DNA of 64,000 bases from Nostoc sp. DedSLP01 (GCA_034530875.2 JAVRCJ020000017.1:1-64000), one strand, 5' to 3'; positions 1-64,000 are shown, numbered from the stretch's first letter. Numbers and translations are program-made. Notes: a model not told the origin generated them from the letters alone.

Positions 1-77
1 TTGACCTATCTTTTTTTACCCCAAAACTGTCACAGTCCTCTATTTTCTTGGCTTCAGCCGCTTTGTCACCCCGTCAG
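1..77 (-). mobile_element. End of a second IS element (probably IS4-like) inserted into the IS982 transposase
   Basis: On the minus strand the IS982 ORF reads ...LLAFKLTP and then runs into CTGACGGGGTGACAAAGC..., stopping early. This resembles ends of cyanobacterial IS4-type elements as I recall them. The element continues beyond the window. Confidence 0.5.
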
Positions 78-617
78 AGGAGTTAGTTTGAATGCCAACA
101 ATTCTCCACAGTCGTTAATAATTAAATGAAGTTTAAAGCCGAAGTGCCACCCTATCGAATTCTTACCCCATTTAACTAATCCTTTAAACACTTTATGTGC
201 ATGGGAGCGACAATTGTGACAAACATCTATTGGAGTCGAATCGATAAAACTAATTCCTGTAACTTCTCCCGTGCGTGTATGTAAGAAACAACACAATAAC
301 ATTAAACACCAAGGCATCAGTTCCACAAACCTTGTGTAGCTGACCAAGTTGGGAAACGCCTCACGCCAGCTTTGTAGCACGTGCAACGTGTAAAACTCCT
401 TGAAAGTCTTATAACCACTACCATGAAACGCAATTACTATTGTAATCACTTCTGATAAATGCATCCTTGAGCGACTACGACACTCTCCCTTTGTGGATGG
501 TAACTGTGGTACTTGTTGCCACAAGTTCTCCCACTGCTTACAAAAATCATCTACGTCCCAGAAGATTTGTTCGATATCGAGGCGAGATACAATGGTAGAC
601 ATAGCCGAGACTCTCAT
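66..617 (-). pseudogene. IS982-family transposase, C-terminally truncated
   Basis: Motifs SEVITIVIAFH, FPNLVSYTRFVE, FIDSTP and GWHFGFKLHLIIN. Only 183 aa; the rest of the DDE domain is missing. Confidence 0.85.
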
Positions 618-784
618 TTTTCTTAGATATTTTTAGTCTCGGCGTTTTTTTGTGCCTTTTTTAGTCATTCTCAATCAATCTTAGCGTAGGCGCAGCCCGC
701 CGCAGGCATCGCCTTTGTAATGCCGAGTTATGCAAATCTATACATAGCAGGCTTTCTGCGTTTTTCTAGTCGTCGAACTCACGT
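78..784 (-). mobile_element. IS982-family insertion sequence, interrupted
   Basis: Transposase ORF plus a terminal-repeat-like end ACGTGAGTTCGACG at 784-771 on the minus strand. Confidence 0.75.
684..712. repeat. SDR5-like 21-nt element inserted into a HIP1 site
   Basis: GCG[taggcgcagcccgccgcaggc]ATCGC: the HIP1 octamer is split by 21 nt. Confidence 0.7.
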
Positions 785-831
785 TAACATACATGCATTG
801 TTTATCTGATTTAATTTTCCATAACTAGTGG

Positions 832-1338
832 CTATACTTCATCAAAAGCAGGAGGATAAATAACTTTTCCTTTATAGTTTTCTTGATAACTTTGTAGTGG
901 TTTAACCATGAAGAATTCCTCTGGTACTGGAAAGGGAGATTCGATTCCATAAATCACAGAAGTCTGAAAGCCAAAGCGGGCATAAAATTCGGGATGACCT
1001 AGTACAATTACAAGGGCTTCTTGATTTGCTTTTGCTATTTCTAAACCTGCTTTGGTTAATGCACTACCAATTCCTTGTTTTTGAAACTGTGGATGAACTG
1101 CCAATGGTGCTAACCCAAGTACTTGTAATGTTTGTTCGTTAGCTAGGTCAATATAACTAAATAAAATGTGACCGACTACAATACCTTCAACTTCAGCAAC
1201 TAACGAAAGTTCTGGAATATAGCACTCAGAAGAGCGAATTCGCTCCACAAGTTTAGCCTCATTATCTTGACCAAAGGCTAAAGTATTCACCTGAGATATT
1301 GCTGGGTAATCTAATAAATTTTCACAACGAATATTCAT
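832..1338 (-). CDS. GNAT-family N-acetyltransferase
   Basis: LAPLAVHPQFQKQGIG acetyl-CoA-binding motif; VLGHPEFYARFGF. Confidence 0.9.
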   Translation of the reverse strand: MNIRCENLLDYPAISQVNTLAFGQDNEAKLVERIRSSECYIPELSLVAEVEGIVVGHILFSYIDLANEQTLQVLGLAPLAVHPQFQKQGIGSALTKAGLEIAKANQEALVIVLGHPEFYARFGFQTSVIYGIESPFPVPEEFFMVKPLQSYQENYKGKVIYPPAFDEV

Positions 1339-1847
1339 GGTTTTAAAATCAATTCCATAAAAATCCAGCTGGCTCGATATTCTAACGGAATCTCTGTTTT
1401 TTCCAAATACGGTTCGATATCCTGAAAGCCAAATACACGATAAAGTGCTTGTGCTTCCTTGGCATAAGGCGCAGTATCTAAACGAATCTTAGAGTAACCA
1501 ATATCAGTAGCTTCATTGATGATAGCTTGTAATAGCGATCGCCCTATTCCTTTTTTGCGAAATTCTGGTCTGACATACATCCTTTTAATTTCACCAATAC
1601 CTTGGTCAATCTTTCGCAAGCAAGCGCAGCCGGCTACTTTTTCTTCATACTCTCCTAAAAGCAACCGTCCTGAAGGTGGTGTAAACTCATCGAGTTGAGT
1701 AATGTATTGTTCGTAAAATGTATTAATATTAAAATTAATGCTATATTCGCGGTTAAAAATTAACTTAGTTTCATTAAGATACTCGAAGAACAGTTCTTTT
1801 ATATGAAATTTATGTTCTTCATTTTCCACTTGGAGAATTTTGACCAA
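1335..1847 (-). CDS. GNAT-family N-acetyltransferase
   Basis: EIKRMYVRPEFRKKGIG and AQALYRVFGF motifs; overlaps the next GNAT gene by 4 nt. Confidence 0.9.
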   Translation of the reverse strand: MVKILQVENEEHKFHIKELFFEYLNETKLIFNREYSINFNINTFYEQYITQLDEFTPPSGRLLLGEYEEKVAGCACLRKIDQGIGEIKRMYVRPEFRKKGIGRSLLQAIINEATDIGYSKIRLDTAPYAKEAQALYRVFGFQDIEPYLEKTEIPLEYRASWIFMELILKP

Positions 1848-2052
1848 AGTTTATGCCTCCACTAAATAAATTTCAAAGTAGGTGTGTTATGCCGCAGGCT
1901 AACGCACCTATTAAAATATTAACGAGCAATATATTAGCTTGAATTAAGTAAGGGGACATAATTAAATGTAAAATCCAAACCAGCAAAACCTTTTACTGTT
2001 GAAGGTTTTACCTCCTGCCCCCTGCCTCCTGCCTCCTGCCTTCTACTTATCA

Positions 2053-2946
2053 ATGGTTAAAATTCCAGTAATTGATTTAGCTGCTTTCTCCAATGGCAGC
2101 CCAACAACTAGACAAGCTATCGTCAAACAAATTTATCAAGCTTGTCATGAAATCGGTTTCATGTACTTGCAAAATTCAGGAATTTCAAAAGACTTAATCG
2201 AAGAAGTATTTACATATAATAAATCTTTCTTCAACTTACCTTTAGAAGTTAAGCAAAAGCAAGCTTGGAGCGATGAATTTAGTAATACAGGATATGTTGC
2301 TATCGAAAGAGAACGTCTCGATCCGAATAAACCAGGTGACTTGAAAGAAGCGTTTAATGTCAGCAAACAAGGTGCTGTCGAGATGAATACTTGTATTATT
2401 GCCTTCTATGATAGTTGCACAAAACTGGCTAACACCGTATTAAAAACATTTGCTTTAGCGCTAGAATTGCCAGAAGATTTTTTTACTACAAGGCACGATC
2501 GCCACAATCATACCTTGCGATCGCTCCACTATCCTCCATTGCAAACGCCGCCCAAACCCGGACAAGTACGTGCTGGCGAACATTCCGATTATGGCAGCAT
2601 CACTTTACTTTTCCAAAATGACATCGGCGGCTTGGAAGTACGAACAGCAGCAGGAGAATGGATTGGAGCGCCCGCAATTTCTGATACTGTTATAGTTAAT
2701 ACTGGCGATTTAATGCAGAGGTGGACAAATCATGTATTTTGTTCGACTCACCATCGGGTAATGATTCCTAATGACGAGAGAGTAAACCAGTCTCGTTATT
2801 CCATTGCTTTTTTCTGTCATCCTAATGATGATGTAGAAATTGCTTGTTTGGAGAGTTGCCAAAAAGGAAAATCGCCTATTTATCCACCCATCTTGGCGGG
2901 AGAATATCTTTTACAAAGATTACAAGCAAGCTATGGTAATTCGTAA
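2053..2946 (+). CDS. 2OG-Fe(II) dioxygenase, isopenicillin N synthase family
   Basis: IPVIDL N-terminus, HSD...H iron triad, RYS 2OG-binding motif. Start moved to ATG 2053 because the upstream extension is repeat-derived. Confidence 0.9.
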   Translation: MVKIPVIDLAAFSNGSPTTRQAIVKQIYQACHEIGFMYLQNSGISKDLIEEVFTYNKSFFNLPLEVKQKQAWSDEFSNTGYVAIERERLDPNKPGDLKEAFNVSKQGAVEMNTCIIAFYDSCTKLANTVLKTFALALELPEDFFTTRHDRHNHTLRSLHYPPLQTPPKPGQVRAGEHSDYGSITLLFQNDIGGLEVRTAAGEWIGAPAISDTVIVNTGDLMQRWTNHVFCSTHHRVMIPNDERVNQSRYSIAFFCHPNDDVEIACLESCQKGKSPIYPPILAGEYLLQRLQASYGNS

Positions 2947-3006
2947 TTCGTAATTCGTAATGGGCTACGCCCCGATGCGCTAATGTAATTAAGAAAGATA
3001 TTTAAG

Positions 3007-4146
3007 ATGAAAACTTACGATTGGATTGTAGTTGGTGGTGGGATTACTGGTGCTGCGCTTGCTTACGAACTAAGGAAAGCAGGCTTTGATGTACTTCTGG
3101 TGGAAGAATATGAAGTACCACAGAATGCAACTCGCTATAGTTATGGTGGACTTGCTTATTGGGCGGGTACCACACCATTAACTCGGCAATTGTGCGAAGA
3201 TGCGATCGCTCGATATCACATCCTATCTCAAGAGTTAGACGCTGATATAGAATTTCAGGAATTAGATTTATTATTAACGATTTCACCGACTAGCGAACCA
3301 GAAGCGATCGCTGCATTATATAGGGATTGTGCTGTTGTACCGCGTTTACTTAGCGTACAAGCAGCTAGTGAATTGGAACCGCTAATAAATCAGCAGGCGA
3401 TATCCGGTGCTTTAACTGTTAAACACGGTCACATTCATCCCCAAAAAACAGCACAAGCTTACATTCAAGCTTTTTCACGTGCTGGTGGTGAAGTGCAAAT
3501 TACCCAAGTTTTGCAAATATTAGAAAACGGCGTAAAAACCACGAATGCAACTTATCACAGTGCAAATGTTGTCATCTGTGCGGGTGGACTTAGCCGCCAA
3601 CTTTTAAAATCAGTTGGTATTTCCATTAAGATATATTTTACCCACGCAGAAATCATTGAAACTCCACCAGTTGATATTAGATTACGCACCTTAGTTATGC
3701 CTGCTAACGTGCAACGATTTCAATTAGAATCCCAATCTTCTCAAGTCGATGAACTGTGGAACGAACCAGGAAATGAACCAGTACCAGCAATTTTGGATGC
3801 TGGTGCAATCCAATTTCAAGATGGTACTTTGCGTTTGGGTCAAATTAGCCGCGTTCTCACAGATTCTAATGCCAAGGTAAACTCACAAGCGAGTGAAAAA
3901 TGGTTGCGAGAAAGTGTTGGAGAAGTGTTACCAGCCTTGGAGAACTTGCCAGGAACTTGGCATCATTGCTTGGTGGCATTTAGCGGAAATTATTTGCCTT
4001 TAATTGGCCCTATTCCAGGATTTGAAAGTATTCATGTGTTCAGTGGATTTAGCAATCCCCTGGTAATCGTGCCACCTTTAGCACAACGTTTTGCTAAATT
4101 TGCAACTGGCAAGGAAGATGAAATTATTACAGCTATTTTGAATTAA
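3007..4146 (+). CDS. FAD-dependent oxidoreductase (DAO family)
   Basis: VVGGGITG Rossmann motif; DAO-like length. Confidence 0.85.
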   Translation: MKTYDWIVVGGGITGAALAYELRKAGFDVLLVEEYEVPQNATRYSYGGLAYWAGTTPLTRQLCEDAIARYHILSQELDADIEFQELDLLLTISPTSEPEAIAALYRDCAVVPRLLSVQAASELEPLINQQAISGALTVKHGHIHPQKTAQAYIQAFSRAGGEVQITQVLQILENGVKTTNATYHSANVVICAGGLSRQLLKSVGISIKIYFTHAEIIETPPVDIRLRTLVMPANVQRFQLESQSSQVDELWNEPGNEPVPAILDAGAIQFQDGTLRLGQISRVLTDSNAKVNSQASEKWLRESVGEVLPALENLPGTWHHCLVAFSGNYLPLIGPIPGFESIHVFSGFSNPLVIVPPLAQRFAKFATGKEDEIITAILN

Positions 4147-4206
4147 ATTAGTAAATCATTAACATCTTCATCTGCAATATTTTGAGTACTTCAACAATAA
4201 CAGAGG

Positions 4207-4986
4207 TTAAAGTAATGCCTTGGTCTCGTTCTTAAGCTTCATTCTTAAGGCCAGTGCGAGTGTAGCAATAGCACCAAGAACTGTATTTGGTTCTGGAACT
4301 TGATTTTGGTTATCTATAGTTTCTACTTTAGTGATATTAACTAACATCTTTCCAGTGTTGTCACTATAAAAAATATCGTTGACAGCAAGGAACAAAAACT
4401 TGGCGTTGGTTGGAATCTGAATTGTCATCTCGCCAAAGATGCCAAAAACACCATCAAACAATGTTTGTTGACCGCAGGTTCTACTAGAATCGCTTAAGTT
4501 CGCATCGCTACACATATAAGCATTTTTTGCCCAGTCGTAGGTAGAACCTGAATAATAAGTAGAGTCAAATAAAGTCCGAGAAGTCCAATTTGTCTGTGTA
4601 TAGCCATATTCGTTACTATCTTTTGAATTGAGAGTAATAGCATCAGCTACTCGTTGTCCAGCAGATGCATCCAGAAGCTTCTTTGAAGCACTGAATACGC
4701 CAATCATGTCGCTTTTTTCTCCAGGATTCCAAACACTCCAGTTAAATTTACCCGAGATATTCAAACGGATAGAGTTTCCACCTTGAAGACCCAAATCTGC
4801 CAAAGAGATGGCTGTGGTGTCACCTGCAATAGTTTTAACACCGTTGTAATCTGTTGTATCAACATAAGTTTTCAAAAATGTATAGGTAGGGTCAATCTCG
4901 AACGATGCTGCTTGAGCTTTATTGGTAGATAAAAACCCTAGTCCTGCTAGGCTAAAAACTAATAAAATACGGGAAAAATGGTTCAT
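4207..4986 (-). CDS. PEP-CTERM sorting-domain surface protein
   Basis: Signal peptide ending AQAA; C-terminal VPEPNT, hydrophobic stretch and basic tail. Confidence 0.85.
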   Translation of the reverse strand: MNHFSRILLVFSLAGLGFLSTNKAQAASFEIDPTYTFLKTYVDTTDYNGVKTIAGDTTAISLADLGLQGGNSIRLNISGKFNWSVWNPGEKSDMIGVFSASKKLLDASAGQRVADAITLNSKDSNEYGYTQTNWTSRTLFDSTYYSGSTYDWAKNAYMCSDANLSDSSRTCGQQTLFDGVFGIFGEMTIQIPTNAKFLFLAVNDIFYSDNTGKMLVNITKVETIDNQNQVPEPNTVLGAIATLALALRMKLKNETKALL

Positions 4987-5367
4987 TTTCCGACACTTGT
5001 TGCTTACTCATCCAACATAAATAATATTCTTGGATAAGTGTATAAATAATTATGGGTATTTATTGAAACTCGGGTAAATTTTATTGCTTATTTTGAGTTA
5101 GCTGCTAAGTAAATTTATTTTTTAAGAAATGCATTTTAGGTATAGATAAATATTAAAATATAAGTATATATATGTATAAATAACTATAATTTGCCTAAAT
5201 AGGGCTAAAACTAGCCTTAAAATCTGTTTTTAGGTTTATCAAAATCTTACGGCAATCAAAAATCAAGGTAATATTTTATTTGATAAAACAGACGAGAGCC
5301 AGCTTTCCACCAAATCCAAGTTTTACTGAATCGAATTCATCCTAGATTACTTACTAGAGGGGCAGCT

Positions 5368-5784
5368 ATGTCAATTGAGGATAACAAAATAATTGCTCGG
5401 CGTTGGATAGAACTTATTAGCGAACATAAAATTGAAGAAATCTGCGAGATAACCGCGCCTACTTGGAAAATGCACGGTGGTCTACCAGGGCTTCCCCCCG
5501 GCCCGGACGGAGTACGCAAACTCTTTGCTTCATTTGGGCGTATCGAACAAAAATGGACAATTGAAGATGTAATTGCCGAAGGTGATAAAGTCGTAGTTCG
5601 TGCGACCAATGACTGCGTGCAAGATAGTTTTTTTGGCATACCTAGTCATGGACGGCGACAAACCTTTACGGCTACATTCATCCATTGCATAGCTGATGGC
5701 AAGATAGTTGAAACTTGGCGAAACGCTGATGACCTCGGACGAGTTCTTCAGCTTGGCGCACGAATTGAGCCAGGTCAATCCTAA
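5368..5784 (+). CDS. SnoaL-like ester cyclase
   Basis: EDNKIIARR, IEDVIAEGDKVVVR and DGKIVETW motifs; RBS GAGGGG upstream. Confidence 0.85.
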   Translation: MSIEDNKIIARRWIELISEHKIEEICEITAPTWKMHGGLPGLPPGPDGVRKLFASFGRIEQKWTIEDVIAEGDKVVVRATNDCVQDSFFGIPSHGRRQTFTATFIHCIADGKIVETWRNADDLGRVLQLGARIEPGQS

Positions 5785-5965
5785 CAGGAGTCGGTAATTT
5801 TCAAACTTGGCGATCGCATTATTTCACTTTGTGGCAACTTGCAATCACATATTATGTTTGATACCTAATATCAGACGATGTATTGCAGAAATATTAAGAA
5901 TTTTGATTTACTTAACAAACCTTAATACTAAAAAATCAATTTTCTCTGACAAAATAAAAAATTTT

Positions 5966-6008
5966 GTATACTAGATAACTTTTTGCTAGTAAACTATCGC
6001 ACTAATAT
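5966..6008 (+). promoter_or_regulatory. Putative NtcA-activated promoter of urtA
   Basis: GTA-N8-AAC at 5966-5979 (one mismatch to GTA-N8-TAC), followed 23 nt later by TAATAT (TAN3T -10 box). urt operons are known NtcA targets. Confidence 0.6.
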
Positions 6009-6080
6009 CACAACTTAACGATTGATATTGTCAGCTTTTCATGAGTTGGCTGATTCCTGACGGCAAAAATTTATAAAGAT

Positions 6081-7397
6081 ATGAAAAGACAATTTAACCG
6101 ACGCAAGTTTTTAATCTACGGTTCTGCAACTTTCACAAGCAGCATTTTTTTAAAAGCTTGCGCCAACAATACGCCAATTTCTACAGAGAGTACAGTCGCA
6201 CCTCCATCTGCTTCACCAGCAGCGGCTACTACTGGTAGCACGATTAAAGTAGGTATATTGCATTCTCTTAGTGGCACAATGGCCATTAGTGAAAAAAGCG
6301 TTGTTGATGCCGAAAAATTAGCCATCAAAGAAATTAACGCTGCTGGTGGTGTTTTAGGTAAGCAAATTGAAGTAATTACTGAAGATGGCGCTTCTAACTG
6401 GGATACATTTAGAGAAAAGGCAACCAAGTTAATCGACCAAGATAAAGTCGCTGTAGTTTTTGGTTGTTGGACTTCTGCTAGCCGCAAGAATGTTAAGCCA
6501 GTATTTGAGAGCAAAAATCACATGCTCTGGTATCCCGTACAATACGAAGGTCAAGAGTGTTCTAAAAACATTTTTTATACTGGCGCTGCACCAAACCAAC
6601 AAATCGAACCATCAGTTGATTGGTTGCTAAAAAATAAGGGCAAAGAATTCTTTTTGGTTGGTTCTGATTACGTTTTTCCTCGTACTGCTAACACAATTAT
6701 TAAAGCTCAATTAGAAGCTTTAGGCGGTAAAACAGTCGGTGAAGATTATTTACCTCTAGGTAACACAGAAGTTACACCAATTATTACTAAAATCAAACAA
6801 AATTTACCCAACGGTGGGGTAATTTATAACACCCTGAATGGTGATAGTAACGTCGCTTTCTTCAAACAATTAAAAGGTGCTGGATTAACACCAGAAAAAT
6901 ATCCTTCCATGTCAGTAAGTATTGCTGAAGAAGAAGTCAAAGCAATTGGTGTAGAGTATCTCAAAGGTCACTATGCTGCTTGGAATTACTTCCAGACAGT
7001 AGACACACCTGCTAACAAAAAGTTTGTCGCTGCATTTAAGAAAGAATACGGTGAAGAACGGGTGACAAATGACCCAATGGAAGCAGCATATATCGCAGTT
7101 TATTTGTGGAAACAAGCAGTAGAAAAAGCTGGTAATACTGATTTAGAGAAAGTACGTGCTGCGGCATTCGGTCAAACTTTAGATGCACCAGAAGGTAAAG
7201 TGACAATGGATGCCAATCATCACATATCTAAAATTGTGCGAATTGGCCAAGTCAGACAAGATGGTTTGTTTGATATTGTCTATGCTACACCTGCACCAGT
7301 TGAACCAGTTCCTTGGAATCAATTTGTGAAAGAAACTAAGGGATTTGCTTGTGATTGGACTGACCCAGCTAAGGGTGGTAAATATAAAAAAGTTTAG
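6081..7397 (+). CDS. urtA: Urea ABC transporter substrate-binding protein
   Basis: Tat-like lipoprotein signal; [23 protein letters not shown] and YPVQYEGQE motifs. Confidence 0.97.
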
Positions 7398-7433
7398 GGC
7401 ATAGGGCATGGGGCATTGGGGATGGGGCATTGG
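7395..7433. repeat. STRR-type heptamer tandem repeat
   Basis: (GGGCATD)n array after urtA; similar arrays near 26420-26460, 27027-27050 and 34945-34980. Confidence 0.8.
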
Positions 7434-7518
7434 TTATTAATTCTTATTTCTCATCTCTCTACTCCCCACTCCCTGCTTAAACAAATAAGTTCAACAATCA
7501 AAACGGATTACTAAAAAA

Positions 7519-8679
7519 GTGTTAGCAGGTTTTCTAGAAGCTATATTTAATGGCATTAGTATTGGTGCTGTATTATTAATTGCAGCTTTGGGGCTATCTA
7601 TCATATTTGGATTGATGGGTGTCATTAATATGGCACATGGCGAATTAATGATGTTTGGCGCGTATACAACATTTGTTGTGCAAAATGGCTGTAAACAATT
7701 GGGGGGTGTGTGGTTTGAAACTTATATATTTTGGGCTTTGATTATTGCTTTTATTTTTACAGCCGTTGTGGGATTAATTTTAGAGAAAGGCGTAATTCGT
7801 TACCTTTACGGACGTCCCCTAGAAACTCTATTGGCAACTTGGGGAGTAAGTTTAATTTTTCAGCAATTTGTTCGCAGTGTGAATTGGGTTTTAATAATTG
7901 GCATAGCTATATTTTGTATATTATTTTTTGGCGGGTTATGGATTTTAAATTCCCGCACGAATTTAGAAAAAGTTCGTAGTTGGGCTGTGGCAGTATTGTT
8001 ATTACTATCGCTGGGAATAACAACCATCATAGGTAATTTATTAAGTCAAACTTATAAATTAGCAGTAACTCAACCTTGGTTTGGCGCTCAAAATGTAGAT
8101 GTAACTGCACCAACTTGGCTACAAGCAGGGATGTCTTTGGGCGGCGTGCAATTACCTTTTGCGAGGTTATTTATTATCGGTTTAACAATAATTTGTGTAA
8201 CGGGTATTTATGTATTTTTACAACGTTCTAGCTGGGGTTTAAGAATTCGGTCTGTCACACAAAACAGAAGCATGAGTGCTTGTTTGGGTATCCCGACTCA
8301 AAAAGTTGATGCGGTTACTTTTGCACTCGGTTCGGGTTTAGCTGGTGTGGCTGGATGTGCGATTAGTTTACTCGGTTCTGTGGGGCCGAATACGGGACAA
8401 AACTATATTATTGATACTTTTATGGTTGTTGTGGTTGGAGGTGTGGGAAATTTAGCAGGTAGTATTGTGGCAGCTTTGGCAATTGGTACGGCTAATTTTT
8501 TAATTGGTTCTGGGACGTTGGCTTTGGTGTTGAGTTCTGTGAAACCGTTGGCTGATTTCTTTAATTTTTTTGCCACTACGAGTATGGCGAAGGTGATGGT
8601 ATTTGCGTTGATTATTGTGTTTTTACAGTGGAAGCCTGGGGGGATTTTTCCGCAGAAGGGACGTACTGTTGATGTTTAA
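7519..8679 (+). CDS. urtB: Urea ABC transporter permease
   Basis: FGLMGVINMAHGE and RPLETLLATWG motifs; GTG start. Confidence 0.95.
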   Translation: MLAGFLEAIFNGISIGAVLLIAALGLSIIFGLMGVINMAHGELMMFGAYTTFVVQNGCKQLGGVWFETYIFWALIIAFIFTAVVGLILEKGVIRYLYGRPLETLLATWGVSLIFQQFVRSVNWVLIIGIAIFCILFFGGLWILNSRTNLEKVRSWAVAVLLLLSLGITTIIGNLLSQTYKLAVTQPWFGAQNVDVTAPTWLQAGMSLGGVQLPFARLFIIGLTIICVTGIYVFLQRSSWGLRIRSVTQNRSMSACLGIPTQKVDAVTFALGSGLAGVAGCAISLLGSVGPNTGQNYIIDTFMVVVVGGVGNLAGSIVAALAIGTANFLIGSGTLALVLSSVKPLADFFNFFATTSMAKVMVFALIIVFLQWKPGGIFPQKGRTVDV

Positions 8680-8709
8680 ATTCACGCTACAGATGCGGAG
8701 GCGCGGAGA

Positions 8710-9825
8710 ATGAGAAAGAGGAGAGGATTGTTGATTGAGGTGGGGGTGGTGGTAGCGATCGCACTTTCCCTCATAATTATTATGCCAGTGGTGCTGTCAG
8801 AGTTTCGGCTGAATTTGTTGGGCAGGTTTTTATCGCTGGCGATCGCGGCTTTGGGTATCGATTTGATTTGGGGGTATACTGGTTTACTAAGTTTGGGACA
8901 TGGTATTTTCTTTGGTTTGGGTGGATATGCGATCGCTATGTACCTGAAACTGCAAGTTCCCACTGGTGAATTACCCGATTTCATGGGACTTTATGGAGTT
9001 ACGGAACTTCCAGCATTTTGGCAACCTTTTTATTCTTTTCCTTTCACAATAGCTGCTGTAGTATTAATACCAGGTTTATTAGCAGGATTGTTGGGGTATT
9101 TAGTATTTAGAAATCGCCTCAAAGGAGTTTATTTTTCTATCTTGACTCAAGCCGGAACGATTGTATTTTTCAACTTTTTTAACGGTCAACAAAAGTTATT
9201 TAATGGTACGAATGGGCTGATAGATTTTACAACTTTATTTGGGGCAACAGTTAGCGATGCCAAAACGCAATTTGTATTTTACACCTTGACGGTGGTATTT
9301 CTCGCCGCTACCTATGCAATTTGTCGCTGGCTGACAAGCGGACGTTTTGGGAGATTGTTAATAGCGATTCGGGATGATGAAAATCGAGTTAGATTTTCAG
9401 GCTATGACCCTACAGATTTCAAGGTTTTGGTGTTTGGTGTTTCCGGAGCGATCGCAGGCATAGCAGGAGCATTTTACACCATTCAAAGTGGTTCTGTTTC
9501 ACCCAGAGCAATGGATATTGCTTTTTCGATTGAAATGGTAATTTGGGTAGCTGTGGGAGGACGTGCTACTTTAATTGGTGCAATTGTCGGCACTTTATTA
9601 GTTAATTATGCTCGGACTTTTTTAAGCGAACAATTTGCTGAAATCTGGCTATTTTTCCAAGGCGCACTATTTTTAATAGTCGTTACAGTCCTTCCTGACG
9701 GCATAGTAGGATGGTTGCGTAGCCAGAATATTTCTCTTGTCAAACGCCGTCAAGAAATTGCTACATACCCGGCTTTAGAAGAAGACGCTGAAGTACAACA
9801 TGAACGCCAAAATATTGGAAACTGA
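8710..9825 (+). CDS. urtC: Urea ABC transporter permease
   Basis: DLIWGYTGLLSLGHG, LPDFM and AIRDDENRVRFSGY motifs. Confidence 0.95.
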   Translation: MRKRRGLLIEVGVVVAIALSLIIIMPVVLSEFRLNLLGRFLSLAIAALGIDLIWGYTGLLSLGHGIFFGLGGYAIAMYLKLQVPTGELPDFMGLYGVTELPAFWQPFYSFPFTIAAVVLIPGLLAGLLGYLVFRNRLKGVYFSILTQAGTIVFFNFFNGQQKLFNGTNGLIDFTTLFGATVSDAKTQFVFYTLTVVFLAATYAICRWLTSGRFGRLLIAIRDDENRVRFSGYDPTDFKVLVFGVSGAIAGIAGAFYTIQSGSVSPRAMDIAFSIEMVIWVAVGGRATLIGAIVGTLLVNYARTFLSEQFAEIWLFFQGALFLIVVTVLPDGIVGWLRSQNISLVKRRQEIATYPALEEDAEVQHERQNIGN

Positions 9826-10549
9826 AAATGTAACTGTTAGCTTTGATGGTTTTAAAGCTATAAATCAGCTAAACTTTAGCATGGATGTGGGAGAACTGCG
9901 AGTAGTAATTGGCCCCAATGGTGCGGGAAAGACAACATTTTTGGATGTCATTACCGGGAAAGTCAAACCGACTATTGGGCGAGTTCTATTCAAAGGTAGA
10001 AACCTACGTTCTTTCTCCGAACATCAAATTGCGCGGCTGGGAATTGGGCGTAAATTTCAAACACCCAGAGTTTACCTGAATTTAACACCTCGTGAAAATT
10101 TAGAAATTACCAACAACCGCAATAAAAATGTCTTCTCTACTTTGTTTGGTAGTTCTAATACTACTGAAAAGAAGAATATTAAGGGCTTGTTAGAAACCAT
10201 CGGTTTAACTCCTAAAGCAGACATCCCAGCAGCTTTACTTTCTCACGGTGAAAAGCAACGTTTAGAAATTGGGATGTTAGTGGCACAGTCTCCTGATTTA
10301 TTACTAGTTGATGAACCAGTTGCTGGTTTAACAGATGAGGAAACCTACAACGTTGGCGAACTACTTTTAGCTTTAGCGCAAAGTCATTCAATCTTAGTTA
10401 TCGAACACGATATGGAATTCGTGCGTCAAATTGCTCGGAAAGTAACAGTACTACATCAAGGTTCGGTGCTATGCGAAGGTAATTTTGAAGAAGTACAAAA
10501 TGACTCTCGCGTGATTGAAGTATATTTAGGAAAACAGGAAGATTTATAG
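9800..10549 (+). CDS. urtD: Urea ABC transporter ATP-binding protein
   Basis: GPNGAGKT, LSHGEKQRLE and DEPVAG motifs; operon position. Confidence 0.95.
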   Translation: MNAKILETENVTVSFDGFKAINQLNFSMDVGELRVVIGPNGAGKTTFLDVITGKVKPTIGRVLFKGRNLRSFSEHQIARLGIGRKFQTPRVYLNLTPRENLEITNNRNKNVFSTLFGSSNTTEKKNIKGLLETIGLTPKADIPAALLSHGEKQRLEIGMLVAQSPDLLLVDEPVAGLTDEETYNVGELLLALAQSHSILVIEHDMEFVRQIARKVTVLHQGSVLCEGNFEEVQNDSRVIEVYLGKQEDL

Positions 10550-10639
10550 TAAAAAAGCTCTTTAACAGTTATCAGTTAGAGACTGCTTGTAAAGCGATCG
10601 CAATGTCAATTAAACCTTACTCAAAATTGCGATCGCAAT

Positions 10640-11230
10640 TTATCTTTCAGCTTGATTTACTGCATCAAAGATTTGTGATACTTTGAGATTTAGTTGGCTA
10701 AATTGTGGAGATACAACTAAATCATTACCAGCAAAGTTACCTATTTCAGTATAAGTTTTGTCAATAAGTTCTAAGATTAATATAGTTTGAGTTTCGGGGT
10801 CAATAATCCAATATTCAGGAATACCACAATCTTGATACTGCGATCGCTTGGCGATAAAATCTCTATCTCGTTGTAATTCTCCTGGGCTAACTACTTCAAT
10901 CACCAGTAGAGGAGGTAGCATCTCTAAACGAACAGTATTACGTTTTGCTAACTGCTGAATATGCTCTTCCCTAATAATTGTTAGGTCAGGATAACGGTTT
11001 CTGGGTTCTCCTCTAACTTCCAGTTCTAAACCATGTCCTCGCACTCTATCTATCCCTACAATTAACGCAAAAATTAGGAAAAGACGATTGGCAATCTGAA
11101 CATTAATTCCTGATTCTGGAGGCATCTCGATTAACTCTCCATTAAACAACTCATAGAGTTTATCTGAGCCATCATCATAAGATAAGTATTCTTCAAAGCT
11201 TTGAAATCTATGTTTAATTTGTAGCATCAC
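10640..11230 (-). CDS. Uma2-family endonuclease
   Basis: YELFNGELIEMPPES, PDL, VIEVVSPG and GIPEYWIIDP motifs. Confidence 0.92.
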   Translation of the reverse strand: MMLQIKHRFQSFEEYLSYDDGSDKLYELFNGELIEMPPESGINVQIANRLFLIFALIVGIDRVRGHGLELEVRGEPRNRYPDLTIIREEHIQQLAKRNTVRLEMLPPLLVIEVVSPGELQRDRDFIAKRSQYQDCGIPEYWIIDPETQTILILELIDKTYTEIGNFAGNDLVVSPQFSQLNLKVSQIFDAVNQAER

Positions 11231-11310
11231 AGTTGCTCCATGATGAGTCTCAATGCAAGTTTAGCCGATTTTGCACCAGGCAAACGGAACTTGCCAATAG
11301 TCGCTTGCTT

Positions 11311-11919
11311 CTATTTTCCTGGTAATTCTGGACGGTTTGCGCTGTTAAATACCTCATCTACTGTTAGCGTCCAATTAGCAATTACCACTGATTCCATACG
11401 AGTTGCACCCGTAAATACCTTATCCTCATACTGTCCCTCCACCCACTGGCAAATCGTAAATTGTTGCATTTGTGCGTCAACAATCCAATACTCCAATATT
11501 TCCCTAGCGGCATACTCCGTCCGTTTGTAGCGATAATCACGAACGCGGTTAGCCGTTCCTGGAGAAACAATTTCAATTACTAGTACAGGCGGCGGCATAT
11601 CACGGGTGAGGGTAGCACGAGTAGCATTCGCAAGGGCAGCGTAAGATTCTTCAGTGTGAACCATCAAGTCAGGTAAACGACATCTCGCCCGTCGCCCCGC
11701 CACCTCAATTTCTGTATCCTTATGAGCAACTAAATAAAATGGGAAATGTTTTAGGAGTTCAACAAATAAAAATCTTGCCAGATTGCTATTTTCTTGACTT
11801 TCTGGTGGTATCTCGACTAGTTCACCATCCACCAACTCATAGCGCGTGTCCGTACCATCGTCATAAGCAAGATATTCCTCGAAGGTCAGCAGTTTTTGGT
11901 TTTTGGCCGTTTGGATCAT
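11311..11919 (-). CDS. Uma2-family endonuclease
   Basis: [33 protein letters not shown] and EYWIVD motifs. Confidence 0.92.
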
Positions 11920-12134
11920 TTGCTTTGCCTTCTTACCCTACACCCAAGATTTTACTAAAATCTGGACACCAATTTCGATTGGCGATCGCCTAGCTAAACC
12001 AGCGTTGGCTTAATTGCAGGCTATGCCTAGCTTGCTTAAGCCAGAGGTAGAAGCACCTTTGAGATTTTAGATTGTTCAATCCAAAATCTTAAATGTCAAA
12101 TTATACCAATTTTAAGAATAGACATCTTGCAAAA

Positions 12135-12287
12135 TTAACTGCCAGGAACAGATAAGCTTGGCTTAACGCATAACTGCAATTGATTGATGTGGATAAGAAA
12201 CTTTGTAGATGCGAGTGCTTTGACAACACCAGTCACCAGAAATACAATGCCAACCACCAAAGAACTTATAACAGAAAGTGAATGCAT
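12135..12287 (-). pseudogene. Truncated MauE/DoxX-like membrane protein (50 aa, N-terminal helix only)
   Basis: Manual translation MHSLSVISSLVVGIVFLVTGVVKALASTKFLIHINQLQLCVKPSLSVPGS*. G-x-VFLxxGxxK resembles MauE/DoxX N-termini. Not in the ORF track. Confidence 0.55.
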
Positions 12288-12336
12288 AATGCTGGCGATC
12301 GCTATTTAATCGTAATAGTTAATAGTGTGCAAATCG

Positions 12337-12606
12337 TTAATCATTTACACAAGGATTTCCAAAAGCTGGGTTAAGTAGACCAATTACATTGACACTATTA
12401 ACACAAACGTTAACGGGTACATGAACGGGTACTTGAAGAAGGTTCCCCGAAAGAACTCCAGGACTACCAACAGCAGCACCTTCTGCACTTGAATCTCCGC
12501 CAACTATAGCCAATAAATCAGCATCATCTAGTTCTTCAAATAATTCTCTATCTTCTTGAGTGAGTGCAGGTGCTTGTTTTGTTGCTTGTTTCTTAGTTGA
12601 AAATAT
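12337..12606 (-). CDS. Chaplin (DUF320)-domain peptide with double-glycine leader; start codon ATA or lost
   Basis: Manual translation IFSTKKQATKQAPALTQEDRELFEELDDADLLAIVGG|DSSAEGAAVGSPGVLSGNLLQVPVHVPVNVCVNSVNVIGLLNPAFGNPCVND*. No in-frame ATG; in-frame TAA at 12612-12610. Confidence 0.85.
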   Translation of the reverse strand: MFSTKKQATKQAPALTQEDRELFEELDDADLLAIVGGDSSAEGAAVGSPGVLSGNLLQVPVHVPVNVCVNSVNVIGLLNPAFGNPCVND

Positions 12607-12943
12607 TTTTTAATAGTTTGTCAACAGTTTTTAGCGAATATCTTACTTTTCTTACTTTTCTTACTTAGAGATATGAAAATAACAGTTAAATTCTCAAGAA
12701 AGTAGATATCTCATTTATAAATTATCACATCAAAGAATTCAAAAGTCGGAAATCTAGAGGAGCCATTTGTGTAATCTCTGTACCAGAGACTGCACCAACA
12801 CCAACACTATATTGATTTGCATTCGCAATCAGGTATCATAAGAGATTAACCAGACTCCTAATGAACCATAGTTTATGAGTGTCTTAACAGAGTGATTGCT
12901 AGTTCAAGACTTGCTATCAAAACTAACAGTTGAAAATTATTTT

Positions 12944-13642
12944 ATGCTAAAAATCTCTAACCTCAACGTTTACTACGGGGAAAGCCACATTCTCCGCAAC
13001 GTAGATTTAACAGTACCATCCGGACAAATGGTTTGCCTCATTGGACGCAATGGCGTTGGTAAAACCACCCTCCTCAAAACCATCATGGGTTTACTCAAAC
13101 CCCGTAGCGGTACAATTACCTTAGCCGAACAATTAATCAACTCCAAATCTCCCGACCAAAGAGCAAAATTAGGAATTGGTTATGTCCCCCAAGGACGAGA
13201 AATTATCCCCCGTTTAACAGTTAAAGAAAATTTACTGCTGGGTTTAGAAGCCAGACGCAAACCAGTAAAAAAAGCAGAAATCCCCGAAGAAATTTTTAGC
13301 TTATTTCCAGTCTTAAAAACCATGCTTTCCCGCATGGGTGGAGATTTAAGTGGAGGACAGCAGCAACAATTGGCGATCGCTCGTGCTTTAATGGGAGAAC
13401 CTCAATTGCTCGTCTTAGACGAACCCACCGAAGGCATTCAACCCTCCATCATCCTCGAAATCGAAGCCGCAGTTCGTCGCATCGTTCAAACCACAGGCAT
13501 TTCTGTTTTATTAGTAGAACAACACTTACACTTCGTTCGTCAAGCCGATTACTATTACGCCATGCAAAAAGGCGGTATCGTCGCCTCTGGTTCCACCGAC
13601 GAACTCAGCCAAGATGTAATTCAACGTTTTTTAGCGGTTTAA
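12944..13642 (+). CDS. urtE: Urea ABC transporter ATP-binding protein
   Basis: YYGESHIL, GRNGVGKT, LSGGQQQQ and DEPTEGIQPS motifs; start at ATG 12944. Confidence 0.95.
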   Translation: MLKISNLNVYYGESHILRNVDLTVPSGQMVCLIGRNGVGKTTLLKTIMGLLKPRSGTITLAEQLINSKSPDQRAKLGIGYVPQGREIIPRLTVKENLLLGLEARRKPVKKAEIPEEIFSLFPVLKTMLSRMGGDLSGGQQQQLAIARALMGEPQLLVLDEPTEGIQPSIILEIEAAVRRIVQTTGISVLLVEQHLHFVRQADYYYAMQKGGIVASGSTDELSQDVIQRFLAV

Positions 13643-13764
13643 TAAGAATTCAGGAGTCGTACAAATTCTCTATAAATATGCATCTAATTATTTTGAGACA
13701 TAGGGAATTATCTTGACAAAATCTCTATCAACCTCCGCGCACCTATGCGTTAAAAGAATGAATT

Positions 13765-14493
13765 CTAAATTTTACTTTTCACTCCCAAATTACTCAATTG
13801 TGAATTCTCATTCATCAAATCTGCTGCTTCTGCTAAAAGTTGATGCTGTTCCTGTTGAATAGCTTCTAAACGGCTAGCAATTTCTGTCAATCTTAATTGC
13901 TTATTTTTTGGTAAATCTTCAGGTAATAAAACTGGCAGATTATCAGTTTTCTTGTTAGTACTGATTCGTTGTATAGTAAAATTACCAACTTGAGTTAACG
14001 ATATCAAACTCACTTTAACTAAAGCTTGAAGTAACTTGATTGGAAATTTGAGTATCGACCAACTAGCTGTTTCAATGACGCGAGCGATCGCTTTGATAAT
14101 ACTCCACAATAAAGCAAGCGCAAACAGCAAAATTACAACACTAATAAATGGATGGTTAGCTGCCCAACTTCCTATTTGAATTAAACGCAAAATTACAGGA
14201 TGTTGTATCAACCAATCATTCACAGAAGCGTTAATCGCTGTTTCCACAGCTCCCGATGTTGTATTTTTAAACTGTTCAGCCGTTTGCCAAGTTTGTTCTA
14301 AACTTGTCGTTACGGTATCAATTGCTGTATTAGTCGTCGTTGTTGCTTTTGCTTTTAAAGATTCGCCAACTTGTTGTACAGAGTTCGTTAACAAATTAAC
14401 CCTCTGGTTGGCGATATCTTTCGCTGTTTGCAAGCGTTGCAACACTTCTTCAGGTAAATTTATCTCTATGGGAAGTGCCATAAAAAATTTCAC
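13765..14493 (-). CDS. Hypothetical membrane protein with coiled-coil segments
   Basis: 242-aa ORF with a central hydrophobic segment, directly after the P450 gene; start could be ATG 14481. Confidence 0.7.
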   Translation of the reverse strand: MKFFMALPIEINLPEEVLQRLQTAKDIANQRVNLLTNSVQQVGESLKAKATTTTNTAIDTVTTSLEQTWQTAEQFKNTTSGAVETAINASVNDWLIQHPVILRLIQIGSWAANHPFISVVILLFALALLWSIIKAIARVIETASWSILKFPIKLLQALVKVSLISLTQVGNFTIQRISTNKKTDNLPVLLPEDLPKNKQLRLTEIASRLEAIQQEQHQLLAEAADLMNENSQLSNLGVKSKI

Positions 14494-15800
14494 TGAGGCT
14501 TAAATCGAACCCGCAACCCATCTTTCGGACGATTAGGAATACCCATTGTCTCCAAATTTTGATTGGGTAAGATTTCCCAATCATAACTGCGTAGAAGATG
14601 GGCAGCAATAATTTTCATTTCCATTTTGGCAAAAGCTATCCCAATACACACGCGCGGCCCGCCCCCAAAACCAACTAAACTAAAGGGATATTGTTTGTGT
14701 TCTTGACGTTGCGGGCTAAATCTATCTGGATCGAAACATTCAGGTTGAGAATAAATTTCTTCGAGACGATGAGTTAAGGCAATGGAATAGTATAATTTCC
14801 AACCAGCAGGAACATAAAAGCCGTTAAATTCAAATTCTCGAACAACACTACGAAATCCCGCACCAACTGGCGGACGTAGCCTTTCAACCTCCCATAAAAC
14901 TCGATCTAAATAAGGCATTTGCCCCAATTGTTCTAAAGTTACAGAATCAACATCGGTAAATTTTAGTTGTTCTTCCCTGGCACGTAGCAGTACCTCAGGA
15001 TGACGGGCTAATTCTAGACACAACCAAGTCAACATTGTGGTTGTAGTGTCATGTCCAGCAAAAAGTAATAGTAGCGCTTGGGCAATGATTTCTTGTTCGC
15101 TAAAACTGTCACCATCTTCATCTCTCGCTTGCACTAACAAACTCAGAACATCTTTAGTTGGATTTTGCTGGCGTTCTCTGACGACCTTAGTTACATGCTC
15201 TAAAATTTGATTGCGAGCTGCTACGGCTTTACCAAATTTAGTAAACGGTAAAGGCAAGGGATTAATAGCAAACAGCCCATTTGACAGAGTTGTAAACAAT
15301 TGGCTCAAGCGCGCACCTTCAAGACCAGGAACTGTCCCTAATAGTAACTGACTAGCAATATCAAATGTCAGCTGTTTAAATTCTCCAAACCAAGTAAACT
15401 CCTGTTGTTTTTTCCACTTTTGTAGATAGCTACGCGTGATATATTCCATTGTGGAGACGTAATTTGCTAATGCTGGCCCGTGTAGGGCAGGCATCATCAA
15501 ACGGCGATTTCTGCGATGTTCTTCCCCATCTTGCAAAAAAAGCGATTCGCCAAGCAATATTTTGAAATTAGCTGGCCATCCCTCCCGCCAAGAAAAATCC
15601 TGCATATTGCTGGACAAGACGAACTCTAACGCCTCAGGCCCCACCATTACCACAGTTGGTCTGCCAAGAATATGAGTTTTAAAGATAGGCCCGTACTGGC
15701 GATAGCGTTTTTTAGAAAAGTCGCGGTCAAAAAAAAACGAAAGTGTCTCACCTAATATAGGCAAACCAAAACTGCCAGGAGGAATTTTATTATTTGCCAT
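14490..15800 (-). CDS. Cytochrome P450 (CYP120-like)
   Basis: PPGSFGLP, AGHDTT I-helix, EVERL (ExxR), FDPDRF and FGGGPRVCIG heme-Cys motifs. Confidence 0.93.
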   Translation of the reverse strand: MANNKIPPGSFGLPILGETLSFFFDRDFSKKRYRQYGPIFKTHILGRPTVVMVGPEALEFVLSSNMQDFSWREGWPANFKILLGESLFLQDGEEHRRNRRLMMPALHGPALANYVSTMEYITRSYLQKWKKQQEFTWFGEFKQLTFDIASQLLLGTVPGLEGARLSQLFTTLSNGLFAINPLPLPFTKFGKAVAARNQILEHVTKVVRERQQNPTKDVLSLLVQARDEDGDSFSEQEIIAQALLLLFAGHDTTTTMLTWLCLELARHPEVLLRAREEQLKFTDVDSVTLEQLGQMPYLDRVLWEVERLRPPVGAGFRSVVREFEFNGFYVPAGWKLYYSIALTHRLEEIYSQPECFDPDRFSPQRQEHKQYPFSLVGFGGGPRVCIGIAFAKMEMKIIAAHLLRSYDWEILPNQNLETMGIPNRPKDGLRVRFKPQ

Positions 15801-16485
15801 CTAAACTACCTGGTTAAAAAATTTATCGAGAGAATAATGTCAATTCAAGCAAATTTAACAAAATATCGCTCTGTTGTCATCTCAGGAGCTTATTTGCAAG
15901 ATAGTAGATGCCATGTACATAAAGCAGAATTCAGAATCAGCTAATCCCCGTCCTACTAAAAAAATTAGAATCAGCTCTTGAATCTAGGTTTGAGGATTAG
16001 ATAACGTATTTCACTTTCCTTGAAATCTGCTGTCAGACTTCTATTGCATTTTTGAAAAAACAACCTACTCCTCGCAGAAGCTGATTCTCTATTCCCATAC
16101 AGACAAAAGCGTATCGTGTCTGTAACTATTTTCCACTTATGCAAATAAGTCAAAAATGAAAGCGATAATATTTCTCTCGATAAATATATTAAAAATGTAT
16201 AAGTTCCGAGACTTATAGATTTTTGAGCCACTTCAACATGTTAATGTAAAGCACATCTGCTTTGAAAAACTAATCAAAGCAATTAAAGTTTCCAGGATTT
16301 ATCCCAACTCGGAAAACTTGATTCTGTTCTTGGTATTGATAGAGTTATTGAGCTAATTTGATTTAGACATTATCACCCTTTAGCAGTGCAATAGAGTTTT
16401 TTAAAAATTATCGCCAAAGCTTGAAAGTCTATAGCTTTACTTGTGATTTATACTGCAAACTTTTATTTGTGTGGAGAGCTAATTA

Positions 16486-17427
16486 ATGAAAACTTTTTCT
16501 AGCTTGAATAAGGATGTAGACGAGTTATTGTCTTTATCAAGAGCAAGACAAAGAGAAATAGATAAATTTATTTATTTTCAGCTTTTGTCTAAAATATTTA
16601 AAGGTAATATTCGTAAAACAAGACATTTTTCAGAGTGGTATAGAATTCCGATGAATTATGTGAGGCTCATGGAGTTACCTTTAACCATTGAGCTTTTAGA
16701 TTTAGATACCGAGCAGGCCATACTAGATATTTCCAGCCCTAAGCTCCTACCTTTGTATTTAGCTGTAAGCGGATTTAAAAATATAATTATTTCTGACTTA
16801 CTAGACTATTTTGTTGAAGATTTTCAAGCTTTTTCCGAAGTCTTCAATATCTCGCCAAAAATCGATGTTTTTGATGCTAAAAACATTCCTTATAATGACA
16901 AAACATTTGATAGAGTTTTTTCAGTCTCAGTATTTGAACATATACCAGATTTTGGGGATATAGATGCTGTACGAGAAGTAGCGAGAGTTATTAAACCTCA
17001 AGGTATATTTGTACTCACACTCCCAGCTCACAAGAGTTACCTAGAAGAATGGCTGAAAAAACATAACTTTTATTGGACAGGAAAAACAAGAGATGATGGT
17101 ACTATATTCTATCAGCGTCGCTATGACGAACCATCAATCCAAAAGCGTTTTGGAAATCTAGGATTTGAAATAGAAGATACGATATTTATTGCAGAATATC
17201 CCATTAAACCACCTGTACTAAATGAAAATGGAATGTTACTGCATAATGACTTTTATATCAAAAAATTATGGCAATTGAAAGTAGCTAATAAGTTTCCTAA
17301 CGCTCCGCTTTTACCTTATTTATTATATTCTTCGTTATCAAAAAAATATCATTATCTGACAAGAAATTCTGAAGATAATAATATCCGCCAAGTAGCAATT
17401 AAACTACGACGATTACCAGGTAATTAA
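16486..17427 (+). CDS. Class I SAM-dependent methyltransferase (polysaccharide-locus type)
   Basis: ILDISSP, FDRVFSVSVFEHI and REVARVIKPQG motifs. Confidence 0.85.
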   Translation: MKTFSSLNKDVDELLSLSRARQREIDKFIYFQLLSKIFKGNIRKTRHFSEWYRIPMNYVRLMELPLTIELLDLDTEQAILDISSPKLLPLYLAVSGFKNIIISDLLDYFVEDFQAFSEVFNISPKIDVFDAKNIPYNDKTFDRVFSVSVFEHIPDFGDIDAVREVARVIKPQGIFVLTLPAHKSYLEEWLKKHNFYWTGKTRDDGTIFYQRRYDEPSIQKRFGNLGFEIEDTIFIAEYPIKPPVLNENGMLLHNDFYIKKLWQLKVANKFPNAPLLPYLLYSSLSKKYHYLTRNSEDNNIRQVAIKLRRLPGN

Positions 17428-17502
17428 AACTGAGATTAGCTAGTCGATAAATTTTTGGTATTGCTAAATCAACAGATGATTTAGCAACGCCAGAATTTGT
17501 GA

Positions 17503-18993
17503 TTACCTTTTACTCTGTCCCAATCTTTTAGATATTAATGGGTTAATAATATCAAGTATCTGCTGTACTATCTTTGGTGCCAGCAATATAATAATAACTG
17601 TATAAGTTATACCGCCGAACAATATACAAATGCCTAATAATGTTTGTATATTTATGAGGTCTTTCAAGAATTCTTTAATTGCAAAAATCACAATTGTCAT
17701 ACCCAACACTCCACCTAATGGAATTAGGTATTGACGCAGATAAGTGATTAACTTAATACCAATTAATTTACGAATAAACCACAAATCTACAGGTGTCAAA
17801 AGGTAGCTACGAATCACATAAACTGCTGCAACAGCTACAATTCCCCAGTGTACCGCAATTGCAAAACCAACAACGTTTGCTACAGAATGCATCAGGTTTA
17901 ACTTCAGTTTCCACTCTGGTTTACCCATTGCTGTGATTACAGTGCTGTTGAAATAGGTAACTGAATGAACAATACCAATAAAAGCTAGCACTTGCATTAC
18001 TGGAATACTTGGTAACCACTGGTCTCCGAACAGAACTCTTACTAATTCGGGTGCTAATGCTGCCATACCTAAAAATGCTGGAAAAGAAATCAGACTTGTA
18101 AGTTGCGTCACCTTATAAAAAGCATTTTTCAACTTCTCTGGTTCTTGCTGCAATCTAGAAAATGCAGGCATCGCTACTTGATTTGTCACGCCAGTTAATA
18201 GCTGTGTCATTATAATCAGTAAGCGGTAAGCAACGGAGTAATAGCCTAAAGCAACTGGGCCGAGAAAATAACTAATTAGTAAGTCATCAGATCTGCGATT
18301 AATAAAGTTGAGTATTTGGGTTCCTACTACATTAATACCAAAGGAAAATAAGTCTTTAAAATGCTTTTGAGAAAACTTGAATCTTGGTCGCCAATCGCTA
18401 GCAGACCAGAGAACTAAAACTTTAACCAAACCATTTACTAATTGCTGACTAACCAGACTCCAAACGCCGAAGCCCATGAAAGCCATTGTCACGCCGACCG
18501 CACCGCTTATACACACCGCCACCAGTTCGCGTACCGCTAAGGGTTTGAAATCAAGGTTGCGTTGAAAAATTGCCTCTTGTGTACTACTCAGAGAAATAAT
18601 TACAAAGCTAAGAGATAACCAGCGAATCACCGGTACTAATTGCGGTTGAGAAAAGAAGTCCGCAACTAATTCAGCAGCTGCAATACCGAAAATTGTCATC
18701 AGCAACCCGATACCAAGGTTAGTCCAAAAGGCAGTATCGAGATGTTCTGTTTCTAGTTCTTTACGTTGGACGATCGCTACAGAAAATCCCTGATCGAGAA
18801 AAATCCCTACAAATGTCAAGAAGATAGTAGCCGATGCCACTAAACCGAAAGTCTCAGGCCCCAGCAACCGTGCCAGCAGTGCAAAAACAATAAACGCGAT
18901 CGCTTGGCGCCCCCAATTCTGAATTGCAGACCAAAATACGCCTTTTAACGCCTTTTGTCGAATATTTGATGATTCTTGTTTAGGTGGTTCCAT
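17503..18993 (-). CDS. wzx: Wzx-type polysaccharide flippase (MOP superfamily)
   Basis: LARLLGPETFG, many TM segments, LGPVALGYYSVAYRL. Confidence 0.9.
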   Translation of the reverse strand: MEPPKQESSNIRQKALKGVFWSAIQNWGRQAIAFIVFALLARLLGPETFGLVASATIFLTFVGIFLDQGFSVAIVQRKELETEHLDTAFWTNLGIGLLMTIFGIAAAELVADFFSQPQLVPVIRWLSLSFVIISLSSTQEAIFQRNLDFKPLAVRELVAVCISGAVGVTMAFMGFGVWSLVSQQLVNGLVKVLVLWSASDWRPRFKFSQKHFKDLFSFGINVVGTQILNFINRRSDDLLISYFLGPVALGYYSVAYRLLIIMTQLLTGVTNQVAMPAFSRLQQEPEKLKNAFYKVTQLTSLISFPAFLGMAALAPELVRVLFGDQWLPSIPVMQVLAFIGIVHSVTYFNSTVITAMGKPEWKLKLNLMHSVANVVGFAIAVHWGIVAVAAVYVIRSYLLTPVDLWFIRKLIGIKLITYLRQYLIPLGGVLGMTIVIFAIKEFLKDLINIQTLLGICILFGGITYTVIIILLAPKIVQQILDIINPLISKRLGQSKR

Positions 18994-19744
18994 TAGGTAA
19001 GTCTCAATTAAAAAAATTAATTCCTTCTGCTTGTACGGTTATAGCCACAAGTATGGTTGTGATTTTCTCGCTCGAAAAACTGTTACTTCAATAAACTAAA
19101 TGTTTTGAAGAAAGACAGGGGAAAGGAGGAAGGGATTGAATTACAGATATTTATTTTATTCATAGCGGTGGCGCACAGCCTGTCAGCCGCTTTCAAGAAA
19201 CATGGACAGTAGCGATCGCCACCCGTCAGACGCTTTTAACAAACACTTATTGGGCAAATGGAATAAAAAAATGCCCAAATTTTGTTTTGGCCTTGGGTAC
19301 GAAAGCGCCAGAAATATAGTCGATAGGCAATAATATTCTCGATCCGAACTGGGCATTTTTTTTGACAAGTGCCTTAAAAGACATCGTTCCTAACAATACC
19401 CTATTATGATTATGGATTTAATCAGCTAAAATTTACTGACGAGAATTATAAACTACCAATTTGGCAGGTTATCAATCTCTCATCAATCAAGTCTAAAGTT
19501 AAATATATTACATAAAGTGCTTTTTCACTCAATACACTAATTGTATTTAAGTATATTTCTTATACTGTAGCTATCCTAACGCATAAAGACTTACGAACTA
19601 AACTCTAAAACTCACAGAACTGCAAAAAATAAATTATCGAATTTTTGTAATCCAAACTACTTTTTTCTCCGTGTTACCTGCCCCATACCTTCAAAGCAAT
19701 GGGATATTTTTTAATTTGGCAGTCCCTTAGATGCCGCCAATTCA

Positions 19745-19856
19745 TAGCGTTTCAGCTTCAGATTGATAGAGATGGCACGCAGGGGGAGTAGGGGAGGTTG
19801 TTGAGGCAGGGAAAGTAAAAAAAGTAATTTGTATCAAGAAACCAGTGAAATACTAT
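19745..19856. mobile_element. MITE-like element with degenerate terminal inverted repeats
   Basis: ATAGCGTTTCA...TTGATAGA and TTGTATCAAG...TGAAATACTAT form imperfect inverted ends around a purine-rich core. Confidence 0.4.
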
Positions 19857-19968
19857 CACCCTTAAAAAGGAGAAAATTTACCAACTCTTTAAATTGTAGG
19901 GGCTGACAGATCTGAGTTCGTAAGTTTTGCAAACAGTGAGAACGGCTATATTCCACCCGATCGTTTTT

Positions 19969-20387
19969 GGTTCTTCGGCTAATTTTATGGAGAATTAATA
20001 GTAAAGTGCCAGTTTAATAAACTGCATAAGCGAAAATTTCTAAAGTTACGAAAGCCATAGCCAAGCCTTTTAATTAACTTCAGTTTATTATTAATTCCTT
20101 CTACAGTACCACCCGTAGTTCTGCCGTCAAAATAACCAAATATTTTATCAAAACATCTAAATAATTTCACAGGAGCGACATTTACCGATTTAGAATTTGA
20201 AAATACTAATAATTTCACCGAATAGTTTAAACCTGACTTTTACGGATATTTCAAAGCTCAAATCATGGCAAACTATCCATGAAATTTTGTTAATAGTTTC
20301 TTCTTTTTTCCTTAACTGTCTTATCTGTCTTATCTGTCCTTGCATAATTGCTTTAATGCTGAGAACATATCCACATTGGTACGCCAA
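19969..20387 (-). mobile_element. ISL3-family remnant (3' end of transposase plus terminal repeat)
   Basis: Fragment GTVEGINNKLKLIKRLGYGFRNF is an ISL3 C-terminal signature; end GGTTCTTCGG at 19969; the upstream part is frameshifted. Confidence 0.85.
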
Positions 20388-20413
20388 CTCATAAATTTAC
20401 AAAAAAAGTAACC

Positions 20414-20758
20414 ATGAAAAAATTACTGTTGTGTTGTTGTGCAATGATTTTAGCAATGTGGGTTGCCATCAGCCCTGCACTCGCAGCGGATAGCAGCAAT
20501 ATATGTCAAGAGGAGGGATATTTCCCCAATCCTGAAGACTGTACCAAATTCATCCGCTGCGTAGATGATGAAGGGTCACTCGTACGATACAACTTTGACT
20601 GTGGGCCAGGCACTGTTTACGATACAGATTCACCACCTGGAACCTGTAACTCTCCTTGGGCGCTTAGTCCTAGTAATAAATGCCATAAAGACGAGATGAG
20701 CCTCCAACAGAAAGAAGCTGAATCCTTGTTTGCTCTGTCTTTCACTGAATGGTATTAA
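20414..20758 (+). CDS. Secreted protein with peritrophin-A/CBM14 (ChtBD2)-type chitin-binding domain
   Basis: Signal peptide ending PALA; six-Cys pattern C-x3-GYFPNPEDC-TKFIRC...C-GPGTVYD...C...C. Confidence 0.8.
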   Translation: MKKLLLCCCAMILAMWVAISPALAADSSNICQEEGYFPNPEDCTKFIRCVDDEGSLVRYNFDCGPGTVYDTDSPPGTCNSPWALSPSNKCHKDEMSLQQKEAESLFALSFTEWY

Positions 20759-20860
20759 ATACTGTTTTAAATTTGGTAACGTTGTGTTGAAGTTGCTGCT
20801 AATAGTTTCGCAATAAAATTATTTGGCAGGATGACAAGTATTTTGTAAAAACATTTCCCA

Positions 20861-20908
20861 CTAAGTGGGGATTAGGGAAGAATTTAATCCCTAGTCCCCA
20901 CTTCCTAG
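20861..20908. terminator. Hairpin between convergent genes (putative terminator)
   Basis: AAGTGGGGATTAGGGA...TCCCTAGTCCCCACTT inverted repeat just after the ilvD stop. Confidence 0.6.
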
Positions 20909-20909
20909 T

Positions 20910-22598
20910 TTAAAACAAATCTAAATCCGTCACAGCACCAACACTACTAGAAGATACTAACTTGGCATATTTCGCCAACACGCCTTTAGTGTAACGTGGT
21001 GCAGGAGGTTGCCAATTAGCACGACGGCGAGCTAATTCTTCATCGGAGATATTTAATTGTAATAAACGAGCAGGTGCATCAATGGTAATGCTATCGCCTT
21101 CTTCAACAAGAGCGATCGCACCTCCAACTGCTGCTTCTGGTGCAACGTGACCGACTACCATCCCGTAAGTACCACCTGAAAATCGCCCATCGGTAATTAA
21201 TCCCACGGCATCACCCAAGCCAGCACCAATAATTGCTGAGGTAGGAGCTAACATTTCCCGCATTCCAGGGCCACCTTTAGGCCCTTCGTAGCGAATTACC
21301 AAAATATCACCTGGTTGGATCTTACCCGCCAAAATTGCCTCTAAAGATGCTTCTTCTGATTCAAATACGCGTGCAGGCCCGGTAATGACTGGCTTTTTCA
21401 CCCCGGTAATTTTAGCTACAGCGCCTTCTGTTGCCAAATTTCCTTTGAGAATAGCTAAATGTCCTTGAGCATACATCGGATTATTCCAAGGACGAATCAC
21501 ATCTTGATTGGCTGCTGGTTCTTCTGGAATATCTTTTAATATCTCTGCAATGGTTTGACCGCTGATAGTCAAACAATCCCCATGTAATAAATCGTGCGCC
21601 AGAAGCATTTTCATCACTTGAGGGATGCCTCCAGCTTTGTGCAAGTCTGTAGCTACATACCTACCACTTGGTTTTAAATCGCACAAAACGGGGACGCGGG
21701 CGCGGATAGTTTCAAAGTCATCTAAAGTTAACTCTACCTCTGCGGCATGAGCGATCGCTAAGAAATGCAACACGGCATTTGTCGAACCACCCACGGCCAT
21801 GATTACAGAAAGCGCATTTTCAATGGATTTGCGGGTAATGATTTGTCGGGGTAAGATTTGTTTGCGAATAGCTTCGACTAACACAAATGCCGACTTTTCT
21901 GTACTGTCGGCTTTTTCGTCATCTTCTGCTGCCATTGTCGAGGAATAAGGCAAACTCATCCCCAACGCCTCGAAAGCCGAAGACATAGTATTAGCTGTGT
22001 ACATGCCTCCACAGGAACCGGCGCCAGGACAAGCGCGACTTTCAACTTCTAGTAATTCCTTTTCGTCAATTTTCCCAGCACTGTATTGACCGACAGCTTC
22101 AAAAGAACTGACAACAGTTAAATCGCGTCCGTTGTAGTGACCGGGTTTAATGGTGCCACCGTAAACAAAAATAGCTGGAATATTCATCCGCGCCATCGCC
22201 AGCATTGCTCCTGGCATATTTTTATCGCAACCACCAATGGCCAACACCCCATCCATACTTTGTCCGCTACAAGCAGTTTCAATGGAGTCAGCAATTACTT
22301 CCCGCGACACGAGGGAATATTTCATCCCTTCTGTTCCCATCGAAATGCCATCGCTAATGGTAATCGTACCGAACAATTGCGGCATCGCCCCGGCAGCTTT
22401 AATCCCTACTTCTGCTCTTTGGGCTAATTTATTGATTCCCATGTTACAGGGAGTGATTGTACTGTAGCCATTGGCAATGCCCACAATGGCTTTGCTGAAA
22501 TCTTCATCTTTAAAACCAACCGCACGTAGCATAGCTCGATTTGGCGATCGCTGCACCCCTTGGGTAACAATTTGGCTTCTCAAATTCTCCTTAGTCAT
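20910..22598 (-). CDS. ilvD: Dihydroxy-acid dehydratase
   Basis: [36 protein letters not shown] and TDGRFSGG motifs. Confidence 0.98.
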
Positions 22599-23019
22599 AT
22601 CACTTGAATATCCTGGAGTATATTTTTCCGACGTAGTTACATCATCCTATGACATCGATGTATGAGTATCATAAGTAGCAATTTTTCCCATGTCCAATAT
22701 ATATTTGTGAATATTTGAGACTTATAAAATATCAAAAATATAAAACTGCCACACCTGCACCACTTCATTGCTTCTCTAATTAACACTGGTATTGAACAAG
22801 TCATCAGCTTGTTACCAGACTCATACTGCAAGCTATCATGATTCAAGTTACAAGTTACCCAACAAGCGATCGCTGATTGTGAGTCCTACAAATGCGAACA
22901 TAGGACAGGGTTTAGCAATGCTAAACCCCAGCCTTATTTTTCAGCCACAAAAACTAATTGCAAAAGAGGCTAGCCTTTTGCAAATTTGTATGCTATATTC
23001 GTAAATGACTAAAAAACAT

Positions 23020-23093
23020 GGCTCAGTAGCTCAGTTGGTTAGAGCACGGGACTCATAAGCCTGGGGTCGTTGGTTCAAATCCGACCTGAGCCA
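23020..23093 (+). tRNA. tRNA-Met (CAT), probably elongator; CCA not encoded
   Basis: Acceptor stem GGCTCAG/CTGAGCC plus A, D-arm AGCTCAGTTGGTTAGAGC, anticodon loop CTCATAA, T-loop GGTTCAAATCC. Confidence 0.93.
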
Positions 23094-23285
23094 TTTTAAA
23101 AAATTATCAAGATAACCCTAGTACCAAAGACTTGAGCTTCTAAAAATCAATGGCACTATAAATTTGCAATACCTAATATCAAGCTGTTATTCCTTCAGAT
23201 AACTATGGTCTGCCAGCAGTATGGGGAGACAAGGAGATAAATTACAATAAATCCGCCTTGTTCTCTTCCCATACCCTGACTAGTA

Positions 23286-25484
23286 CTATTTAATATGTCG
23301 AATTACTTCGGCAACTGACCAAGCTTGAGCGATCGCTCCTCTGGGTGTATGAGGTGGATCGCCATCAAAAATCTCGGAAATAGAACCAATACAAGCAGCA
23401 TATAAAAAGTGATCTAACAGTGGTTGCCAATCAAAAGGTACTGCTTTTTGTGGATAAAAACGTTGCCAAGCCCTAATATACGGGCCAATTAGCCAAGCCC
23501 AAACACTGCCTTGGTGATAAGCGCGATCGCGTTGCTCTTGGTTACCCTCATATTTTCCTTTGTATTCTGGATCTCCGGGATCGAGACTGCGAAGACCGTA
23601 GGGAGTAAGCAAGCTCGTAGTTGCCAAATCTAATATCTGGCATCCTTGCTGTTGAGAAAACCCACAATGTTGTAGAGACAGCGCTACAACAGCATTGGGA
23701 CGAATTTGAAAATTTCGGCGATCGTCAGGCTCAATAGTATCGTAAAGATAACCTAACTGAGGATTCCAGAACTTTTGTAGGGAAGTTTTCACCTGTTGTG
23801 CTTGGCGAGCATAACGTTGGCCTTGTTTAGTCAGACGCACCGGATCGCCAAACTCAAGTTGACTCAGGCGCTCTGCCCACTGATTTAGCCAACATAAAGC
23901 AGAATACCACAAGGCATTGATTTCTACTGGTTTACCACGACGAGGAGTAACGGGGTGTCCCCCACTTACTACATCCATCCAAGTTAGGGCTACACCACGA
24001 GCATCCCAACCAATTAGCCCATCAGTAGCATCAGCCTGAATGTTATACCGCGTACCACCGACAAAGGCTTTATGAATTTGCTGCACTACAGGAAACTGCT
24101 CTGTCAAAAACTGCCAGTCTTGTGTAGCTTCCAAATAAAGCCCTAAAGTTTCAATCCACCAAAGAGGCGCATCAATACTGTTATAAAAAGCTTCCTTATC
24201 AACATCAGGAAAAGCATTAGGAATCAAACCGTGCCGACAATAGTGGCCAAAAGCTGCCAATAGTTTTTTTGCTAGCTCGAAGCGCTGCGGAACTAGCATC
24301 AATCCTGGTAAGGCAATTAATGTATCCCGCGCCCAATCATTAAACCAGTGATAACCTGCAATCACCGTAGGGCCTGGAATTGAGGCTCGATAGACAATAA
24401 AGCGATCGCTCGCTTTAAGTAGTTGTCGCCAAATTGGAAATTGGGCATTGGGCATTGGGCATTGGTTATCCCCTCCTTGCTCCCCCTCTGTCCCTCTGCT
24501 CCCCACTTCTCCAAACCCCATGCCCATCTCCCCATTCCATCCAAAAATCTGAGAGAGCCTTTCTTGTTCTGTTTCTACGGCCTCTGCAAAAGTTTCGGAG
24601 GTGAGAGAGCCTAGCATCGGGTTAGGAAAACCTACTCGTGCTTCTAGAGTCACTGCATCTCCTGGTTGGAGTGTAACTGTTAAGTAGCCAGGGCTATGGA
24701 GGTCTTCTTTGTCACTTAATCCGCGTTTTGTCTCCTCGGAGAATCGATAGTTCCAATACCAAACTGCATCTGGTTGATAATTTCCTTGTGTCCAGCGTAA
24801 ATGCCAAGGTATACCAAAGCGATCGGCTTTTCTTGCTTGCAGACAGACTTCCTGTTTTCCTAGCAATTGGGAAAACTGTAATTCTGGGCTAGCAGTTTGC
24901 TGGTGATGAAAGTCACGTTCTGCTATCAGCAGCCGTAGCCGTAAAATCCCTGTGTCTGTTCCGTCGTAGCGATACTGGATTAAAATCCGATGAGAAAGGG
25001 CATTGGGCATTGGGCATTGGGCATAAGGCAAGCAGGGAGTGTGGGGAGAAAGAGAATTTATGCTTCCTTTTCCCACACCTCCCTCTCCTCCCACACCTCC
25101 CACACCTCCCACACCTCTCGATCTCCCCATCTCCCTACTCCCTTCCCAACCATAAGGCATCACCAATTGTCTAGTTAACTGCCAGTTATCTTGACCCCAA
25201 ATCCATTTTGGAACTGGGTTAATATCAAAAGAGCGCAACATTTCGTAGCCCGCACGTTCAATCTGAGCGTTACCCCAAATATTTGTTCCCAGTGCCACAA
25301 CGCTCCCTGATACTTCCAAGCTAGCTTCTAGGTGCGATAACAATAAAGTACGATCGCTTGGGGGGTTTGTAGCAGCAAACAGCCAACCGTGATAACTGCG
25401 CGTGCGGATATCAGAAATCGTGCCACTGGCAAAACTTCCTAAACCATTAGTGAGCAACCATTCTCTTGTATCTAAATCAGGCAT
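23286..25484 (-). CDS. Amylo-alpha-1,6-glucosidase (glycogen debranching enzyme)
   Basis: REWLLTNGLGSFASGT, IAGYHWFNDWARD, LTWMD and AQAWSVAE motifs; two in-frame repeat-derived inserts. Confidence 0.92.
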   Translation of the reverse strand: MPDLDTREWLLTNGLGSFASGTISDIRTRSYHGWLFAATNPPSDRTLLLSHLEASLEVSGSVVALGTNIWGNAQIERAGYEMLRSFDINPVPKWIWGQDNWQLTRQLVMPYGWEGSREMGRSRGVGGVGGVGGEGGVGKGSINSLSPHTPCLPYAQCPMPNALSHRILIQYRYDGTDTGILRLRLLIAERDFHHQQTASPELQFSQLLGKQEVCLQARKADRFGIPWHLRWTQGNYQPDAVWYWNYRFSEETKRGLSDKEDLHSPGYLTVTLQPGDAVTLEARVGFPNPMLGSLTSETFAEAVETEQERLSQIFGWNGEMGMGFGEVGSRGTEGEQGGDNQCPMPNAQFPIWRQLLKASDRFIVYRASIPGPTVIAGYHWFNDWARDTLIALPGLMLVPQRFELAKKLLAAFGHYCRHGLIPNAFPDVDKEAFYNSIDAPLWWIETLGLYLEATQDWQFLTEQFPVVQQIHKAFVGGTRYNIQADATDGLIGWDARGVALTWMDVVSGGHPVTPRRGKPVEINALWYSALCWLNQWAERLSQLEFGDPVRLTKQGQRYARQAQQVKTSLQKFWNPQLGYLYDTIEPDDRRNFQIRPNAVVALSLQHCGFSQQQGCQILDLATTSLLTPYGLRSLDPGDPEYKGKYEGNQEQRDRAYHQGSVWAWLIGPYIRAWQRFYPQKAVPFDWQPLLDHFLYAACIGSISEIFDGDPPHTPRGAIAQAWSVAEVIRHIK

Positions 25485-25614
25485 TGCTACTCAAAATCGT
25501 TATGAGTATGATATAGTTGTAACAGATCGTAATTAAACTGTGAGAGCGTGGATGGGTGAGTTAGAGCTAACCCAAATTCCAACGCTAATAAACCGATAAA
25601 GGAGAATTAAGTTA

Positions 25615-26226
25615 ATGTCACTGACTTACGGAACAGAAGGAAGCCTCCGCGTTGGTCAACAAGCTCCCGATTTCACAGCAACAGCTGTGGTAGACCAGGA
25701 ATTTAAGACAATCAAACTTTCCGATTATCGCGGTAAGTATGTAGTCCTGTTTTTCTACCCCCTAGACTTTACCTTTGTTTGTCCGACTGAGATCACAGCA
25801 TTTAGCGATCGCTACGAAGAATTCAAGAAAATTAATACGGAGATCCTTGGGGTTTCCGTTGATAGTGAATTCTCGCACCTCGCTTGGATTCAAACCGATC
25901 GTAAGTCTGGTGGCGTCGGCGACTTGAATTATCCTTTAGTCTCTGACATCAAGAAAGAAATTAGCGCCGCTTACAACGTCCTCGACCCAGCAGCGGGCAT
26001 TGCCTTGCGTGGTCTGTTCATCATCGACAAAGATGGTATCATACAGCACGCCACAATTAACAACTTAGCTTTTGGTCGCAGCGTTGATGAAACTCTGCGG
26101 ACATTGCAAGCAATTCAGTACGTTCAATCTCACCCCGATGAAGTGTGCCCAGCTGGTTGGCAACCTGGTGACAAAACAATGAATCCAGACCCAGTGAAGT
26201 CCAAAGTTTACTTCTCTGCTGTCTAG
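25615..26226 (+). CDS. 2-Cys peroxiredoxin (AhpC/TSA)
   Basis: [13 protein letters not shown] and EVCPAGW motifs. Confidence 0.96.
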
Positions 26227-26481
26227 ATTTAAGTTTGCTGGCTGAAGCTAATTCGCCAATTAATAACCACAGATAAACAAAAGATCTATCTGTGGTTTTC
26301 TCATGAAAAAGGGGCTGGGGACTGGGGACTGATGACTGGGGAGGTAGGGAAAAAGGGAAAAGGAAAAGGAAAAGGAATAAATTTAATCTTTCCCCTTTCC
26401 CCCTTACCCCTTTCCGCATTCCAATGCCCTATGCCCCATGCCCAATGCCCGATACCCAACAATTTAAATAATCTAAAAAAT

Positions 26482-27021
26482 ATGCTGACTTCAACAGATT
26501 TTAGTGGCTTATTAAATGAGCGATTCTTTCGCAACTTTTTACCAGTTCCAGCTACAAATCAACTTAGGCTAGGAGTGGGAACGCCAGATTTTCAACTACC
26601 AGATATTACCAACGGTACTTTAGTCAAATTGTCTGATTATAGAGGTAAGCAACCTGTGTTACTTGCCTTTACTCGCATCTTTACGGAAAAACAATATTGC
26701 CCTCTTTGTTTTCCTCACATCAAAGCTTTGAATAAGAATTACGAAGAATTTAAAAATCGTGGAATAGAAGTTTTGATGATTACTAGTACTGATGAACGGC
26801 AAAGCCAAATAGTAGTGAGAGATTTAGGTTTAAAAATGCCGTTACTGAGCGATCCTAGTTGTCGGGTGTTCCGTACCTATCAAGTAGGACAAGCTTTAGG
26901 AGCGCCTTTGCCAGCACAGTTTGTATTAGATAAAGAAGGGAAACTTCGATATTGGCATTTGTTTTCTTTCTTAGACCATAATGCTAGTGTTGAGACACTT
27001 TTAGAACAATTCATTGATTAG
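26482..27021 (+). CDS. AhpC/TSA-family peroxiredoxin-like protein
   Basis: PDFQLPD and YCPLC motifs; start set at ATG 26482 because the upstream extension is repeat DNA. Confidence 0.85.
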   Translation: MLTSTDFSGLLNERFFRNFLPVPATNQLRLGVGTPDFQLPDITNGTLVKLSDYRGKQPVLLAFTRIFTEKQYCPLCFPHIKALNKNYEEFKNRGIEVLMITSTDERQSQIVVRDLGLKMPLLSDPSCRVFRTYQVGQALGAPLPAQFVLDKEGKLRYWHLFSFLDHNASVETLLEQFID

Positions 27022-27269
27022 TAACAGGGCATCGGGCATTGGGCATGGGGAAAGGGGTAAGGGGTAAGGGGAAAAGGGGAAAGATTAGATTTATTCCTTT
27101 TCCCTTTAACCTTTTCCCCTGCCTCAATAGCCTCCCATACCCTATACCCAATACAGATGCACCTTGTGGAAGTTCCTCAAATATCAATATCCGTAGGAGA
27201 CTAGAGAAAGAATAAGAGAATATATCTAATAGATTTTCAAGCAGCAAAAGCTGGAATTAAGGAGGATTT

Positions 27270-29798
27270 ATGCGTGCAGTACTGATGGCGGGGGGTTCGG
27301 GAACGCGGCTTCGTCCGTTAACTTGCGATCTGCCCAAACCGATGGTGCCTATCCTCAATCGACCAATTGCCGAACATATTATCAATCTCCTCAAAAGACA
27401 TCAAATTACAGAAGTTATTGCGACTTTGCATTATTTACCCGATGTTTTGCGAGACTATTTTCAAGATGGCAGCGATTTTGGCGTGCAAATGACCTACGCT
27501 GTGGAAGAAGACCAGCCTCTAGGTACAGCCGGTTGTGTAAAAAACATTGCCGAACTTCTTGATGAAACTTTTTTAGTGATCAGTGGCGATAGCATAACAG
27601 ATTTTGATTTGACGGCAGCGATCGCATTTCACAAACAAAGAAAATCAAAAGCTACTTTGATTTTGACTAGAGTTCCCAACCCCATTGAATTTGGGGTGGT
27701 GATTACCGATGAAGAACAACGAATTCGGCGATTTTTAGAAAAACCCTCTACTAGTGAAATTTTTTCCGATACCGTCAACACTGGTACTTATATTCTCGAA
27801 CCGGAAGTTTTGGAATATCTGCCAGCCAATACTGAATCCGACTTTTCCAAAGACTTATTCCCCTTACTTTTAGCAAAAGATGAACCAATGTATGGTTACA
27901 TTGCTGAAGGTTACTGGTGCGATGTCGGTCACTTAGATGCTTATCGGGAAGCTCAGTACGATGCATTAGACCAGAAAGTAAAACTAGATTTCGCCTACAA
28001 AGAAATTTCTCATCAATTGTGGGTCGGTCAAAATACTTATATCGACCAAACGGCTGTAATTGAAACTCCGGCGGTGATTGGCGATAACTGCCGCATTGGA
28101 GCAAGAGTGCAAATTGAGGCAGGAACGGTAATTGGCGATAATGTCACTATTGGTGCTGATGCTAATCTCAAACGTCCCATTGTCTGGAATGGAGCATTCA
28201 TCGGCGAGGAAGCACATCTTTCTGCCTGTGTAATTTCCCGCGGCACTCGTGTAGACCGTCGATCCCATGTATTAGAAGCTGCTGTTGTTGGTTCGCTTTC
28301 TACGGTGGGAGAAGAAGCTCAAATTAGCCCTGGGGTGCGTGTTTGGCCGAGTAAAAAAATTGAGTCTGGTGCTGTTTTAAACATCAACTTGATTTGGGGA
28401 AATATTGCCCAACGAAATTTATTTGGGCAACGTGGCGTTCAAGGGTTAGCGAATATTGACATCACCCCAGAATTTGCGGTGAAGTTAGGAGCTGCTTACG
28501 GTTCTACCTTGAAACCTGGTTCTAAGGTAACGGTTTCCCGCGACCAGCGTAATATTTCGCGAATGGTGACGCGATCGCTCATTGCTGGTTTGATGTCAGT
28601 AGGTGTTGATATTCAAAACCTCGATGCGACAGCTATCCCCATCGCCCGCACTGTTATACCAATCATGGGGGTAGTCGGTGGTATCCACGTGCGCGTACAC
28701 CCCGATCGCCCCGACTACATTTTGATTGAGTTCATGGATGCTAAGGGGATTAATATCTCCAAAGCCTTGGAAAAGAAAATTGAAGGGGCTTACTTTAAGG
28801 AAGATATGCGTCGGGCGCTAATTCATGAAATTGGCGATGTCTCTTACCCCAGCCAAGTCATTGACAGCTACTGCACTGCTTTTGAAAAACTTTTGCACGT
28901 GCATACACTCCGCAATAGTCGGGCAAAAGTGGTGATTGATTATGTTTATGCGGTATCTGGGGCAGTTTTACCCCAAATGTTAGATAAATTTGGCGCTGAT
29001 GCTGTGGTATTGAACGCCAGCGTCAATAAAACTGCTATGTCAGTAACTGACCGCGAAGGATTGCTAACTCAATTGGGTCATGTGGTGGAAGCGCTAAAAG
29101 CTAACTTTGGCGTCCAAGTCTCGGCTAACGGAGAACAGCTGATTTTAGTTGATGAATCAGGCTACCCAATTCGTGGGGAAATGTTAACAGCGCTGATGGT
29201 AGACATGATTTTAACTGCTAACCCCAGAGGTACGGTAGTAGTCCCAGTTCATGCTTCTAGCGCCATCGAACAAGTCGCCCGTCGTCATGATGGCAGAGTG
29301 ATTCGCACCAAAGCCAACCCTACCGCTTTGATGGAAGCTTGTCAGAAAAATCCCAATGTGGTGCTAGGAGGTAGTGGAGAAACTGGTTTTATTTTCCCGC
29401 AATTGCATCCTGGATTTGATTCTATGTTCTGCATTGCCAAGATCATTGAGATGCTGACCATACAGGAGCGATCTCTTGCTACAGCGCGATCGGAATTGCC
29501 CCGCGTAATTCACAAAACTTATACAATCCGCTGCCCTTGGACAGCCAAAGGTGCTTTAATGCGCTACTTGGTGGAAACTCACCCAGCCCAAAATCTAGAA
29601 CTCATTGATGGCGTGAAAATTTGCCAACCCTACGATGACAGTTGGCTGTTAGTTTTACCAGATGCCAGCGAACCACTCGTACATTTGTACGCAAACAGTA
29701 ACGATCGCGATTGGGTCGATGAAACCGTCAGAAACTACCGCACCCGTGTTCAAGCTTTTATCGAAAGACAACAAGAATATCAACCCGCCGAAGTGTAA
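27270..29798 (+). CDS. Mannose-1-phosphate guanylyltransferase / phosphomannomutase-like fusion
   Basis: [12 protein letters not shown]...PKP NTP-transferase motif, hexapeptide repeats, PGM/PMM-like C-terminal half. Confidence 0.93.
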
Positions 29799-29857
29799 TT
29801 CGTAATTGCTAATTCGTAATTCGTAATTGAATTCTTTAATTACGAATTACGAATTAT
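29795..29857. repeat. Inverted arrangement of (TTCGTAA)n heptamers, possible bidirectional terminator
   Basis: AATTCGT units face ACGAATT units between convergent genes; the same unit occurs at 2936-2960 and 35108-35190. Confidence 0.7.
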
Positions 29858-30159
29858 TATCGGGGGCATTCTGGTAAATTTTTCTTGGCGTAATTGCAAT
29901 CAAAATAAATTAGAGCTTCCCTACTAGAATCGAATCCTCTAGTTGTGGTGTATGGGCTACTTGTTGGACTTGCTTGAACTGACCAAATTTTTAAGTAGTA
30001 ATTGCTATTATCATCGGTAGACCATAATTCATAGCGGTAATCACCTCCTGAACCCTGACTCTTTAAATAGTCAGCTAGTGCTGTATTTGATGCAGACACG
30101 AAGGTAAATCCACTCAAAACAGGAATGACAGCAATTTTCAGTATTTGGATTAATTTCAT
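29857..30159 (-). CDS. Hypothetical secreted protein
   Basis: Signal peptide ending TALA; two C-terminal Cys. Confidence 0.75.
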   Translation of the reverse strand: MKLIQILKIAVIPVLSGFTFVSASNTALADYLKSQGSGGDYRYELWSTDDNSNYYLKIWSVQASPTSSPYTTTRGFDSSREALIYFDCNYAKKNLPECPR

Positions 30160-30766
30160 ATATCGGTAAAAAACTAACTTTATCTAGCTTTATTTACCGT
30201 TGTATATTTTTACATCAGTAATTATGAGGATGTTCTCTAAGGATATCGTAAGATGCTGATTCAAAAGATCTTTTGGCATCAAAGAGAATTTCCGTTTTAT
30301 TCTAACTATGCTCTTGCAGAGTCCAGTATTCACTCCTAAAATAAAGTACGGCAAACCTACTAATTTATCGTACTTTATTAGTCAAAGGAGATGATTGCAA
30401 AACTGCCCCGGAAATCAAGTCTCATATCGCAGCCTAATTTTGAAGTTGTTTGCTGAAACACTTTACGAAAATTTACATTTATTAGATGAAAAAACTTGTC
30501 AATAAGTCTGGTAGGATATCCTCAAGCTTATTGATATAGATATTCATTAAGCTGCTTATAGATTTCAGCTAGTTGCAAACTTTATCAGGAGATAAGACTA
30601 TGGCGTAGTTGCTCAAACACCAAAGCCGATGCCGAAGGGGCGACATCTCAGTAAAGCCCTTGGGCGTTGATGTTGCTCTTGATGGGTGATTGTCTCATAG
30701 AGCAATAATCTTAGTAGCTCATTTGATAAGTTTGGGATTTGATGTTGACGACATTTAGATTTCAGA

Positions 30767-30790
30767 AATTGAGAATTTTTCTCTTAAATA
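30767..30790 (+). promoter_or_regulatory. Possible Fur box upstream of flavodoxin
   Basis: AT-rich imperfect palindrome AATTGAGAATTTTTCTCTTAAA. Flavodoxin/isiB is known to be iron-regulated. Confidence 0.35.
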
Positions 30791-30911
30791 TTTCTACGAA
30801 TCTAGCTGTCGCAATTATTTTCCAAATTGGCATTAGCTATGTTTGCGTAAATTATTGGCTTCCCACAGCATCTTTGAAAGAAAATCGCAAAACTTTATAT
30901 CAGGTGTCAAC

Positions 30912-31424
30912 ATGTCAAAAAAAATAGGTCTGTTCTACGGTACTCAAACCGGTAACACTGAATCTGTTGCCGAACAAATTCGAGATGAGTTTGGTGGTGA
31001 TGTTGTAACATTACATCCAATTTACGAAGCAGATGCTTCTACTTTTGATGAGTACGAATTGCTGATTATTGGCTCTCCCACTTGGGATATCGGTCAACTT
31101 CAAAGCGATTGGGACAGCTTTTTCCCAGATCTTGATGAGATTGATTTTAATGGGAAGCTGGTTGCCTATTTTGGTGATGGAGACCAATATGGCTATGCAG
31201 ATAACTTTCAAGATGCGATCGGAATTCTAGAAGAAAAAATTTCCCAACGGGGTGGTAAAACTGTTGGCTACTGGCCGACAGATGGCTATGACTTTAACGA
31301 ATCTAAGGCTTTGAAAAACGGCAAGTTTGTCGGCTTGGCACTTGATACAGGTAGCCAATCCGATTTAACAGACGAGCGAATTAAAAATTGGGTTGCTCAA
31401 TTAAAAACAGAATTTGGTTTGTAG
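30912..31424 (+). CDS. isiB: Flavodoxin (long chain)
   Basis: IGLFYGTQTGNT, GSPTWDIG, YADNFQDA and KFVGLALD motifs; start ATG 30912. Confidence 0.93.
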   Translation: MSKKIGLFYGTQTGNTESVAEQIRDEFGGDVVTLHPIYEADASTFDEYELLIIGSPTWDIGQLQSDWDSFFPDLDEIDFNGKLVAYFGDGDQYGYADNFQDAIGILEEKISQRGGKTVGYWPTDGYDFNESKALKNGKFVGLALDTGSQSDLTDERIKNWVAQLKTEFGL

Positions 31425-31491
31425 AAAGTAGAGGCGTACAGCTAGCTGTGCGCCCCTAGTGAAATTGATAATTTAGAAGCTATAGGTATTT

Positions 31492-32247
31492 ATGTCTGAT
31501 TCATTTGATGTTTTGTGGTTAAGTGCTAGTTCTGTTTTGCTACGTTTCGATCGCCCATTAGTTCAATATTTATCTAAGTATAAGAGAATTGCCCATTGGG
31601 AATACTTGCAAAGTAAAGATGAAGCTTGTTCGATAGACGAAGCTGCGAACTTGATATCTGAATTTTTGGAATGTTACAATCGCCCAGTGCATTTAGCAGG
31701 TCATGGTATGGCTGGTGCGATTGCTTTAAGCTTTGCGCGGCGATTTCCCGAAAAAGTGCGATCGCTAACCCTACTAGCTGTAGCATCTCAACCTGCTAAT
31801 ACTTGGCACGCTCACTATTACTTTCAAAGACAACTTTTTAGCATCAGCCGCGAACAAATTTTGGCAAGCAGCGTTCGCAGTCTTTTTGGCAATCAACCGC
31901 TTCAAACTACTAAAAAGCTAGTAGCTGCTTTAGATAAAGATTTGGAACAATCTCCTTCGCCACATTCTCTATTTAAGTTGGTTTATTTACCCAAAGGCGG
32001 AGTTTCTATGCCACTAATGATATGTGGTAGCAAGACAGATCCAATTGTCAACTCAACTGCATTGTATGATTGGATGAATTGGTTAAAACCAGAAGATGAC
32101 CTCTGGGAATGTCCAAAAGGCTATCATTTTTTTCACTACTTTTATCCTCAACTGGTTGGCGACCAGATGCTGAATTTTTGGGAACGCCACAATTCGCATT
32201 TGCTGGAAGCATCTGCACTATCTTTTATTACTTCTATAAGTCAGTAA
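31492..32247 (+). CDS. Alpha/beta-hydrolase-fold protein, IsiC-like
   Basis: VHLAGHGMAG and PEKVRSLTLL motifs; directly follows flavodoxin as in isiB-isiC arrangements. Confidence 0.75.
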   Translation: MSDSFDVLWLSASSVLLRFDRPLVQYLSKYKRIAHWEYLQSKDEACSIDEAANLISEFLECYNRPVHLAGHGMAGAIALSFARRFPEKVRSLTLLAVASQPANTWHAHYYFQRQLFSISREQILASSVRSLFGNQPLQTTKKLVAALDKDLEQSPSPHSLFKLVYLPKGGVSMPLMICGSKTDPIVNSTALYDWMNWLKPEDDLWECPKGYHFFHYFYPQLVGDQMLNFWERHNSHLLEASALSFITSISQ

Positions 32248-32277
32248 TTTTGAGGTGCGATCGCATTTGTGAAATTT

Positions 32278-32313
32278 GCGATGGGGTACGTAGCTTGCCG
32301 CAGTAGGCATCGC
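32278..32313. repeat. SDR-like insertion splitting a HIP1 site
   Basis: GCG[atggggtacgtagcttgccgcagtaggc]ATCGC. Confidence 0.55.
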
Positions 32314-32330
32314 TAATTCAAATTTTCCGG

Positions 32331-32609
32331 TCAAGCACTACGACTTAACTTATAGTTAGGAATAGACCGATTGCTAATGACTGCATAGAGAACATCTGGA
32401 TCGAGGTCGGCTCCCGATGGCCATTGGATTGTGCCTACTTCCTGATTTAATTCAACCTGAGCAAAGTATTTTTCGTCTTTCAAAGGTGCAAAAACACCTG
32501 TGAATCTAATCAGCTTACTTATATCAACTATCCCTTCAACTTCGTCTTCAAAACGGATATATAATTGATAATTTTCTCTCGGTTCCACAGCAATAATATC
32601 TTTTAACAT
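32331..32609 (-). CDS. DUF2442 protein (putative antitoxin)
   Basis: YQLYIRFED, GVFAPLKD and WPSGADLDPDVLY motifs. Confidence 0.88.
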   Translation of the reverse strand: MLKDIIAVEPRENYQLYIRFEDEVEGIVDISKLIRFTGVFAPLKDEKYFAQVELNQEVGTIQWPSGADLDPDVLYAVISNRSIPNYKLSRSA

Positions 32610-32615
32610 ATTTTA

Positions 32616-32876
32616 CTACTCCAATGGTAAGACGCTATTGAGGATTTGATTGTCTCTAGCTAATTCCCAGTTGTCCATCAATTCGCTTTGATGTAAAGTT
32701 GCCCATTCTGATATCAGTTTAAAAGCTCTAGAGCTAAGTTTACCTTCTAAAATTTCTAGAGTTTCAATGCTGATAATGGCTTTTTGCTGGTTGTATCTTA
32801 CATGAAAATGTGGGGGCGGATGGTCATTGTAATACATAGTGACGATCATCCCGAAAAAACGACTAATTTCTGGCAT
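32616..32876 (-). CDS. DUF4160 protein (putative toxin)
   Basis: MPEISRFFG...DHPPPHFHV...ELMDNW. Confidence 0.9.
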   Translation of the reverse strand: MPEISRFFGMIVTMYYNDHPPPHFHVRYNQQKAIISIETLEILEGKLSSRAFKLISEWATLHQSELMDNWELARDNQILNSVLPLE

Positions 32877-32983
32877 ACTTTAATTCTCTCCTCAGGATGT
32901 ATAGGAAGGCAATGTGGGTCTGCGCTTTAACTAAGGTCTAATATGGAAGGATCGGGCAATAAAAACTTGCCATTTGGCAAAGT

Positions 32984-33235
32984 TTAGTTAGGAGAGTTTC
33001 TACGAGGCTTCTGATTGTACATTTCCCGCAGCTTTTGAAGATATTCCGGTTCAGTCTCAATTTTGATCCAGATATGGTGTACCAATGCTAGCCTCTGTTT
33101 GTGTTTCTCATTTGGCATTCTGCGGTCAACTCCTTGAGAAAACCAATGATTGACGGTTGTTGTCGAACAGTCACAAATAAAAGCTAGTTCTTCCCGTGAG
33201 ACATTCCACTGTCTGAGAAACTCATTGAGTTCCAT
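32984..33235 (-). CDS. Small helix-turn-helix (XRE-like) protein
   Basis: REELAFICDCSTTTVNHWF HTH motif; start at ATG 33235. Confidence 0.75.
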   Translation of the reverse strand: MELNEFLRQWNVSREELAFICDCSTTTVNHWFSQGVDRRMPNEKHKQRLALVHHIWIKIETEPEYLQKLREMYNQKPRRNSPN

Positions 33236-33305
33236 TTGCCGCTCGTATATGAAGTGTAAATAAGCATTTAACTCATCTAAGTGTACTTTAGTCAATCAAT
33301 ATTGA

Positions 33306-33482
33306 ATTGAGCTTGAAGCTTTAGTTGTTAGAAGAAATGATATTGCTCATGGTCAAAAAATGATAATCAAAGATATTCAAGAATATCTAAAATATGAAAA
33401 GGCAGCTGTAGAAGTAATGCATGAATTAGCTGTATCGGTTGTTGAATGTTTAGACAAAAAATTATATTTAAATAGTCCGTAG
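33306..33482 (+). pseudogene. C-terminal remnant of a HEPN-domain nuclease
   Basis: Manual translation IELEALVVRRNDIAHGQKMIIKDIQEYLKYEKAAVEVMHELAVSVVECLDKKLYLNSP*; R-x4-H (RNDIAH) HEPN motif; no start codon ahead of the motif. Confidence 0.65.
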
Positions 33483-33615
33483 ACAAAATCTGAGTGCAAA
33501 TACTCAGTGAGAATAAAAAAATAAAAGAAAGCATAACGAATCATTGTAGATGCGAAAGCTAGCCAAATGTTCTGGACATATCGCATCACTTATTCAATAA
33601 TTTTCAAGATTAATT

Positions 33616-34923
33616 TTAAGGAAATATTGCCAACTCAGTTTCGGGGTCAAAAAAGTGAATTTTCTCTTGATTGAAAGACAACCAAAGTTGTTCGCCAACT
33701 TTCACAAATCGCTCTGGTGGTATTCGCACTTGTAGATAATTGTTTGTAGAGTTAGGTTGTAAACCAAGTTCGGCAATCCTCACGGAGATAAAAGAATCGT
33801 TACCTAAATTCTCTACTAAATCCACTTGCACAGGGAGGTTTTTAGTAGCAGGTAGACTCAAATTTAAGTGTTCTGGACGAATACCTAAAATTAAAGTTCT
33901 CCCATCATATTGCTGTAAAGCTTTTGCCCAAATCTCTGGAAGTGTGAAACGAAAATGCGAATGAGTAATTAATAGGGGGGCATGAAATTTTACAGTAATA
34001 AAATTCATCGGTGGCGAACCAATGAACTCTGCAACAAAAAGGTTGGCAGGATGATTGTAAATTTCTAATGGAGAAGCGACTTGCTGAATTTTACCCTCAG
34101 ACATAATCGCAATCCGATCGCCCATTGTCATCGCTTCGGTTTGGTCGTGAGTGACGTAAATCGTCGTTGTCCCCAATTGACGCTGCAATTTCACAATTTG
34201 GGCGCGAGTTTCCGCCCGCAGTTTGGCATCTAAGTTAGAAAGCGGTTCATCCATTAAGAATACTTGGGGATTGCGAGCGATCGCTCTTCCTAATGCAACT
34301 CGTTGTCTTTGTCCCCCAGATAGCTGTTTGGGTAAGCGATTCAGCAATGTTTCGATTTGTAAAAGTTGAGCAACACTACGTACCTGCTCGTCCACAGCCC
34401 GTTCTTTGTCAGAAATATAACGGATTCCTTTAGGTAATTTTTTTGTCGCCCCTACCAGGAGATTTTCAACAAAATTGGGGAGTCGGGAGTGGGGAGTGGG
34501 GAGGTGATTTTCTCCATTCCCTAATTGCCGACGACGTAAGCCAAAGGCAATGTTGTCATACACCGTCATGTGGGGATAGAGGGCGTAATTTTGGAACACC
34601 ATTGCGATATCGCGTTCTTTGGGCGGTAAGTCATTTATCAAGCGATCGCCTACCCAAATATTACCTCCAGTCATCACCTCCAAACCAGCGATTAACCGCA
34701 GCAACGTGCTTTTGCCACAACCAGAAGGGCCTACCAGCACCATAAATTCCCCATCTGCGATTGTCAAGTTAATCCGCCGCAAAACATTGATGGCTTCTGC
34801 ACGTTCTCGCGTTGCATCAGCTTTTTCCCCAGATTGGAGTGGGGACTGAGTTTGTGAGGCTACAGTTTCCCCTTGACGCGGGGAAAAGCTTTTATAAACG
34901 TTTTCTAAAACAACTTCGGCCAC
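33616..34923 (-). CDS. Sugar ABC transporter ATP-binding protein (MalK-like)
   Basis: GPSGCGKS, MVFQNYALYPHM, LSGGQRQR and DEPLSNLDAKLR motifs. Confidence 0.93.
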   Translation of the reverse strand: MAEVVLENVYKSFSPRQGETVASQTQSPLQSGEKADATRERAEAINVLRRINLTIADGEFMVLVGPSGCGKSTLLRLIAGLEVMTGGNIWVGDRLINDLPPKERDIAMVFQNYALYPHMTVYDNIAFGLRRRQLGNGENHLPTPHSRLPNFVENLLVGATKKLPKGIRYISDKERAVDEQVRSVAQLLQIETLLNRLPKQLSGGQRQRVALGRAIARNPQVFLMDEPLSNLDAKLRAETRAQIVKLQRQLGTTTIYVTHDQTEAMTMGDRIAIMSEGKIQQVASPLEIYNHPANLFVAEFIGSPPMNFITVKFHAPLLITHSHFRFTLPEIWAKALQQYDGRTLILGIRPEHLNLSLPATKNLPVQVDLVENLGNDSFISVRIAELGLQPNSTNNYLQVRIPPERFVKVGEQLWLSFNQEKIHFFDPETELAIFP

Positions 34924-35218
34924 AACTAATTATCTGATTGGGAATTGGGCATAGGGCATAGGGCATGAGGCATTGGGTATTAGTTTTTGGCTAATGGCCA
35001 ATGACACTTTAGCGCCCATAATACACGTTCTATCTAAATACGAAAAGTTAAAAAAATAGCTTACACGATAAAAAGCAAACTACCCTGAGTTTTAGGGCTG
35101 TCAAAATAATTCGTAATTGAAAATTCATAATTAGTAGTTACGACCTCTGGGGGCTTGTACCCATTAATTACGAATTACGAATTACGAATTAGTAATTACT
35201 TCGTTAGGAGGTGTTGTT

Positions 35219-36475
35219 ATGACTAGCCATATACCCACTAATTCTTCTCAAGACCCCAATGTTAACCCTGCTCATGACATTGTAGACGTACAAAATACAG
35301 ATTGTTGCATTGTGGGCGGAGGCCCGGCAGGGGTGGTTTTAGCGCTGTTGTTAGCGCGTCAAGGGATTTCTGTGATGCTATTGGAAGCACATAAAGACTT
35401 CGATCGCGATTTTCGTGGCGATACAATTCATCCATCGGTAATGGAAATTATGGAAGAATTGGGACTAAGCGATCGCTTGCTAGAACTTCCCCATACCAAA
35501 ATCCGCCGTCTTAGCATTCAAACTCCTCAAGATGCTGTGACATTGGCCGATTTTAGCCATCTTAAAACCCGCTACCCATACATTACGATGCTTCCTCAGG
35601 TGAAATTTTTGGAATTCATCGCCCAAGAAGCCGAAAAATATCCGAGTTTTCATCTGGTAATGGGTGCGAATGTTCAGGAATTAATTACGGAAAATGGGGC
35701 GGTTCAAGGTGTCCGCTATCGGGGAGGTGGTGGCTGGCATGAAATTAGGGCACTCCTGACGGTTGGTGCTGATGGTCGCCACTCCCGTTTGCGTCAGTTG
35801 GGTGAGTTTGAGTCCGTTGAAACCTCACCGCCAATGGATGTCCTCTGGTTCCGCTTACCCCGTCAGCCAGAAGACCCAGAGGGAGGAATGGGGCGCTTTG
35901 GTCAAGGTCATATCATTGCTATGCTTGACCGTGGTGATGAGTGGCAACTTGCTTATGTTATTCCCAAAGGCGGCTATCAAAAACTACGGGCTGCGGGTTT
36001 AGAGGAATTAAAAAAATCTATTGTCGAAGTGGTGCCAGAATTCCAGGAACGCATTCCAAATTTACATGATTGGTCGCAAGTAGCCTTTCTCTCAGTCGAG
36101 TCCAGCCGCATCAAACAGTGGTATCGTCCAGGGCTTCTACTCATCGGCGATGCCGCCCACATCATGTCTCCAGTTGGCGGAGTTGGCATTAATTACGCAA
36201 TTCAAGATGCTGTAGTGGCAGCAAATGTACTCACCAAACCACTTAAAAGCCGACAAGTACAACTTAGCGATCTGGCAAAAGTACAGCATAAACGGGAGTT
36301 ACCCACACGTATCATTCAAGCATTTCAAACTTTTGTCCAAAAGCGGGTATTTGCCCCCGTTCTCAGTTCAAATCAGACCTTTGTACCTCCTGGGTTTTTG
36401 CGCTTGCCGGTTTTGCGCGACCTCCCAGCAAGGTTAATTGGCTTGGGTCTTTTTCCAGTTCATATCAAAACTTAA
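35219..36475 (+). CDS. FAD-dependent monooxygenase/oxidoreductase
   Basis: GGGPAG, GADGRHS and GDAAHIMSPVGGVGIN motifs. Confidence 0.9.
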   Translation: MTSHIPTNSSQDPNVNPAHDIVDVQNTDCCIVGGGPAGVVLALLLARQGISVMLLEAHKDFDRDFRGDTIHPSVMEIMEELGLSDRLLELPHTKIRRLSIQTPQDAVTLADFSHLKTRYPYITMLPQVKFLEFIAQEAEKYPSFHLVMGANVQELITENGAVQGVRYRGGGGWHEIRALLTVGADGRHSRLRQLGEFESVETSPPMDVLWFRLPRQPEDPEGGMGRFGQGHIIAMLDRGDEWQLAYVIPKGGYQKLRAAGLEELKKSIVEVVPEFQERIPNLHDWSQVAFLSVESSRIKQWYRPGLLLIGDAAHIMSPVGGVGINYAIQDAVVAANVLTKPLKSRQVQLSDLAKVQHKRELPTRIIQAFQTFVQKRVFAPVLSSNQTFVPPGFLRLPVLRDLPARLIGLGLFPVHIKT

Positions 36476-36881
36476 TTTTTGCTGAGAATTTCTGAGATGC
36501 CAGAAATTAATGGTACAATTATACTACTCAAATGCAGAATTCAATGCTCATCCTAGTCAGGCGGAGGTGGCGAACAGTATCTTTAATGCTGTTCAAAGCG
36601 ATCGCTTGGCTTTTATGCTAAAAAGTAAGAATTCACCGATTCAGGAGTCAGAATTCAGAAATCAGAATTAAATTTGTAACTCATGGTAAATAAATCAAAG
36701 CTGAAACACTAAATCAAATTTTGAATTTTCTGGTCTTTGAGATGGCAACTCTTAATTCCCGACAAAGAATTATTCTGAGTCCTGAATTCTGAATTCTGAA
36801 TTCTTCTTCATATTAATTGGCACTATATAGAAAAACCCCCTCTTTTTCAATCGGCACTTTTTGCAGTCAGGAGTAATTTTA

Positions 36882-37451
36882 ATGAACAGCTGCGTTTTAA
36901 TGGCGGAAATTATTAACGAACCGCAACTGCGCTACACAGCAGATAATCTGGGAGTTACAGAAATGCTGGTACAGTTTCCTAATTCCCAGAAACCAGAAGA
37001 TCCGCCAGCGACGCTGAAAGTTGTCGGTTGGGGGAATTTAGCAACAGAAATTCAGCAAAACTATCACCAAGGCGATCGCGTTATTTTAGTGGGACGTTTA
37101 AGTATGAATACTGTAGACCGTCAAGAAGGTTTTAAAGAAAAACGCGCTGAATTAACAGTACAACAAATTCAATCTATTGGGGGTAGTTTTAATACTACAT
37201 CTTTCTCATCAAACGGAAGTTCATCTTTCGCTGAAACTCCCGCGCGACAACCATCACCATCTCGTCCGCAAGAGACAAATATTCACACTTATGAGTCGCA
37301 ACGTCCAGCACCAACACCAGCTAAAAGTCCTGTAAGCGTTACTCCTCCTCCAACCAGTTACGAACCGATATCTGAACCCACAAATTACGAGCGAAACACT
37401 TACCCACCAGTGAAACAAGAAGAACCAGATCCGGATGATATTCCGTTCTAA
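36882..37451 (+). CDS. ssb: Single-stranded DNA-binding protein-like
   Basis: OB-fold N-terminus (PQLRYT, VVGWGNLA, GRL), Pro/Ser-rich linker, acidic tail DPDDIPF. Confidence 0.8.
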   Translation: MNSCVLMAEIINEPQLRYTADNLGVTEMLVQFPNSQKPEDPPATLKVVGWGNLATEIQQNYHQGDRVILVGRLSMNTVDRQEGFKEKRAELTVQQIQSIGGSFNTTSFSSNGSSSFAETPARQPSPSRPQETNIHTYESQRPAPTPAKSPVSVTPPPTSYEPISEPTNYERNTYPPVKQEEPDPDDIPF

Positions 37452-37584
37452 ATTTGCTTGTTTAGGTGTCTTCAATTTGCTAAACATACTTAGCAAAAAA
37501 TATTACGATTACATAACGTCTCAGAAGTAGCCATCCTTAGGGATGTGCTATTTTTTTATCTAGGTTTGCAAAACTTCATGATAA

Positions 37585-38793
37585 ATGACTACACCTGATG
37601 AATTAGTTACCATTTTTGACCGTATCCGCGATGGTATTCAAAACGATGGGGATATTTTGTTACTAAGGCAATGGCTGAAAAATAGTGATGGACACAATGT
37701 TTTACAAGTCGGGAAAAATATTATCAATATTGCTGATGGTAAGGATATTCATATTGGCGATCGCACTTACTATAATACAGATGCTCAAACTATTAAGGCT
37801 GTTATTCAAGAAGTATTTAAAGACTTGATTTCAAGTCTTAATATAGAAAAATTACCTCAAGAAAATTCTGCCCAAGCTAATTTATTAGCTCGAACTAAAA
37901 AGAAAGATTTAGTAACAAAAACTAACTTACAAAATGAAAAAAATCCTACTTCAGGAATCCCAGCTATCACCAAGTTTGAGTTTGAAGTAGTAACTTTAGA
38001 TATTCAAGGAATAGAAACTAAACTTTGCCTGAAGCAAGCTGATTATTTTATAGAAAATCTCCCAGACGATTTTATATTAGAAATGGTTTCTATTGCTGGT
38101 GGTAAATTTCAAATGGGCGCACCTCAAGATGAGCCTGAATCACTTGAAGATGAACGTCCCCAGCACATAGTTACTTTAAAACCCTTTTTTTTGAGTAAAT
38201 ATCCTATTACTCAAGCACAGTGGAGAATTATTGCAAATCTCCCCAAAATTAATCGCCGTCTTGAAGTGGAGCCATCTTGTTTTAAAGGAGATAACTTGCC
38301 CGTAGAAAGAGTTTCTTGGGATGATGCACAAGAGTTTTGTGAGCGGCTTTCACGAGCAACAGGAAGAAAATATCGCTTACTTAGCGAAGCTGAATGGGAA
38401 TATGCTTGTCGCGCTAAAACATCAACACCATTTCATTTTGGCAAAACAATTACACCGAATTTAGCAAAATATTTTGTACAAAATGAAAACATTAATAGTA
38501 TTTCTCCCCAGCAGACAATAGAGGTTGGCAGTTTTCTACCCAATGCCTTTGGAATATATGATATGCATGGATTAGTTTGGGAGTGGTGTGAAGACTGCGA
38601 ACACGAAGACTATCAAGACGCACCATCAGACGGTAGTTCTTGGGTAAATAATGGAAATTCGGAATATAGAATTTTGCGCGGAGGTTCCTGGGATTCTCCT
38701 GCTCATCTGTGTCGTTCTGCATCTCGTTTTTCAGAAATGGCAAGCGTTACTGATAGTAGATTTGGTTTTCGGGTTGTCTGTTCTTCAATATAA
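37585..38793 (+). CDS. EAD10-like N-terminal domain fused to FGE-sulfatase (SUMF1) domain
   Basis: C-terminal EMVSIAGGKFQMG, ERPQH, SEAEWEYACRA, PNAFG and RGGSW motifs; N-terminal IFDRI...DILLLRQWL...NIADGKDIHIGDR. Confidence 0.85.
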   Translation: MTTPDELVTIFDRIRDGIQNDGDILLLRQWLKNSDGHNVLQVGKNIINIADGKDIHIGDRTYYNTDAQTIKAVIQEVFKDLISSLNIEKLPQENSAQANLLARTKKKDLVTKTNLQNEKNPTSGIPAITKFEFEVVTLDIQGIETKLCLKQADYFIENLPDDFILEMVSIAGGKFQMGAPQDEPESLEDERPQHIVTLKPFFLSKYPITQAQWRIIANLPKINRRLEVEPSCFKGDNLPVERVSWDDAQEFCERLSRATGRKYRLLSEAEWEYACRAKTSTPFHFGKTITPNLAKYFVQNENINSISPQQTIEVGSFLPNAFGIYDMHGLVWEWCEDCEHEDYQDAPSDGSSWVNNGNSEYRILRGGSWDSPAHLCRSASRFSEMASVTDSRFGFRVVCSSI

Positions 38794-38803
38794 ATTTAGT
38801 CAA

Positions 38804-41800
38804 TTATGGTGTAATTAATTGAATGATTCTTGCTTTTATGTCTTCGATAGACAATGAATCAGAAACTTGTATACTTGTCTCTCGACGGATTTGAACTTTG
38901 GAATTTATCAATGACCTGCTACACTGCTTTCTATAAGGATGAGAAAGCCAATTCCAACTTCCTACAATAGCAAATTTAGTATCACAGACCAAGATTTTTT
39001 CATTAGTCCCTCTACTTTCTATAAATGTTTTTTTGCCTAAACGATTTAAATATGAACCTGGATACTGACAAAACAATTCCTCCAAATTCTTCTCAATCTC
39101 TACGTCGTTGCCATCGTTTTCTTCACTACTTTTACTACCATAAATAAGTCTAACTTTAACTCCTTTTTCTAAAGCTGAAACAATATCATTTACAAACCGT
39201 TTTGATTCATCATCGCGAATCCAAGGCGTAACAATTGCCAATTCTTCTTCAGCTTGCTCAATAGCGTCTCTAAAAACTTTTAAATGGTCACAATCATAAA
39301 TTAGGGTAGCTCCAGGCTGAGGCTGCGGAATTTCAGCTTCAGATTTGTAATCTAAAATATCTCCATATTCCCGAATGTGTTCAACAAGCTGACGAGTAAG
39401 CTTACCTTTTTCTAACCTGTAAAGGTTCCCAACTAAAATAAACAGTTCTTTGGCTCTCGATACGGCAACATTGAGTAGATTTGGGCGATTGTTAATCCAG
39501 TTAACATTATCTTGTGTTCCACATACTTTTGTAGATAAGATAATGACCTTTTTCTCAGAACCTTGGAAAGTATGAATTGTCCCCACAGATTTTGCATCTA
39601 ATCCAGAGAATTTTTGAGTTAGATATTCTCTCAAAGCCCTAGCATGAACGTTAAAAGGTGAAATAACACCGATATTTTGTAATGAGTAACCTTGCTTTTG
39701 CAAGTGCTGGATTACATCACCCACAGCAGAAACTTCTTCTTCATTAACATTACGGCTAATACTTCCCTCAACATGGTAAGCAACTAAGTTGGAGTTTACT
39801 AAAGAAGTAACTGGTGGTGTTTTTACCTCTAAACCATACTTAGCAATAGCATTACAATATTCAATTATGCTAGGTTGACAGCGGTAATGTTCAATTAAAC
39901 AAATACCTTGACCTTGATCATTATCTTCTCCACTTGCTCCAGCAGCGCGGTGATAAGTAGTCGCGCTATATTCTTCCTCTGGACTGTAACGGTGGTAATC
40001 AATTTCAGTTAATCCTGTGTCAAGAAAGGCTGTTTGGCGGTATTCATCCCGTCTTTGGTTACTGAGAGTTATTACAGGCTCTATTTGTAGGGGGTCACCT
40101 ACAATAATAGCTTTGCGCGATCGCACTAATAATGGAAAAGTCTTGTGCAGGTCAATCATTCCCGCTTCATCTACAATTGTGCGGTCAACACATTCCTCAA
40201 CCCAAGGGAGTATATTTCTGATGGAAAGTAATGTACTTGTAATCACAGGAAAAAATAAACTCACATTTTTAATATGTTCGTTCAGATTTTCTGCCATCTT
40301 CTTTTTATCTTTCCAATTTCCTCCAGCAAGAACATTTGAATATAATTCCAAAGAACCTTTTACCCGCTCTTTATAACACAGTGCTTGCTGAGTCAGAAAT
40401 TTCCGCGATAACTCAAATAGCTCTTGCTGCTGGTTATGAAAATTTTGATGAAAATAAGCATAAAAATCTTCTAGAGGAGTAGCCAACCTATTTTCTAAAA
40501 AAGTTAACTCTCTACTTGCTTTGTCTCTTTGTTGCTCTGTACTCGCTATATCTCCAGAAAGTTCTTTTAATCTGTTTTGTATAGTCTTTAGCTCATCCGC
40601 CTTTGTCAATCGTTCACTAACTAACCATGCTTGTTGAATTAAATCATTGCGAGTTTCAATAACTTTTACAGGAAATATAGTGTTCACAGTGTTTAAGATT
40701 GCTGGTTGGCAAGCTTCGGCCGTTTTTGTCACAATCTGTTTTTCTGTTCTGCCAGAAAACCAAAGTAATATCTTCTTCCACCAAGAGATTTTTCCTTCAG
40801 GTAGCCGCATCTTAGCAGTATTTAGTATTACTTCAAGTTGTCTATAAGCTTCTACTGGAAGTTGGTCATAGTCGGATAATTGTCTTGCTCGTCTCTGAGA
40901 ATTACTTTTAGCAGTTAATATTTCTTCTAAATACTGTTCAAGTGCTTGTATTTTTTCTACAAGTTGAGTAAGTCGTTCTTCATCTAAAGTTCTTTGACGA
41001 CGTTCTTCTAAAAAATTTGACTCTTCAAACTCTAATTCATTTTTAATCTGTTTGATTTTCTGTATTAAAGTATTCAAATAAGTTTGATCGAAACGATTTA
41101 TTTGTAAATAATCAAGCGCTTGCTGTAAATCTTCTAAAGCACCTCCAGGAGATTGGATATTAAATTTACTTCCTCCTTTAAGATAAAGAAAATCATGTTC
41201 TAAGGATTCATCTTTTAACCAATCATCTAGCTTTTCAATAACATTTTCAACTGCTTTATTATTGGTACTACTAATAACGGTTAAATTATTGATGTCTTGG
41301 TTACTTTCAATTAGACGGAGTGCGCGTTGCACTACCTGTTGAGCAATGAGGTGAAGGATGAGGGTAGTTTTCCCAGAACCTGGTGGCCCTTGAACAGCGG
41401 TTATCGGTTCGGTTTGGGCGTGTTTTAATGCTGTTGATTGCGAGTTAGTCGGTACATTGGTTGGGAAAGCACCCATATAAGTAACTTCGTGTTCTGGAAG
41501 TCGAGGTACACCGAACAAATATTCATAAGCTGGATGTTTTGGCTTCAACCAATTTTTTGAGCCTGACTTGATTTCTTTTAAGTCTTGCTTGAGATTCCTA
41601 GAATATATTGCTCCTGTAAACGCAAACAAGTATGGCTGTCGTTGAATTTGGTAGCGCGATCGAGGGATGCTAACGTTTCGCATCCACTCCTCATAAGTCT
41701 GAAATTCTTGCCCAAATGTAGTTTCAAGAAATCGTCGCAGTCCATCTTGGGTAATCAACCGCTCACGTTGTTCGTCATCTAATCCCAGGAAGGTAGCTAG

Positions 41801-42175
41801 GTTATTTCCTGCTTCCATCAGTTTTAATTCGTCGAGACTCCACCCTGCTTCTCGATACTCTCCTTTGAGAATAGATGTAACATCCAAACTAAACAGAGGA
41901 CAAAAATAAGATTTTTTATTGTCTACATCAATAAATTGGGGAAAAGACAACGCCCATAAAGTTTCCTGTTGACTTTGTTGCTCTTTGGCAACTTTTTGTT
42001 GCAGTTCTAAAAAAATGGTTGGTTCAATGAATACATGGTCACTTACTAGCTTTATACCACGCTGTTTTACTGTATCTTGACTAGCTGCTTCAATCCTAGC
42101 GTTACTGTAATCATCCAAAGCAATGTAATCGAACCAAGCATTGAGAATTGCATCTACTTTGCTAGCTGCGTTCAA
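38804..42175 (-). CDS. Superfamily 1 (Upf1/DNA2-like) helicase with coiled-coil insert and C-terminal PLD-like domain
   Basis: GPPGSGKT, DEAG, GDPLQ, EHYRC, TIHTFQGSEK and NVAVSRAK motifs; PLD-like NEKILVCD...GSWN. Confidence 0.9.
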   Translation of the reverse strand: MNAASKVDAILNAWFDYIALDDYSNARIEAASQDTVKQRGIKLVSDHVFIEPTIFLELQQKVAKEQQSQQETLWALSFPQFIDVDNKKSYFCPLFSLDVTSILKGEYREAGWSLDELKLMEAGNNLATFLGLDDEQRERLITQDGLRRFLETTFGQEFQTYEEWMRNVSIPRSRYQIQRQPYLFAFTGAIYSRNLKQDLKEIKSGSKNWLKPKHPAYEYLFGVPRLPEHEVTYMGAFPTNVPTNSQSTALKHAQTEPITAVQGPPGSGKTTLILHLIAQQVVQRALRLIESNQDINNLTVISSTNNKAVENVIEKLDDWLKDESLEHDFLYLKGGSKFNIQSPGGALEDLQQALDYLQINRFDQTYLNTLIQKIKQIKNELEFEESNFLEERRQRTLDEERLTQLVEKIQALEQYLEEILTAKSNSQRRARQLSDYDQLPVEAYRQLEVILNTAKMRLPEGKISWWKKILLWFSGRTEKQIVTKTAEACQPAILNTVNTIFPVKVIETRNDLIQQAWLVSERLTKADELKTIQNRLKELSGDIASTEQQRDKASRELTFLENRLATPLEDFYAYFHQNFHNQQQELFELSRKFLTQQALCYKERVKGSLELYSNVLAGGNWKDKKKMAENLNEHIKNVSLFFPVITSTLLSIRNILPWVEECVDRTIVDEAGMIDLHKTFPLLVRSRKAIIVGDPLQIEPVITLSNQRRDEYRQTAFLDTGLTEIDYHRYSPEEEYSATTYHRAAGASGEDNDQGQGICLIEHYRCQPSIIEYCNAIAKYGLEVKTPPVTSLVNSNLVAYHVEGSISRNVNEEEVSAVGDVIQHLQKQGYSLQNIGVISPFNVHARALREYLTQKFSGLDAKSVGTIHTFQGSEKKVIILSTKVCGTQDNVNWINNRPNLLNVAVSRAKELFILVGNLYRLEKGKLTRQLVEHIREYGDILDYKSEAEIPQPQPGATLIYDCDHLKVFRDAIEQAEEELAIVTPWIRDDESKRFVNDIVSALEKGVKVRLIYGSKSSEENDGNDVEIEKNLEELFCQYPGSYLNRLGKKTFIESRGTNEKILVCDTKFAIVGSWNWLSHPYRKQCSRSLINSKVQIRRETSIQVSDSLSIEDIKARIIQLITP

Positions 42176-42318
42176 AATTACCTCCAGGTTGCGCTACTGG
42201 TTTGAGTTTTCTATGTATTATTACTAGTTAACTGGGATACTAAAAAAAATTACGCTGAAATATATACTTTTTTTAGACATGGGTAGTCATCACTCATTCT
42301 TCTATTCTTTTGCACCAG

Positions 42319-43302
42319 TTATTTGTTGTAATTACCACCAATATGAATATCACCAGCTTTCTCAATATTTGTAATGTTATTTGCCACTTGCTTACCTATG
42401 AATTGACCAATTTTGTAAATCTTTTGCGTTGCTTCATCTTTGGCTTCATCCCATCCTTTATCAGGTAAACCTTTGCCGCCCCGAAGTTTAGCAATTACAA
42501 AATCTCCTGCATCCATATCAAAATGCGGAGTTTGTTCGGCATTACACAGCTTACGCGCACTTTCAGGTACAGTTTTTCCCAAATAATTCATTAAATTAGA
42601 AACCCGAACTTCTGTATCTCCAGGCTGATTCCCAGCACCTTGCAAAGCTTCCAAAAAATGATAAGTATAGATGCTACTTGATTCATCTTTTATCCAAGAT
42701 TTTTGCTCAGCTTTTGAAGAAGTAAAAACTACTCTCCCTTCACCTTGTTTTAAATCATCAATTAAAACTTTAGATGGAGCAACTCTAATAAAATCTTCAA
42801 ATTCTTGTTCTAGTTCTAAATCAGCCTCTTTAGAAGTTGCCATCCCAGCAGCATGACAACTATCAATCACAACCAATAAACGTTCTGCCTTTATTTGTCG
42901 TAATGCATCTGTGAAAGTTTCTGCCGCTAGTGCAGAAGTAACAATTTGATTAGGCTTAATATCATGTTGTGCTAAATAATAATGTTGTGTTTTTTTATCT
43001 AAAAACCCATGCCCTGAGTAGTAAACAAACACAGTAGCATTGCGATCGCTAGCTGATTTTTCTTTTAACCAGTTTAATTCATCTAAAATTCCCTTCTTAG
43101 TTGCACCTTGATTATTTAAAACTCGAATATGCTCTTTATCATTAGGATAAGCACATAATTCAGTATCAATTAAAGCAGTATAAATTGCCTGAGTATCTTT
43201 TACGGTTACTGGGAGTGACAATGAACTATAACGTGACTCGCCGACACCAATTAATAATGCATAACCGTGAGTAAATGTATTGGTCACTTTTATATCAGCC
43301 AA
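42319..43302 (-). CDS. Caspase-family (peptidase C14) protease
   Basis: YALLIGV, YYSGHG (catalytic His), DSCHA (catalytic Cys), SIYTYHFLEALQG and EQTP motifs. Confidence 0.92.
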   Translation of the reverse strand: MADIKVTNTFTHGYALLIGVGESRYSSLSLPVTVKDTQAIYTALIDTELCAYPNDKEHIRVLNNQGATKKGILDELNWLKEKSASDRNATVFVYYSGHGFLDKKTQHYYLAQHDIKPNQIVTSALAAETFTDALRQIKAERLLVVIDSCHAAGMATSKEADLELEQEFEDFIRVAPSKVLIDDLKQGEGRVVFTSSKAEQKSWIKDESSSIYTYHFLEALQGAGNQPGDTEVRVSNLMNYLGKTVPESARKLCNAEQTPHFDMDAGDFVIAKLRGGKGLPDKGWDEAKDEATQKIYKIGQFIGKQVANNITNIEKAGDIHIGGNYNK

Positions 43303-43342
43303 TTAAATGAATTCTACTTAAGTAATTATACAGGCAATATTT

Positions 43343-43999
43343 TTATCTATCTAAATTTAACAAAGTGTTAACTAAATCACTAGCAATGACAACATAAACA
43401 CCATTAACGTGATTGCTAGCAATATCTACATTACCCTTGGTAAAGCAAAGCAGTGCAGTCACCCACCGCGCATTTTTTAAATGTTTTACTTCTTTAGCTT
43501 GGCCTTTAACTTTGCTAATTAAATCGCCTTCGTTAAAATCAAAAGTACTTTTGCCGTAGCGTTTACGCAGACAATTATTTTCATAAACTTTAGTACCACC
43601 GTGAGACTTGACGTCAACTACATACCAGTTGCCTTGAGGTGAATGCAACACTACATCTGCATCTCCCCATCTCTGAATTCGGAGGTTATATTCTATTTGC
43701 CATCCTTGATGTTGCAAGGGACGTAGTAATGTCGCTACTTCAGTTTCAGCCTTAGCACCACGTTGAGCATCACCTGCTCTTTTCATTAAATATTGTCCTT
43801 TACAAAAGGAGTAGCACGAACCTACTAATCCCCCAAGCAAGAGCAACATTCCCACAAAAGAAGTACTTAAAATACTGAATAATAGTACTGTTCCCGTCAA
43901 AACAACTATTGCAAAAGCATAACTGAGCATCGCAGACTGGCGACGTTCTTTAAACAATTTACGGATTTGTTCTCCCGGATGTTTTTTTCGTCGTGGCAA
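43343..43999 (-). CDS. Membrane-anchored NERD-domain nuclease
   Basis: Two N-terminal TM segments; GAKAETEV, GDADVV and VVDVKS PD-(D/E)xK-like motifs. Confidence 0.82.
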   Translation of the reverse strand: MPRRKKHPGEQIRKLFKERRQSAMLSYAFAIVVLTGTVLLFSILSTSFVGMLLLLGGLVGSCYSFCKGQYLMKRAGDAQRGAKAETEVATLLRPLQHQGWQIEYNLRIQRWGDADVVLHSPQGNWYVVDVKSHGGTKVYENNCLRKRYGKSTFDFNEGDLISKVKGQAKEVKHLKNARWVTALLCFTKGNVDIASNHVNGVYVVIASDLVNTLLNLDR

Positions 44000-44213
44000 G
44001 TTATGTAAATACTGAAACTATGAAAATAGAGGATACCATAAGGTTCGCAATTTCCAATCCTAACCAGTCACACATCGCAGATGCATATATTATTGTGTAC
44101 TTTCAGCAGTGAAAAAACTGAGAAACAATGCAAAAGTTAAAATTACTGACATCTACATCAAAACTACTGTTAAAATCCAAATAATTTTCAGTTAAAACTC
44201 CTACTCGACTCCT

Positions 44214-46100
44214 ATGAGAGAAACTGTCCTAGAGGTTCGCAATCTACAAGTTGAATTTCCCGGTGATGGCAATATCGTCAAAGCTCTGGATGGTATTTCC
44301 TTTGAATTGCGTCGAGGTGAGACTCTAGGAATAGTAGGAGAGTCAGGAAGCGGAAAATCAGTGACATCCTTGGCGGTAATGGGTTTGTTGCAGGCTCCTG
44401 GTAGAGTAGCTGGCGGTGAAATTTGGTTTCGTCCTCAAGAGAACGCCAACCCCATCGATTTGGTAAAACTGTCGCCAGAGGAAATGCAGTTACATCGTGG
44501 TGGCGACATCGCCATGATTTTCCAAGAACCGATGAGTTCGCTCAATCCAGTTTATGACATTGGGTTTCAGCTAACAGAAGCGATAATGCGGCATCAAAAC
44601 GTTTCAGCCGCCGAAGCAAAACAAATTGCGATCGCAGGTCTGCAAGAGGTCAAACTATTACCTAGCGATGAAGAACTCCAGCAGCAATTTATCGAAACTT
44701 GGCATCAAAACAACGCCAACTCATCGAAACCAGATACGCAAAAGTTGGCACAGTTGGTTAAAGAACACAAAGAAGCGATGCTAAAACGCTACCCACATGA
44801 ACTTTCTGGAGGTCAGTTGCAGCGGGTAATGATTGCAATGGCGATTTCCTGCAACCCATTAATATTAATTGCCGACGAACCAACCACAGCCTTAGACGTG
44901 ACGGTGCAAGCAACAATTTTAGAGTTGTTGCGAGAATTGCAGCAAAAGCGTGACATGGCCATGATTTTCATTACTCACGACTTGGGACTAATTTCGGAAA
45001 TTGCCGACCAAGTAGCAGTAATGTATAAAGGCAAAGTTGTAGAATCTGGCGCTTCTAACCAAATTTTTAGCAATCCCCAACATCCATATACTAAAGGTTT
45101 AATAGCCTGTCGCCCCACACTCGAGCGCCGTCCCCAAAAATTACTCACTGTTTCCGACTACATGAACGCACAAGAAACAGAAACGGGACAACTAATAATT
45201 CAGGAGAAACAACCCGCACAACCTCCACTAGTGACTAGCCAAGAGATTTCTGCAAGATTGGCAAACTTAAATGAGAAGGAACCCTTGCTAGAAGTTCGCA
45301 ACTTAAAAGTTGGTTTTCCAGTACGCGGGGTATTTGGTGGAACAAAACGCTACAGTATGGCAGTTAATGGCGTTTCGTTTAATGTCAAACCAGGCGAAAC
45401 AGTGGGATTGGTGGGAGAATCTGGTTGCGGTAAAACCACCCTTGGTCGAACCTTGCTGCGATTAATTGAACCGATGGGCGGTCAAATTATCTTTGAAAAA
45501 CAAGATATTACCAACCTCAAAGGAGAACGGTTACAAAAACTGCGGCGGGAAATGCAAATAGTCTTCCAAAATCCTTTTAGTTCCCTTGACCCACGGATGA
45601 AGGTTGGGGACGCAGTGATGGAACCATTGTTAATTCACGCTGTTGGTAAGACAAAACAACAACGCCGCCAACGCGTAGCCGAACTTTTAGAACGGGTAGG
45701 TTTAAGCGCTGATGCAATGAACCGCTATCCTCACCAGTTTTCTGGCGGTCAACGCCAGCGGATTTGTATAGCGCGTTCTTTGGCATTAAATCCCAAATTT
45801 ATTATTTGCGACGAATCAGTTTCAGCTTTGGATGTGTCGGTACAAGCGCAGGTGTTAAATCTGCTGAAAGAATTACAGTCAGATTTTCAGTTGACTTATA
45901 TTTTTATTTCTCACGATTTGAGTGTAGTGAAATTTATGAGCGATCGCATTTTAGTCATGAATCGCGGTCAAATTGTCGAAGAAGGCACAGCCGAAAGCAT
46001 TTACCAAGAACCAAAACAAGAATATACACAAAAATTAATTGCCGCAATTCCTACGGGTAGTCCCGAACGCGTGCGAAATCGCCAACTTAAGGCGTCATAA
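44214..46100 (+). CDS. Oligopeptide/dipeptide ABC transporter, double ATP-binding protein
   Basis: Two NBDs: [16 protein letters not shown] and [16 protein letters not shown]. Confidence 0.93.
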
Positions 46101-46102
46101 AC

Positions 46103-46207
46103 AATTCGCAATTCGCAATGACGCTCCTTCTCTGCGAGACGCTACGCGTAGCTTGTTTCTCCGTAGGAGTACGTCGCTAACGCTGCGCTAACGCAATTCG
46201 CAATTAC
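46103..46207. repeat. Nested SDR elements within an (AATTCGC)n array
   Basis: AATTCGC units flank GC-rich gacgctacgcg / cgctaacgctgcgctaacg modules. Confidence 0.6.
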
Positions 46208-46218
46208 ATTAGTTATTT

Positions 46219-46992
46219 ATGAATAATATTTTGAGAAGCAATAATTGGAATACTTCGCTTTATGAAGATAAACACGCCTTTGTTTGGGAATATGGCGAAG
46301 ATTTATTGCAATTACTCAATCCTCAGCCAAAAGAATTAATTTTAGATCTCGGCTGTGGTACCGGACAGTTGACCGAAAAAATTGCCCAAACTGGTGCTGA
46401 AGTATGGGGAATTGATAGCGCACCCACAATGATAGAAAAGGCAAGAGAAAACTATCCTCATATCCGGTTTGATGTTGCCGATGCAACAAATTTTCAAGTT
46501 GAACAGCCCTTTGATGCTGTGTTTTCTAACGCTGTGCTGCATTGGGTGAAACAAGCGGATAATGCCATTGGTTGTATCTATCAGGCTCTAAAACCTGGAG
46601 GGCGTTTTGTGGCAGAATTTGGTGGTAAGGGAAATGTAAAAGCGATCGCCATAGCTTTATCCAATGCTTTAGAAGCAATTAATATACCAGTAAAAGACCG
46701 AAACCCTTGGTATTTCCCCAGCATTGGCGAGTATGCCACCTTATTAGAACAGCAAGGCTTTGATGTTATCTATAGCGTCCTATTTTCTCGTCCAACTCCC
46801 TTAGTAGAGGGAGAAGCAGGTATGGCAAATTGGATTAAGATGTTCGCCAGCAGTTTTTTAACAGGACTATCTGACGAGCAACAAATACAAGTAATTCGCG
46901 TCGTGGAAGAATATCTTAAGCCAACACTTTATCAACAAGGAAATTGGACAGCAGATTATCGAAGAATTCGCATCGTTGCAATTAAACTGTAG
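46219..46992 (+). CDS. Class I SAM-dependent methyltransferase
   Basis: ILDLGCGTG and FDAVFSNAVLHW motifs. Confidence 0.9.
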   Translation: MNNILRSNNWNTSLYEDKHAFVWEYGEDLLQLLNPQPKELILDLGCGTGQLTEKIAQTGAEVWGIDSAPTMIEKARENYPHIRFDVADATNFQVEQPFDAVFSNAVLHWVKQADNAIGCIYQALKPGGRFVAEFGGKGNVKAIAIALSNALEAINIPVKDRNPWYFPSIGEYATLLEQQGFDVIYSVLFSRPTPLVEGEAGMANWIKMFASSFLTGLSDEQQIQVIRVVEEYLKPTLYQQGNWTADYRRIRIVAIKL

Positions 46993-47176
46993 ATTGTGCG
47001 AATTTTAACTAAAATTAGGGTGTAGGGAAAGGAAGCAAAGAATAATATTTTTATATACGCTGACTCAAAATTAATAAAGGTGTAATGCTTTACCAAAATC
47101 TATGGTTTGTAACCCTTAGAAATTACCCTACACCCTTGAGTTTGGCTTGTTTTTTAATTACGAATTAATATCAGTT

Positions 47177-47734
47177 ATGAATATACCTAAATTTTGTGTA
47201 GACTTGAAGCGGCTTATCCTAAGGCATCGCCAGACATCATTTGTATTACTAACAACCATTAGCCTCACAAGTTTATTAGTTCCACCCTCACTAGCACAAA
47301 CACTCTCCATACCATCGCCTTCTAGTGCACCTTTAGAACTAGATTTATTGTCGAAGCAAACAGGCAATATAATCACAGCTACCACCATCAACCTATCACA
47401 ATTAACCGTTCCTAGCCTATGGTGGGCACAACAAAATGCTGAGAAAAAGCTATTAGATAATTGGATAGCATATCCAGCTGTTGAAAAAGAACCTGCCCGA
47501 GTTGATTTGATAGTCAATCAGCAGATTTGGAGCTTATTAGATTATGTACAGCGCTATGATTTTGTGAATCGTTTAGGTAGCACTGCCCGTAACTTTGGTT
47601 ACAATGTTCGCGTATTCAATTATCAAAAAGAATCACTAGCAACCTACACTTGTAACTTTAGTATTAGTCCAGCTTTATGCAGTATCCAAATGGCTAGTCA
47701 GAACAAGATAGGATTAGGGCGTTCTTTGGAATAA
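47177..47734 (+). CDS. Hypothetical secreted protein
   Basis: Signal-like N-terminus, VPSLWW segment; start at ATG 47177. Confidence 0.7.
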   Translation: MNIPKFCVDLKRLILRHRQTSFVLLTTISLTSLLVPPSLAQTLSIPSPSSAPLELDLLSKQTGNIITATTINLSQLTVPSLWWAQQNAEKKLLDNWIAYPAVEKEPARVDLIVNQQIWSLLDYVQRYDFVNRLGSTARNFGYNVRVFNYQKESLATYTCNFSISPALCSIQMASQNKIGLGRSLE

Positions 47735-47784
47735 GTCGAGAGTGAAGATTGTCTAGGCTTTCTAGCAATGAATGATATTAAAGT

Positions 47785-48465
47785 ATGCTCCGACAAATTT
47801 ATCATTTTTGGTTGCACCATATACATCCTCGTTTAGCTACCTTAATTGCCACAATTGGTATTGTTGGACTTACTACTTGTCTGCTGATTCTTTTTCTTTT
47901 AGCAAAACTTGCTGAAGAGGTTTTGGAGCGAGAAGCCTTCGCATTTGATACAAGTTTTTTGTTATGGCTACATCAATTTGCCAATCCAAATTTAGATAGT
48001 TTAATGCTGTTTATTACAAATCTTGGCAATCCAAGTACTGTGGTTATAGTTGCAACTCTGACTTTCTTATTACTTTGGTGGCAACGTTATCGAGAAGAAG
48101 CGAAAGTTTTTGTATTTGTTTGCTTGGGAGCATTAATTTTAAATACAGAACTAAAGTTATTTTTTTCTAAACCTCGCCCTGAACTGTGGGATCGCTTGAT
48201 TTCTGAAACATCTTTTAGTTTTCCCAGCGGTCATGCACTCGGTTCTATGGTGCTTTATGGTTTTATTGCTTACGAGTTAGCAACTCACTATCCTCAATTT
48301 GCTAAAGTTATTTACACTTTAGTAGTTATTTTAATTGCTGCGATCGGTATCAGCCGCTTATATTTAGGAGTCCATTGGCCTACTGACATAATTGCAGGTT
48401 ATGGAGTTGGTTTTTTGTGGCTAATGATATGTATTACGATGCTTAAATTGCAAAGATTAAGGTAG
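47785..48465 (+). CDS. PAP2-family phosphatase
   Basis: KPRP, SFPSGH and SRLYLGVHWPTD motifs. Confidence 0.93.
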   Translation: MLRQIYHFWLHHIHPRLATLIATIGIVGLTTCLLILFLLAKLAEEVLEREAFAFDTSFLLWLHQFANPNLDSLMLFITNLGNPSTVVIVATLTFLLLWWQRYREEAKVFVFVCLGALILNTELKLFFSKPRPELWDRLISETSFSFPSGHALGSMVLYGFIAYELATHYPQFAKVIYTLVVILIAAIGISRLYLGVHWPTDIIAGYGVGFLWLMICITMLKLQRLR

Positions 48466-48722
48466 GAAAAGTGAATTGATTAAATTGCACAATCATTCAT
48501 GCTGTTGACCGTAGACGGTTAACAATAGACCAATACGGTTCAGTTAAGGAATTTATCTGTTCAGGTAAGCAGAGGGAGCAGAGGAGGCAGAGGAGGCAGG
48601 GGGAAAGGAAAATACCAAACCTTTTCCCTTTTCCCTTTTCCCTACTTCTGCAAGAAGTCTAATGTAGAGGCGGTTTCTAATCCTCTGCTCGCGTGTTGAC
48701 TTTTCCCTGCCTCTTTGCGCGA

Positions 48723-49880
48723 TTAAACCTTAATTTTGGCAAACAAAGATTCGTATTCTTTGGTTGCTGATGGAGATAAGGGAAGTAAAAATTCGCTTTT
48801 ATCTAAAACTGAAGCATCGCTTTGTAATAAACTCCTTAATGGCTTTTGAATTTCAGAAGCAACAATATTTGTAGAAATTGGCGAATTACTTTTGGTGAGT
48901 AGAGAAATTTGCCTGGCGGTGCTTGGTTGCCAACAAAAATTAATCCATTGGTTTGATAAAGTATTTGCTGCCACACCTGCCGGACGCACCCACAAGTCTG
49001 CCCAAATTGCTGTTCCTGATTGAGGAATAACTGCCGCCAATTGCGGATAAGCTCCTAGAATTGGCAATATATCGCTTGACCAACCAACAGCTAGCCAAGT
49101 GTCTCCCATAATTAGAGGTTCTATGTAGTTAACAGAACTGTAGAACTTTACTTGTTGATTTAATGCCTGTAATTCCTTTTCTAAGTCTGATACTTGGTCA
49201 AGATTTTCTGTATTGTAAGATTTTCCTAGTTTCTTTAAGACCAAGCCAATAACCTCTCGTGGTTGATTGGGTAGAGAAATACGCTGCTGTAACCCATCTC
49301 GCCACAAATCGCTCCAATCTTGAGGCGTCCATCCCAATTCTCGCAGCTTGTCACGATTATAAATAATCGCTGTGCTACCCCAGCGATAAGGCGCACCCCA
49401 AACTTTTCCTTGAGGATCTAGATTACCTTGGTCGTTGCGCGTTACTAATTTTCTCCACCTTTCATCCAAAACAGACCACTGCTTTAATTGGTTTCCTTGT
49501 AACTCTTGGAGTGATTGAATCAATTTCTGCTCGATAGCTGCTTTTAGCCAATAATCTCCCAATGTGACTAAATCCGCTGTAGCTGCTTTTGAGTCTTGCC
49601 TAAAAGGAATAAACCGAGTCCATCCTTGTTCGTCTGTAGCTTTTGACTTCTGCTGCCAATCTTTTAATTGACCGAATAATTCCTGTATCTGTGCCACAGG
49701 AGCAAACTTCAATTCCACTTTTTGCTGCAAACCTTTGTGGAATTCGTTAACTACCTGCCCTGGTATAGAGCCTTTTAATAACTGTACTTTTAGTTGAGCT
49801 TGGTTGTTTCCACTACAGCCAAAAAGCAGCTGTGAAACTGTCAGTGTACTTGTACTTAGTAAGAAAGACCGTCGATCCAT
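48723..49880 (-). CDS. Extracellular solute-binding protein (PotD-like)
   Basis: Twin-arginine lipoprotein signal (DRRSFL...FGC); PYRWG and GWSSD motifs. Confidence 0.82.
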   Translation of the reverse strand: MDRRSFLLSTSTLTVSQLLFGCSGNNQAQLKVQLLKGSIPGQVVNEFHKGLQQKVELKFAPVAQIQELFGQLKDWQQKSKATDEQGWTRFIPFRQDSKAATADLVTLGDYWLKAAIEQKLIQSLQELQGNQLKQWSVLDERWRKLVTRNDQGNLDPQGKVWGAPYRWGSTAIIYNRDKLRELGWTPQDWSDLWRDGLQQRISLPNQPREVIGLVLKKLGKSYNTENLDQVSDLEKELQALNQQVKFYSSVNYIEPLIMGDTWLAVGWSSDILPILGAYPQLAAVIPQSGTAIWADLWVRPAGVAANTLSNQWINFCWQPSTARQISLLTKSNSPISTNIVASEIQKPLRSLLQSDASVLDKSEFLLPLSPSATKEYESLFAKIKV

Positions 49881-50235
49881 TGATTTTGGATTTAAGATTT
49901 TTAATTTATACCTATATTAAGCAGAGATTCACACAAATTGGCTGTCTGAAAAGTTATAGTTAGAAAATTTCAGCATTTTTTGTTGGTAATGACGATAAAT
50001 CTGAACATTTACCTCAATTTAGCTAGCTTTTATGCAAATGGCTACATCAAGATTAAATTATCTCAATAATTTTGCTGGCTAGTACTGATGCTAAATCTTT
50101 ACTTAATATTTAGAAGTAATGATTTAAATGTCACATTGCCACAAAAAATATGAATACTTAAATAAATCATAAGTATAGTTAAGATTGACAGTAAATTGAA
50201 TAACATAGAAAAAAATATGCCAATGAGGGTAATGA

Positions 50236-50610
50236 ATGGAGCCATTACAAAAGCAAATCCTGATTTTGAGTCAAAAACTGGATGCCCTCTGCCAAGTCAT
50301 TGAGCAACTTGACATTAAAGTAGCTCAAACTTATTCAGAGTGTTCTTTAGCGAATACACAAGCAAAAGAAAATTATCAAGAAAATAGCGGGTTTGGAGGT
50401 AACCAGTTAAAAGGACGTATTAGTTCAAATTCAGAAATGGAACACAAAGACGTCTTAACAGATGGCGCTTATATAGACATGCATCGTCAAGGTGGAGATA
50501 ATAACTTAACACCAGAAATTCAAATACAACGACTAACAGCGCAATTAACAGCAGCTTACAATCGTATTGCTGCCTTAGAAGAACAATTACTTAGAGAAAG
50601 AATTCATTAA
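50236..50610 (+). CDS. Hypothetical coiled-coil protein
   Basis: C-terminal PEIQIQRLTAQLTAAYNRIAALEEQLL heptads. Confidence 0.75.
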   Translation: MEPLQKQILILSQKLDALCQVIEQLDIKVAQTYSECSLANTQAKENYQENSGFGGNQLKGRISSNSEMEHKDVLTDGAYIDMHRQGGDNNLTPEIQIQRLTAQLTAAYNRIAALEEQLLRERIH

Positions 50611-50640
50611 TTGAGTCAATATTCATGAGTTCAACTATTA

Positions 50641-50667
50641 ACCGGAACTTAAAAAGTTTCCGGTTTT
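50641..50667. terminator. Putative bidirectional terminator
   Basis: ACCGGAAC...TTCCGGT hairpin with a T-run between convergent genes. Confidence 0.5.
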
Positions 50668-50668
50668 G

Positions 50669-51919
50669 CTATTGGTAATTGACTAAGCTCAGCCTTTCAA
50701 GTTGGGCTTCGATCGCTGCTAAAAGTTGCTCTTGCTGCCAATCTTGCCTCAGATGGGCAGCTATACAAGCTGCCCCAGCACCCACACCTTCTTTAACAAA
50801 GCCCTGCTCGTAAGCTCTCAGTTGGGGATAACAAGAATTACTAAAGTTGAGAGTAGTTGCTAATAAAGGAGGAGCTGTTGCAATCACAGTTGAACTACCT
50901 TTAGTTAAACTCAGAGCTAAGTCAACAGTAGCGCCGGTAGGATCTTCTGCCACCCACCGCGTTGTACCTACAACTACTTCTTCTGGCTGCCATGATAAAG
51001 CGTAAGCTTGAGCGATCGCACTCATTAGCGCATAAACCGCTAGCATTTGCGTCCCTCCAGCCAGCAGAACACCACAACTACGACTAGCAGCGATCGCCAT
51101 TCCAGCCACCACTACCTGCATCGGATCGCCCACACCAGCAACCAGTTTTAGAGGGTCAAGAGAATTTTGAATTTTAGATTTTGGATTTTGGATTGAAAAT
51201 TGGGATTCGATCTCCCCCTGCTCCCCTGCTTCCCTGCTCCCCTGCTCTCCTGCTCCGATCCTCTCCAATCCAGCTTGCACTAGCGCCCACTTTTGCGCGT
51301 GGTTACAAACAGGGTGGCTACTGTTAACTTTTCCGGCAGCTTCTATACCTAAACCAGTTAAAATTGCCAAAGCAGTTGTAGTGCCTCCAACGACGCACTC
51401 ACTAATAATCAGATATCCCTGTTGAATATTGGCAGCAAGGCGTTCTCCCCAAAGTAGCCCTTGTTCGAGCAAATAATGTACCGTCGTGATTTCCATAGCA
51501 GTGCCACCACTTAAACATTTAGCAGGAGCGCCACCCAAATCGATCGCTGGAACAGCGGGAGCCAGCGGTAAACCAGCATTAAACAAATGCACTGGTATTT
51601 TTAGCGACTCCAAAACAGCACGAGAAATCAACACAGGCGAAGCCCCAGCTGCCAATGGTGGTAAGGAATATTGCGGCTGATGTTCCGCACCGTAGTATAA
51701 AAACTCGGCATCCGCACAAGCAGTATATTTCCGATCCTCTGGAGTGCGACCGGCTGCTGAAATTCCTGGAATTAAACCAGTTTCAGTAAATCCTAAAACA
51801 CAAGCAAAAATCGGTAGAGAACCACGATACCGTCGCAGCCATTCTTCACCCTGTTCTTTTTGGGTATAAATACGAATTTGAGAATTGGGCATGGGAGATG
51901 GGAAGGCAGGGGAGGACAA
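50669..51919 (-). CDS. cobT: Nicotinate mononucleotide-dependent phosphoribosyltransferase
   Basis: IPGISAAG, ECVVGGTTTA, GDP, LAGGTQM and YEQGFVKEGVGAG motifs; start uncertain because it lies in repeat DNA. Confidence 0.88.
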   Translation of the reverse strand: MSSPAFPSPMPNSQIRIYTQKEQGEEWLRRYRGSLPIFACVLGFTETGLIPGISAAGRTPEDRKYTACADAEFLYYGAEHQPQYSLPPLAAGASPVLISRAVLESLKIPVHLFNAGLPLAPAVPAIDLGGAPAKCLSGGTAMEITTVHYLLEQGLLWGERLAANIQQGYLIISECVVGGTTTALAILTGLGIEAAGKVNSSHPVCNHAQKWALVQAGLERIGAGEQGSREAGEQGEIESQFSIQNPKSKIQNSLDPLKLVAGVGDPMQVVVAGMAIAASRSCGVLLAGGTQMLAVYALMSAIAQAYALSWQPEEVVVGTTRWVAEDPTGATVDLALSLTKGSSTVIATAPPLLATTLNFSNSCYPQLRAYEQGFVKEGVGAGAACIAAHLRQDWQQEQLLAAIEAQLERLSLVNYQ

Positions 51920-52081
51920 GGGGCAAAGGGCAAAGGAGGCAGGAGGCAGGGGGCAGGGGGCAGAAGGCAGGAGGCGGAGGAGGCAGGAGGCAGGAGGAGG
52001 CAGGGGGCAGAAGGCAGAGGAAAACTAATGACCAATGACTAATGACTGATGACTAATGACTAATGACTAATGACTAATGAC
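51901..52081. repeat. Purine-rich GGAGGCA repeats followed by (TGACTAA)n STRR2-like array
   Basis: Tandem heptamers visible between cobT and the DUF2232 gene. Confidence 0.85.
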
Positions 52082-52818
52082 TATCCTTCATAATCCATGA
52101 GGACTTGTACCCAGTGGGGTGGGCGGGGAATGGGGTTGCCCAGGCGGTCAAAAAGCAGCCATGCTGTGAGGTGTACTACAAAAAGGTAAATAAAGTTATT
52201 AAGTACAATTAAAGCGATCGCGCCTATTTGAATCAAAAATACGCTGGGAGTGGTTAATAAACTCAGCTTTAGAAATATCCACTCGATAAATTCACTCACC
52301 TGCGTAATTACATAAATCCAGAGGTCTTCACCTGATAATAAAGACAATAACCACAATCTAAAAAAGACTCCTAAAGTACCTAACAGCGTACCCAAGGTTA
52401 TAGAAATCAACCAAGGAACGCGACGACGATACCAGGCTGCACCCAAAAGCACGCCCATAAAGGCGTAGGGCATGACAAATAGCAAACTGCGGGCTGGGCC
52501 CATCAGTACCGTCAACAGTAACCCAGAAGTCAGTGCTGCCATCCATGCTGCTCGTTTGTCCCAACGAAGATAAACTAGGGCAATGGGTATGGGAAAAAAT
52601 ATCCGCAAAACTGGCCCCAAGGGAAAATAAAAATTAATAAACCAAATCAAGCTAGCAGTACTGGCTAAAAAGGCTGTTTCCACCATTCTTAAGGGGGCAT
52701 CAGCTTTGAGTTGAGGACGGCTTAACTCTTGTTTATCTAACCAACGATCCGCAGGAGTTTCAGATTCCGGGGATGGCTCTTCCTCTGGCTCATCTGGCAG
52801 AGAATTTAAAATACTCAT
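52081..52818 (-). CDS. DUF2232 membrane protein
   Basis: MVETAFLASTASL, FFPIPIAL and multiple TM segments. Confidence 0.8.
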   Translation of the reverse strand: MSILNSLPDEPEEEPSPESETPADRWLDKQELSRPQLKADAPLRMVETAFLASTASLIWFINFYFPLGPVLRIFFPIPIALVYLRWDKRAAWMAALTSGLLLTVLMGPARSLLFVMPYAFMGVLLGAAWYRRRVPWLISITLGTLLGTLGVFFRLWLLSLLSGEDLWIYVITQVSEFIEWIFLKLSLLTTPSVFLIQIGAIALIVLNNFIYLFVVHLTAWLLFDRLGNPIPRPPHWVQVLMDYEG

Positions 52819-52831
52819 ATTCTGACAAGTT

Positions 52832-53497
52832 TTAAACTATCATCCTTTCCAAGGCCGACATATCGGGAATACAGATAATGTCTTGATCCCGTTTAATCAA
52901 GCCTTTTTTTTCTAGCCTTGTCAAGACTCGCGTTACTGTTTCCCGTGCCAGCCCACTCAAACTACTCAATTCCCGATGAGGTAAATTCGGAATTTCGGTT
53001 CCTGTTTGCCCTTTTTTTCCCTGTCCTTCTGCCAAAAACAGCAACGTATCTGCTACCCGCGACTGACTATGAGATTCGCGCAAACGTAAACGCCGATTCA
53101 CTTGCTGTAAACGCTCTGCCATTAGTTTTGCTAATCGCAGTCCTGCCAAGGGTTCCATTTTCAGTAAATTGCTAAAATCTGAAGCTGGCATACTGCCAAT
53201 TACCGTTGGGGTTAGGGTAATCACATCAGTGGTTCGCCGTTTTTCGCTCAAAACTGCCATTTCACCAAATAATTCCTCTTTGCCAAGAATATTTAGTGTT
53301 ACCTCTTTCCCTTCTAAATTATAAGTACGAATTTTTACCCATCCCTCTCTGATAAAATACACAGCACCACCCCAGTCATTTTCTAGCACGATCACTTGAT
53401 TAGCTGGGTGAGTGCGGGTTACGAGATGGGTAAGGGCTGTTTCCACAACTGCTTCTGGCAAACCCTCAAAAAAGGAGGGCACATATCGGTCTTCCAT
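52832..53497 (-). CDS. CRP/FNR-family transcriptional regulator (cAMP receptor protein-like)
   Basis: FGEMA cyclic-nucleotide-binding motif; HTH ELSSLSGLARETVTRVL. Confidence 0.92.
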   Translation of the reverse strand: MEDRYVPSFFEGLPEAVVETALTHLVTRTHPANQVIVLENDWGGAVYFIREGWVKIRTYNLEGKEVTLNILGKEELFGEMAVLSEKRRTTDVITLTPTVIGSMPASDFSNLLKMEPLAGLRLAKLMAERLQQVNRRLRLRESHSQSRVADTLLFLAEGQGKKGQTGTEIPNLPHRELSSLSGLARETVTRVLTRLEKKGLIKRDQDIICIPDMSALERMIV

Positions 53498-54042
53498 TAG
53501 GACATTTTTTTAGCTGCTATATATACACGAAAGACAAGAGCATTTTTTTAAGCGTCAGCAATCAAAGCACAGCCACCTTTCAACAATAAAAATAACCTAT
53601 GCTTTACAAAAAAGCGATCGCAGAGTTTTTCTAAACAATTTTTACATATACGTTTAAATAAAGTAAAAGTTCTGCAAAACTAGTTTATAGCCTGCTGAAG
53701 TATTACTTAGGGGCTAGCTGTACTGCAAACTTGATTACTCTTGATTACTTAAGAATAAACCAAACAACATTTATCATACTCAAGCCAGTAAATTATTGCT
53801 CGCATATTTCTAGCGGTTTTGAGCAATCAGGCTAAGCTTGTTGAATAAACACTGATTGAAGATTGCCACTCCTCCCAGTAATCCATAACATAATGACAGT
53901 CACAAGTCCAACTAGCGGCTTTTGCAACTCAAAATGTATCCTATGGCAGATGCTGTTGCTAGCTTGCTTCCCTGTAGGGATAAGGTGATTGTAAAGTAAT
54001 TGTCACAATAGTTGACGTACAGTTATAGCTAAGGTAAAAAAA

Positions 54043-57000
54043 GTGACTTCCAGTGCAGATGAAATTCAAAGACTGATCGCAGATATTGACAACTTGCTTG
54101 CCAGTGGTGGGAAGCGCGTGTCTAGATTTCTGTCTGGCCAGGGGCAAGAACCTAAAGAAGTTTTAGAAAGGATTCGCGGCTTTTTGGCAAAGCTACAAGA
54201 GAAAGAAGCATTAGATAGCGGTATCCAAAATCAGTCTTTGAGAGAGCAGCCATCCCCTTTGTTAACAAAATTGAGCGATCGCAGTCAAGATCGCCTTTTT
54301 CTACCACCATCCGACCCCACTCAAGAATACAGTAGCTCTGAAGCAGAACAATTAAAAACTGATTTTTCCAGATTAATACAGCCTTTACGGGCTGAATTAG
54401 AAGGGCTGTTGCAAGAACGAGCCGCCCTAGTACAAGAAATTCGGCTCTTAGAGCAAAAGCGATTGCAAAACTACTCCTTAGCGCAGCAGTTGACAAATCA
54501 AGAGCAGACAATTACCGAGTTTTTACAGGTACTCATGAGCCGCCTGGTGCCAACTTTGACGCCCATTGTCGGACAAACTTCGCCAGAAAGCGATCGCCAA
54601 AACTCAGAACCAGTATCTTTTACAACCCAACCTTATTTAGAATCACCAGACCGCGTACAGCGATTAAACCAGCTGGCTCAAGATTTAGACCAACGTTTAC
54701 TCTCGCTAGATGGGACTGTGAATGTTGTCTTTAACGCTTTGCAACGCAACATTAACACCTATTACGAATCCCTATCCCAAGCACTCGCAAGAATGCATAG
54801 CCAGGGAATGCAGGGCGAACAGTTGATGGCTAGTTTTCTCAACAATTTGACCCAGTATTTGCAGCAACAATCGCCTAGTTCTCCATTCTCTTTCCTGGGA
54901 ATAGAAACTGAAACATCACTTGCATCAGAACCTCAATCACCTGATATTAATGCTGAAGCTTCCCTCCAACTTTTAGATTTGATACAGCCAGACAAAACTA
55001 ATGCTGAGCAACAGAATACTAGTCTGACAGAAGATTTTGATGCAGTGCTGTTGCAGCTTGGCTTAGACCCGTCACCATCTTCTGAAAATGAGGCTGAATT
55101 ACCAGAAGAAATTTCTGCATTAATAGCTGATGAAGTAGACCAACTTTATGCGAGTTTGTTTGGTACTAGTAATGATTCATTAGCTGCTGCTACAACTTCG
55201 CCATCAACTTTAGACATCCCTGAAGAGACGCCTGTTGTCTCTCCAACACTAAATTTGGAAATCCTGGCATCTGATACTTTTTTTGCACAGCCGAATGCGG
55301 GTATTTCTAATGTAGGCAATGCTCAAGCTGCCTCAGAAACTATAGATTCACAAGAAGGATTATTTTTTGCAGAGGATACTGGGCAAGCCTCAGCACCAGA
55401 AATTTCGGCAGCGAACAGTTTGCCAATACAACTCGAAACCGAACTAGAAGTTGATGAAATAATTAATAATTTAACTGATTTATTGCCTGATGGAGTTACT
55501 GATGGGGAACTTCAGGAAGTACAGCCCACTGTGAGTAATGCCATAACTACACCAGCGATCGCTCCAGAAATATTAGAAATTACTTTGGCAAAGGCTATCG
55601 AAGGTGTCGCCACAGATGACACAAGCGATTCTCAAGAACCTTCTTTAGATAACTATATTCCAGCTTCGCCACAAGAAAATTTACTTTCTGTAGAGTCAAA
55701 TCAGGCTCCTGTCATTCATGATATTTCTTTAGATGAACAACAGTTGCAGCAATTAGATCGGGACTTGGCTAATTTTGACCGGCAGCTAAATTCTGAGTTT
55801 GAACCAATTACAAACTTAGATGTAGTTCCTGAATCTATTAGCGAAACTCAAGACACAATTCCTACAATTTTTCCCGAACAACCCTCGGAAAATCTCGAAA
55901 TAACAGCAAACACTTTCGCAATTCCTCAGGTAGAAACTGACTTATATATAGAGCCAAAAACTGAAAAAAAAAATCAACAAACATCTCGCGTTTCAGAAAG
56001 TTATGTACCCCCGACTTCCAACTTAATCGACAATAGAGAAGTTTCATCCAATATTCTAAAATCAGTCTGGTATTTAGGAATTGATTTGGGTACAACAGGA
56101 ATTTCCGCTGCATTATTAGATAGTTCTTCTTTGGTTGTACATCCTATCTACTGGTCAACAGAAAATTCATCGACAACAACTTCTTTCCAGCAATCATTTC
56201 GTTTACCAACAGAAGTTTATCTGCCCATAGCTTCTATACCCCACAGCGAACATGAAAGCAACGAAACGCACGAGCAAACAGCACCGGCGGCTGTTGCCAG
56301 AGATAAAAATCCTGCCCCAGCCAGAGCGACAGGAGATTCAACAAATAATCTTTACTCGGCACAGTTGAAGCCTTATTTACAATTAGCCATTCCTTACAAG
56401 AGCGAAAAGCAAAAATGGGAACCTGTTTTACAATTAAATGAATTCTCGGCAGGGCCGTTAATTTGGGTTGTACGATCGCTCTCGAAATTATTGTTAACTC
56501 TCAAGTCAGACCGAGGTAGTACCACTCCTAGTTTAATTGCTGCCGCTGTTGGAATTAGCGAAGAAAGTTTTCCTCAAATTCTTAATAATATTGCTGGTGT
56601 AATTTGCACTTGTCCATCTAATTGGTCAGAACAATATCGCTTCAACGTTAGAGAAGCTATACTCACTAGCAAACTTGTCCAACACCCCCAGCAAGTGTTT
56701 TTTGTCGAAGAAGCGATCGCTAGTTTACTCCCAGAACTAGATACTGCTAAGGGCGAGCAAATCAAATTAAAATTAAGCCCAGAACAAGATTCTCATCCGG
56801 CAAAAACTACCGAAAATTCCTTTGTCGGCAATACCCTCGTCATTAATATTGGCGCAGCTGCTACAGAAATGTTGTTGGTAGATGTACCAGAAAGCTTGGG
56901 GCAATTGACATACAGTGATTTCATGCTCCACAGTTTTGCATACTCTGGCAAGGGAATCGAACAAGACATTATCTGTCAGCTACTTTTACCACCTAAATCT

Positions 57001-57987
57001 CGGCGAACGCGCACAGAAACCCCAAGTCAGAACAAAACTGCCACTACTAATCCCTGGCAATGGCAACCCTCAATTCCTGGCTTAGACCAAATGCATTGGC
57101 AGAGTTTGGGATTGGAAGAATTAGAACTACCCAGAGTCGGCGAACCCGATATTAAGGCTCGGATTCGTCTCCAACAGCGTCTAGAAAGTTCATTGCTGGG
57201 ACAGGCTGTATTAGATGCAGCATTGGCTCTGAAGCTGATTTTACAACACCAAGACTCCTTCACCTTGGAATTAGGCGATCGGCAATGGATTTTAGAGCGC
57301 CGGGACTTAGAAAGCCAAGTATTTATTCCCTTTGTTCGCCGCTTAAACCGCGAACTCAACAAATTATTAGTAGCTCGTGGTATTCCCACAGAAGCAATCA
57401 ATCAAGCTATCCTAACTGGTGGTGTAGCTTCTGTCGGAACCGTGAACCGTTGGCTGCGGCAAAAACTCCCCAGCGCTAAAATTATTCAAGATTTGTATCT
57501 CGGTGAAAACGGCGCTCCTAATTGCAGTCGAGTTGCTTATGGTTTAGCGATGCTACCTTTGCATCCCCAAGTATTAGATATACCCAGGCAACAATACACT
57601 GATTATTTCCTGTTTACAGAATTGCTGCGCGTGCTACCAGATAGACCTTTATCTTTTGGTGAAGTTATCCAGTTATTTGAAAGTCGCGGGATCAATACCC
57701 GCACTTGTCAGCAACGCTTGCTGGCATTTTTGGAAGGTGAATTACCATCGGGTTTGATACCTTCAGTCACAGACTCAAGCTGGCTGACTCACAGTTCTCA
57801 GGAAAATCTTGACTATCAGGCGATCGCCGCTACACCACTTTTTGATAAGCAAGGCAGTCTTACCTATCGTCCCAATTCCCAACAACTTACATCTTTGCGC
57901 CGCTACCTAGACGCTATTAAAGCTAGCAATCAGCAATCACTAGAGGAACCATATACTGTAAATTTCGCTCTAGAGGTTCATAATTAA
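54043..57987 (+). CDS. Large protein: coiled-coil N-terminus, acidic linker, Hsp70/actin-like ATPase-fold C-terminus
   Basis: WYLGIDLGTT, VEEAIA, VINIGA and ILTGG motifs. Confidence 0.75.
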   Translation: MTSSADEIQRLIADIDNLLASGGKRVSRFLSGQGQEPKEVLERIRGFLAKLQEKEALDSGIQNQSLREQPSPLLTKLSDRSQDRLFLPPSDPTQEYSSSEAEQLKTDFSRLIQPLRAELEGLLQERAALVQEIRLLEQKRLQNYSLAQQLTNQEQTITEFLQVLMSRLVPTLTPIVGQTSPESDRQNSEPVSFTTQPYLESPDRVQRLNQLAQDLDQRLLSLDGTVNVVFNALQRNINTYYESLSQALARMHSQGMQGEQLMASFLNNLTQYLQQQSPSSPFSFLGIETETSLASEPQSPDINAEASLQLLDLIQPDKTNAEQQNTSLTEDFDAVLLQLGLDPSPSSENEAELPEEISALIADEVDQLYASLFGTSNDSLAAATTSPSTLDIPEETPVVSPTLNLEILASDTFFAQPNAGISNVGNAQAASETIDSQEGLFFAEDTGQASAPEISAANSLPIQLETELEVDEIINNLTDLLPDGVTDGELQEVQPTVSNAITTPAIAPEILEITLAKAIEGVATDDTSDSQEPSLDNYIPASPQENLLSVESNQAPVIHDISLDEQQLQQLDRDLANFDRQLNSEFEPITNLDVVPESISETQDTIPTIFPEQPSENLEITANTFAIPQVETDLYIEPKTEKKNQQTSRVSESYVPPTSNLIDNREVSSNILKSVWYLGIDLGTTGISAALLDSSSLVVHPIYWSTENSSTTTSFQQSFRLPTEVYLPIASIPHSEHESNETHEQTAPAAVARDKNPAPARATGDSTNNLYSAQLKPYLQLAIPYKSEKQKWEPVLQLNEFSAGPLIWVVRSLSKLLLTLKSDRGSTTPSLIAAAVGISEESFPQILNNIAGVICTCPSNWSEQYRFNVREAILTSKLVQHPQQVFFVEEAIASLLPELDTAKGEQIKLKLSPEQDSHPAKTTENSFVGNTLVINIGAAATEMLLVDVPESLGQLTYSDFMLHSFAYSGKGIEQDIICQLLLPPKSRRTRTETPSQNKTATTNPWQWQPSIPGLDQMHWQSLGLEELELPRVGEPDIKARIRLQQRLESSLLGQAVLDAALALKLILQHQDSFTLELGDRQWILERRDLESQVFIPFVRRLNRELNKLLVARGIPTEAINQAILTGGVASVGTVNRWLRQKLPSAKIIQDLYLGENGAPNCSRVAYGLAMLPLHPQVLDIPRQQYTDYFLFTELLRVLPDRPLSFGEVIQLFESRGINTRTCQQRLLAFLEGELPSGLIPSVTDSSWLTHSSQENLDYQAIAATPLFDKQGSLTYRPNSQQLTSLRRYLDAIKASNQQSLEEPYTVNFALEVHN

Positions 57988-58288
57988 GGTTAGTACTGCT
58001 ACGCAAAAGTCACAAACAGCCACATTGTAAGTCAAGTTGTTTTTAATCAAAAAATAGCTTGCTATTATAACATTAGTTTTCCAATTTGACAGCACAATAC
58101 TATAAATTTACAATCTGGCTGCCTAATTGAAAGATTCTGTAAACTTTATATTTTCAGTTTTTTTCTCATTATACTTTTGTGTATATTAGCACTCAGTAGT
58201 AGAGGCAAAAACATTCAAAATTGAGAAGAATTATGTCTATGTCTAGACTACTGCTACAAAAATTACTGTTGTAGAGAAGTTAGCTCTT

Positions 58289-58936
58289 GTGATTTATTCT
58301 TGTTCCCTTGATTGCTCGCAACAGCCCTCGCACCCTTCAACTATAAGCTTGACAAAACGATTAATTGATATAGTTGGAGCCATTTTCGGGCTAATTATTA
58401 CATTTATGGTGGCAATTCCTGTAGCAATTGTTACCTTAATTTACGACCCCAATCCAATATTTTATTCTCAAATTCGCTGCGGTTTAAATGGAAAGCCTTT
58501 CCGGATATGGAAATTCCGGTCTATGGTTATGGATGCCGATAAATTCAAGCATTTAGTTACAAACCAAGCTCAAGGTCACATCTTTAAATCTGTTGACGAT
58601 CCTCGAATTACTCCTGTGGGTAAATTTTTGCGACGTACTAGCTTGGATGAATTACCCCAATTTTGGAATGTTTTGTTAGGGGACATGAGCTTAGTAGGTA
58701 CTCGTCCACCCACTCTTGATGAAGTCAAGCATTACGATCCACACCATTGGGATAGATTGCGAGTCAAACCAGGCATTACTGGAGAATGGCAAGCTAATGG
58801 TCGTTCTAGCATTACAGACTTTGAAACCATCGTCAAGATGGATATGGATTATCAGCATAAATGGTCTGTAACTTACGACTTGAGTCTGATTATGAAAACA
58901 ATTTGGGTAGTTTTGAGAAAGACTGGTGCTTATTAG
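58289..58936 (+). CDS. Bacterial sugar transferase (priming glycosyltransferase)
   Basis: KRLIDI, KFRSM, DPRITPVG, SLDELPQ and VKPGITG motifs. Confidence 0.93.
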   Translation: MIYSCSLDCSQQPSHPSTISLTKRLIDIVGAIFGLIITFMVAIPVAIVTLIYDPNPIFYSQIRCGLNGKPFRIWKFRSMVMDADKFKHLVTNQAQGHIFKSVDDPRITPVGKFLRRTSLDELPQFWNVLLGDMSLVGTRPPTLDEVKHYDPHHWDRLRVKPGITGEWQANGRSSITDFETIVKMDMDYQHKWSVTYDLSLIMKTIWVVLRKTGAY

Positions 58937-58988
58937 ATTTAGTCATTAGTTTTTTCGGCTTCCCGGCGTCTCCTTATCTCTACTTTCT

Positions 58989-59825
58989 TCAGCCCTTGAC
59001 GCCGCTACCAGTTTCCGTGGGTACAATGTAACGTTGTAAAAAGAGGAAGAGTAATAAGACTGGAGCGATCGCAATTACTGAGCCAGCTGCTACCAACCGC
59101 CAATCAAGAGAAAATGTCCCGGCTAGCTTGGCCACTCCCAGAGGAAGAGTGTATAAATTTTCGTCTTGAATGACAATTAAAGGCCACAAAAAGTCACTCC
59201 AAGCCCCAATAAATACAAAAATAGCTAAAGTTACTAATGCTGGGCGAATTGCTGGTAACATCACGTGCCACCACAAACCCAACTCGGAACTGCCATCCAT
59301 ACGGGCAGCTTCTTCTATTTCTTTGGGAACGCCCATAAAAGCTTGGCGCAACAGAAAAATCCCAAAAGCAGAAGCTAAACTAGGAAAAATCATTCCTAAA
59401 TAGGTGTTTCTCAAGCCCAACTGGACTGTCAAGATATAAAGAGGAATCATCACGATTTGGAAGGGGATCATAATCGTAGAGACAATCGCCACAAAAATCC
59501 AGTCTCGCCCGACGAATGATAACCTTGCCAAAGGATAAGCGGCTAAAGCGCAAAACAGCAGATTTAAGCCCACAGTCAGCACAGACACCAAGGCGCTGTT
59601 ATATAAATATTGTCCAAAAGGTAAAGATTGCCAAACACTAGAAAAGTTATCTAGTGTGGGCGATGCAGGCAATAGCTGTGGCGGCGACTGCAAAATATTT
59701 TCCGTAGGTGATTTCAAGGCTGTACTAATCAGCCACAGTAAAGGAAATAGCATCACCAATGCGATCGCTCCTAATAGGACGTACATTAGTAGAGTTTGCG
59801 ATCGTGATTTTTTCGAGTTCAGCAT
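58989..59825 (-). CDS. Carbohydrate ABC transporter permease
   Basis: EIEEAARMDG EAA motif; TM segments; start at ATG 59825. Confidence 0.9.
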   Translation of the reverse strand: MLNSKKSRSQTLLMYVLLGAIALVMLFPLLWLISTALKSPTENILQSPPQLLPASPTLDNFSSVWQSLPFGQYLYNSALVSVLTVGLNLLFCALAAYPLARLSFVGRDWIFVAIVSTIMIPFQIVMIPLYILTVQLGLRNTYLGMIFPSLASAFGIFLLRQAFMGVPKEIEEAARMDGSSELGLWWHVMLPAIRPALVTLAIFVFIGAWSDFLWPLIVIQDENLYTLPLGVAKLAGTFSLDWRLVAAGSVIAIAPVLLLFLFLQRYIVPTETGSGVKG

Positions 59826-59899
59826 TTGATTAATAACTTGCGAGTTTTGGAAATATAAATTTTTGAATTGATAATTTTTTAATTCATTATTTAATAGTG

Positions 59900-60496
59900 T
59901 CAATTGGAATTAAGAAATGTTTCAATACTCTTAGTAAGTAGCTGCCTTTCTTCATAGCTAAAACTTCTATAACATTCATTTAGAGGTAAATTCTTGCCTG
60001 ATACTGATTTTAGATTAAAGCGATAAACTTTACCATCTTCACCATCACCTTCTTCTATTTGTAAACCTACAATTTGACTTAGTGGATATTCAATTACTTG
60101 AGTACTGAACCATTTGTAATTATTTATTTTTATACTATTAGATTCTTTATCAAAAGTGTAATTGCTAAATGGAACAACTGCTAAAATCAACAAAGTGATT
60201 ATAAAAAATAAAATTGCTATGCCATAAGCTTCAAATAACATTTCCGTCGTTAAATCTGGAATAAAAAATACAGAAATTATTAATAATATTGCTATTGTTA
60301 AAGGAAATACCGCAAAAAATAAACTCAAAGTTCTAAAAAATACAATTCTAATTTGAAATATAAGTCTTGTAGAAGTTTGTTCAAAAATTTCTATGTCTGG
60401 GCGAACAAAAGGCAAAAAGAATATAATTAACATCAAGCCGAACGCAATCAAAGAAAAAATCCAGCCAGCAAATTGAGAAGATACATTTTGTAGCAT
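59900..60496 (-). CDS. Hypothetical AT-rich membrane protein
   Basis: Three hydrophobic segments followed by a soluble C-terminus. Confidence 0.7.
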   Translation of the reverse strand: MLQNVSSQFAGWIFSLIAFGLMLIIFFLPFVRPDIEIFEQTSTRLIFQIRIVFFRTLSLFFAVFPLTIAILLIISVFFIPDLTTEMLFEAYGIAILFFIITLLILAVVPFSNYTFDKESNSIKINNYKWFSTQVIEYPLSQIVGLQIEEGDGEDGKVYRFNLKSVSGKNLPLNECYRSFSYEERQLLTKSIETFLNSN

Positions 60497-60759
60497 AAAA
60501 AAGAATCGATCGCTTTTTTATAATCATAGGTTTGGTTGAGGAAGGCCGTAAGATCCCGCAGGGTAAACCAAAATTTTTCCTGGGTTATTAGGTTTCACTT
60601 TATACCACTTCCTAAAAGGCAACTACAAGCCAACCTACGCAGTTTACAGTATTGAAGCATAACGCATCGTCACAAGTTCAAGGTGCGTTGTCGTACAGCG
60701 CAACGCACCCTACATCTCTAATTTATTCTCAATTGTGCTTTCTACAGTTTTCACTAAAA

Positions 60760-61773
60760 TTATAGTGGCGAATCATTAACCTCTGCATAAGGTTGTGGTT
60801 CGCGTAGGCGTTTGGCAATATGTTCTCGTCGATGTTGTGCTAGTTCGCTATAAAGCCTCTTGCGAGAAAGATTCACACTTCCAACAGGCTCATGTTCTAG
60901 CAGTGTATGCCAAGGGCTAAACATTGTACCCTCATCTAAACGTTTGCGTTCCTCAAAGTCAAATTTCTGGCTGGGAATGCGGATAGTTGCAACTTTAATA
61001 AATGGTGAATCTGCTTCTTGCCATTCTTTAACGAGGTCTTCAATTGGCGTTTTTTCATCATCAACAAAAAACTGAATCAAGAAGTCAAAATATACTTCTC
61101 CACCAGTCAAATGGTTGACTATTGCTTCCCGCAGATAGTTTTCAGATTCAGGAATTGTTTCTGGAGGTTGTTCGATTTGTTGAGATTTTACAGACAATTT
61201 AACAATGCGCTGCCCAAATTTAAACGGAGCCATACTCCAATACTGAATCAAAAGCGGATTGCCTACCTTCTGGCTACCAATTTTTTGTAACAAAGCAAAA
61301 GCATAACCAAGTTCCTGTAACCTTTCTTGGCTCAGTTGTCCGCTACCTGCTTTAAAGATATCAGCGTAGTCACGAATATCTTTAGTAAAGAAAGTAGGAT
61401 AATTGTTGAGTATAAAATCTTGAGTTTTTTCTTCATCATCTAATACTTTTTGCCCCTCTACATTCATTACCTTAATGGCGATACCGCGAACATCAGGTTT
61501 GGTATCGGGGCTAAATTGGCCGCGCTTTTCCGGCGCACCACCACTAGAAAAACGAATCCAAGCAGGATAGGTCTGGGGTGTTTTGAACAAACCTACTTTC
61601 AAGTTTTCAGGAAGATTCGGTTCGATAATAAACTCCGCCCAAAGCAGCCCGTGACTTTTACTATGAATTTGCCGCAGGTCTGGGCCTGTTCGTTGTTGAG
61701 CTTGCAGGCTACTTGCTACAATCTCATCAATCATTGCTGATTGCTCGGTGGTAGATGATACTGGGTTACTCAT
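60760..61773 (-). CDS. Catalase-related heme protein (mini-catalase / AOS-like)
   Basis: RQIHSKSHG distal His, WIRFS, DVRGIAIK, QDFILNN, FSPWH and RKRLY proximal Tyr. Confidence 0.85.
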   Translation of the reverse strand: MSNPVSSTTEQSAMIDEIVASSLQAQQRTGPDLRQIHSKSHGLLWAEFIIEPNLPENLKVGLFKTPQTYPAWIRFSSGGAPEKRGQFSPDTKPDVRGIAIKVMNVEGQKVLDDEEKTQDFILNNYPTFFTKDIRDYADIFKAGSGQLSQERLQELGYAFALLQKIGSQKVGNPLLIQYWSMAPFKFGQRIVKLSVKSQQIEQPPETIPESENYLREAIVNHLTGGEVYFDFLIQFFVDDEKTPIEDLVKEWQEADSPFIKVATIRIPSQKFDFEERKRLDEGTMFSPWHTLLEHEPVGSVNLSRKRLYSELAQHRREHIAKRLREPQPYAEVNDSPL

Positions 61774-61811
61774 GAAAAATATCTAATGATGTTTCTACAC
61801 ATCCTCAACCT

Positions 61812-62387
61812 TTAATCTTTCACCGTCAACCCAGTTTCAGTTAAGATATTTGTTAATGGTTTATCCCAAGGTTCGATAGGTAGCTCAGGTAAATAGGCAA
61901 AATCAAATACAATTCCTACAGTGGGCTTTGTCAACCACTCTGGCGAACTAAGTAGGCGATCGTAATATCCTCCGCCATAACCAAGACGATATCCTTGATA
62001 ATCGCAAGCTACACTGGCAATCAAAATTAAATCTACTTCTGTAGGGTCTAAGGTTGGCGCGTCGGGATGAGGTTCAGTAATGCCATAAGCGCCACTTTGT
62101 ACGGGTTCGTGAGGCTGCCAAATGTGCCAAGAAAGGGATTGATTTACGCAGCGAGGAAATCCCCAACGGTATTTGGTATTTGTAAATAACGGGCTGAGGT
62201 CGGGTTCTTGACGAAAGCTAAAATAAGCGAGTATTGTTTTGGCTTGAGCGAACAAAGCAGAGTTTTGTAAATGAAAGCAAATGCGATCGCTTTTTTCTCT
62301 CCACTCTCGGACGCACATTGATTGCCGTGTTTTGAGTAAAGTGCGGCGTAGTTTTGCTTTATTTAGTTGATGATTAACTGTGTCCAC
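61812..62387 (-). CDS. 5-formyltetrahydrofolate cyclo-ligase
   Basis: KAKLRR, RQEPDL and RLGYGGGYYDR motifs; GTG start at 62387. Confidence 0.92.
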   Translation of the reverse strand: MDTVNHQLNKAKLRRTLLKTRQSMCVREWREKSDRICFHLQNSALFAQAKTILAYFSFRQEPDLSPLFTNTKYRWGFPRCVNQSLSWHIWQPHEPVQSGAYGITEPHPDAPTLDPTEVDLILIASVACDYQGYRLGYGGGYYDRLLSSPEWLTKPTVGIVFDFAYLPELPIEPWDKPLTNILTETGLTVKD

Positions 62388-62407
62388 AAAAATTTGCTCA
62401 AAACATT

Positions 62408-62431
62408 TAGGGTGGGCATTGCCCACCCTAA
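62408..62431. repeat. REP-like palindrome
   Basis: TAGGGTGGGCATTGCCCACCCTA hairpin; related hairpins near 1880-1910, 22907-22930 and 60682-60713. Confidence 0.65.
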
Positions 62432-62433
62432 AA

Positions 62434-63378
62434 TTATGCAGCGTGTTGGCGATACCACTCAATGGTATTCTTTAGCCCTTCCTCAAAGCTAACTTCAGCA
62501 GTGAAGTTAAAAGCAAGCTTTGCACGTTCGGTATCTAAGCAACGCCTGGGTTGACCGTTAGGCTTATCAGTTTGCCAAACAATCTCACCCTTAAACTCCA
62601 TCAATTTGCAAATCAGAGTCACTAAATCATGGATAGAGATTTCATAACCCGTTCCCAAATTCACTGGTTCTGATTCGTTGTAGAATTGGGTGCCCATAAC
62701 AATCCCTCGCGCTGCATCAACAGAATACAAAAACTCGCGAGTCGGACTACCATCGCCCCAAACCGGCAGTTCCTTTTGTTGTTGAACTTGGGCTTCGTGA
62801 ACCTTGCGAATTAACGCTGGAATCACATGAGAACTTCTAGGGTCAAAATTATCTTCCGGCCCGTATAAATTCACAGGAAGTAGGTAAATACCATTAAAAC
62901 CGTACTGCTGGCGGTAAGACTGCAATTGTACTAAAAGCGCTTTTTTGGCAATTCCATAAGGGGCGTTAGTTTCCTCTGGGTAGCCATTCCATAAATCATC
63001 TTCTTTAAATGGTACCGGAGTAAATTTCGGATAGGCGCAGATAGTACCAACACAAGCGAATTTTTCTACTCCCCCTTGATAGGCAGCATGAATTAGCTGG
63101 GTTCCCATAATCAAGTTGTCGTAGAATAACTCTGCGGGTTTCTCTCGATTTAGACCGATGCCGCCAACATGAGCTGCTAAATGGATAACGATATCTTGCT
63201 GGTCAACTGCGCGCTGGCAATTTTCCCAAACTCGCAAATCGCAATTGTGCGATCGCACTACTGTAATCTTCTCCCTATCAGCTCCTGCCTTACACAGTTG
63301 GTCTATTACCTGACGACCGAGAAACCCTGACCCGCCAGTGACGAGAATGCGTTTATTTTTTAGTTCTAAGGCGGTCAT
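62434..63378 (-). CDS. fcl: GDP-L-fucose synthase
   Basis: [28 protein letters not shown] and [10 protein letters not shown] motifs. Confidence 0.96.
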
Positions 63379-63401
63379 ATTTTTTTCCTCTGTGGCGGGA
63401 A

Positions 63402-64000
63402 TTAGAAGTGCAAAGCACCCAATTCTTGACGAAGAGTAGCAATGTCACGTGGAAATTGCGAACCATTACCATTGGGTGAAGTGTAACCTAAGGCTTGCAG
63501 GTCTGCTTCCACCATTAAACCAACTAGTTGTTCAAATGTTACTGATGGTGTCCAGCCTAAATTCTGCCGCGCTTTGCTAGAGTCGCCAATCAATAACTCT
63601 ACTTCGGCAGGACGCAGATAACGTTCGTCAAATTCGACATAATCTTGCCAATTAAGATTGACATAACCAAATGCCAACTCTAAAAATTCCCGCACTGAGT
63701 GGGTTTCACCAGTTGCAATTACGTAATCATCTGGCTGGTCTTGCTGCAACATTAGCCACATTGCTTTTACGTAATCTTTGGCATAGCCCCAATCTCTTTT
63801 GGAATCGAGATTTCCCATGTAAAGCTTTTTCTGCTTTTTGGCGACGATGTTGGCAACTGCCATCGTAATTTTACGCGTTACAAAGGTTTCACCGCGACGT
63901 GGCGATTCGTGGTTAAAAAGTATACCGTTACAAGCAAATAAATTGTAAGATTCGCGATAATTTACTGTTTGCCAGTGGGCATAGACTTTGGCGCAAGCGT
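63402..64000 (-). CDS. gmd: GDP-mannose 4,6-dehydratase (5' end outside window)
   Basis: [32 protein letters not shown] and RPAEV motifs. Confidence 0.96.

Follow-up and report, generated by a model that had tools for sequence, protein, structure and literature searches.

The window, a stretch of 64,000 nucleotides, corresponds to contig 17 of an 8.57-Mb genome in 113 contigs, which was estimated to be 99.78% complete with 1.82% contamination. On its minus strand, positions 12337-12609 encode, by translation, a 52-residue chaplin domain behind a leader sequence reading ...ELFEELDDADLLAIVGG. The chaplin is located in a 2.3-kb island between the genes urtD and urtE, and the features of this region are the following.

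9800..10549, plus strand: urtD, left border of the island (TIGR03411, an NCBIfam equivalog model, 371.6 bits; cut-off 304)
10640-11230 and 11311-11919, minus strand: two genes of the Uma2 family (putative restriction endonucleases; PF05685, E 2e-31 and 1e-30)
12130..12287, minus strand: remnant of a MauE-thioredoxin gene, 158 nt, composed of the first 118 (12170-12287) and the last 40 (12130-12169)
12337-12339, minus strand: stop codon of the chaplin frame
12340..12495, minus strand: mature chaplin domain (PF03777), 52 codons (DSSAEG to CVND) that include both Cys
12496..12609, minus strand: remnant of the double-glycine leader, KIFSTKKQATKQAPALTQEDRELFEELDDADLLAIVGG, without a start codon
12496-12501, minus strand: GG codons of the leader
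12610..12612, minus strand: in-frame TAA, at the place of the Leu2 codon TTA of the relatives (DNA alignment)
12619..12690, minus strand: conserved upstream element, with about three 9-nt direct repeats (of the AAGTAAGAA type, 12641-12667) followed by CTGTTGACAA
12619-12624, minus strand: TTGACA within CTGTTGACAA
12896..13642, plus strand: urtE, right border of the island (TIGR03410, an NCBIfam equivalog model, 330.9 bits; cut-off 286)

Translation of 12337-12612 on the minus strand gives, from stop to stop, KIFSTKKQATKQAPALTQEDRELFEELDDADLLAIVGGDSSAEGAAVGSPGVLSGNLLQVPVHVPVNVCVNSVNVIGLLNPAFGNPCVND, which is identical to the reading of an earlier first-pass annotation of this DNA and divides into leader remnant and mature part as KIFSTKKQATKQAPALTQEDRELFEELDDADLLAIVGG DSSAEGAAVGSPGVLSGNLLQVPVHVPVNVCVNSVNVIGLLNPAFGNPCVND. 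In a Pfam scan of the 89-residue peptide, PF03777 (ChpA-C) matched residues 37-88 with 88.4 bits (E 2.8e-25; the gathering score is 21 bits), covering profile positions 6-57 of 57, and the 52-residue mature part alone scored 89.8 bits (E 9.7e-26). Two Streptomyces chaplins, P0018 and P0032, are identical to the mature part in 49 of its 52 positions, and the first residues of another protein, P0021, match its first 31. Both cysteines are present (C68 and C86 in the 89-residue peptide), as in all 17 of the cyanobacterial sequences aligned; a chaplin variant without Cys, P0318, was found in the database searches described below. The chaplin signature with two Cys after the GG, and the likeness to mature short chaplins of Streptomyces beginning with DS, both proposed in the first-pass annotation, were therefore borne out.

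The N-terminus of the window peptide has neither a hydrophobic stretch nor a Sec signal, and its leader is acidic and ends in GG. Double-glycine leaders typically end in GG (or GA/AG) and carry hydrophobic residues at about positions -4, -7, -12 and -15. In an alignment of 17 leaders (the window peptide and 16 precursors from 15 relatives) the pattern was F(-15)EEL(-12)DDxDL(-7)Lxx[VIF](-3)GG, and the window leader agrees with the consensus, its F, L and L being invariant in all 17. In total, F, EEL, DD, D, LL and the last G were invariant throughout (FEELDDxDLLxxxGG), while a single precursor, that of L026, ended in AG instead of GG. A GG leader without a Sec signal, as originally described, was thus upheld. 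In a scan of the window peptide no NCBIfam model reached its cut-off, which leaves the leader outside all leader families of that collection. The Pfam ComC model scored 14.8 bits (E 0.024), below its cut-off of 20.4; since this match is sub-threshold, the double-glycine reading derives from the conservation of the leader across the relatives.

Most (15 of 18) of the relatives encode a chaplin that starts with ATG and bears a GG or AG leader, and their precursors begin MLKIFSTKKQATKQ.... Of the others, L037 is a pseudogene whose leader is cut short and whose frame is interrupted by a TAA, and L040 and L041, both from the Nostoc genus, have a hydrophobic, signal-like N-terminus and a longer linker in place of the double-glycine leader; the expectation that homologues would share the GG leader thus held for the 15 relatives but not for L040 and L041. 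In L042, four residues of the chaplin core are missing. Moreover, one to three extra peptides with the same leaders and unrelated, variable cores were found in 10 of the 18 loci, among them a divergent chaplin (26 bits) and a two-Cys core that no Pfam model matched. The occurrence of the same leaders on other cores marks the leader as a reusable local module, which here carries a chaplin core.

The chaplin frame of the window opens straight after the TAA (12610-12612) and contains no internal stop over its 89 codons. The first ATG, GTG or TTG within it is the TTG at 12511-12513, a start that would yield only MAIVGG..., in an ORF of 58 residues that is the sole one listed for this frame. The full frame is missing from the ORF track because it has no canonical start codon, and the earlier statement that the region is absent from that track was therefore correct for the full frame but not for the 58-residue TTG ORF. 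The start assigned at position 12606 had to be abandoned, as the codon there is ATA and no ATG, GTG or TTG lies ahead of the leader core.

DNA alignment (BLASTN) indicated that homology to the chaplin genes of the relatives ends at 12610, and six relatives read A-ATG-TTA-AAA where the window reads C-TAT-TAA-AAA. The conserved upstream element starts 180 nt (L039) and 177 nt (L033) before the ATG, whereas in the window it abuts codon 2-3; in L027, the element precedes a different double-glycine peptide gene. Approximately 165 bp are absent between the element and codon 2-3 of the window, with the ribosome-binding site and the ATG gone and a TAA at codon 2. Of the 11 relatives examined, 10 have an AAGAG/AGGAG motif some 10 nt ahead of the ATG, which the window likewise lacks, and promoter calling on the minus strand gave no promoter-like site upstream of the window chaplin.

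A second deletion was observed in the adjacent MauE-thioredoxin gene, in which 765 bp internal to the gene are missing from the window (BLASTN against L027, L029, L033, L035 and L039); an ORF of 50 residues is listed at the remnant. When the intact partner protein was compared with the whole genome of the window, only this remnant matched. The protein-level match extends over 12048-12287 and includes two stops, and the boundaries of the remnant were taken from BLASTN instead. Both deletions are read from a draft assembly of 113 contigs. The window copy is probably a decayed remnant, a pseudogene that would not be translated. This comparison does not support the reading as a working hidden gene, since the window has lost the start codon, the ribosome-binding site and the stretch directly upstream of them, and its MauE partner is gutted. 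As the frame is free of stops, the decay may be recent, or a rare non-canonical start (ATA, 12604-12606) may give some product.

The codon use of the chaplin is AT-rich and host-like. The gene has a GC content of 0.393 and a GC3 of 0.135 (0.154 in the mature domain), which is below the 0.30-0.39 of six neighbouring genes and remote from any actinobacterial value, in agreement with the AT-rich, non-Streptomyces codons noted in the first-pass annotation. The urt genes share 87% DNA identity with those beside the chaplin island in the relatives L029 and L032, and the second Uma2 gene is 89% identical at the DNA level to its equivalent in L029 (BLASTN). Contaminating actinobacterial DNA, which had been named in advance as a finding that would undo the proposal, was excluded by the GC of 0.39 and the GC3 of 0.135, by the Nostoc-type urtD and urtE flanks and by the presence of homologues on finished chromosomes of 7.3 and 7.8 Mb.

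A whole-genome search detected PF03777 in 19 of 389 genomes (∼5%) of the family to which the window belongs: 15 of 127 in genus g1 (window included), three of eight in g149 and one in g165. The genome of the window contains a single match, and two matches in the family are carried by contigs 7.29 and 7.83 Mb long. In a sample of 401 genomes from the order, and in another of 401 genomes from the phylum, PF03777 was found only in the window's own genome. The loci of the 18 relatives were analyzed over about 8 kb on either side of each PF03777 match.

In a search of 5.8 billion proteins, 3823 matches were obtained at E <= 0.001, of which the 120 best were examined. The best 14 are proteins of 80-103 residues with 83-100% query coverage, in which both leader and domain are present, and 12 of these 14 had already been named "chaplin" by NCBI or nr (Nostoc, Brasilonema and Tolypothrix). 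In the relatives the gene is therefore not hidden, as most of their full-length proteins carry the name; the window copy escaped the ORF track save for the 58-residue ORF. The other 106 of the best 120 matches covered 44-61% of the query, i.e., the domain only, and where named came from Streptomyces or Kitasatospora. A profile of 17 precursors was also compared with 1.84 billion representative proteins, and gave 1284 matches at E <= 0.001. Among the 150 of these that were listed, nearly all were multi-domain chaplins and only P0318 covered the leader, so that this search says little about double-glycine-leader chaplins outside the family. Chaplin-domain proteins were very numerous in Actinobacteria in both the protein and the profile searches.

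A tree of 134 chaplin domains was built on 52 columns, and many of its forks are unresolved. The 19 cyanobacterial genome rows fell into a group of 23 rows together with four Streptomyces short chaplins (SH-aLRT 87), and in this same 52-column tree the subgroup of the window joined three of those four at 98. A single cyanobacterial clade was not rejected by the AU test (p 0.667), and the tree constrained to such a clade had a likelihood higher by 16.5 log units. The horizontal acquisition put forward at the outset is compatible with these results, in that both distribution and tree fit acquisition from Actinobacteria; the position of four Streptomyces proteins among the cyanobacterial rows, on only 52 columns, means however that the tree does not fix the number or direction of transfers. 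Acquisition from Actinobacteria, a direction that we infer, would be the parsimonious interpretation. The transfer would have been old enough for full amelioration of the codons, with very strong purifying selection on the peptide.

The genes neighbouring the chaplin were analyzed by clustering the ORFs of all loci and scanning representatives. In 13 of the 18 loci of the relatives, the gene immediately downstream of the chaplin encodes a partner protein of 305-321 residues, the MauE-thioredoxin fusion; it is missing in the other five. The MauE domain was recognized by PF07291 (57.5 bits), while matches of the C-terminal domain to MauD and StoA models were weak (17-19 bits against cut-offs of 189-210). 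In the AlphaFold model of the partner (pLDDT 87.9, pTM 0.75) the C-terminal domain adopts a predicted thioredoxin fold, and the closest structures in Foldseek were ResA, FetE, StoA and CcmG (E about 1e-5, target TM 0.62-0.65). Two redox motifs were invariant in all 66 family members, namely a CxC located in the loop that connects helices 3 and 4, and a CxxC in the thioredoxin domain. Counts of K and R place both motifs on the predicted cytoplasmic side, which conflicts with the fact that every structural neighbour of the partner is an extracytoplasmic oxidoreductase. The 56 database homologues of the partner come, where named, from Nostoc, Tolypothrix, Brasilonema, Okeania, Dapis, Xenococcus and Crinalium. 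Since these are all cyanobacterial, the partner appears to be native rather than co-transferred with the chaplin.

A C39-peptidase ABC exporter and a HlyD adaptor protein flank the chaplin in 3 of the 18 loci (L026, L028 and L038, all from g149), in the order HlyD - chaplin - MauE-thioredoxin - C39-ABC. The HlyD protein scored 338 bits with TIGR03794 (cut-off 156), and the C39-ABC protein 1156 bits with TIGR03796 (cut-off 853). The C39 domain of L026 aligned to LahT150 (6mpz; E 5e-44) and to PCAT1 (4ry2; E 5e-18), and it retains the catalytic Cys, His and Asp at their positions. No C39-ABC exporter is present in the island of the window, and 13 C39-domain matches were found elsewhere in its genome. 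The neighbourhood that the first-pass annotation had suggested checking (MauE, C39-ABC and HlyD) was thus recovered in part of the relatives, but not in the window, whose MauE gene is gutted and whose island lacks the exporter. A complex prediction for the C39 domain of L026 with its own precursor gave weak support at a score of 0.55, versus 0.00 for the best of three controls, a value to be read in the light of similar complexes having been solved, so that memory is possible, and of a mark passed by 116 of 157 solved complexes and by 2 of 215 mismatched pairs, for which the passes at 0.60 or under comprise 18 of those 157 complexes plus both passing mismatches. Contact agreement between runs of this prediction was at least 69%, and the pLDDT of the partner chain at least 40.

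With regard to the site at which the MauE-thioredoxin partner acts, one-step export would also skip the periplasm.

Judged by their sequences, the cyanobacterial genes are a small group, restricted to the Nostoc family, in which a short chaplin core of actinobacterial type is placed behind a native cyanobacterial double-glycine leader. We assign a probability of about 0.7 to the joint reading that the gene is what it appears to be, that the window copy is a remnant, and that the intact relatives export their chaplins by a peptidase-ABC route. At the level of the family, re-routing of the chaplin from Sec to a peptidase-ABC exporter is well supported by the conservation of the leader and by the neighbourhoods in the relatives. 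In the intact relatives, the precursor would be translated from its ATG (MLKIF... or MINNK...), and its leader would be recognized by a C39-peptidase ABC exporter of the NHLP-bacteriocin type together with HlyD and cut after the GG, setting free a two-Cys chaplin of about 52 residues outside the cell. The adjoining MauE-thioredoxin fusion, with its CxC and CxxC motifs, may handle the Cys pair. The released peptide would most likely self-assemble in the manner of Streptomyces chaplins, as an amyloid or an amphipathic film; that its sequence is nearly the same as in structural chaplins speaks for biophysical properties having been conserved, but an amyloid or coat function, taken by itself, is a tentative proposal to which we give somewhat less than an even chance. 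The one-step export and the role in hormogonia or aerial growth put forward in the first-pass annotation are likewise candidate properties. In the window, the deletion of about 165 bp would have joined the upstream element to codon 2-3, taking the ribosome-binding site and the ATG, and the second deletion, of 765 bp, the body of the MauE-thioredoxin gene.

The Streptomyces short chaplins (ChpD-H type) resemble the present ones in having a single domain, some 52 residues long, in which both Cys, both hydrophobic stretches and a DS start are found. They carry a Sec signal, whereas the cyanobacterial chaplins have a double-glycine leader, a diderm host and AT-rich codons. The cyanobacterial neighbours also differ from those in Streptomyces, and include the MauE-thioredoxin fusion, more double-glycine peptides and, in one genus, C39-ABC and HlyD. 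In a review of Streptomyces development (PMC4255298), chaplins are treated within Actinobacteria only, as exoskeletal proteins for aerial growth and attachment, and Streptomyces alone is described as having rodlins, long chaplins anchored by sortase and control by BldN.

The closest functional precedent is EbfG/PteB, an amyloid-forming double-glycine cargo on a peptidase-containing ABC exporter. In Synechococcus elongatus PCC 7942, secretion of EbfG1-4 is reported to need the C39 cysteine of PteB (PMC4997328), and EbfG1-3 are reported to form amyloid and to build the biofilm matrix (PMC9981879). Unlike the present peptides, EbfG is not a chaplin domain (no sequence relationship was seen), and no MauE-thioredoxin partner is described in these two reports; the function of EbfG was shown experimentally, whereas that of the chaplin is a prediction. 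Similarity to NHLP bacteriocin export (TIGR03796/TIGR03794) lies in the exporter and HlyD protein of L026, which score above the equivalog cut-offs, and the cyanobacterial double-glycine "bacteriocin" clusters outlined by Wang et al. 2011 (PMC3140520) have several double-glycine precursors per locus, as do the chaplin loci. In contrast to such systems, the cargo here is a chaplin, and the words chaplin, MauE, thioredoxin and disulfide do not occur in the main text of that survey.

The partner protein shares its MauE domain and its CxxC thioredoxin fold with MauE/MauD of methylamine dehydrogenase maturation and with ResA, StoA and CcmG, but differs in that a single polypeptide carries both domains and has secreted peptides with two Cys as its counterparts. 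Similarly, LahT150 and PCAT1 have a C39 domain with the same catalytic Cys, His and Asp positions; these act on lanthipeptide and bacteriocin precursors of Firmicutes, while cleavage of the chaplin precursor is here a prediction. In agreement with the first-pass annotation, which knew of no such system, searches of one literature library yielded no description of cyanobacterial or double-glycine-leader chaplins. The automatic annotation of relatives as "chaplin" was already available, and what appears to be new is the combination of the chaplin domain with peptidase-ABC export.

The same loci could be interpreted as multi-peptide cassettes of a bacteriocin- or microcin-like nature, in which the chaplin is but one core, with a role in antagonism or signalling between cyanobacteria via membranes, the MauE-thioredoxin protein serving in maturation or immunity and self-assembly being secondary. 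Such an interpretation would account for the further double-glycine peptides with variable cores (one to three in 10 of the 18 loci) and for an exporter and adaptor that exceed the cut-offs of the NCBIfam NHLP bacteriocin export models. The peptide of a neighbouring gene (L032:8300-8527) exceeds the cut-off of the Type-A lantibiotic model (21.9 against 21.7 bits) and stays under that of Bacteriocin_IIc (20.9 against 27.1 bits). A patchy occurrence (19 of 389 genomes), with independent decay of the copies in G000 and G634, is what competition loci that a genome can do without typically show. There are also reports of microcins that self-assemble in biofilms. We nevertheless consider a bacteriocin cassette unlikely. 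The core is 94% identical to structural Streptomyces chaplins despite complete codon turnover, which suggests that the same self-assembly properties have been conserved, whereas antagonistic peptides usually diverge fast, and conservation of a small gene of the immunity type beside the chaplin was not seen. Moreover, double-glycine motifs are presented in PMC12267927 as no predictor of bacteriocin activity, and in the reports cited above for EbfG (PMC4997328, PMC9981879) the cyanobacterial double-glycine proteins tested are matrix proteins only.

With respect to the window copy itself, 89 open codons, an unblemished chaplin core and the C39 domains encoded elsewhere in the genome would be expected of a gene that still works, from an ATA (12604-12606) or TTG (12511-12513) start, with export by another C39 transporter. 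This is very unlikely, given that no ATG, GTG or TTG is present upstream of the leader core, that the AAGAG/AGGAG motif is missing and a promoter-like site was not called upstream on this strand, that the TTG start would leave a leader of six residues without the conserved helix, and that the partner gene is deleted. An artefact, in the form of actinobacterial contamination or of an assembly collapse in a repeated peptide cassette that mimicked the deletions, is more improbable still: the assembly is indeed a draft in 113 contigs, for which contamination is put at 1.82%, and the leaders and upstream elements are repeated in the loci of the relatives and can confuse short-read assemblers, but contamination is excluded by the composition, the urt flanks and the chromosomal homologues, and the junctions of the deletions do not coincide with repeat boundaries, one being inside the MauE gene and the other between the upstream element and codon 2.

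Re-routed export in the intact relatives, with a remnant in the window, is thus the reading that we retain. In its most extended and rather doubtful form, heterocyst-forming members of the Nostoc family would have captured an actinobacterial chaplin, exchanged the Sec signal for its own GG leader, and added a redox module and an exporter to obtain a working amyloid or hydrophobin-like coat, beside which the two-Cys cores would represent a home-grown radiation of the same material. If true, this would constitute a cross-phylum transfer of a tool for the air-water interface, re-plumbed for a diderm envelope. A near-identical core with a different export signal would be a clean natural experiment in moving a secreted amyloid away from Sec and onto a peptidase-ABC exporter, and would extend to filamentous nitrogen-fixing cyanobacteria the idea, derived from EbfG/PteB, that peptides secreted with a double-glycine leader are amyloids of the matrix and not bacteriocins. 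Conservation of the MauE-thioredoxin partner suggests that secreted peptides with two cysteines have a redox step of their own. The lesson of the window copy, together with the independently broken copy of L037, is that the locus is dispensable and decays.

The urtD and urtE genes are separated in the window by the chaplin island (10550-12895), and urt genes were also detected near the chaplin loci L029, L032 and L035 of relatives.

10550-12895, chaplin island, made up of a pair of Uma2 genes, what remains of the MauE gene, and the chaplin gene
14490-15800, minus strand, cytochrome P450 elsewhere in the window

The best NCBIfam match of the P450 was the RiPP-biosynthesis P450 ApyO, at 172 bits, far under the cut-off of 525 for this model.

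A conserved element at 12619-12690 (minus strand of the window) consists of a direct repeat of 9 nt in approximately three copies, of the type AAGTAAGAA or AAGTAGGAA, and then CTGTTGACAA. Several genomes have this element ahead of genes for double-glycine peptides, and it may represent a regulator site together with a -35 box. Its other copies are:

L039:8426-8519
L033:8435-8528
L027:8977-9046

Additional double-glycine-leader peptides are co-encoded with the chaplin in loci from relatives, and those with a two-Cys core are listed below. Short ORFs of tandem KAEVDTECAKHSNV-like repeats occur near chaplin loci as well; these may be genuine genes, or a repeat in the DNA may merely happen to read as open frames.

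L033:7513-7866, minus strand, two-Cys core peptide
L029:7513-7824, minus strand, two-Cys core peptide
L039:7508-7864, minus strand, two-Cys core peptide
L031:8566-8829, minus strand, two-Cys core peptide
L032:7356-7586, putative repeat ORF
L037:7698-7943, putative repeat ORF
L033:12802-13041, putative repeat ORF

The two-Cys core (...KPCIGLPAKANVQS...NPQNQQC...) is common to all four peptides and had no match in Pfam; the other cores in these loci (GIGNDNGINT... and a helical AKTALAEGIKQLE... type) were likewise without matches.

The chaplins themselves vary at the N-terminus. In two genomes of the window's genus, a hydrophobic signal-like sequence (MKNFVKLIVFSFLILVATVGLV...AFA) replaces the double-glycine leader:

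L040:7812-8171, plus strand, 119-aa chaplin (PF03777, 83.6 bits)
L041:7980-8339, minus strand, 119-aa chaplin (PF03777, 83.6 bits)

The MauE partner is absent from both loci, and both chaplins were placed among double-glycine-type sequences in the tree.

A further variant, the 96-aa metagenome/genome protein P0318 (PF03777, 39 bits), carries a double-glycine leader and lacks both cysteines. It could be used as a naturally occurring control in judging what the disulfide does.
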